Source: Bacillus subtilis subsp. subtilis str. 168 (GTDB lineage: Bacteria > Bacillota > Bacilli > Bacillales > Bacillaceae). Taken from it: a stretch of 32,000 bases of DNA. Shown here one piece after another: positions 1 to 32,000 of this stretch. The notes beneath the pieces were generated by a model. That model saw nothing but the letters and a program-made list of their open reading frames with translations. It was not told the DNA's origin and did not search any database. Location: assembly GCF_000009045.1 (NCBI RefSeq), contig NC_000964.3:2310001-2342000 (forward strand). Reading direction: 5' to 3'. Position numbers and translations under genes: made by a program. How positions within the stretch are numbered: the first letter of the stretch is position 1; each line of letters opens with the position of its first letter.

Positions 1-419
1 CAACGCTCCTGACGCTGACATTTGTCATGCAGGGCGTGCTGCTTTTCGAACCGGCTTCCAGCGACATATCACAAACAGCGCTGGAAACGATCTTCGGATT
101 CCTTCCGCGAGTTGCGTTAGGAAGTCTGCTTGCCTTTATCTTCAGCCAAACGCTGGATGTTTATGTATATTCGGCAATTAGAAGGATATTTCCTTCTGAT
201 CGGCTTTTATGGCTCAGAAACGGCGGCAGTACAGCAGTCAGCCAGTTGTTTGATACATTCATATTCACTGCAGTCGCCTTTCTCGGCATTTATCCGGCAG
301 ACGTGTGGCTTCATATTTTTATTTCTACATATTTGATTAAGTTTGCGGTATCTTTAATTTCATTGCCTTATGCCTATGCAGCCAAAAAAATGATACCTAA
401 TGATGAAAGGAGTTCATAA
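1..419 (+). CDS. ypdP: YhhQ/DUF165-family membrane protein (queuosine-precursor transporter family), 5' end cut by the window edge
   Basis: The frame is open from the window edge to TAA 417-419. The C-terminal part is hydrophobic and multi-pass (…[21 protein letters not shown]…), as in the YhhQ family. The stop overlaps the next start (ATAATG). Confidence 0.75.
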
Positions 420-817
420 TGCCTACAGAAATATATGTAGACGGCGCAAGCGCCGGTAATCCAGGGCCTTCCGGTATCGGCATTTTTATCAAACATGAGG
501 GAAAAGCAGAATCTTTCTCTATTCCAATCGGAGTGCATACAAACCAGGAAGCGGAATTTCTTGCATTAATTGAAGGGATGAAGCTATGTGCAACGCGCGG
601 GTATCAATCAGTTTCCTTTCGAACCGATTCAGATATTGTGGAACGCGCCACTGAGCTTGAAATGGTTAAAAATATAACGTTTCAACCGTTTGTAGAAGAG
701 ATCATCCGATTAAAAGCGGCATTCCCTCTTTTTTTCATCAAATGGATACCGGGCAAGCAAAACCAAAAAGCCGATCTTCTGGCAAAAGAAGCGATTCGGC
801 TGAATGAAAAGAATTAA
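419..817 (+). CDS. ypdQ: RNase HI-like protein, 132 aa
   Basis: RNase H fold signature: YVDGAS…, [24 protein letters not shown], so the DEDD positions are present. Translationally coupled to the upstream gene. The symbol is from memory of B. subtilis gene order (ypdQ versus ypeP uncertain). Confidence 0.8.
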
Positions 818-840
818 ATCTTGATCATTGGTTCATCCTA
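811..840 (+). promoter_or_regulatory. Candidate forespore (sigma-G type) promoter for sspL
   Basis: GAATT (811-815), an 18-nt spacer, then CATCCTA (834-840). This resembles the sigma-G consensus GHATR-N18-CATXHTA and lies about 19 nt upstream of the sspL ATG. Confidence 0.35.
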
Positions 841-858
841 ATGGCGAGGTGAACTAAC

Positions 859-987
859 ATGAAAAAGAAAGATAAAGGCCGGCTGACCGGCGGTGTTACT
901 CCGCAAGGCGACCTGGAAGGCAATACACATAATGACCCTAAAACAGAGCTTGAGGAGAGAGCAAAAAAAAGCAATACAAAACGCTAG
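859..987 (+). CDS. sspL: Small acid-soluble spore protein L (42 aa), not in the ORF track
   Basis: ATG 859 is preceded by the GGCGAGGTGA RBS. Translation: MKKKDKGRLTGGVTPQGDLEGNTHNDPKTELEERAKKSNTKR. The composition is that of a minor SASP, and I recognise the sequence as SspL. Confidence 0.85.
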   Translation: MKKKDKGRLTGGVTPQGDLEGNTHNDPKTELEERAKKSNTKR

Positions 988-1013
988 AGAGGATCTAAAC
1001 GATCTCTCTAGCG
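982..1013. terminator. Shared hairpin between convergent sspL and ypcP
   Basis: CGCTAGAGAGGATC-taaac-GATCTCTCTAGCG: a 13-bp stem with one bulged G. On the minus strand a T-run follows (TTTTGTATTGCTTTTTTTT). The hairpin contains both stop codons. Confidence 0.6.
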
Positions 1014-1888
1014 TTCAGCTTTTCAAGCATACGCTCAATTCCTTTAATTTGGTGGCGGCGAAGCATGTCAGCCGCCTGCTCCATTTGCAAAGTAAATAAA
1101 GCGTCTTTCAGTGTGCAGGCCAGCGGCACTGAGCAATGGATTTCCGCAAGCTTCCTCGACATCTCCAAATCGCTTAAACCTTGCTGAATTTTTCCCTGCT
1201 GTCCTTTTGGAAGAAGAGAAAGATTTTCCAATAAACGGTCAATCGTTTCGTATTCACGAATCAGTTTGTAGGCTGTTTTTTCTCCAATGCCTTTGACTCC
1301 GGGATAGTTATCACTGGAATCACCCATAAGCGCTTTAATATCAATCAAAGCCTTCGGCATTACGCCTGTTTCTTCATAAAAAGTCTCTTTTGTATAGACT
1401 TTATAATTTCCGATTCCTTTTTGAAGCAAAGCAACGCTTACTTTATCCGTTAACAGCTGAAGTAAATCTCTGTCCCCTGTTACCACCGTAATGTCCGCTT
1501 CATTCGCAAATAAATCGGCAAGAGTACCGATACAGTCATCCGCTTCATAGCCGGCAAAGCCAATATTCATGATTCCAAGCTCTGCGGCTGCTTCCTTTGC
1601 CAAATCAAACTGCGGAATCAGCTCCACAGGCGGCGCGCTGCGGTTGGCCTTATAATCTTGGAACAAGTCATTTCGGTACGTTTTGCTCCCCATGTCCCAG
1701 CAGCAGACGACGTGTGTCGGCTGGAATGTTTCCACAGCTGTAATCAAATGCTTTAAAAAGCCGTTGACGCCGTTCGTCGGCACCCCGCTGTCATTTATCA
1801 TAAAGTTGCGATGTACGGCCGTGGCAAAAAAGGCCCGGAATAAAAGAGCCATGCCGTCAACCAGCAATAGTTTATTATTATTCATCAA
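995..1888 (-). CDS. ypcP: 5'-3' exonuclease / flap endonuclease (Pol I N-terminal domain homologue)
   Basis: 297 aa with FEN/5'-nuclease motifs (LLLVDGMALLFRAFFA, GYEADD, TGDRDLLQL, GDSSDNYPGVKGIGEKTA). RBS AAGGGAG lies 7 nt upstream of the ATG. Also named fenA. Confidence 0.95.
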   Translation of the reverse strand: MMNNNKLLLVDGMALLFRAFFATAVHRNFMINDSGVPTNGVNGFLKHLITAVETFQPTHVVCCWDMGSKTYRNDLFQDYKANRSAPPVELIPQFDLAKEAAAELGIMNIGFAGYEADDCIGTLADLFANEADITVVTGDRDLLQLLTDKVSVALLQKGIGNYKVYTKETFYEETGVMPKALIDIKALMGDSSDNYPGVKGIGEKTAYKLIREYETIDRLLENLSLLPKGQQGKIQQGLSDLEMSRKLAEIHCSVPLACTLKDALFTLQMEQAADMLRRHQIKGIERMLEKLNAREIV

Positions 1889-1940
1889 ATAACTCCCTTT
1901 TCTTTCATTCCTTCTATTTTATCATAAAGCAGCCCAAAAA

Positions 1941-1976
1941 TAAAAAACAGTATCTCTTTAATTAGAGATACTGTTT
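1941..1976 (-). terminator. Rho-independent terminator downstream of the 48-codon gene
   Basis: Minus strand: AAACAGTATCTCT-aattaa-AGAGATACTGTTT followed by TTTTATTTTT. Confidence 0.75.
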
Positions 1977-1985
1977 GAATATTTA

Positions 1986-2132
1986 TCAATCGTTGTGTCT
2001 TTTGTTGCTGGCGATCAGCTTTTCAGCTTCGCGTCCTGCGTAAGAGTCAAAATGGGTTTGAAATCCGTTTTTCTTTTTGGCGTTGTTATTCGCCTGTGCA
2101 TTTCTGTTTCCGAGCTTTGTTCTGCCCAACAT
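1986..2132 (-). CDS. Small N/K-rich hydrophilic protein (48 aa), SASP-like composition
   Basis: An internal ATG at 2132 in the 71-aa track ORF is preceded by the strong RBS AAGGGGGGATTC. Translation: MLGRTKLGNRNAQANNNAKKKNGFQTHFDSYAGREAEKLIASNKRHND. A terminator follows immediately downstream. Confidence 0.6.
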   Translation of the reverse strand: MLGRTKLGNRNAQANNNAKKKNGFQTHFDSYAGREAEKLIASNKRHND

Positions 2133-2206
2133 GAATCCCCCCTTACGTCGGATGCATATAGTATATGCTTCCGGCAGGAGGTTCACTCGCGACAGGATCA
2201 TCCAGC

Positions 2207-2464
2207 TTACATGCGGCTTACGTATTCTCTGACCATTTCTTTTGATACAAGCCGTCTTGTCGGGACGATGCCTTTTTTAGCGAGCTGATTCATTTGCTCG
2301 GTAATTTCATTAATTGCATCTGTAGTATAAGGCTCATCGTTTCTGCATTTAGCAACAGCTTCTTCAATCGCCAATTCACGCATATTTTCAAGACGCATAA
2401 ATGCTTTGATATGCTCGTGCTGTTTTGATGAATGTGCTGAAATTGCTTTATGTACCTCTGACAT
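2207..2464 (-). CDS. ypbS: Small conserved protein of unknown function (85 aa)
   Basis: ORF 2207-2521. I prefer the ATG at 2464 (MSEVHKAISAH…) over the TTG at 2521, from my recollection of an 85-aa YpbS. The RBS is weak for either start. Confidence 0.6.
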   Translation of the reverse strand: MSEVHKAISAHSSKQHEHIKAFMRLENMRELAIEEAVAKCRNDEPYTTDAINEITEQMNQLAKKGIVPTRRLVSKEMVREYVSRM

Positions 2465-2528
2465 TAATCGTTCATCTCGCTTTTTTCTATTTAGTCTATC
2501 ATGACTTGAAATACAAGCCAACTGAATT

Positions 2529-5500
2529 TTACATTTTTATTGTATTGTCTGAATTTTTCCAGGAGATGCACGCCTGATACGCCATTTCAATCTCTTTCGC
2601 ATGTTCCCCTTCCGCATATCCTCTTAAATATGTCTCTTTTTGATCCGTTATTTGCGCGATTGCTTTTTCACCCATATCTTCCTGTAAGCGTCTGAGGTGA
2701 GCAGTGTAATGAGATATCAGGCTTTCTTCTTCATTTTTTATCCATGCCTCTGTGATTTTCGTAAGTTTCATCCGTACAGCTTCGATAAAGGTCGCTTTTC
2801 CTTTCTGCTCAAAAAACTGCTTCGGTGATTTGATCTCTTTTAGTTCCTGCTCAAAAGCACGTTCTTCTATTTCCGGTTCAACTTCCTTCAACTGTATGCC
2901 GTTCGAATGCTGATCACCCGCATAAACGGAAAAATAACCGTCCTCGTTTAATGTTTTTTGAAAATGATCCAGCCATTCTTCATTGATATGCCGTTCGATG
3001 AAACCGCTCATGCGAACATCAAGCGTTTTGATTTCCTGAATATATTCAAATAGATATTCATGTAAGGCTGTTGTCATCGCTTTACTGACGTTCTTTTTCC
3101 AATCCCCGTTTTGCAGCCCGGGATGAAATGCCGATTTTAATAAATCATTTGCAAAATATGATAATCGCTGTGCAATGTGATATAGCTGCTCTCTTGTATC
3201 TTTTTTTACTTTTTCAATGATGGTTTTTGAGTTCCGCCGTTTCTCGATATCGGCCGCTGTCCGCTCAAATGACAGCATAAGGCACTGTTTCTGCGCTTCC
3301 TTCTCTTCTCGGGACTGATGCTGGGATTGGTGAAGCTGAAAAACAGTTTCGCATAGTTTGTCTGCCTCCGAACTGAGCTGCGCTGCTGACGCTTTTTTTA
3401 CATCCACTTCGATAAACCGGTCTAAGTGTTTTCTTACTTTCGAGAACTGATTATAAAATGACTCCGGTTTTCCCACCAGTTCCTCCTTACTTGATACGGT
3501 AAAGAGCTGCGGCTCATAAACCCCTTCTTTTACAAGCTCTGCGCTGACATAATCGGTCACTGTTTCGAGCTCTGTTTTATCTTTTGCAAGGTCTGCAGCA
3601 TTAATAATAAAAAACATTTTATCCATGCTGAGCGATTCTTTCACAAGTCCAAGCTTTCGCAAAAATGAACGGTCTCCTTTTGAAAAAGAGTGCTGATAAT
3701 AAGTCATATAAAAAAATGCATCAGCATCTTTGATATATTGGAATGCCAGTTCTGTATGCCGTTTATTCATGCTGCTCGCGCCGGGTGTATCAACGATCGT
3801 AATCCCTTTTTCAGTGAGCGGGCATGTATAGTAGACCGTTACCTCTTTCACAGCACAGGCCGTTGTTTCCTCTGCTACATACGGCTTTAATTCAGAGAGC
3901 GGAATCGTTAATTTCTTCTGTTCCTGTATATACTGCTGATACTTCTCGTATGCAAGCAGGAAATTGCTGATCAATTTCACGTGTTCTTCCTGCAGCCTGT
4001 TTTTTTTGACTGCCTTTTCCCACTTCTCTGTGAAGGAACGGCCTGCCGGCTCCTTTGGTATTCCGGTGAGCTGCAAAATTTCAGCCGTTAAGTCATCCTC
4101 TGTCTTAAACACTACATTCGCTGTTTTGTTTAAGTTGCCATTGATTGGCTTTGTGATCTTGTTAATTGTCGCTGTGGTTGGCGTTGGTGAGGATGGCAGC
4201 ACTCTTTCGCCGACAAGCGCATTGGCAAATGATGATTTCCCCGAGCTAAAGCCTCCAAAAAGAGCGAGTGTAAATTTCCGTTCCTCAAGCCTTTTCACCC
4301 TTTCACGAAACGCTGAAGTTTGCTTTAACAACATGCTGCATTCGCCTAAAATGTCAGACAAAGTGTAAAAGCGTTTGATTTGGTCTTGAAGCGGCATTTC
4401 TTGTTCCATTTTGATTTCTGATTTCGGCATCGGCTGCGCCGTCAGCTGGCTTCGGCCTTGTTTCTGCTCTGGAGCCGCCACTCTTGTTTTCTTCGATTTA
4501 AACCATTCTGTGTCTATATGCATTGGGCATGCGGACTCTTCTTCCCAAATGGCCCACAGGCGATCGGTTTTCTCTCGGGCATTATTCTCTAAACGTGCCT
4601 GTTCTTGAAGAAAGACAAGTTTTTCTGATTCTTGGACGAGCCGGTCGTTAATTGTTTGCACATCTTTGGAAACACGCTCTTTCACCATAGCGGAGAGCAC
4701 CTTTATGATGTCTGCGGCTTCTCTTTTCGCCTCTTTCCGGATGAGCTCTGCCAAGTCTTTTGTATATTGCAATACATATTCAGAGGAAAAGGCTGCACCA
4801 TGCTTGACCGCGTGTTCAATGATGCTTATATCAAGCGGTGTGCGATAGGCCTGAATCAGCTTTTCACTTTCAGCGGTATAGACATCAAATACCTTGGCGA
4901 GTTTATGAAGCGTGTCTATCATATGCCAATCCGCTTCGGCCTCTGTTCGTTTTGCCACATCAGAGAAAAAAGCATTCCGCCTTTTATCTCTTTCCTGTGC
5001 AGTTTTCGCTTTAGAAAAGAAAAAGCCGGTTTTAAAGGAAGGCTCTTGTGATTCTAAAAATGCAGCCGCCAATTCACGCATTTCAAAAGGCGTCAGGTTG
5101 GCGTTTTTTAAAATACGATTGATTTCTTCCTGCATCCTCTTCTCTGCCTCAGTCATTTGTTTTTCGGCCTCATCCAATTGATCACGCAGCGATTGGACCA
5201 GTCCAGTATGGATATTAAGCTGTTCAGCGAAACTCGGAGCGCCTGTTTCGTCTTTCTTCAGCATTTCCGTATGTTCCTTTAGCAGATTACGGACTTTTTG
5301 TTCGGTTAAAGCCTGCATATTGCTTTTTGATTGCTGTTCTATTCTGCTTAACTCTTCTCTCAGGGCCCCCATCTGATTGAACGGGTGATCCGGTTCTGTT
5401 ACTGATGTAAAATAGAGCGCTTCCCTTGAAATCCCTTCATTGCAAAGCATCTCCTCTACCTGCGCTTGATAGTCTCCAAATTTCGTCTCCGTCTCATCAT

Positions 5501-6110
5501 GGCGGTCAATTTGATTGACGATAAAATACACATTCGGAATGCTTTCTTTTATTGATCTGAGAAACTTTACATTTTCCTCAGCGTGCACGTGATTATAGTG
5601 AACGACGTAAAACAGCGCATCCGCTTGGTGAAGAATAGAAGCAGCCGATAGAAAATGCGCATCATCTGTTGAATCTATCCCTGGAGTATCAATATACGCA
5701 ACCCCGGAATCGATCTCAGTATACCTGTCAAAAATTTCGACGCTTTCAATCTGTTCCCCGTCTTTACAATATTGCTGCACCTTGTCTTTCTGGTAAGTCC
5801 CTTCCAGCTCAGCACACGCTCCGTCTGTTGTATGAAGCCGAACTCGCTTTTCCCCGTTTCTGATCACAACAAGGTTAGCGCTTGTCGGAATCGGGCTTGT
5901 CGGCAAAATATTCTCCATTAACAGGCAGTTCAGCAGTGACGATTTCCCCGCTGAATAATGCCCGGTAAACGCGATATAAACCTCTTCATCAGCCGCTTTT
6001 TTCATGACCGCAGCCAGTTTAGCAGCCCTTTGTTCATCTTGATTCTCAATAAATTGCTTATAAAGTTCCCCGGTTTTATGCAAAAGCTCTTTTCTGTTTT
6101 GATCTGTCAT
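2529..6110 (-). CDS. dynA: Bacterial dynamin-like protein: two dynamin GTPase modules fused in one 1193-aa chain
   Basis: There are two P-loops: GHYSAGKS (nt 5940-5963, K56) and GGFSSGKS (nt 4233-4256, K625). Each is followed by DTPG (IDTPGIDS / VDTPGASS) and N-x-x-D (NQID / NAAD) motifs and long helical stalks. Formerly ypbR. Confidence 0.95.
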   Translation of the reverse strand: MTDQNRKELLHKTGELYKQFIENQDEQRAAKLAAVMKKAADEEVYIAFTGHYSAGKSSLLNCLLMENILPTSPIPTSANLVVIRNGEKRVRLHTTDGACAELEGTYQKDKVQQYCKDGEQIESVEIFDRYTEIDSGVAYIDTPGIDSTDDAHFLSAASILHQADALFYVVHYNHVHAEENVKFLRSIKESIPNVYFIVNQIDRHDETETKFGDYQAQVEEMLCNEGISREALYFTSVTEPDHPFNQMGALREELSRIEQQSKSNMQALTEQKVRNLLKEHTEMLKKDETGAPSFAEQLNIHTGLVQSLRDQLDEAEKQMTEAEKRMQEEINRILKNANLTPFEMRELAAAFLESQEPSFKTGFFFSKAKTAQERDKRRNAFFSDVAKRTEAEADWHMIDTLHKLAKVFDVYTAESEKLIQAYRTPLDISIIEHAVKHGAAFSSEYVLQYTKDLAELIRKEAKREAADIIKVLSAMVKERVSKDVQTINDRLVQESEKLVFLQEQARLENNAREKTDRLWAIWEEESACPMHIDTEWFKSKKTRVAAPEQKQGRSQLTAQPMPKSEIKMEQEMPLQDQIKRFYTLSDILGECSMLLKQTSAFRERVKRLEERKFTLALFGGFSSGKSSFANALVGERVLPSSPTPTTATINKITKPINGNLNKTANVVFKTEDDLTAEILQLTGIPKEPAGRSFTEKWEKAVKKNRLQEEHVKLISNFLLAYEKYQQYIQEQKKLTIPLSELKPYVAEETTACAVKEVTVYYTCPLTEKGITIVDTPGASSMNKRHTELAFQYIKDADAFFYMTYYQHSFSKGDRSFLRKLGLVKESLSMDKMFFIINAADLAKDKTELETVTDYVSAELVKEGVYEPQLFTVSSKEELVGKPESFYNQFSKVRKHLDRFIEVDVKKASAAQLSSEADKLCETVFQLHQSQHQSREEKEAQKQCLMLSFERTAADIEKRRNSKTIIEKVKKDTREQLYHIAQRLSYFANDLLKSAFHPGLQNGDWKKNVSKAMTTALHEYLFEYIQEIKTLDVRMSGFIERHINEEWLDHFQKTLNEDGYFSVYAGDQHSNGIQLKEVEPEIEERAFEQELKEIKSPKQFFEQKGKATFIEAVRMKLTKITEAWIKNEEESLISHYTAHLRRLQEDMGEKAIAQITDQKETYLRGYAEGEHAKEIEMAYQACISWKNSDNTIKM

Positions 6111-6219
6111 AAGTCTGAACCCCTTTGTGCCGTTTCAATTGTGAACCTTTTTCGAAAGATCTGAATTCATTCCCTTTTCATTTTACACAAGAATAAACCA
6201 AATTTCTTTAGGAGAATAG

Positions 6220-6247
6220 AAAAAAGCCGCCATTACGGCAGCTTCTA
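6220..6247 (-). terminator. Weak intrinsic terminator after the micro-ORF, upstream of dynA
   Basis: Minus strand: AGCTGCC-gtaat-GGCGGCT, a 7-bp stem that includes a G-U pair, followed by TTTTTTC. Confidence 0.5.
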
Positions 6248-6285
6248 TAAAAGAAAATCTGCAACTTTTACAAGTTCCAGATTCA

Positions 6286-6375
6286 TCAAACAGATTTATT
6301 AGAGATTCCTTTTAATACAAAACCAATTAATACACTATATGTACAAACCGCTCCAAGCAAAAACAGCATTGTCAT
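6286..6375 (-). CDS. 29-codon hydrophobic micro-ORF (predicted single TM helix), not in the ORF track
   Basis: ATG 6375 is preceded by the AGGATGGTGA RBS. Translation: MTMLFLLGAVCTYSVLIGFVLKGISNKSV, with stop TGA at 6286-6288. It has its own promoter upstream and a terminator downstream. Confidence 0.4.
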   Translation of the reverse strand: MTMLFLLGAVCTYSVLIGFVLKGISNKSV

Positions 6376-6392
6376 TTGCTTCACCATCCTGA

Positions 6393-6442
6393 TTGAGAAT
6401 CTTTTTCAAACCCATTTTAACATGGTTGAGAATGATTTTCAA
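6393..6442. promoter_or_regulatory. Two 17-bp palindromic operator-like boxes, 33 bp apart
   Basis: Plus strand: TTGAGAATcTTTTTCAA (6393-6409) and TTGAGAATgATTTTCAA (6426-6442). They are 15/17 identical. The second is an 8-1-8 palindrome with 7/8 symmetry. One covers the -35 and the other covers +1 and beyond. Confidence 0.45.
6414..6442 (-). promoter_or_regulatory. Sigma-A promoter with extended -10
   Basis: Minus strand: TTGAAA (6437-6442), a 17-nt spacer, then TGtTAAAAT (-10 at 6414-6419). It lies 4 nt after the bpsB stop. Confidence 0.55.
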
Positions 6443-6445
6443 TCG

Positions 6446-6952
6446 CTATTTTACGCTGTATTCCTGTAATGCTTTGTCTTCTGCGCGAATTCTGACGCTT
6501 AACAACACGGCATTGAAAATGGAAAACAGACACATGGTGACGTATGCTTGATAAAGCAGCGGAATCAGCAAAATTTCGAGGATAACAACGGCATAGTTTG
6601 GATGTTTCATCCATTTATATGGACCTTTTTTTACAAGCTCTACACCTGGAACAACAAGGATTTTCGTATTCCAATATGCTCCTAAGGAACAAAGCGCCCA
6701 ATACCGTACGATCTGTACGCTTAAAATCACTGCAGCGATACCGAGCCACCAGCTGGACGGCTGTTTATTCATCAGCAGCACCTCGGCAATTAAGGACAGG
6801 AAAAAAAGGATATGCATCGTAATGATATACGGATAGTGGCTCTCGCCAAATTCAATTGCTCCTTGCTTCTTTACCTTTTGTTCGTTTTGCCTGGCCACTG
6901 CCATTTCTGCTGCTCTTTGAACAATGAGAATGGCGATCAACAACCAAAACAT
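6446..6952 (-). CDS. bpsB: Isoprenylcysteine carboxyl methyltransferase-family membrane methyltransferase (alkylpyrone O-methyltransferase)
   Basis: 168 aa, multi-TM, with an ICMT-like C-terminal motif (GPYKWMKHPNY…E). Positioned immediately downstream of the type III PKS. Formerly ypbQ. Confidence 0.9.
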   Translation of the reverse strand: MFWLLIAILIVQRAAEMAVARQNEQKVKKQGAIEFGESHYPYIITMHILFFLSLIAEVLLMNKQPSSWWLGIAAVILSVQIVRYWALCSLGAYWNTKILVVPGVELVKKGPYKWMKHPNYAVVILEILLIPLLYQAYVTMCLFSIFNAVLLSVRIRAEDKALQEYSVK

Positions 6953-6955
6953 GAG

Positions 6956-8053
6956 TCAGGCCCCCTTTTCCCAGCTGAATAATAGCAACTCTGATGAGAA
7001 ACCCGGCCCTAATGCGCCAATCAGTCCTCGTTCAGCTTCCTTTTTATGTCCGTTCTGCAGATGGTCTTTGATCACATACAAGATTGTGGCTGAAGACATA
7101 TTTCCGTGCTTTTGCAAAATGCTTTGCGCAGATGAAAGCTTTTCTGACGACAGCCCGAGACTTTTGATGTATGCATCGATCACTTTTTTTCCGCCTGGAT
7201 GCGCCAAAAAAACACTGATATCATGGAATGACAGCTTATGTTTGTCCAAAAAAATCTGTACATTTGTTTTGAGCCATTTTTCCACCAAGGTCGGAATGTC
7301 TCGTGAGAAAATGACTTTGAATCCTTGATCGGTAAAGTCCCAGCCCATGACATCTTCTGATTGTTTCATCAAAACAGATTGGGCGTCCATTATCTTCGGC
7401 GCAAGCTTCAGCTTTGACACCCTGCGGTCCGCCTTCTCTCCGCATAATAAAGCTGCGGCAATGCCGTCACCAAAAAGCGAGGTGCCGATCAGATTGCTTT
7501 TTGTTTTATCTTCCGGCTGGAATGTCAGGCTGCACAGCTCGGCAGAAATGACAAGCACAAAAGCCTCAGGATACGCTTTGCAGTATTCGGCTGCACGCGC
7601 AAGTCCGCTGGCTCCTCCTGCACAGCCAAGCCCCCAAATCGGAATCCGCTTCGTATATGGAGAAAACGGAAGTTCATTCATAAGCCGCGCCTCGATACTC
7701 GGTGTGGAAAGACCTGTACTGGAGACGAAAAAAACAGCTTCCACTTTCTCATAAGGAATGGCTTCTTGAAAAAATTCCGGATGAGAGAGGCACTCACGAA
7801 CAGCCGCTCTGCTGTGTTTAAGTGTTTCTTCTATGTATATTTGATTTTTTTCTTCAAAGCTGTGCCCCTCTTTATACCATTCAATCGGCTTAACAAACTG
7901 TCTCGAATGGATTTGCCCGTTTTTAAAGGAGGATAACAGCCTGTCAATATCCTTAAAAGAATGCTGAAACATATAGCGGGCGAACTCGGCCGCTTTCTCT
8001 TGGTTTACATTATACGCAGGAAGACTTGTTCCAATGGATAAAATAAACGCCAT
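6956..8053 (-). CDS. bpsA: Type III polyketide synthase (chalcone synthase-like), 365 aa
   Basis: The start is re-called to ATG 8053 (MAFILSIGTS…), which has the strong RBS AAAGAGGTGATCGC. The catalytic Cys context is GLGCAGGASGL, and HPGG and GPGF motifs are present. Formerly bcsA. Confidence 0.9.
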   Translation of the reverse strand: MAFILSIGTSLPAYNVNQEKAAEFARYMFQHSFKDIDRLLSSFKNGQIHSRQFVKPIEWYKEGHSFEEKNQIYIEETLKHSRAAVRECLSHPEFFQEAIPYEKVEAVFFVSSTGLSTPSIEARLMNELPFSPYTKRIPIWGLGCAGGASGLARAAEYCKAYPEAFVLVISAELCSLTFQPEDKTKSNLIGTSLFGDGIAAALLCGEKADRRVSKLKLAPKIMDAQSVLMKQSEDVMGWDFTDQGFKVIFSRDIPTLVEKWLKTNVQIFLDKHKLSFHDISVFLAHPGGKKVIDAYIKSLGLSSEKLSSAQSILQKHGNMSSATILYVIKDHLQNGHKKEAERGLIGALGPGFSSELLLFSWEKGA

Positions 8054-8102
8054 GCGATCACCTCTTTGCATACATTGTGCCGCAACAATCTTTTTTATAT
8101 GC

Positions 8103-8126
8103 AAAAAAAACTCCGCCGCGGCGGAG
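8103..8126 (-). terminator. Terminator of the xpt-pbuX operon
   Basis: Palindrome CTCCGCC-GC-GGCGGAG (8111-8126) lies directly after the pbuX stop, followed on the minus strand by a run of 8 T. Confidence 0.85.
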
Positions 8127-10196
<2,070 letters not shown>

Positions 10197-10255
10197 TTCC
10201 TATTATATTGTAATAAATTATATCAAGATTCTAATCTCTTGCATAGGCTGAAAAT

Positions 10256-10306
10256 AAAAATTCCCGAACTTTAATTTTGTTTTTTTAGATATCATTCGTA
10301 TTTCAA
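10256..10306. promoter_or_regulatory. Candidate PurR operator (inverted PurBox pair) upstream of the xpt promoter
   Basis: ATTCCCGAACTTT on the plus strand and AAATACGAATGAT on the minus strand. Both resemble the PurBox AWWWCCGAACWWT: one strong and one weak box in inverted orientation. Confidence 0.45.
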
Positions 10307-10319
10307 GGGGATTCGATAT

Positions 10320-10349
10320 AAAAGAGTCTGACGACCGCGCCGCCAGGCT
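10320..10349 (-). terminator. Probable terminator after ypwA
   Basis: Minus strand: CTGGCG-gcgcggt-CGTCAG (one G-U pair), extended by flanking pairs and followed by CTCTTTTATAT. Confidence 0.45.
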
Positions 10350-10354
10350 TTTGA

Positions 10355-11860
10355 TTATAACAGATAGAGATTTGAATATTTGTTTGATAAATAATCAATT
10401 AAATAGCGAACATTCAGCTCTTCTCCTGTTGCATCTTTAATAATGTCTAACGGCTTTTTCCGTTTTCCGTGAATGTGCACCTTTTCCGTCAGCCATTGCT
10501 TTATCGGATGGAACTCTCCTCTTTCCAAGAGAGCGTCAAATTCAGGGAGATCCTCAAGCATTTTTTGTTTCAGCTGAGCCGCATACATGTAGCCGAGCGC
10601 ATAGGATGGGAAGTAGCCGAAATCTCCACCTGCCCAATGGACGTCCTGTAAAATCCCCTCTGCGTCGGTCTGCGGTGTAATCCCTAAATAATCCTGGTAT
10701 TTTTGATTCCAAAGCGACGGCAGATCTTCCACAGACACTTCATTGCTGAAAATCGCTTTTTCAATTTCATAACGGATGATGATATGAAGAGGATACGTCA
10801 ATTCATCCGCTTCGACCCTGATAAATGAAGGTTTTGATTCATTGATTGCCCGGACAAAATCATCCAGGGAGATGTCCTTGAACTGTACAGGTGATGCCTC
10901 TTGAATCTTCTTATAGTACGGAGTCCAAAAATGCTTGTTGCGGCCGATAAAATTCTCGTAAAATAATGATTGCGATTCATGAATTCCCATCGATGCGCCG
11001 TCTGACAAGTTCGTGCCACTGAGTGCTTCATCAATATTTTGCTCGTAAATCGCGTGCCCGCACTCATGAATGGTCCCAAAGATCGCCGTCCGGAAATCTT
11101 TTTCATCATATCTCGTCGTGACCCGAACGTCTCCCCGATTCAGCGTAGTTGCAAACGGATGAACGGTTTCATCAAGTCTTCCGCCATCAAAATCGTAGCC
11201 AAGCTCCTGTAAAAAATACAGACTGAGCTCTTTTTGCTTTTCTTTCGGGAACGCTTTTGTAATAAAGCTTGTATCTGGTTTATTTCCGGAAGCTGTCACC
11301 TGTTTAACAAGAGGGATAATCGCTTCCTTCAGCTCAGCAAACAACTGATCAAGCACCTTTACCGTGACGCCGGGCTCAAACAAATCAAGCAATGCATCAT
11401 AAGGATGCTCTTGATATCCCCAATACGTAATAAAACGTTTATTGAATTCAATCAGCTGTTCTAAATAAGGAGAAAACAAGCTGAAATCAGATTTTCCTTT
11501 CGCTTCCTCCCACGCTGTTTCTGCCTTTGAACACAGAATCACGTATTCTTTGTATTCAGCCTCAGGGATTTTCTTATTCTCTTCATACTCTTTTTTCGCC
11601 AGTTCCACTGCTTTTTTCGTATCTTCCGACAAGTCATCAAATCGTTCATACAGGACATCGATAAGCTCCTTCATTCGATCTGATGTTTGGATATTGAATA
11701 TATCTGTTGAAAGCTGGCCGATACTTTCGGCACGATCCTCTGAGCCATTTTTCGGCGCGCCTGTTCTGGAGTCCCAGTGCATTAACGCAACTGCTTCGCT
11801 GTAATGTGAGATTCTTTTTAAAAGATCAAAAAATTCTTTTTCATATGTATGTATCTCCAT
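10355..11860 (-). CDS. ypwA: Carboxypeptidase Taq-like metallopeptidase (M32 family)
   Basis: HECGHAIY (HEXXH) plus the M32 signatures HPF, HESQS, IRVEADE and QDVHWAGG. I prefer the second ATG (11860, MEIHTY…) because of its spacing from GGGAGGGA. Confidence 0.9.
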   Translation of the reverse strand: MEIHTYEKEFFDLLKRISHYSEAVALMHWDSRTGAPKNGSEDRAESIGQLSTDIFNIQTSDRMKELIDVLYERFDDLSEDTKKAVELAKKEYEENKKIPEAEYKEYVILCSKAETAWEEAKGKSDFSLFSPYLEQLIEFNKRFITYWGYQEHPYDALLDLFEPGVTVKVLDQLFAELKEAIIPLVKQVTASGNKPDTSFITKAFPKEKQKELSLYFLQELGYDFDGGRLDETVHPFATTLNRGDVRVTTRYDEKDFRTAIFGTIHECGHAIYEQNIDEALSGTNLSDGASMGIHESQSLFYENFIGRNKHFWTPYYKKIQEASPVQFKDISLDDFVRAINESKPSFIRVEADELTYPLHIIIRYEIEKAIFSNEVSVEDLPSLWNQKYQDYLGITPQTDAEGILQDVHWAGGDFGYFPSYALGYMYAAQLKQKMLEDLPEFDALLERGEFHPIKQWLTEKVHIHGKRKKPLDIIKDATGEELNVRYLIDYLSNKYSNLYLL

Positions 11861-11934
11861 ATCCATTCCCTCCCTATTCTAGCCGTTCCATTACAGGCTA
11901 ATGGAAGGGGGTATGAAAGTCAAATTGTTTGTAT

Positions 11935-11969
11935 AAAAGGCTGCCGGTATGTTTTGTGGCAGCCTTTTT
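11935..11969. terminator. Hairpin terminator after kdgT
   Basis: AAAAGGCTGCC-(12 nt)-GGCAGCCTTTTT, flanked by A- and T-runs, 2 nt beyond the kdgT stop. Confidence 0.7.
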
Positions 11970-11971
11970 AT

Positions 11972-12964
11972 TCAGTTGATCGTCATTTGATTTTTTGGCG
12001 GAGGTGTTCTCCGCTTTTTCTGCTTGATTTTTTTATCTACCCACACTGTTGCCAGCGGGGTTAAGAGCGAGGTGACAATAACGCTTGTCGCGATAATTGC
12101 AGTTGCCGACTCAGCAACTGGCGCAAATGAGGCATTCGCTTCCGCTAATGCATATGGCACGGCTACAGCCGCCCCTGCCGTAGAAGAAGCGGCCACTCCC
12201 GCGACACCATCTCCCCGCGCAATAAAACGATCAAGCAAAAACAAAGAACTGCCCGATAAAATGACGACAGAAACTCCGATAAAAATGCCGAGCAGCCCTG
12301 ATTGGATCAGCATTCCAAAATTCAAGGTATTGCCGAGCGAAAAGGCGAAAAATGGAATGATCGCCGGCACAACCTTGCTGAATAAGTCTCTGAGATCATG
12401 ATCCAGATTTCCAAGTATACATCCAAGTAAAAACGGGATGACTGTCGCTGCCAGCGTTTCCCATGGGAATGCGGCAAGTCCCGTCACACCAAACGTCACC
12501 ATGGTCATAAAAGGACCAGATTCTGTACTGATAAAGGCGAAAGCGCCCGCATCCTCTTTTCTTCCCATGTGATTCATGAGCGCCAAATACAGTCCGCCGT
12601 TCGTTTCATTCATTACCGCGACAATTGCTAAAACAGAAAGGCCTGCAAAAAAGCCGGATTGTATGCCATCGTCAGGTATAAATTGCGCTGCGATCACGCC
12701 GAGCAGCGCCGCAAATCCGATCTTCCCCAATAATAACGTGATTCCTTTTCTTGCGATATAGCCTGAAGAACGAAAATCAATCGTTGCTCCTACGCAAAAG
12801 ATAAAAACACCCAGTATCGGCAGCGTTCCGGTAATCAAAGCACCCGTAAACCCTCCAAAGAACTCCGCTGTTCCAGGCGCAAACGTGTTGAGCGCCGCTC
12901 CAAGAAATAGCGGAATAATCATCATTCCGCCAGGTACCCGTTCAATTGTCGCCTTGATTTTCAT
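11972..12964 (-). CDS. kdgT: 2-keto-3-deoxygluconate permease
   Basis: 330 aa polytopic membrane protein with KdgT-family sequence. Last gene of the kdgRKAT cluster. Confidence 0.9.
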   Translation of the reverse strand: MKIKATIERVPGGMMIIPLFLGAALNTFAPGTAEFFGGFTGALITGTLPILGVFIFCVGATIDFRSSGYIARKGITLLLGKIGFAALLGVIAAQFIPDDGIQSGFFAGLSVLAIVAVMNETNGGLYLALMNHMGRKEDAGAFAFISTESGPFMTMVTFGVTGLAAFPWETLAATVIPFLLGCILGNLDHDLRDLFSKVVPAIIPFFAFSLGNTLNFGMLIQSGLLGIFIGVSVVILSGSSLFLLDRFIARGDGVAGVAASSTAGAAVAVPYALAEANASFAPVAESATAIIATSVIVTSLLTPLATVWVDKKIKQKKRRTPPPKNQMTIN

Positions 12965-13008
12965 ATTGTGGATTCTCCCATCCTCCGGTTATGAAAAAAC
13001 AATTCCAC

Positions 13009-13599
13009 TTACACTTGGAAAACAGCCTGCAAATCCTCTTTTGAACAGCTGCCCAACTGGCTGCCGACTCCGACGGCGCCAGCTCCGGCTCTAAGCCAAT
13101 CAGGCACTTCAGACGGATGTATCCCGCCTGTCGGAATAAAGGTCACCTGCGGGAAAGGACCCGCTAAATTTTTCATAAACGGAATGCCAAACACACCGCT
13201 TGGGAACAGCTTTAATGTCGTAAAACCGAATGTCAGCGCTTCCATAATTTCGCTCGGAGTCAAGACGCCGGGGATATAATGTGTCTTTACAAAAGATAGA
13301 TGTTCAGCAAGATCAGCTGAAAAACCCGGACTGACAATAAACTGCGCGCCAGCCTTAGCAGCTTCCCCAGCTTGCTGCGCGCTGATGACCGTACCCGCGC
13401 CAATTAAAATATCTTCCCTATTACGGAAGGATTCGATAATATCTGATGCCCCGGGGGTCGTATACGTCACTTCAACTGCACGAATCCCTTTATCTAATAA
13501 ACTCTCAATCTGCTGACAGGCCTCCTGCTTATCCTTTGAACGAATGACTGCAATCAGCTTTGCTTCTTTCAGACGGTTTTCAACGACTTTGGACTCCAT
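13009..13599 (-). CDS. kdgA: 2-dehydro-3-deoxyphosphogluconate (KDPG) aldolase
   Basis: 196 aa, Eda-family TIM barrel (…GAGTV…, FIVSPG, KLFP). Confidence 0.9.
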
Positions 13600-13600
13600 A

Positions 13601-14575
13601 TTAATAATCCCCTTTCTTTTGGTGAACCGTTCTTTGAGCAGATAAAAAAGAAGCTAATTTCTCCCTGGTCGGCAAACCGTCCATATCCCCCGGTGCCTGC
13701 ACTTGCAAAGCGCCAATCGCATTTCCCCTTTGCACCGCATCCTTGTACGACAAACCGTCTAGGATACCGCTGATTACACCGACTGCAAATCCGTCTCCGG
13801 CGCCGACCGTATCAACCACCCGGTCGACCCGGCAGCCTTCTAGAAATCCTTCACTTGTCCCCGTTTTAAAGTAAGCGCCTTCTTTTCCAAGTTTAATAGC
13901 AACAAAGCTGGCACCTTTTTTCAAATAATAGTCGGCAATGCCTTCAGGTGTTTTTTCTCCGGTCAATAGCTCTCCCTCTGCGATACCCGGGAAAAACCAG
14001 TCTGCAAGCCCAGCCAGATCATTGATTGTGTGTACCATTGTTGCTTGATCAGGCCAAAGCGAAGGTCTTACATTAGGGTCGAATGAAATGGTCTTCCCTG
14101 CGTTTCTCATGTCGTTCATGACATGATACGTGAAGTCTTTCATCTCGGCTGATAAAGCAGGCGGAATACCTGTCACATGCAAATGGCCTGCGCATTGAAA
14201 ATAATCTCTCGGATATTCAGCTGTAGTTAATGTGCTTGCAGCTGAGTTTTTCCTATAGTAGGTAACTTGCGGGTCGCCTTCTTTCACTTTTGACTTCAGC
14301 AGCAGCCCGGTGGGATTTTCGTCCTGCGAGCGGATCACGCGGGACACATCCACTCCCTCTTTTTTAAGCTCTTGTAAAATAAACGTTCCGAGCTGATCAT
14401 TGCCGACCTTGCTCATCCATCCCATTCGAAATCCGAGTCTGGCAAGGCCGCAGGCGACATTGCTTTCTGCTCCGGCAAGCCCTTTAGAAAAAGTGGATAC
14501 TTCATGAAGGCCTCCATACTCATTTGCATAAAACATGGCCATTGATTCCCCGAATGTCACCGCATCAAGCTTCAT
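13601..14575 (-). CDS. kdgK: 2-dehydro-3-deoxygluconokinase (PfkB family)
   Basis: 324 aa with the PfkB motifs GGAESNVA and DTVGAGDGF. There is a 1-nt gap to kdgA. Confidence 0.9.
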
Positions 14576-14612
14576 CTCTTCCCAACCTCCTCTTAGTTGA
14601 GGGCACCTAGGA

Positions 14613-15632
14613 TTAAAGTGACTTTCTCATGATGACTTTTGCCTCTAATTCAATGGTTTGAGGCGCTCCTTTGTCACCTTCAATCCTTTTTAATACACGT
14701 TCCATCGCCGTCCTGCCCATATCATGTGACGGCTGGGCGATCGTTGTAATGCCTGGACCGATCAGTTTGTACCACTCCGTATCATCGAATCCTGCAATCC
14801 CTATATCTTGAGGGATGCGCAGGCCAAGCTCTTCCATACAGCTGATGATTTTCAGCATAATCAAGCCATTCAAAGCCAGAATCGCTTTTTTTTGCTCCGG
14901 CATTTCCTTGTGAAAAGAACGAAGCTCCGCCTTAAGCTGCTCCTTGTCCTTTACGTCAATTTCATGCAATCTGACAAGCCCGTTCACATTTTGAACCGAA
15001 GCCATTTCCTGATACACAGCTGCTCTTTCTGCACGAGGGCTGATAGAGGAAATCGGTTCGGTAAACAGCGCGACATCAGTATACCCTTTGCTGTACACCT
15101 TCTGAAGAATCTCTTTTGTGATCCATCTGTTGTCAGTCGTTACGGTATCCAGTTTCAGATCCGGCAGTTTCCGGTCAATTAAGATTGTTGGAATTTGCTG
15201 TTCAGCAAAAGCGCGGAGTACATCCTTGTTTTCCCCTGTTGCGTTTAAAATCAAGCCCTCAACCGAATGGGCTTCTAGCTTTAAGAGCATTTCCCGCTCT
15301 TTTTCAGGACTGTTATCTGTGTTGCACACCATAATGCTGTATCCATATTGATCACAAACCTCTTCGACTCCCCTGAAAGCAGCGACCGAAAAAGGATTTG
15401 TAATGTCAGCCACAACAAATCCGATTAACTTGCTTTTTTTTATTTTCAAACCTTGTGCCATTTTACTCGGCCGATAATTCAATTCTGCGATTGCCTTTTT
15501 AATGTTTTTCACTTTTTCAGGAGAAATCGCGTCAATTTTTCCGTTAATATAGCGGGAAACTGTCGATTTCGAAACTCCTGCACATTCAGCTACGTCTTTG
15601 ATGGTTGTATGGCCTGTTGTTTTCTTTTTCAT
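14613..15632 (-). CDS. kdgR: LacI-family transcriptional repressor of the kdg/kdu genes
   Basis: 339 aa with an N-terminal HTH (TIKDVAECAGVSKSTVSRYING) and a periplasmic-binding-protein-like core. RBS ACAGGAG. Confidence 0.9.
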   Translation of the reverse strand: MKKKTTGHTTIKDVAECAGVSKSTVSRYINGKIDAISPEKVKNIKKAIAELNYRPSKMAQGLKIKKSKLIGFVVADITNPFSVAAFRGVEEVCDQYGYSIMVCNTDNSPEKEREMLLKLEAHSVEGLILNATGENKDVLRAFAEQQIPTILIDRKLPDLKLDTVTTDNRWITKEILQKVYSKGYTDVALFTEPISSISPRAERAAVYQEMASVQNVNGLVRLHEIDVKDKEQLKAELRSFHKEMPEQKKAILALNGLIMLKIISCMEELGLRIPQDIGIAGFDDTEWYKLIGPGITTIAQPSHDMGRTAMERVLKRIEGDKGAPQTIELEAKVIMRKSL

Positions 15633-15657
15633 TCAAGTGCTCCTGTATCTCATATAT

Positions 15658-15684
15658 TTGAAACCGATTTCAAAACCGTTACAA
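15658..15684. promoter_or_regulatory. LacI-type operator / cre-like palindrome plus adjacent half-site, in the kdgR leader
   Basis: TTGAAACCGATTTCAA (15658-15673). Its core TGAAACCGATTTCA fits the cre consensus TGWAANCGNTNWCA. It is followed by AAACCGTTACAA. Confidence 0.5.
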
Positions 15685-15754
15685 CAAAAGAATACCATAA
15701 TTTTAAAATTTGGGAAGAGTTTTTTTAATAATATGTCAATTCATTATTTTTTCG

Positions 15755-15783
15755 TTGACTCTTTTCACTATTTATCCTAAAAT
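15755..15783 (+). promoter_or_regulatory. Sigma-A promoter of kduI-kduD
   Basis: TTGACT (15755-15760), a 17-nt spacer, then TAAAAT (15778-15783). Confidence 0.6.
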
Positions 15784-15787
15784 TTTC

Positions 15788-15805
15788 TTTGAAACCGTTA
15801 CCAAA
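15788..15805. promoter_or_regulatory. Operator just downstream of the kduI -10 (probable KdgR site)
   Basis: TTTGAAACCGTTACCAAA shares the AAACCG(T/A)T core with the sites at 15658-15684. Confidence 0.5.
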
Positions 15806-15853
15806 ATATTTTCATTCAAGTGATGCTGAAATCCTAACCAAGGGGGAAATATA

Positions 15854-16681
15854 ATGGAAAATCGTTATTCTGTACATCCTGAACAAGTAAAACGCTTTAC
15901 AACAGAGGAGCTTCGCAGTCATTTCTTAATGGATTCTTTATTTACAGAAAACAAACTTACGATGTATTACTCACATGAAGACCGGGTTGTCATCGGCGGA
16001 GCGGCTCCAGGGCAAAGTGAACTGAAGCTTGATGCAGGTGATTTTCTAAAAACAGACTTCTTTTTGGAACGGCGTGAAATCGGGATTATTAATGTCGGCC
16101 AGCCTGGTGCCGTTAGAGTCGGCGATGATGAATATGTGCTTCAAACAAAGGATTTTCTCTATATTGGAATGGGCAATCAGGATGTATCGTTTTCAAGCCT
16201 GAACGGGGAAAAAGCGAAGTTTTACTTCGTCTCCGCTTGCGCCCACAAAAGCTATCCGACACAAAAAGCCGCCCTATCTGAACTGACACCGGACCGCCTT
16301 GGTGATGATGCAGCGTCTAATGTCAGAAGTCTGTACAAAGTCATTCATCAGGATGGCATTAAAAGCTGTCAGCTGATGATGGGAATAACGATGTTAGATC
16401 AAAACAACAACTGGAATACCATGCCAGCACACGTTCATGACCGTCGGATGGAGGCTTATCTTTATCTGGATCTTGAAAAGGACTCAAAGGTATTTCATTT
16501 CATGGGCCAGCCGGACGAAACACGCCATCTTGTTGTTGGAAATGAGCAGGCTGTCCTTTCTCCCGCTTGGTCTATTCATTCTGGCGCAGGAACATCAAAC
16601 TATAGCTTTGTGTGGGCGATGGCTGGAGAAAATTACACATTTACGGACATGGATCTCATTCCAATGGATGGGCTGAAATAA
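15854..16681 (+). CDS. kduI: 5-dehydro-4-deoxy-D-glucuronate isomerase
   Basis: 275 aa, KduI cupin family. RBS AAGGGGGAAATATA precedes the ATG. Confidence 0.9.
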   Translation: MENRYSVHPEQVKRFTTEELRSHFLMDSLFTENKLTMYYSHEDRVVIGGAAPGQSELKLDAGDFLKTDFFLERREIGIINVGQPGAVRVGDDEYVLQTKDFLYIGMGNQDVSFSSLNGEKAKFYFVSACAHKSYPTQKAALSELTPDRLGDDAASNVRSLYKVIHQDGIKSCQLMMGITMLDQNNNWNTMPAHVHDRRMEAYLYLDLEKDSKVFHFMGQPDETRHLVVGNEQAVLSPAWSIHSGAGTSNYSFVWAMAGENYTFTDMDLIPMDGLK

Positions 16682-16682
16682 G

Positions 16683-17447
16683 ATGGGTTATCTACATGAC
16701 GCCTTTTCATTAAAAGGAAAAACAGCGCTGGTGACAGGCCCGGGAACAGGGATCGGTCAAGGAATAGCCAAAGCCCTAGCCGGGGCTGGCGCTGATATTA
16801 TCGGCACATCACATACAAGCAGTCTGTCTGAAACACAGCAGCTTGTGGAACAGGAAGGCCGGATATTTACATCTTTTACATTGGACATGAGCAAGCCGGA
16901 AGCGATAAAGGATTCTGCAGCTGAGCTGTTTGAAAACAGGCAGATCGACATCCTTGTCAATAATGCCGGCATTATTCATCGGGAAAAAGCGGAAGATTTT
17001 CCAGAAGAGAACTGGCAGCACGTACTGAATGTCAATCTAAACAGCCTGTTTATTCTGACACAGCTTGCTGGCAGGCACATGCTGAAAAGAGGTCATGGAA
17101 AGATTATTAATATTGCCTCTCTCCTGTCTTTTCAAGGCGGCATCCTCGTTCCGGCTTACACCGCGAGCAAACACGCTGTTGCCGGTTTGACAAAATCATT
17201 TGCAAATGAGTGGGCAGCGTCAGGTATTCAGGTCAACGCAATCGCCCCAGGCTATATTTCTACTGCGAATACAAAGCCTATTCGGGATGACGAAAAGCGA
17301 AATGAGGACATTTTAAAGAGAATTCCTGCCGGCCGCTGGGGCCAAGCGGATGATATCGGGGGGACTGCAGTCTTTTTGGCATCACGTGCTTCAGATTATG
17401 TAAATGGACATATTTTAGCAGTTGATGGCGGCTGGCTATCCCGCTGA
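16683..17447 (+). CDS. kduD: 2-dehydro-3-deoxy-D-gluconate 5-dehydrogenase (SDR family)
   Basis: 254 aa with TGPGTGIGQG (NAD-binding site) and YTASKHA (catalytic YxxxK). Confidence 0.9.
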   Translation: MGYLHDAFSLKGKTALVTGPGTGIGQGIAKALAGAGADIIGTSHTSSLSETQQLVEQEGRIFTSFTLDMSKPEAIKDSAAELFENRQIDILVNNAGIIHREKAEDFPEENWQHVLNVNLNSLFILTQLAGRHMLKRGHGKIINIASLLSFQGGILVPAYTASKHAVAGLTKSFANEWAASGIQVNAIAPGYISTANTKPIRDDEKRNEDILKRIPAGRWGQADDIGGTAVFLASRASDYVNGHILAVDGGWLSR

Positions 17448-17453
17448 CAAATA

Positions 17454-17484
17454 AAAAAGCTGACGAACGATCGTCAGCTTTTTT
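17454..17484. terminator. Bidirectional terminator between kduD and ypvA
   Basis: AAAAAAGCTGACGA-acga-TCGTCAGCTTTTTT. Confidence 0.85.
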
Positions 17485-17487
17485 CCA

Positions 17488-19413
17488 TTACATCATGTGC
17501 GGTTCAACAGGCAAGACCTTTTTGACCTCATCAATGATGCGTTCATTTTCTCCGCCAGCGTAAATGTGAATCGAGCCGCTGTCTTGATTCGAGCGAATCA
17601 GGCGCCCGATGCCCTGCCGTACACGTAACAACATATATGGCAGATCAACTTCTTCGAACGGATCTTTTTTCGCTCCGTTGCGCTTCGCTGTAAATACAGG
17701 ATCGTGTGGCGGGAACGGTAATGACCAAATGGTAACATTCTTCAATGCGTCACCGGGAATGTCGAGTCCTTCCCATAAGTGAACTGAACAAAGTACTGTT
17801 TCTTCTTCCTCTTGGAATTTCTCTACTAAGCTGCTGATTTCCTCATCACCTTCGAAGAAAATTGGATACGGCAGCTCCCATGCCGCCGACAGCTCTTTAA
17901 ACTCGTTTAATTCTTCAAAAGAAGGGAAAAGCACCAGCGTTCTTCCTTTGTATCGTTTGATTGTTTCAATCGTTTCAGCCGTTTTTTGTTCAGCGTCCAT
18001 ATCTGTTTTTGCGTATAGATTAATACTCATTTGCTCGTCATAATCATAAGGGGAATCAACAGTTAATGACAAATAATCATGAATCCCAAGACTGTCGGCA
18101 ATATAATCAAACGAACCGCCTTCTGACAGCGTAGCAGAAGAAAAGATATAAGGAATTTTCTTAGAAAACACTTTTTCGCCAAGTACTTCTGCTACCGTTC
18201 TCGGCATCACGACAAAGGTTGATTCTGCTTCCTTTTTCTCCAGCCAGCTGATCGCATCCTTTTGATATAGAGATAATGAATACGCCATTTGTTCAACATA
18301 TTCTTCCACTACTGACAGTTCGTATTGATCAATCGTATACATTTCAGACTCAAATACAAGTGCCTCACCGATTTTATCAAGTAAACGGCAAAGCTCGTCC
18401 GCCGCCTTTTTGACACGATGGTCATTTTTTATTTCTAAACGGTGTGAACCGGCTACTTCCTTTGATTCTTCAGAAAGAACATAGAAAAATTCGTCGTTTG
18501 CGAGAAGCGCATCTTCAATCAATTCTGCAAACTCTTCTCTGATGTCATTTTGCAGCAATCGTTCTAAAAACAATTCAAGAGTAGACTGCTTCACTCTATA
18601 GGTTAGCGCTTTTTGCGCAGCAAACTCTAACAAGTGCCCCTCATCAAATACAACTGCACTATGATCAGGCAAGAGCGGCAGCTGGCCCTCTCGTTTGCGT
18701 GATTCTTCCGTCCACACATGCTCCATATAAAAATCATGGGAACAAATGATTAAGTCCGTTGACTTGCGGTAGTAATCTCTGGAAAGTGTCAGACCGCATC
18801 TGTGTCTCATATCACAAGTCAGACAGTCCTGAAACGAGTCGTAGCTTACGTCAGACCACTCTTCATTCGATAGATTTGCGTACTGCTTACGGTCGCCATA
18901 CGGATAAAAGCGCTGCATCGCCTGGGACTCGTGGACAAATGACGGTAACGACTCATAAAGATCCAGCCATTTATCATCATCAGAACGCTGCATTGTTTTT
19001 TCAAGCTTCTTCAAGCATAAATATTGCTCATGTGATTTTGACAGCCTTGTATCAATTTTCAGATCAAGATGCTCAGCCAGCTTAGAAATATCGCCCTCTT
19101 TTTTCACCAGCTGTTCAATTAATGTTTCATCCGCACAAGCGATGATGGCAGGTTTGCCGACATACCTTGCATAGCTGATTGCAAAAAGAAGATATACCAG
19201 CGTTTTCCCCGTTCCCACTCCAGCTTCGGCGAACATGACTTTTTTCTCTTTAAACGCCCGCTCCAGCTGAAAAGCCATAAATACTTGCTCGTCCCGAAGA
19301 TCAAACCCTTTTTCGGGAAGGATATCGTAAAACACGTCACCAATCCAATTGTTCAATTCTTCATAAAAATTCTTTGTTTTCGTTAAAGAAAAAGGCAAAC
19401 GTGATGTTGTCAC
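17488..19413 (-). CDS. ypvA: DinG/XPD-family SF2 helicase with a 4-Cys Fe-S insertion, 641 aa
   Basis: Walker A AGVGTGKT, DEGH box (VFDEGHLL), Cys cluster YLC…DCLTCDMRHRCG, and a C-terminal motif VI-like RVRQGIGRLIR. GTG start at 19413. Confidence 0.85.
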   Translation of the reverse strand: MTTSRLPFSLTKTKNFYEELNNWIGDVFYDILPEKGFDLRDEQVFMAFQLERAFKEKKVMFAEAGVGTGKTLVYLLFAISYARYVGKPAIIACADETLIEQLVKKEGDISKLAEHLDLKIDTRLSKSHEQYLCLKKLEKTMQRSDDDKWLDLYESLPSFVHESQAMQRFYPYGDRKQYANLSNEEWSDVSYDSFQDCLTCDMRHRCGLTLSRDYYRKSTDLIICSHDFYMEHVWTEESRKREGQLPLLPDHSAVVFDEGHLLEFAAQKALTYRVKQSTLELFLERLLQNDIREEFAELIEDALLANDEFFYVLSEESKEVAGSHRLEIKNDHRVKKAADELCRLLDKIGEALVFESEMYTIDQYELSVVEEYVEQMAYSLSLYQKDAISWLEKKEAESTFVVMPRTVAEVLGEKVFSKKIPYIFSSATLSEGGSFDYIADSLGIHDYLSLTVDSPYDYDEQMSINLYAKTDMDAEQKTAETIETIKRYKGRTLVLFPSFEELNEFKELSAAWELPYPIFFEGDEEISSLVEKFQEEEETVLCSVHLWEGLDIPGDALKNVTIWSLPFPPHDPVFTAKRNGAKKDPFEEVDLPYMLLRVRQGIGRLIRSNQDSGSIHIYAGGENERIIDEVKKVLPVEPHMM

Positions 19414-19452
19414 CTAGTTCCAACCCCCAACTATTCGACATTCAGACCACCA

Positions 19453-19481
19453 ATAATATCATTTTCCGCTGATGAATACAA
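19453..19481 (-). promoter_or_regulatory. Candidate sigma-A promoter of ypvA
   Basis: Minus strand: TTGTAT (19476-19481), a 17-nt spacer, then TATTAT (19453-19458). Confidence 0.4.
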
Positions 19482-19482
19482 T

Positions 19483-19509
19483 AAAAAACTTGGCAATGCC
19501 AAGTTTTTT
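19483..19509. terminator. Terminator after yptA
   Basis: AAAAAA-CTTGGC-aat-GCCAAG-TTTTTT. Confidence 0.7.
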
Positions 19510-19514
19510 GCAGT

Positions 19515-19706
19515 TTACTTACGATTGATCACATGCGACGATAAAAAAGGATGGTCTGTTGAATAAATATGTTCTACCGCTTTTTCTAAATCAGTTTGCG
19601 CATGCGAAATCACAGACGGAGACGAATCAGTCCCGAGCTCCTTCAGCTCGTTTGCTGTTGCGTCAAGCGCCCTTTGAATAAGATTAAAATGTTCGCTGTT
19701 CAGCAT
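19515..19706 (-). CDS. yptA: Small protein of unknown function (63 aa)
   Basis: The start is re-called to ATG 19706 (MLNSEHFNLIQRALD…), which has the strong RBS AGAGGTGATCTC. The track ORF extends further upstream without an RBS. Confidence 0.7.
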   Translation of the reverse strand: MLNSEHFNLIQRALDATANELKELGTDSSPSVISHAQTDLEKAVEHIYSTDHPFLSSHVINRK

Positions 19707-19734
19707 GAGATCACCTCTGATGGAAATAATCATC

Positions 19735-19763
19735 ATTGTATGCGAACTTTTCATTTTATATAC
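19735..19763 (-). promoter_or_regulatory. Candidate mother-cell (sigma-E type) promoter of yptA
   Basis: Minus strand: GTATATA (19757-19763), a 14-nt spacer, then CATACAAT (19735-19742). The -10 matches the sigma-E consensus CATACAMT exactly. Confidence 0.4.
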
Positions 19764-19869
19764 ATGCTTTACCGCATGTTATCACCGAAACATGCACAAA
19801 CTACACTTGATATTCCGTCTCCGGATTATCCGTCTTATCAACAATATTCTATCAGGGAGTGATGTTGAC

Positions 19870-20022
19870 ATGAGTTATAGAAACCGATTAGATCAGCATT
19901 CTGAACTGTTTCATCACAATTGGACGCGGCCTAAACGTTCAAAGTCTCAAGTAAACGGTCACACTGAAATGTCCCAAACCAACATTATATTGAGAAGCAA
20001 CGCGAAAGCTCACCGTTGGTAA
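19870..20022 (+). CDS. Small basic hydrophilic protein (50 aa), function unknown
   Basis: An internal ATG at 19870 in the 105-aa track ORF is preceded by the AGGGAGTGA RBS. Translation: MSYRNRLDQHSELFHHNWTRPKRSKSQVNGHTEMSQTNIILRSNAKAHRW. A strong terminator lies 24 nt downstream. Confidence 0.5.
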   Translation: MSYRNRLDQHSELFHHNWTRPKRSKSQVNGHTEMSQTNIILRSNAKAHRW

Positions 20023-20045
20023 CGATAGAATAGGGCTGAAAGATG

Positions 20046-20076
20046 AAAGAAGACGCATGCAGAGCGTCTTCTTTTT
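20046..20076. terminator. Hairpin terminator shared by the 50-codon gene (+) and ypsC (-)
   Basis: AAAGAAGACGC-atgcaga-GCGTCTTCTTT followed by TT. It abuts the ypsC stop codon. Confidence 0.8.
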
Positions 20077-21232
20077 ATGCGTTTTCTGTTTTCTTGCGCT
20101 GCGGTCTTACTTTTGACCAGTATTGATAATAATCCGTTTTAATAAACCCGTTAAAGAGTTTTCGTTTCTTCGTTGCTTTTCTGCCATATGCTTCCTCAAA
20201 GTTTTCATTTGATGTCAGCATATACACAGACCAAGTATCAAGCGGCTCGAACGCCTGCCCCATTTCTTTGTACATCTGCTCAACGGCTTTTTTCTCGCCG
20301 AGACGCTCTCCATATGGCGGGTTGCCGACAATTACGCCAAATTCCAGATTTGTGGTAAAGTCTTTGACCTGCATCTGTTTGAACTGGATTAGATCTCCCA
20401 ATCCTGCTTCCTCTGCATTTTCTTTTGCGATTTGAACCATGCGGTGGTCTATGTCGCTAGCGAAAATTGTAAGCGGCTGATCATAATTTGCCTTTTCTTC
20501 GACTTCAAGCCGCGCTTTGTTCCACAGATCTTTACCGATCCATTCCCAATCCTCTGATACAAAATCGCGGTTGAATCCCGGGGCGATGTTTTGGCCGATT
20601 AGCGCCGCTTCTATCGCGATTGTTCCGGAGCCGCAGAAAGGATCAACAAACGGGCGGTCAGGCGTCCAATTGGTTAATTGCACCAAAGCGGCAGCAAGTG
20701 TTTCTTTAATCGGCGCACCGCCCTGATCGACACGGTATCCTCGTTTGTGAAGGCCCGTCCCTGATGAGTCCAGTGTAATCAAAGCCTGATCTTTCAATAA
20801 AGATATTTCCACTTTATACTCAGCACCTGTTTCTTCAATCCAATCATTGGCTTTGCCGGACTGCAGCTTGAGCTTTTCGACAATTGCTTTTTTGACGATC
20901 CGCTGACAGTCAGGAACGCTTGCAAGTGTTGATTTTACCGATTTTCCGATGACAGGGAATTTCCCGTTTTCAGGTATAAATGAGCGCCAGTTAATCGCTT
21001 TCGTTTTTTCAAACAGTTCATCAAATGTTTTCGCTTTAAAAGAAGCAACCTGAACCTTTATGCGGTCGGCTGTTCTAAGCCAAAGGTTCGCACGGCAGAT
21101 GGCAAGTGCATCACCTTCAAAAATAACTTTCCCGTTATCAACCTTGCATTCGTATCCTAAATCTCGTACTTCCTTTGCGACAACAGCTTCAATGCCCATC
21201 GGCGCCGTTGCAATTAGTGTATACTTCTTCAT
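20075..21232 (-). CDS. ypsC: THUMP-domain class I SAM-dependent RNA methyltransferase (RlmK/L-like)
   Basis: 385 aa with motif I DPFCGSGT and motif IV GNPPYGERLG. The N-terminal region is THUMP-like. Confidence 0.85.
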   Translation of the reverse strand: MKKYTLIATAPMGIEAVVAKEVRDLGYECKVDNGKVIFEGDALAICRANLWLRTADRIKVQVASFKAKTFDELFEKTKAINWRSFIPENGKFPVIGKSVKSTLASVPDCQRIVKKAIVEKLKLQSGKANDWIEETGAEYKVEISLLKDQALITLDSSGTGLHKRGYRVDQGGAPIKETLAAALVQLTNWTPDRPFVDPFCGSGTIAIEAALIGQNIAPGFNRDFVSEDWEWIGKDLWNKARLEVEEKANYDQPLTIFASDIDHRMVQIAKENAEEAGLGDLIQFKQMQVKDFTTNLEFGVIVGNPPYGERLGEKKAVEQMYKEMGQAFEPLDTWSVYMLTSNENFEEAYGRKATKKRKLFNGFIKTDYYQYWSKVRPQRKKTENA

Positions 21233-21271
21233 CGTATCACCCTGTCTTTTAAAACTTTTCTCTTTTCAAGA

Positions 21272-21299
21272 TAAAAGCTCTCCTTATACGGGAGAGCTT
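21272..21299 (-). terminator. Terminator after rnpB
   Basis: Minus strand: AAGCTCTCC-cgtataa-GGAGAGCTT followed by TTATCTT. Confidence 0.7.
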
Positions 21300-21319
21300 G
21301 TTTTCATCATTTTAAATGT

Positions 21320-21720
21320 AAGTGGTCTAACGTTCTGTAAGCCATGTTTTGTTCCATCGTACTGCAAACGGCTCATCACCTCGTACTCAGGCGGCAATCA
21401 TCTATCTACAGAAAGCATTCTGTCCTTCTCTCCGTTGAATTCCGTTAAGAAGGTTCCCCTACCAAAATTTGGGTTTCTCGCTCGAGGGGTTTACCGCGTT
21501 CCACTCTCACCATTTCTAGTGAGACTTCGTCACTGTGGCACTTTCAAGGATACTCAGCCATATCCGAAGACGTAGGCTTTTTTCCTGCCGTCAGCCTCTA
21601 AAGACTGCCCTAGCTTATGACTTCGCTAGGCACGAACACTACGGGCATCTCAGCACCGTGCGAGCATGGACTTTCCTCTACAGATTCAAGATCTGCAGCG
21701 ATTACCCGAACGTTAAGAAC
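21320..21720 (-). ncRNA. rnpB: RNase P RNA (type B), 401 nt
   Basis: The minus strand begins GTTCTTAACGTTCGGGTAATCGCTGCAGATCTTGAATCTGTAGAGGAAAGTCCATGCTCGCACGGTGCTGAGATGCCCGTAGTG… and ends …ACAGAACGTTAGACCACTT. It contains the universally conserved GAGGAAAGTCC element, and I recognise it as B. subtilis RNase P RNA. Confidence 0.95.
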
Positions 21721-21727
21721 ATGAATT

Positions 21728-21756
21728 ATTATATAACAACTGATTACAATTTACAA
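21728..21756 (-). promoter_or_regulatory. Sigma-A promoter of rnpB
   Basis: Minus strand: TTGTAA (21751-21756), a 17-nt spacer, then TATAAT (21728-21733), with 7 nt to the mature 5' G at 21720. Confidence 0.75.
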
Positions 21757-21778
21757 GCGCCATTTTTTTCAAGCGTGA

Positions 21779-22075
21779 TCAATCATAAAGCTTGCTGCCA
21801 AAAACGTGTTTTTCTAAGTTAGACAGCCGTTTTAAAATATCAAAGTTTGTTGTGTTAGATTGCACAGGCTGTTTTTTGCTGGCTTCTTCAAGCTGTTTTT
21901 TCAGCTGCAGATTTTCCTGCTGCAGTTCTTCAATTTCTTGATGGAAGGTTTCATAATCCTTAATAATCATATCTAAAAATTTGTCAACGTCTTCTTGCTT
22001 GTAGCCTCTAACGCCTGTTTTAAATTCTTTTTCCAAAATTTCTTTCGCAGAAAGCTTTACTTTATCAGCAAGCAT
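21779..22075 (-). CDS. gpsB: Cell-cycle/divisome adaptor GpsB (DivIVA-like N-terminal domain), 98 aa
   Basis: The start is re-called to ATG 22075 ([35 protein letters not shown]…), with RBS GAGGTG 7 nt upstream. The track ORF begins at an upstream GTG that lies inside the RBS. Confidence 0.9.
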
Positions 22076-22152
22076 CTTTTTCACCTCGTATCGTGAATCA
22101 TCACATATATTTTTTCAGAAATCTGTACGGTTGTCAAATTTCTCTCTCATTG

Positions 22153-22695
22153 TTAGTAGCTGTCTTCCTCCACTGTCACTCTCAAGTCATCCATTGTAAT
22201 AAAGTAGATGGGATAGCCATCCTGTTCGCGCCTTTTTTCCGCTGTCCCAAGCATATACTTAGGGGAGCCTTCCTTTTCCGGGTCATATAAAAGCAGAAGC
22301 CCGTCGGACTTATCAATGAAGAACTGATTTTTTTGTTTGAATTGAAGCGGGCTTTCATAAGGACGGTGAGTCAGGCTTGCTTCATAGTCTGCCTGAGCCA
22401 GAACTGCTTCATACTGTTCTTTATTCGGTTCTTTCCAGTTCTTTTCCTGCTCGTAAAATGGTGTGATGACAGCTACCTTTAAGTCAGGGTATTCCTCCTG
22501 CAAATCATATGCAGCTTCTGCCGCCCACAGCTCAACTCCAAGCTGGCCCGAAATTAAAATCCATTCTAATCCTTCATCCAAAAAAGCAATCAGCCGGTTT
22601 TTAATGGCTTTTTTTATGTAATACAGCGCCTTGTCATCCTGCTTAAATATCCCCAGTTCAAACGGTTTATAGCCCGTTATTGCCAATACTTTCAT
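22153..22695 (-). CDS. ypsA: SLOG-superfamily (YpsA clade) protein, 180 aa
   Basis: The start is re-called to ATG 22695 ([17 protein letters not shown]…) behind AGGTGA. The 229-aa track ORF would run through the cotD terminator into cotD. Confidence 0.85.
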
Positions 22696-22710
22696 CATTT
22701 CACCTGCTTT

Positions 22711-22739
22711 AAAAAATGGGGCTCCCGTGGGCCCCATTT
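22711..22739 (-). terminator. cotD terminator, directly abutting the ypsA RBS
   Basis: Minus strand: AAATGGGGC-ccacggga-GCCCCATTT followed by TTT (TTTTTT in total). The ypsA ATG is 15 nt beyond the T-run. Confidence 0.75.
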
Positions 22740-22783
22740 GTTGTGCTGCATTGTTTACACCATCAAGCTGCACGTTTTCCATA

Positions 22784-23011
22784 CTAGTAGTCGCAGCAAG
22801 GTTTTCCTGCTTGAAAATGCTGATGCGTAGCCGGGTCAACATTTGAGAAAGTGTGTGGAAAGTAGTGAACGTGCTGAAAATGCTGGTGGTTTACGTTTGT
22901 TGTATGCTGTGGGTGAATGTGCGGCACGATAGTCTTCGAAAACGTATGGTGTTCACAGCAATGAGTAGGATGGACAATTGGCGCCATCATATGCGGTCTG
23001 CAGTGATGCAT
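22784..23011 (-). CDS. cotD: Spore coat protein D (His-rich, 75 aa)
   Basis: [22 protein letters not shown]…[12 protein letters not shown]…KPCCDY, recognised as CotD. RBS GGAAAGGGGA. Confidence 0.9.
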
Positions 23012-23047
23012 GATAAAATCCCCTTTCCATAAACTTTATTACAATAC

Positions 23048-23075
23048 TAAGTTATGAAAAATAAGGGGTACATGT
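23048..23075 (-). promoter_or_regulatory. Candidate sigma-K promoter of cotD
   Basis: Minus strand: AC, a 17-nt spacer, then CATAACTTA. This fits AC-N16/17-CATAnnnTA and lies about 35 nt upstream of the ATG. Confidence 0.4.
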
Positions 23076-23094
23076 TCTGATGCAAAGACCTATT

Positions 23095-23190
23095 TTAAAA
23101 GTGTGCAATTAAGCTGTCTTTAAAGTTTGAAAACACAAAAGCAATCAAAAATACCACAACAAAGAACAAGTAAAAAACACCCTTATACAT
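23095..23190 (-). CDS. 31-codon strongly hydrophobic micro-ORF, not in the ORF track
   Basis: ATG 23190 is preceded by the strong RBS AAAGGGAGAGTTGGT. Translation: MYKGVFYLFFVVVFLIAFVFSNFKDSLIAHF, with stop TAA at 23095-23097. Confidence 0.45.
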   Translation of the reverse strand: MYKGVFYLFFVVVFLIAFVFSNFKDSLIAHF

Positions 23191-23323
23191 ACCAACTCTC
23201 CCTTTAAAAATAACTAACGTCATTTTACAGGATTCGCCGCTATTCTACAACAAAATCAATGTGAATTCAGCAAAAAAAATTCATGGCGAAACAAGTCGTC
23301 TTTTGCGCTTTCCCGGGGAATAT

Positions 23324-24565
23324 TTAAGAGGAATATTTCCTCTTTAGCCGGGCAATTCTCACATGCAGTTTTTCAGTTTCTTTCTCTGATAAGCATGCCG
23401 CATCGCTAAGCGATTGCTCTGCTACTTGCAATGCTTTTCCGAATTCTTTTTTCTTATGCTCAAAATATTTCGCGAGCTCTATTACAGCAGCGTATCTGCA
23501 CTTCTGGTTTTGCGAGCGGGACAGCTTTTCCCAAAGCGGCACTGCTTCTTCCAAGCGGTTTTGTTTTTTGTACAGGAGCGATAAATCCAGCCGTGCACTG
23601 TCCTGGTCCTCAAACGATTTTTCTATAAGCCTTTCCAACTGCTTGATCGCTTGGTCCGTTTCTTTATGAGCCATAAACCATTTCGCCATAGCATAGGCTT
23701 CACTGTGTTCTTTTGGCGCATGTGATTCTGAAAGGATTTTTTTAGACATATGGATGTACAATGAAATGAGTGATAACACATCCATTTCATTATGATGCAG
23801 GACACCTTTTAAAAGATCCGGCTCTTGCGCCTTGATAAAATGAAAGTAAAGCATTGGCGCCAAGTAGCCCGGTGTGTCTTCTAGCCTGCGGATGCCGAGC
23901 TCCTCTTTTTCAACCGTGCCAAGAGATACACGGTCCATTTTGTGTTTCCACAGGCGTCTAGCTCCATGCAAAAGATCAAAGTGGCCAAACTCCGGAAGCT
24001 TCGGAAGTCTGTCACGGATCAAGGTGTGCCTTGTTTTCACCTGCGGCCAATCAAAGGCTTTGCCGTTGTAGGTCACAAGTGATGTAATGTCAACCTCGCT
24101 TAAAAAGCTTTGGTACAAGGCGACTTCGTTCCCCGGTTTGGGCAAAAGATGCTGTTTGACTGTCACTCGGTCTTCATATACTCTCGCATGCCCAAGCAAA
24201 AAAATGGTATTCCCAGCTCCACCCCCAAGACCGGTTGTTTCTGTATCAAAGAAAAAGAGGTTGTTTTTGTTATACCCTTTTGCTGACAATGTATGCGACA
24301 GGCCGCTTTGATTCCACAGTGTGATCACTTCCTCAAGCTCAGAAAAGCTGTATAACCCATGGCGGTGAGAAAGCGGATATTCTACTTCTCTGATGAGGCA
24401 ATATTCATCTTCGAAGATGAAAGGCTTCATGCCAAAAGCCTCCCACTCTTCTAAAAACGGGATGTCATCAAAGTGGTTTTCTTGTTTGCCTGCTTCTATT
24501 TTTTGTTCTCCTTCGTCGAGCGCCATGTGCTTTTTCATCCGTTGGAGTTTCCCTTTTAATGACAT
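23324..24565 (-). CDS. yprB: DEDDh (RNase T/DnaQ-like, YprB-type RNase H fold) 3'-5' exonuclease fused to C-terminal TPR repeats
   Basis: Exo motifs FFFDTETTGL, YNGKAFDWP and HHNEMDVLS, with a TPR-like helical C-terminal half. RBS TAAGGAGGGAGG overlaps the yprA stop codon. Also named mrfB. Confidence 0.9.
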   Translation of the reverse strand: MSLKGKLQRMKKHMALDEGEQKIEAGKQENHFDDIPFLEEWEAFGMKPFIFEDEYCLIREVEYPLSHRHGLYSFSELEEVITLWNQSGLSHTLSAKGYNKNNLFFFDTETTGLGGGAGNTIFLLGHARVYEDRVTVKQHLLPKPGNEVALYQSFLSEVDITSLVTYNGKAFDWPQVKTRHTLIRDRLPKLPEFGHFDLLHGARRLWKHKMDRVSLGTVEKEELGIRRLEDTPGYLAPMLYFHFIKAQEPDLLKGVLHHNEMDVLSLISLYIHMSKKILSESHAPKEHSEAYAMAKWFMAHKETDQAIKQLERLIEKSFEDQDSARLDLSLLYKKQNRLEEAVPLWEKLSRSQNQKCRYAAVIELAKYFEHKKKEFGKALQVAEQSLSDAACLSEKETEKLHVRIARLKRKYSS

Positions 24566-24580
24566 ATCCGGCCTCCCTCC

Positions 24581-26830
24581 TTACGACATTTGATCCAACA
24601 GCTGCAAAATTCTTTCCTTTGCTTTTATCCCTTCTATTTCCGTACCTATACAAGACGGACAGCCGTCATGACAAGGACAATGTGTAATCAGTTGTTTCGC
24701 CGCTTCATTAATGTCTGAAAAACGTTTAAAGACTTCCTCCGCCAAACCGATACCGCCCGGATAATGATCATATAAAAATATGGTTGGCAATCCGGTATGG
24801 GCTGCTTTAATTTGAGAAACAACATGAACATCATTTCGATCACACATGATATACACAGGGACAATATGCTGCAGCACATTCGAGATGCCAAGAAGCAGCT
24901 GTTCCAGTGTCTTTTCCCCGATGTCTTCATCCGCTGTTTTGATTTCGAGCCAAGCTGCACTTGTATGCAGTTCTTCTTCCGGCAAATGAATAGGTCCAGA
25001 CCCAATATTTTCAAAAGTGGTCATTTTTATTTTTTTAAAAATGGTCGGCAGGGCATTGACAGTGACGTCTCCGTAGTGCAATGACGTACGGCTTTTTTCT
25101 TTCGTTTTATCGATTTCTAATACCTTCAGCTGAACTGCCAGGTTTGCATCCGTATAATATTCGACATCGACTTTTCTGACATACGCCTTTTTATGGTCCC
25201 AATCGAGCTTCTCAACTTGATACTGAACGCCTTCATGCAAATAAATCGCTTCATCATGCAAAAGCGTCATCGCACTAAAACGGTCCATTTCACCGATAAT
25301 CCTTACATTTGCAATATCCGACTGATCAACTATAACGACATTTTCCTGGGAGGCGGAACGCAAACTGATGTTTGACGCAGGGAACGACTCACTTGCCCAA
25401 TGGTACCGTTCGCCGTTGCGGTGAAGAACAGCCTCTTCCTGAAGATACTCAAGAATATCACTGACTTCCATGGCTCCAAATTCTTCATCAGCTCTAAAAG
25501 GAAGCTCATAAGCCGCACACTTTAAGTGGTCTACTAAAATAATCAAATTCTCCGGATTGATTCTTGCAGATTCCGGCGAACGATTAAAGAAATATTCAGG
25601 ATGCCGCACAATATATTGGTCAATCGGTGTTGAATTGGCTACCATGATAATCAAAGATTCACCGTGTCTTCTGCCGGCTCGTCCCGCCTGCTGCCAAGCA
25701 CTTGCAACACTTCCGGGATACCCCGTCATTACACACACTTGCAGCTGGCCGATATCAACACCAAGCTCTAAGGCATTCGTACTGACCACTCCTAAAATGT
25801 CGCCTTCTCTCAGTCCTCTTTCGATTTCTCTTCGCTCTTTCGGCAGATAGCCTCCCCGATAGCCTCTGATTGATTTTGTTCCAATCTCTTTTTTCACAAG
25901 CTCCTGAATATGGCTTAAAATAATTTCCACCCGAACTCTGCTTCTGGCAAAAACAATGGTCTGCACTTTGTTTTTAAGGAACTCTTTCGCCAGTTCATTC
26001 ACTTCTGCGGTTGCGCTCCTTCTAATATTCAGCGGTTTGTTCACAATTGGCGGATTGTAAAACACAAAATGCTTGCGTCCGCTCGGTGCGCCGTTGTCAT
26101 CGACCAGCCGCATCGGTTTGCCTGTCAGCTGCTCTCCCAATTCCTTTGGGTTGGCAATCGTTGCGGAAGTACAAATAAAAACTGGATCACTTCCATAAAA
26201 CCGGCAGATCCGCTTCAGCCGCCGGATCACATTTGCCACATGGCTGCCGAACACACCTCGATACGTATGAAGCTCATCGATGACGATATACTTAAGGTTT
26301 TCAAACAAACTGACCCATTTCGTATGATGCGGTAGAATGGCAGAATGCAGCATATCGGGGTTTGTAATGACAATATGACCTGCTTTTCTCACCTTTTGTC
26401 TGATTGCCGGAGACGTATCCCCGTCATATGTAAAGCTTTTAATATCAATGCCCATTTCATCAATAATTTCATTTAGCTCGCTCTTTTGGTCTTGTGCCAG
26501 CGCTTTAGTCGGAAATAAATATAACGCCCGGTTTGTTTCATCTTGGGCGATGGACTGCAGGACTGGGAGGTTGTAGCATAACGTTTTTCCTGATGCTGTT
26601 GGCGTTACGGTAACGATGCTCTCTCCTTTTTGCACATATTGAAAAGCGGAATATTGGTGAGTATATAGTTCATCAATGCCCCTTTTCGAAAGGGCCGCTT
26701 TGATTCTCTCGTCTATACTTTCGGGCATAGGCCTTGTTTTTGCTTCCCGAGGCTCAATTTCATGCCAATTCACAACGTTTTCATTTCCTTTTAAATCAGA
26801 AATGAGTTCAGTCAGTGATTTCTTTTTCAT
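24581..26830 (-). CDS. yprA: SF2 DEAD/DEAH-box helicase with a C-terminal DUF1998 (4-Cys zinc) domain, 749 aa
   Basis: Motif I TPTASGKT, motif II DELH, motif III SAT, motif VI QQAGRAGRR. C-terminal CPCHDGCPSC at nt 24650-24679. RBS AAGAGGTG. Also named mrfA. Confidence 0.95.
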   Translation of the reverse strand: MKKKSLTELISDLKGNENVVNWHEIEPREAKTRPMPESIDERIKAALSKRGIDELYTHQYSAFQYVQKGESIVTVTPTASGKTLCYNLPVLQSIAQDETNRALYLFPTKALAQDQKSELNEIIDEMGIDIKSFTYDGDTSPAIRQKVRKAGHIVITNPDMLHSAILPHHTKWVSLFENLKYIVIDELHTYRGVFGSHVANVIRRLKRICRFYGSDPVFICTSATIANPKELGEQLTGKPMRLVDDNGAPSGRKHFVFYNPPIVNKPLNIRRSATAEVNELAKEFLKNKVQTIVFARSRVRVEIILSHIQELVKKEIGTKSIRGYRGGYLPKERREIERGLREGDILGVVSTNALELGVDIGQLQVCVMTGYPGSVASAWQQAGRAGRRHGESLIIMVANSTPIDQYIVRHPEYFFNRSPESARINPENLIILVDHLKCAAYELPFRADEEFGAMEVSDILEYLQEEAVLHRNGERYHWASESFPASNISLRSASQENVVIVDQSDIANVRIIGEMDRFSAMTLLHDEAIYLHEGVQYQVEKLDWDHKKAYVRKVDVEYYTDANLAVQLKVLEIDKTKEKSRTSLHYGDVTVNALPTIFKKIKMTTFENIGSGPIHLPEEELHTSAAWLEIKTADEDIGEKTLEQLLLGISNVLQHIVPVYIMCDRNDVHVVSQIKAAHTGLPTIFLYDHYPGGIGLAEEVFKRFSDINEAAKQLITHCPCHDGCPSCIGTEIEGIKAKERILQLLDQMS

Positions 26831-26906
26831 TCTTTACACCTCTTTGTCAAGTACAGTTTACCGAATATTTGTTTGCATGGCTAGGTGCAAATTTTATACA
26901 GTTGAA

Positions 26907-26933
26907 TAAAAAAAGCAAGGCATACGCCCTGCT
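26907..26933 (-). terminator. Terminator after ypqE
   Basis: Minus strand: AGCAGGGC-gtat-GCCTTGCT (one G-U pair) followed by TTTTTTT. The stem begins inside the stop codon. Confidence 0.75.
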
Positions 26934-27439
26934 TATTTCGCTTTTATTGTAAAGAGCTTTGATTCGCCTTTACGAGCAGCCTTTTCGCCTGCCGATACCA
27001 TTGATCCTACAGCCTCACCATTCATTATAACGATTGGGATGACTGTGCTGCTCGCTTTTTCTTTTATTAATTCCAAATCACATGTAATCAGCGGGTCACC
27101 GACCTTCACTTTATCCCCTTCTTTAATGTGGGCAGTAAATCCTTCTCCGTTCATATTGACTGTCTCCAGCCCGACATGAATTAACAGCTCAATTCCCGAG
27201 CGAGTCCGAATGCCAACGGCGTGTTTGGTGTGGAAAATCTGAATGACTTCACCTTCAGCGGGAGAAACGATTTCACCGCTAGAAGGTTCCACCGCTATTC
27301 CTTCTCCCATCATTTTCTGTGAAAAAACAGGGTCCGGTACATCTGACAGGTCCATTACTGTACCGTCTGCCGGAGAATAAATAACCTCTTCTGTCACCTT
27401 TTCCTGAATTTTGCCCATTCCGAATAATTTTTTCAGCAA
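26933..27439 (-). CDS. ypqE: Stand-alone PTS EIIA (glucose-family) domain protein
   Basis: EIIA-Glc signature: …[18 protein letters not shown]…FHTKHAVGI…[16 protein letters not shown]…. I prefer the TTG start at 27439, behind AAGGGAG with 8-nt spacing (168 aa). The track ORF starts at GTG 27490. Confidence 0.75.
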
Positions 27440-27576
27440 TGTATTTTCTCCCTTCTCATTCACTTCAACCGTTATCCCTTCATTCACCACTATTTAACCA
27501 CACTTTCAATTTTGCTTCAATTTATAACAACATCTGGCATAGACGCATAATCTGGTTAAAAAAGGCGGTGGCGATA

Positions 27577-27996
27577 TTGGAATTCCATGATGACAAAAAG
27601 AACGAACTGCAAAAGAAAGAAGAAATCATAACGGAGGCAATCGACACTCTTTTTCAATCCTCAGCGTTCGGCAACCTTATAAACGGATTTCAGAACCTAA
27701 TCAACTCGAGTTTAAAGGATGTGCAGACGACCATACATGTCAGAGAAAGAGATACTGGGCTGTATATCGATATTACCATTCCGGCGACGTTTCGAGATGG
27801 CGAGATCGTCGTTGATGTTAAATCGAGGTATCTCCATGTAACACTCCAAGAAAAACAGAAACACCAAAATGAGGCTACCTTTACAAGCATGACAAGAACG
27901 GTTCAGCTGCCTTATGAAGTTCGCCAAGAAGATATGGAAACGTCTTGGAACGAGCAGACAATGACACTTTTCTTTCCAAAAAATAAGCATGAATGA
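27577..27996 (+). CDS. ypqA: Hsp20/alpha-crystallin-like small protein
   Basis: The C-terminal pattern IDITIP…GEIVVDVKSRYLHVTLQEK…RTVQLPYEV…MTLFFPK follows the ACD beta-sandwich pattern. The start is uncertain: TTG 27577 is behind GGTGG, and GTG 27568 is the alternative. Confidence 0.6.
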   Translation: MEFHDDKKNELQKKEEIITEAIDTLFQSSAFGNLINGFQNLINSSLKDVQTTIHVRERDTGLYIDITIPATFRDGEIVVDVKSRYLHVTLQEKQKHQNEATFTSMTRTVQLPYEVRQEDMETSWNEQTMTLFFPKNKHE

Positions 27997-28013
27997 ACGA
28001 TTCATTCATGCTT
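27985..28013. terminator. Bidirectional terminator between ypqA and yppG
   Basis: Perfect 12-bp stem AAGCATGAATGA-acgat-TCATTCATGCTT. It contains the ypqA stop, and on the minus strand it is followed by ATTTTTT. Confidence 0.8.
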
Positions 28014-28016
28014 CTA

Positions 28017-28394
28017 TCATTTAAAAAAGCTGGTAAATCCCTTTATTAAAGATCCGACCTGATTCATTGCACTCATTACTTGACCTGTCGTATCCATCAT
28101 TTTATTAAAATCAAATTGCCCATTGGCTTTTTTGAACTGCGACATAATGCTTTGAAATTGTGAAGGCTGCTGTTGATTAGGCCTTGGGATAGGATAAGGG
28201 TTAGAAAATACAGGCGGCTGCATAGGCATAGGCTGGATCGGAGCATAAGGCTGATAATAATCCTGCTGTCCATAATGCTGCTGAGGCAGTTGTTGCTCTA
28301 AATAACCGGGTGCAGCCTGCTGATAATATCCTTGCATATGCTGAGGATAATAATAGCCCATTTGCCGAGGATAGCTTCGAGAGCTCCCGTTCAT
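28017..28394 (-). CDS. yppG: Q/P/Y-rich low-complexity protein (spore-associated), 125 aa
   Basis: Strong RBS TAGGGGGGAATCGCA. The N-terminal ~85 aa are dominated by Q, P and Y ([13 protein letters not shown]…[19 protein letters not shown]…). Confidence 0.8.
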
Positions 28395-28581
28395 TGCGAT
28401 TCCCCCCTAAACACAACATATTTCTCTTCTATATATGTATGAATGACTTCTATTGTTTGTGTCACAAGTGATGATTAGCATTTGTCAAATTGTGTCGAAA
28501 GTTTAAATTTTTTAAAAACAGAAAAAAGTCGAATCATTATGGTACCATATTTTCAATACAGATGAGAGGGGATGCACCATA

Positions 28582-28770
28582 ATGAACGTATCATACTTAA
28601 GCAAACGTTTTGCAGAAATGAAGAAATATGAAACAGACTGTATGAATAAACTGATGGACTTTGCCAAGTTCCTCTATATTCAAGGACATCTCAGCATAAC
28701 TGAGTTTCGTAACAGTATGAAGGTTCTCGAAGCAAATGGAGCAGAAAGCCCGGCATATGAGATGAATTAA
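28582..28770 (+). CDS. yppF: Small protein of unknown function (62 aa)
   Basis: RBS GAGAGGGGATG is 8 nt upstream of the ATG. Followed by a hairpin at 28797-28823. Confidence 0.7.
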   Translation: MNVSYLSKRFAEMKKYETDCMNKLMDFAKFLYIQGHLSITEFRNSMKVLEANGAESPAYEMN

Positions 28771-28796
28771 CGTCCGGCCCCCTATAAAAACGAAAA

Positions 28797-28823
28797 GAAG
28801 ACAGCCTTTTACCGGCTGTCTTC
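28797..28823. terminator. Hairpin between convergent yppF and yppE
   Basis: GAAGACAGCC-ttttacc-GGCTGTCTTC. The yppE stop codon lies in the loop. Confidence 0.65.
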
Positions 28824-29180
28824 TCTTGCAATTTCATCCTTTACTGCGTGCAATGTATAAAGGACTGACTCAGTGATGTCCTTGAATCGTTTTTTATGAA
28901 TATGATGAACATAAGATTGAAGGACCAATTCCAGGAAATTATCCTTTACGGCCTCAATTTGCTCTTTATGCACATATTTTGGCCGGCGGACTTTTATCAA
29001 TTCAAGAGCACCCTCTGCCCAGCGAGCAGCCAGTTCATCATTCTCTTCAACTGCAGGCTTTATCGTCTCAAAAAAATCATAAGAATGATTACTGTTTTTT
29101 CCTTCCTGATACCGATCAGCGCCTTTTTCAGCAACTTCAATCATTTGCTCGGTCATTTCCAGCAAAGTTTGTGATAGCAA
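28809..29180 (-). CDS. yppE: Helical-bundle protein of unknown function (DUF1798-like), 123 aa
   Basis: Clean ORF, all-helical by composition. Identity is from recollection of gene order. Confidence 0.75.
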   Translation of the reverse strand: MLSQTLLEMTEQMIEVAEKGADRYQEGKNSNHSYDFFETIKPAVEENDELAARWAEGALELIKVRRPKYVHKEQIEAVKDNFLELVLQSYVHHIHKKRFKDITESVLYTLHAVKDEIAREDSR

Positions 29181-29225
29181 TATCTTTCACCTCAATGCCT
29201 ATCGTACCAAATTTCACTCACAAAT

Positions 29226-29471
29226 TCAGCCGATGCGGTATACCTTCTCAAACGCATACCTGTGTTCAGGCGATTGATACAGCTCATTTATACAAATATG
29301 AAGATCTATGATTTCTTCTTCGAGCACACTTAGGCGATCGTTCTCCGTTTCCCGCATCTCAGCCTCTAATGCATTTACAGAATGATTCAGGCTTTGCTCA
29401 GCTCGCGTTAATTCATCTTCTATATCAGAAAGCATACGGAGAATATCTGTCTTGCATACATAACCGGACAT
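29226..29471 (-). CDS. yppD: Small coiled-coil protein of unknown function (81 aa)
   Basis: The start is re-called to ATG 29471 (MSGYVCKTDILRML…), which has the strong RBS AAAGGGAGGTACACGA. The track ORF is extended by 37 codons. Confidence 0.75.
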   Translation of the reverse strand: MSGYVCKTDILRMLSDIEDELTRAEQSLNHSVNALEAEMRETENDRLSVLEEEIIDLHICINELYQSPEHRYAFEKVYRIG

Positions 29472-29669
29472 TCGTGTACCTCCCTTTCCTTGTCTCTCCC
29501 GGTTAACATTCTTTGCTCTCAAGGCTCTTTCCTTCCTCATGACAAAACTAGAAGCAAATCGCCAAACAAACAGGTATTCCACGAAAAGCTGAAGTTTTCG
29601 ACAAAAACACCCGCAAAAATTGTATGATCCTCCTCATTAATGCAAACGATACTTGTGAGGAGGTGCCGT

Positions 29670-29774
29670 ATGAAAACAAGACCGAAAAAAGCCGGCCAGC
29701 AAAAAAAGACTGAATCAAAGGCAATCGATTCTTTAGATAAAAAATTAGGCGGCCCGAACCGCCCTTCTACGTAA
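29670..29774 (+). CDS. sspM: Small acid-soluble spore protein M (34 aa), not in the ORF track
   Basis: RBS GTGAGGAGGTG. Translation: MKTRPKKAGQQKKTESKAIDSLDKKLGGPNRPST, recognised as SspM. Confidence 0.85.
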   Translation: MKTRPKKAGQQKKTESKAIDSLDKKLGGPNRPST

Positions 29775-29807
29775 GAAGCAAGGAATTTCCTTGCTTCTTT
29801 ATTTTTT
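29773..29807. terminator. Bidirectional terminator shared by sspM and yppC
   Basis: 11-bp stem AAGAAGCAAGG-aattt-CCTTGCTTCTT followed by TATTTTTT. It overlaps the sspM stop and the 3' end of yppC. Confidence 0.8.
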
Positions 29808-30761
29808 CAGCCACTGCTCCACCGCAAAAAGCGCATGAAGCTGGCGCTTTTTATGTAAATACCAGTCTGTCAATTCAATCTGCTTCGGCAATTCCTCGCG
29901 CCTAAAGAACGTTTTCTTTATCTTTCCATGAAACCAATCTGTTTTCGTTCCGTCTAATGAGTGGATTAACTCAGGGTAGCATGTCCTTAGCATAGGAGAT
30001 GTTCTTTTTGTAATCCCGATCATCTTTTCCATATCAAAACGGGAACCTGTGTGCGGCACTGTGTGCAAAAAGTGATAAAAAGAGGAGAACAATTCTGGCT
30101 TGAACAGCAATTGAGACAGCTGCTTTCCCAGCCTTATCCTTTCCTCCGCCTTTGAAAAGCGTTTCACTGAAATGCCGTAAAAAAACCCATTTGAGGAAGG
30201 AAAAATAACGGTGTTAAAATGAAACCAGTCACTTAAATAAAAAGGAATCGTGTCAAAAACATTCTTTTTAAACGAAGGATTTTGTATAATAGGTGTTTGG
30301 ATAGTGTTTTGTTCATTTATAATGAGGGCATACATTAGCCGCTCCGTATTTCGCTCATGCCAAAAACGGGTCCATTCTTCCGACATAAATTGTGAGACGC
30401 CAAACACATGCAGCAGATGAAACAGCGGTTTCCCAACTCTTTTTGACCAGTGGTATAAAAGAAGCTGCGGATAGGCATCCGAAAAAATAAGCCAGTTCGC
30501 TCTTTCATAGGCTAAAAAGAACCATTTTTGCTGTCTCTCACGGAGTCCAAGCTGAAACAGACTGCCTTTTAAGTCAGTCATTGACCAGCCGGCATTACGA
30601 GAAACGAAAGAAGCCAAAAGCGACCATTTGATTTCCGGATGACGGTCGTAAAATGCTTTATAAGCATTTGTTCTTGAAATGTTATCCGCGTTTTTCATTT
30701 TTGTCTGCCGCTCAATCCGGCTCAGAAGCTTTCTGATGGCCTGTTGTTCTTGCACGTTCAT
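29799..30761 (-). CDS. yppC: Conserved protein of unknown function (DUF2515-like), 320 aa
   Basis: Clean 320-aa ORF, rich in W, F and H. Divergent from recU with only a 40-bp gap. Confidence 0.8.
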   Translation of the reverse strand: MNVQEQQAIRKLLSRIERQTKMKNADNISRTNAYKAFYDRHPEIKWSLLASFVSRNAGWSMTDLKGSLFQLGLRERQQKWFFLAYERANWLIFSDAYPQLLLYHWSKRVGKPLFHLLHVFGVSQFMSEEWTRFWHERNTERLMYALIINEQNTIQTPIIQNPSFKKNVFDTIPFYLSDWFHFNTVIFPSSNGFFYGISVKRFSKAEERIRLGKQLSQLLFKPELFSSFYHFLHTVPHTGSRFDMEKMIGITKRTSPMLRTCYPELIHSLDGTKTDWFHGKIKKTFFRREELPKQIELTDWYLHKKRQLHALFAVEQWLKK

Positions 30762-30801
30762 TCACTTCCGTCATGATTAGTTTAATAAGGAGGATGAGAA
30801 A

Positions 30802-31422
30802 GTGATTCGGTATCCTAATGGAAAAACATTTCAGCCGAAACATTCGGTTTCATCCCAAAACAGTCAGAAAAGGGCCCCGTCTTACAGTAATCGCGGAATG
30901 ACCCTCGAAGATGACTTAAACGAAACGAATAAGTATTATCTGACAAACCAAATTGCCGTTATACACAAAAAGCCGACACCTGTTCAAATTGTAAATGTCC
31001 ATTATCCAAAAAGAAGTGCCGCAGTGATTAAAGAAGCTTACTTTAAACAATCATCGACAACAGACTACAATGGGATTTACAAAGGGCGGTATATTGATTT
31101 TGAGGCGAAAGAAACGAAAAACAAGACCTCTTTCCCCCTGCAGAATTTTCATGACCATCAAATCGAGCATATGAAGCAGGTAAAGGCTCAAGACGGTATT
31201 TGTTTTGTTATTATATCCGCTTTCGACCAGGTTTATTTTTTGGAAGCCGATAAGCTGTTTTATTTCTGGGACAGAAAAGAAAAAAACGGCAGAAAATCAA
31301 TTCGAAAAGATGAGTTGGAAGAAACAGCTTATCCGATTTCTCTTGGATACGCACCCAGAATTGATTATATTAGTATTATTGAACAGCTTTATTTTTCGCC
31401 ATCATCTGGTGCGAAAGGTTGA
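30802..31422 (+). CDS. recU: Holliday junction resolvase RecU
   Basis: GTG start behind TAAGGAGGATGAGAAA. RecU sequence: …[17 protein letters not shown]…DFEAKET…FHDHQIEHM…. Confidence 0.95.
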
Positions 31423-31443
31423 TTAACGAAAGGTTGAGATGTT

Positions 31444-32000
31444 ATGTCAGATCAATTTAACAGCCGTGAAGCTCGACGAAAAGCGAACAGCAAATCGAGT
31501 CCTTCACCGAAAAAAGGCAAGAAACGAAAAAAGGGCGGATTGTTTAAAAAGACCCTTTTCACTTTACTCATTCTGTTTGTTTTAGGCGTAGTCGGCGGTG
31601 CTGTTACATTTGCCGTCATGGTTTCTGATGCGCCGTCCCTTGATGAAAGCAAATTGAAGACGCCTTATTCATCAACGATTTATGATAAAAATGGAAAAGA
31701 GATCGCCGAAGTCGGCGCCGAAAAACGGACCTACGTCTCGATAGATGAAATTCCCGATGTTGTAAAAGAAGCCTTTATCGCGACAGAAGACGCTCGTTTT
31801 TATGAGCACCACGGGATTGACCCTGTCCGTATCGGCGGTGCATTAGTTGCCAACTTTAAAGACGGCTTCGGGGCTGAAGGCGGAAGTACGATCACCCAGC
31901 AGGTCGTCAAAAACTCCCTTCTTTCACATCAGAAGACGTTGAAACGGAAGGTGCAGGAAGTATGGCTTTCGATTCAGCTGGAGCGCAATTACTCTAAAGA
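31444..32000 (+). CDS. ponA: Class A penicillin-binding protein 1A/1B (N-terminal TM helix plus GT51 glycosyltransferase domain), 3' end cut by the window edge
   Basis: ATG 31444. Translation: MSDQFNSREARRKANSKSSPSPKKGKKRKK…, a TM helix, then the GT51 motifs EDARFYEHHGID and GGSTITQQ. The frame is open to the window end, so it is not in the ORF track. Confidence 0.9.
   Translation, partial: MSDQFNSREARRKANSKSSPSPKKGKKRKKGGLFKKTLFTLLILFVLGVVGGAVTFAVMVSDAPSLDESKLKTPYSSTIYDKNGKEIAEVGAEKRTYVSIDEIPDVVKEAFIATEDARFYEHHGIDPVRIGGALVANFKDGFGAEGGSTITQQVVKNSLLSHQKTLKRKVQEVWLSIQLERNYSK

Follow-up and report, generated by a model that had tools for sequence, protein, structure and literature searches.

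Does the helicase–exonuclease gene pair in the 32,000-nt stretch of the Bacillus subtilis 168 chromosome analysed here (the window) serve DNA repair, or does it belong to the anti-phage systems with which helicases of its type have been associated? YprA-type helicases form the core of DISARM, Dpd, Druantia, ARMADA and related systems (10.1101/2025.09.15.676423), a tie to which the preliminary description of this DNA had rightly pointed, alongside its proposal that the pair has a 'sense-and-degrade' layout and might act on foreign DNA. The pair comprises two ORFs, both on the minus strand:

24581 to 26830, minus strand: mrfA (yprA), encoding a 749-aa SF2 3'→5' DNA helicase (ORF, Pfam, PDB identity)
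23324 to 24565, minus strand: mrfB (yprB), encoding a 413-aa Mg2+-dependent 3'→5' DEDDh DNA exonuclease with a TPR tail (PF13482, 8UN9)

The ORF coordinates and lengths, as well as the 15-nt gap, had been given exactly in that description, which left the strand unstated. The 749-aa product is 100% identical over all 749 aa to PDB 6ZNP, 6ZNQ and 6ZNS, residues 33–279 of the second product are 100% identical to PDB 8UN9 ('Exonuclease MrfB'), and an exact-sequence look-up returned YPRA_BACSU (MrfA) and YPRB_BACSU (MrfB), again both at 100% identity. Since both products are identical to B. subtilis YprA/MrfA and YprB/MrfB, the pair is the published MrfAB repair system, and its initial identification as yprA–yprB/mrfAB was correct. 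We hold with high confidence that the mrfA–mrfB operon is a two-protein excision-repair module against mitomycin C (MMC) damage; no evidence contradicts the MrfAB identity, and the observed sequence features of the pair lie far beyond chance expectation. In protein sequence, in gene order, at the 15-nt junction and in its chromosomal neighbours the pair agrees fully with the published B. subtilis system, with no protein-level difference found. This is a well-studied, already known repair system, neither new nor defence-type, and the additions made here are comparative: the fixed synteny, the conserved N-terminal helix of MrfB and a Cheo-like box in the promoter.

The helicase has the following layout:

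MrfA domains: RecA1 (DEAD), aa 57–230; RecA2 (Helicase_C), aa 282–388; winged helix, aa 424–493; OB-CON-MZB canopy
24647 to 24883, minus strand: MZB (MrfA Zn-binding, formerly DUF1998), aa 650–728 (PF09369, 3.9e-22)

Its translation carries TPTASGKT, DELH, SAT and QQAGRAGRR, corresponding to SF2 motifs I, II, III and VI, and CPCHDGCPSC, verified base by base at nt 24650–24679, contains the Zn ligands C718, C720, C724 and C727; all of these had been named beforehand and are present in the translation and at that position. The Pfam matches to DEAD (2e-36), Helicase_C (5e-17), WHD_HRQ1 (PF22982; 8e-13, 50 bits against a cut-off of 27) and MZB (4e-22, 79 bits against 24) all exceed their gathering cut-offs, so that the helicase and DUF1998 assignments, together with the RNase H-like assignment of MrfB (RNase_H_2), are backed by profile matches. 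MrfA works as a monomer and, like other parts of its description as an SF2 helicase, its 3'→5' movement along DNA is established; its Zn site has been seen in the crystal structure (PMC7797055); the Zn-ligand cysteines are needed in vivo (10.1101/426304). The idea of the four-Cys module as a sensor was put forward by Burby & Simmons (10.1101/426304) and recurred in the preliminary description as a zinc-finger 'sensor'. In the structures the Zn module instead has a mechanical role within the helicase: as a 'drum' or hinge, the MZB makes the OB/CON canopy roll over the loading strand while MrfA translocates; it has hardly any contact with DNA and lacks specificity for MMC lesions (PMC7797055).

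Three parts can be distinguished in the exonuclease:

23729 to 24469, minus strand: MrfB exonuclease core, aa 33–279, with D107, E109, D172, H258 and D262
24527 to 24565, minus strand: conserved basic N-terminal helix of MrfB, aa 1–13, MSLKGKLQRMKKH, proposed tether to the MrfA winged helix
23330 to 23707, minus strand: MrfB TPR tail, aa 287–412, three helix-turn-helix repeats and a capping helix (AlphaFold2, Foldseek)

The core matches RNase_H_2 (PF13482) at 1e-39 and superimposes on 8UN9 with a Foldseek TM of 0.92. The Exo motifs claimed earlier, DTETTG, YNGKAFDWP and HHNEMD, are all present in the translation, and the five DEDDh residues are invariant in an alignment of 20 homologues. The enzyme depends on Mg2+/Mn2+, degrades with 3'→5' polarity and was crystallised in an inactive form with the Asp172 helix unwound (PMC11194089). 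At the N-terminus, M1, K6, L7, R9 and K11 are invariant in the 20 homologues; AlphaFold2 models aa 3–14 as a helix, followed by a variable linker (aa 14–30) with pLDDT <50. In two-hybrid experiments the MrfB N-terminus was required for MrfA binding (10.1101/426304), and an AlphaFold-Multimer docking of MrfB onto MrfA has been published (PMC11194089); these are the two bases on which the MrfA–MrfB interface is proposed. The part required for helicase binding is thus the N-terminus and not the TPR tail. That the tail is of the TPR type is itself borne out by structure: the AlphaFold2 model (mean pLDDT 83.6) folds residues 287–412 into seven helices (pLDDT about 80–96), and its Foldseek matches are dominated by TPR proteins, including the idealised three-repeat protein CTPR3 (1NA0; TM 0.77, rmsd 3.0 Å), 2XEV (TM 0.77) and 6V8E, although every match of MrfB to the Pfam TPR models falls under its gathering cut-off. 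The tail also holds a conserved ELAKYxEH motif (aa 363–370).

With other DEDDh exonucleases of the DnaQ superfamily (ExoX, ExoI, TREX1/2 and the Pol ε exonuclease) MrfB shares the two-metal DEDDh site, the leucine wedge (L113 in MrfB) and the 3'→5' polarity (PMC11194089). It differs from them in its N-terminal helicase-tethering helix, the three-repeat C-terminal TPR tail, a domain at residues 34–100 ahead of the Pfam RNase_H_2 region, and in crystallising in the inactive state with the Asp172 helix unwound.

The expression signals of the pair are as follows:

26913 to 26934, minus strand: terminator-like hairpin and T-run at the end of ypqE (pattern scan; 9-bp stem, 5 GC pairs)
26855 to 26883, minus strand: putative sigma-A promoter of mrfAB (TAGCCA at 26878–26883, 17-nt spacer, TAAACT at 26855–26860)
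26862 to 26875, minus strand: palindrome resembling a Cheo box, CAAACAAATATTCG, within the promoter spacer and 1 nt upstream of the −10
26837 to 26845, minus strand: mrfA ribosome-binding site, AAAGAGGTG, 6 nt 5' of the ATG
24566 to 24580, minus strand: mrfA/mrfB junction, 15 nt, GGAGGGAGGCCGGAT, with two overlapping GGAGG cores

The gene upstream of mrfA, ypqE, encodes a product matching PF00358 (PTS EIIA), and since the terminator-like hairpin separates it from mrfA, mrfAB should carry a promoter of its own. The position of the putative −10 aligns with a conserved TAnAAT across 74 orthologous loci, and species from B. subtilis to B. pumilus retain the promoter block CCTAGCCATGCAAACAAATATTCGGTAAACT. 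At the junction, the two GGAGG cores begin right after the TAA stop codon of mrfA; the earlier statement that the ribosome-binding site overlaps the stop therefore applies to the stop-codon A's that extend the Shine-Dalgarno sequence (AAGGAGG) and not to the cores themselves. This layout, with its 15-nt gap, suggests that mrfB is translationally coupled to mrfA.

A recA-type putative LexA (Cheo) box adjoins the mrfA −10 in most Bacillaceae but has a degenerate form in the B. subtilis clade. The Cheo box, the LexA operator, has the core GAAC-N4-GTTC and the consensus CGAACATATGTTCG (PMC8270828). Taken alone, the window site CAAACAAATATTCG, with two core mismatches, does not rise above chance, and LexA control of mrfAB in the B. 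subtilis clade, including the window, is uncertain. Across the orthologous loci, CGAAC-N4-ATTCG, with one core mismatch, abuts the −10 in 53 of 78 and occurs nowhere else in 1.02 Mb, and recA promoters bear the same half-sites. The box at Bacillaceae mrfA promoters may be a new observation; judged from these comparative sequence patterns, it is a putative recA-type operator, so that the operon is probably damage-inducible in most of the family.

What, then, does the pair repair? MrfAB is specific to MMC and independent of UvrABC, in agreement with the background given in the preliminary description; its pathway is additive to the UvrABC route and not part of it (10.1101/426304), and MMC sensitivity is equal in single and double mrf mutants (10.1101/426304; PMC7797055; PMC11194089). 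Interstrand crosslinking is the effect for which MMC is best known, and once a crosslink has been unhooked its processing by a helicase and an exonuclease is imaginable, but it is extremely improbable that MrfAB repairs such crosslinks: in a denaturation/snap-cool assay they persist in ΔuvrABC cells, and ΔmrfAB, alone or in the uvrABC background, leaves them unaffected (10.1101/426304). Unhooking thus needs UvrABC and not MrfAB (10.1101/426304), which speaks against interstrand adducts, one of the two options for the natural substrates raised earlier; that MrfAB is dispensable for this step suggests that its targets are mono-adducts or intrastrand crosslinks.

A wider reading takes MrfAB to be a 3'-end-processing repair module for which MMC is only a laboratory proxy, its natural substrates being other bulky lesions of the same class (e.g., soil natural-product adducts) or stalled replication and recombination intermediates. 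In vitro, MrfA is not specific for MMC-damaged DNA (PMC7797055), the yeast homologue Hrq1 handles several lesion types (10.1101/426304; PMC7797055), and the MrfB family comprises 1,309 50%-identity clusters at E ≤ 1e-30, many more than contact with mitomycin producers could plausibly cover; the putative recA-type LexA box in most Bacillaceae would also fit a general damage-response role. Yet ΔmrfA is insensitive to UV, 4-NQO, psoralen, MMS and phleomycin even without uvrAB, and the pair was found by Tn-seq under MMC only (10.1101/426304); few further agents have been tried in the literature, with a passing mention in a pyrrolobenzodiazepine (PBD) study. We regard this wider role as possible but rather unlikely. 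Homologues from distant species fail to complement B. subtilis mrf mutants (10.1101/426304), and 'MMC repair' may therefore be a clade-specific function.

For the MMC-repair module, we infer the following mechanism. Transcription of mrfAB would start beyond the ypqE terminator at a promoter that belongs to the operon itself, with translation of mrfB coupled to that of mrfA, and the conserved N-terminal helix would tether MrfB to the winged-helix domain of MrfA. The 3' end unwound by MrfA could then be fed into MrfB, which would remove the adduct-bearing strand. Neither MrfA nor MrfB has been found to recognise lesions or to make incisions (PMC7797055); recognition and the initial nick would come from a separate factor, for which the TPR tail of MrfB is the best candidate docking site.

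The genomic setting bears directly on the question of defence. MrfA lies directly upstream of MrfB on the same strand in all 79 testable Bacillaceae loci (MrfB identity 44–98%), with a gap of −32 to +36 nt in 77 of them, and the adjacency extends to Brevibacillus (Paenibacillaceae), so that the pairing holds beyond close relatives; MrfA–MrfB pairs and fusions are known from five phyla (10.1101/2025.09.15.676423; 10.1101/426304). The conserved order is yppE–yppG–(ypqE)–mrfA–mrfB–cotD–ypsA–gpsB–ypsC–ypvA, the neighbours in the window being ypqE (PTS EIIA), cotD, ypsA, gpsB and rnpB. Housekeeping and sporulation genes surround the pair in 79 of 79 testable loci, and PADLOC gave generic similarity alone for these neighbours (ypvA to DinG, ypsC to a methyltransferase).

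Could MrfAB nonetheless be, or double as, an anti-phage 'sense-and-degrade' system in which the Zn module or TPR tail senses and MrfB degrades? The central place of YprA-type helicases in DISARM, Dpd, Druantia and ARMADA (10.1101/2025.09.15.676423) would favour this, as would the matches of the PADLOC models SngC, BrxH, DruE and DrmA to the MrfA helicase core and the preference of MrfB for linear DNA ends (10.1101/426304), and our literature search turned up no phage-plaquing test of ΔmrfAB. However, the PADLOC and NCBIfam matches are confined to the generic RecA core, and the YprA phylogeny sets MrfAB in the repair branch, apart from every defence clade (10.1101/2025.09.15.676423). Its neighbours lack defence models, its synteny is constant in about 80 Bacillaceae genomes whereas defence islands have variable context, and there is no methylase or other partner for self/non-self discrimination. 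Full-length MrfA and MrfB are missing from the 50,697 phage records searched, and the full-length MrfB matches on 'plasmids' are restricted to chromosome-like records. The repair-branch placement, the fixed housekeeping context and the lack of full-length phage copies speak against the 'sense-and-degrade' proposal, which we consider scarcely credible. It is likewise very unlikely that MrfAB, besides MMC repair, keeps an immune-type activity by which it degrades invading phage or plasmid DNA with the TPR tail recruiting a sensing or incision partner; nothing here supports such an activity on linear or ssDNA-tailed invading DNA.

The comparison with individual systems follows the same lines. The DrmA/DrmB proteins of DISARM combine a YprA-family SF2 core with an OB-CON-DUF1998 (MZB) canopy, as in MrfA (10.1101/2025.09.15.676423), but carry the helicase and the DUF1998 module on separate genes, whereas MrfA fuses them in one 749-aa ORF; moreover, DISARM deploys a PLD nuclease (DrmC) and a methyltransferase in defence islands, in contrast to the DEDDh exonuclease, lack of methylase and core-genome location of MrfAB. 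Membership in DISARM was rejected given the fused ORF, the sub-threshold NCBIfam DISARM_DrmAL score (25 bits against a cut-off of 999), the lack of an adjacent PLD nuclease or methyltransferase, and the fixed synteny. The Druantia DruE, ARMADA and BRIGADE helicases have the core fold of RecA1/2, winged helix, OB, CON and Zn module in common with MrfA, and PDB 9TU7, a 2,108-aa helicase that is probably DruE, is a distant sequence match. Yet these proteins, of about 1,500–2,000 aa, bear BrxA-like and extra Zn-binding inserts that MrfA lacks, are paired with DruH or other partners and have a proven anti-phage phenotype; of the main branches of the YprA tree, MrfA falls in the other one (10.1101/2025.09.15.676423). 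Membership in this group was likewise rejected: MrfA has 749 aa, the PADLOC DruE models align to RecA-core segments only, and there are no partner genes.

The TIGR03817 model (DECH_helic, an SftH-type hypothetical equivalog) matches MrfA over almost its full length at 685 bits, which lies under the cut-off of 874; MrfA is therefore not that equivalog but a member of a related subfamily. Like MrfA, Mycobacterium smegmatis SftH and yeast Hrq1 are monomeric 3'→5' DNA helicases with a C-terminal four-Cys DUF1998, though without a dedicated adjacent DEDDh–TPR exonuclease of the MrfB type, and Hrq1 also lowers MMC sensitivity (10.1101/2025.09.15.676423; 10.1101/426304; PMC7797055).

The pair under study consists of two ORFs that a six-frame ORF list places at exactly the coordinates and 15-nt spacing first read from the sequence:

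24581..26830, minus strand: mrfA (yprA), 749 aa
23324..24565, minus strand: mrfB (yprB), 413 aa

The product of the first matches PDB 6ZNP, 6ZNQ and 6ZNS ('Uncharacterized ATP-dependent helicase YprA') without a difference along all 749 residues, residues 33–279 of the second are identical to 8UN9 ('Exonuclease MrfB'), and a look-up of the exact sequences gives YPRA_BACSU/MrfA and YPRB_BACSU/MrfB, each in at least 1,000 contigs. The preliminary description was right both in naming the pair yprA-yprB/mrfAB and in the background knowledge it attached to it. The feature is already known, with solved structures for both proteins and published genetics, and is not a new system. All the motifs quoted for the two proteins are present in the translations of both ORFs, and the CPCHDGCPSC module (24650–24679), checked base by base, supplies C718, C720, C724 and C727. 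Likewise, Pfam profiles recover DEAD, Helicase_C, WHD_HRQ1 and MZB (the MrfA Zn-binding domain, formerly DUF1998) in MrfA, each above its gathering cut-off, and RNase_H_2 in MrfB (1e-39). The minus-strand sequence of the helicase ORF closes with ...CAAATGTCGTAA; GGAGGGAGGCCGGAT (24580–24566) and the ATG of mrfB come next. This gap holds two overlapping GGAGG cores; the claimed overlap of the mrfB ribosome-binding site with the helicase stop codon is marginal, as the Shine-Dalgarno sequence gains only the A's of the TAA.

The published work shows that MrfA, a 3'→5' helicase, and MrfB, an exonuclease of the same polarity, interact and belong to a single genetic pathway for mitomycin C (MMC) damage. 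The yprAB mutants are sensitive to MMC only, with no sensitivity to UV, 4-NQO, psoralen, MMS or phleomycin, and losing either gene or both confers the same degree of sensitivity (Burby & Simmons, 10.1101/426304). The pathway is synergistic with UvrABC, and therefore independent of and parallel to it; further, it makes no contribution to interstrand-crosslink unhooking, which points to mono-adducts or intrastrand crosslinks as the likely targets (10.1101/426304). The same crosslink assay contradicts the initial suggestion of interstrand adducts as the substrate. Structures of MrfA have been solved for the free protein, a DNA complex and a complex with DNA and AMPPNP (Roske et al., PMC7797055); in them the MZB domain binds Zn and works as a drum rolling the OB/CON canopy, with hardly any contact to the loading strand. 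The helicase was not seen to be specific for DNA damaged by MMC, and a separate recruiting factor was proposed (PMC7797055). The 'zinc-finger sensor' put forward from the sequence echoes a published speculation that these later structures do not support. MrfB, in turn, is a Mg2+-dependent 3'→5' DNA exonuclease whose core was solved in an inactive state, and an AlphaFold-Multimer model docks its N-terminal helix on the winged-helix domain of MrfA (Manthei et al., PMC11194089). Two-hybrid contact between the proteins needs the MrfB N-terminus and not its TPR C-terminus (10.1101/426304).

We built an AlphaFold2 model of MrfB on an alignment of 20 homologues (mean pLDDT 83.6). It comprises, in order, an N-terminal helix (residues 3–14, with M1, K6, L7, R9 and K11 invariant in this segment), a disordered linker, the exonuclease core and seven helices (287–412). 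All Pfam TPR matches in MrfB fall below the cut-off; however, a Foldseek search with the model returns 8UN9 first and TPR proteins next, so the TPR tail is real despite these sub-threshold scores, as had been read from the sequence. The tail carries a conserved ELAKYxEH motif (aa 363–370). That its partner is not evident, as also noted at the outset, still stands, its role being described as unknown by Manthei et al. (PMC11194089). An exhaustive HMMER search with MrfB yielded 1,309 clusters at 50% identity (E ≤ 1e-30), and most of the top 150 cluster representatives align through the tail, indicating that the exonuclease-TPR architecture is widespread. No MrfA–MrfB fusions occur among these 150 (roughly 100–610 aa); hence, the published fusions must be more distant ones.

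The pairing of the two genes extends beyond close relatives, which answers the co-occurrence check set out with the initial reading. A profile scan of a genome collection with the alignment of 20 MrfB homologues was used to collect the best 80 loci, which span many Bacillaceae genera at 44–98% MrfB identity. In tblastn searches of these with the window's proteins, MrfA lies directly upstream of mrfB on the same strand in every locus with enough upstream DNA (79/79), and the distance from the mrfA stop to the mrfB start is −32 to +36 nt in 77 of the 79. The pair also co-occurs, as adjacent genes, in Brevibacillus laterosporus (Paenibacillaceae), where the flanking synteny is absent. The gene order yppE–yppG–(ypqE)–mrfA–mrfB–cotD–ypsA–gpsB–ypsC–ypvA is largely kept across the loci. 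In the window, which is B. subtilis chromosome, the neighbours are ypsC (RlmL-like methyltransferase), the RNase P RNA, gpsB (DivIVA family), ypsA and cotD, together with ypqE (PTS EIIA), yppG, a DUF1798 protein and a DUF2515 protein. The shared adjacency and conserved flanking order therefore indicate a vertically inherited core locus rather than a defence island.

This bears on the proposal that foreign DNA might be the natural substrate, which neither phylogeny nor genomic context nor mobility supports. Within the YprA family, a repair branch of YprA-only and MrfAB systems is distinguished from a defence branch of DISARM, Dpd, Druantia, ARMADA, BRIGADE and TALON (Bell et al., 10.1101/2025.09.15.676423). 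Matches of MrfA to the PADLOC and NCBIfam defence models are confined to the generic helicase core; for the DrmA model of DISARM it scores 25 bits, far short of the cut-off of 999. PADLOC searches of the ten neighbouring proteins gave no defence-system match beyond generic DinG and methyltransferase similarity, and a defence island was rejected on this basis. A mobile element was likewise rejected: in the phage collection there is no full-length MrfA or MrfB, with only partial RecA-core or exonuclease-core matches, and the plasmid-collection matches (a 21.7-kb Geobacillus record with spore genes, a 1.38-Mb Brevibacillus replicon and a 2.6-Mb Acetoanaerobium replicon) are all chromosome-like. 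Full-length MrfB matches labelled as plasmid-borne lie on such replicons only, and the Acetoanaerobium match, a generic exonuclease, lacks a neighbouring MrfA. The remaining questions of the TPR partner, the lesion-recognition factor and LexA control belong to the published MrfAB system and are no sign of a new one.

Some further features of this locus and its counterparts deserve mention. A second putative repair helicase lies in the conserved neighbourhood:

17488–19413, minus strand: ypvA, 641-aa DinG/Rad3-family helicase (Helicase_C_2), ~4 kb from mrfAB

It is syntenic with mrfAB in most Bacillaceae loci, and its best PADLOC match is the type IV CRISPR-associated DinG model. In two of the compared loci, both Metabacillus-type (one from Metabacillus, the other from a metagenome-assembled genome of unclassified Bacillota), mrfA and mrfB are separated by an insert (L014, 5599–5934, 336 nt; L027, 5755–5922, 168 nt). 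These have no Rfam match; their common sequence (…AATCCCCACNCAANTATGGTG…CGAACNGAGCAAGCT…) suggests a small repeat or mobile element. Finally, the 21.7-kb 'plasmid' of Geobacillus stearothermophilus 10 (CP008935.1, L081, region 4289–7161) holds spore and division genes of chromosomal type, ordered mrfB–cotD–gpsB–ypsC–ypvA, with a transposase in place of mrfA and a MrfB match that begins only at residue 34. The record may reflect natural loss of mrfA or else an artefact of assembly, the latter being considered because ypsC and ypvA appear frameshifted.

Comparison of the promoter regions points to a putative regulatory link with the SOS response. The relevant features in the window are:

26913–26934: putative ypqE terminator, upstream of the mrfAB promoter
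26883–26855: putative mrfAB promoter, TAGCCA–17 nt–TAAACT, downstream of that terminator
26862–26875, minus strand: mrfA box, CAAACAAATATTCG, with two core mismatches

When the 150 nt upstream of mrfA are aligned across 78 loci, a palindrome emerges with the consensus CGAACgtttATTCG, ending 1 nt before a TAnAAT −10 hexamer and lying ~42–56 nt upstream of mrfA (in L006, L009–L079 and others). The LexA operator of Bacillota, the Cheo box, is GAAC-N4-GTTC, with the consensus CGAACATATGTTCG (PMC8270828, PMC4234289, PMC2248561); hence, the mrfA box has one core mismatch. The exact form CGAAC-N4-ATTCG occupies this position in 53 of the 78 Bacillaceae loci and is absent elsewhere on either strand in 1.02 Mb of loci, against ~1.5 occurrences expected by chance. 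In 80 recA loci from metagenomes, taken as a positive control, the promoters carry CGAAT-N4-GTTCG or CGAAC-N4-ATTCG boxes (e.g., CGAACAAATATTCG in L093, L096 and L100, and CGAATAAATGTTCG in L084), sharing both half-sites with the mrfA box. The latter takes the form CGAACGTTTATTCG, for example, in Neobacillus, Metabacillus or Priestia, and AGAAC-N4-ATTCG in Peribacillus; the degenerate form of the window is conserved within the B. subtilis/B. pumilus clade, and no box was found in Brevibacillus.

The case for this box is purely comparative: in the window by itself, Cheo-like matches are not significant (2 versus 3.3 expected), and our literature search, to which the primary LexA-regulon studies were external, returned no link of yprA or mrfAB to LexA or SOS. 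From the promoter alignments we judge SOS control of mrfAB in most Bacillaceae to be just on the probable side, with LexA control in B. subtilis itself uncertain or weakened. If true, MrfAB would be a member of the SOS regulon in most Bacillaceae, and the degenerate box would explain why the model organism never flagged mrfAB as an SOS gene. This is a modest hypothesis, mainly for DNA-repair specialists, that bears on the damage-inducibility of the pair.

Taken with the published biochemistry, these features suggest a most likely scheme. The pair would be transcribed from its own promoter downstream of the ypqE terminator, with mrfB translation coupled to that of mrfA via the 15-nt junction. 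The N-terminal helix of MrfB would tether it to the MrfA winged-helix domain, such that the unwound 3' end could pass into the exonuclease and the adduct-bearing strand be removed. Lesion recognition and the nick would be supplied by a separate factor, for which the TPR tail, with its ELAKYxEH motif, is the obvious candidate docking surface.

At the other end of the pair, a downstream fold was rejected as a terminator after mrfB, being no better than shuffled sequence (z = 0.85), and no convincing terminator was found before the next small ORF:

23095–23190, minus strand: 31-aa hydrophobic ORF MYKGVFYLFFVVVFLIAFVFSNFKDSLIAHF, with its own RBS AAAGGGAGAG, 133 nt downstream of mrfB

With no clear end to the transcription unit, this ORF may be co-transcribed with mrfAB. 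It is annotated only as 'hypothetical protein' and is conserved in position in many Bacillaceae genera. An Rfam gathering scan of the whole window detected no structured RNA in or beside mrfAB, and the window has no tRNAs; the scan recovered only two elements, both expected features of B. subtilis:

21333–21713, minus strand: RNase P RNA, class B, 353 bits, between gpsB and ypsC
10114–10213, minus strand: purine riboswitch, upstream of xpt–pbuX-like genes
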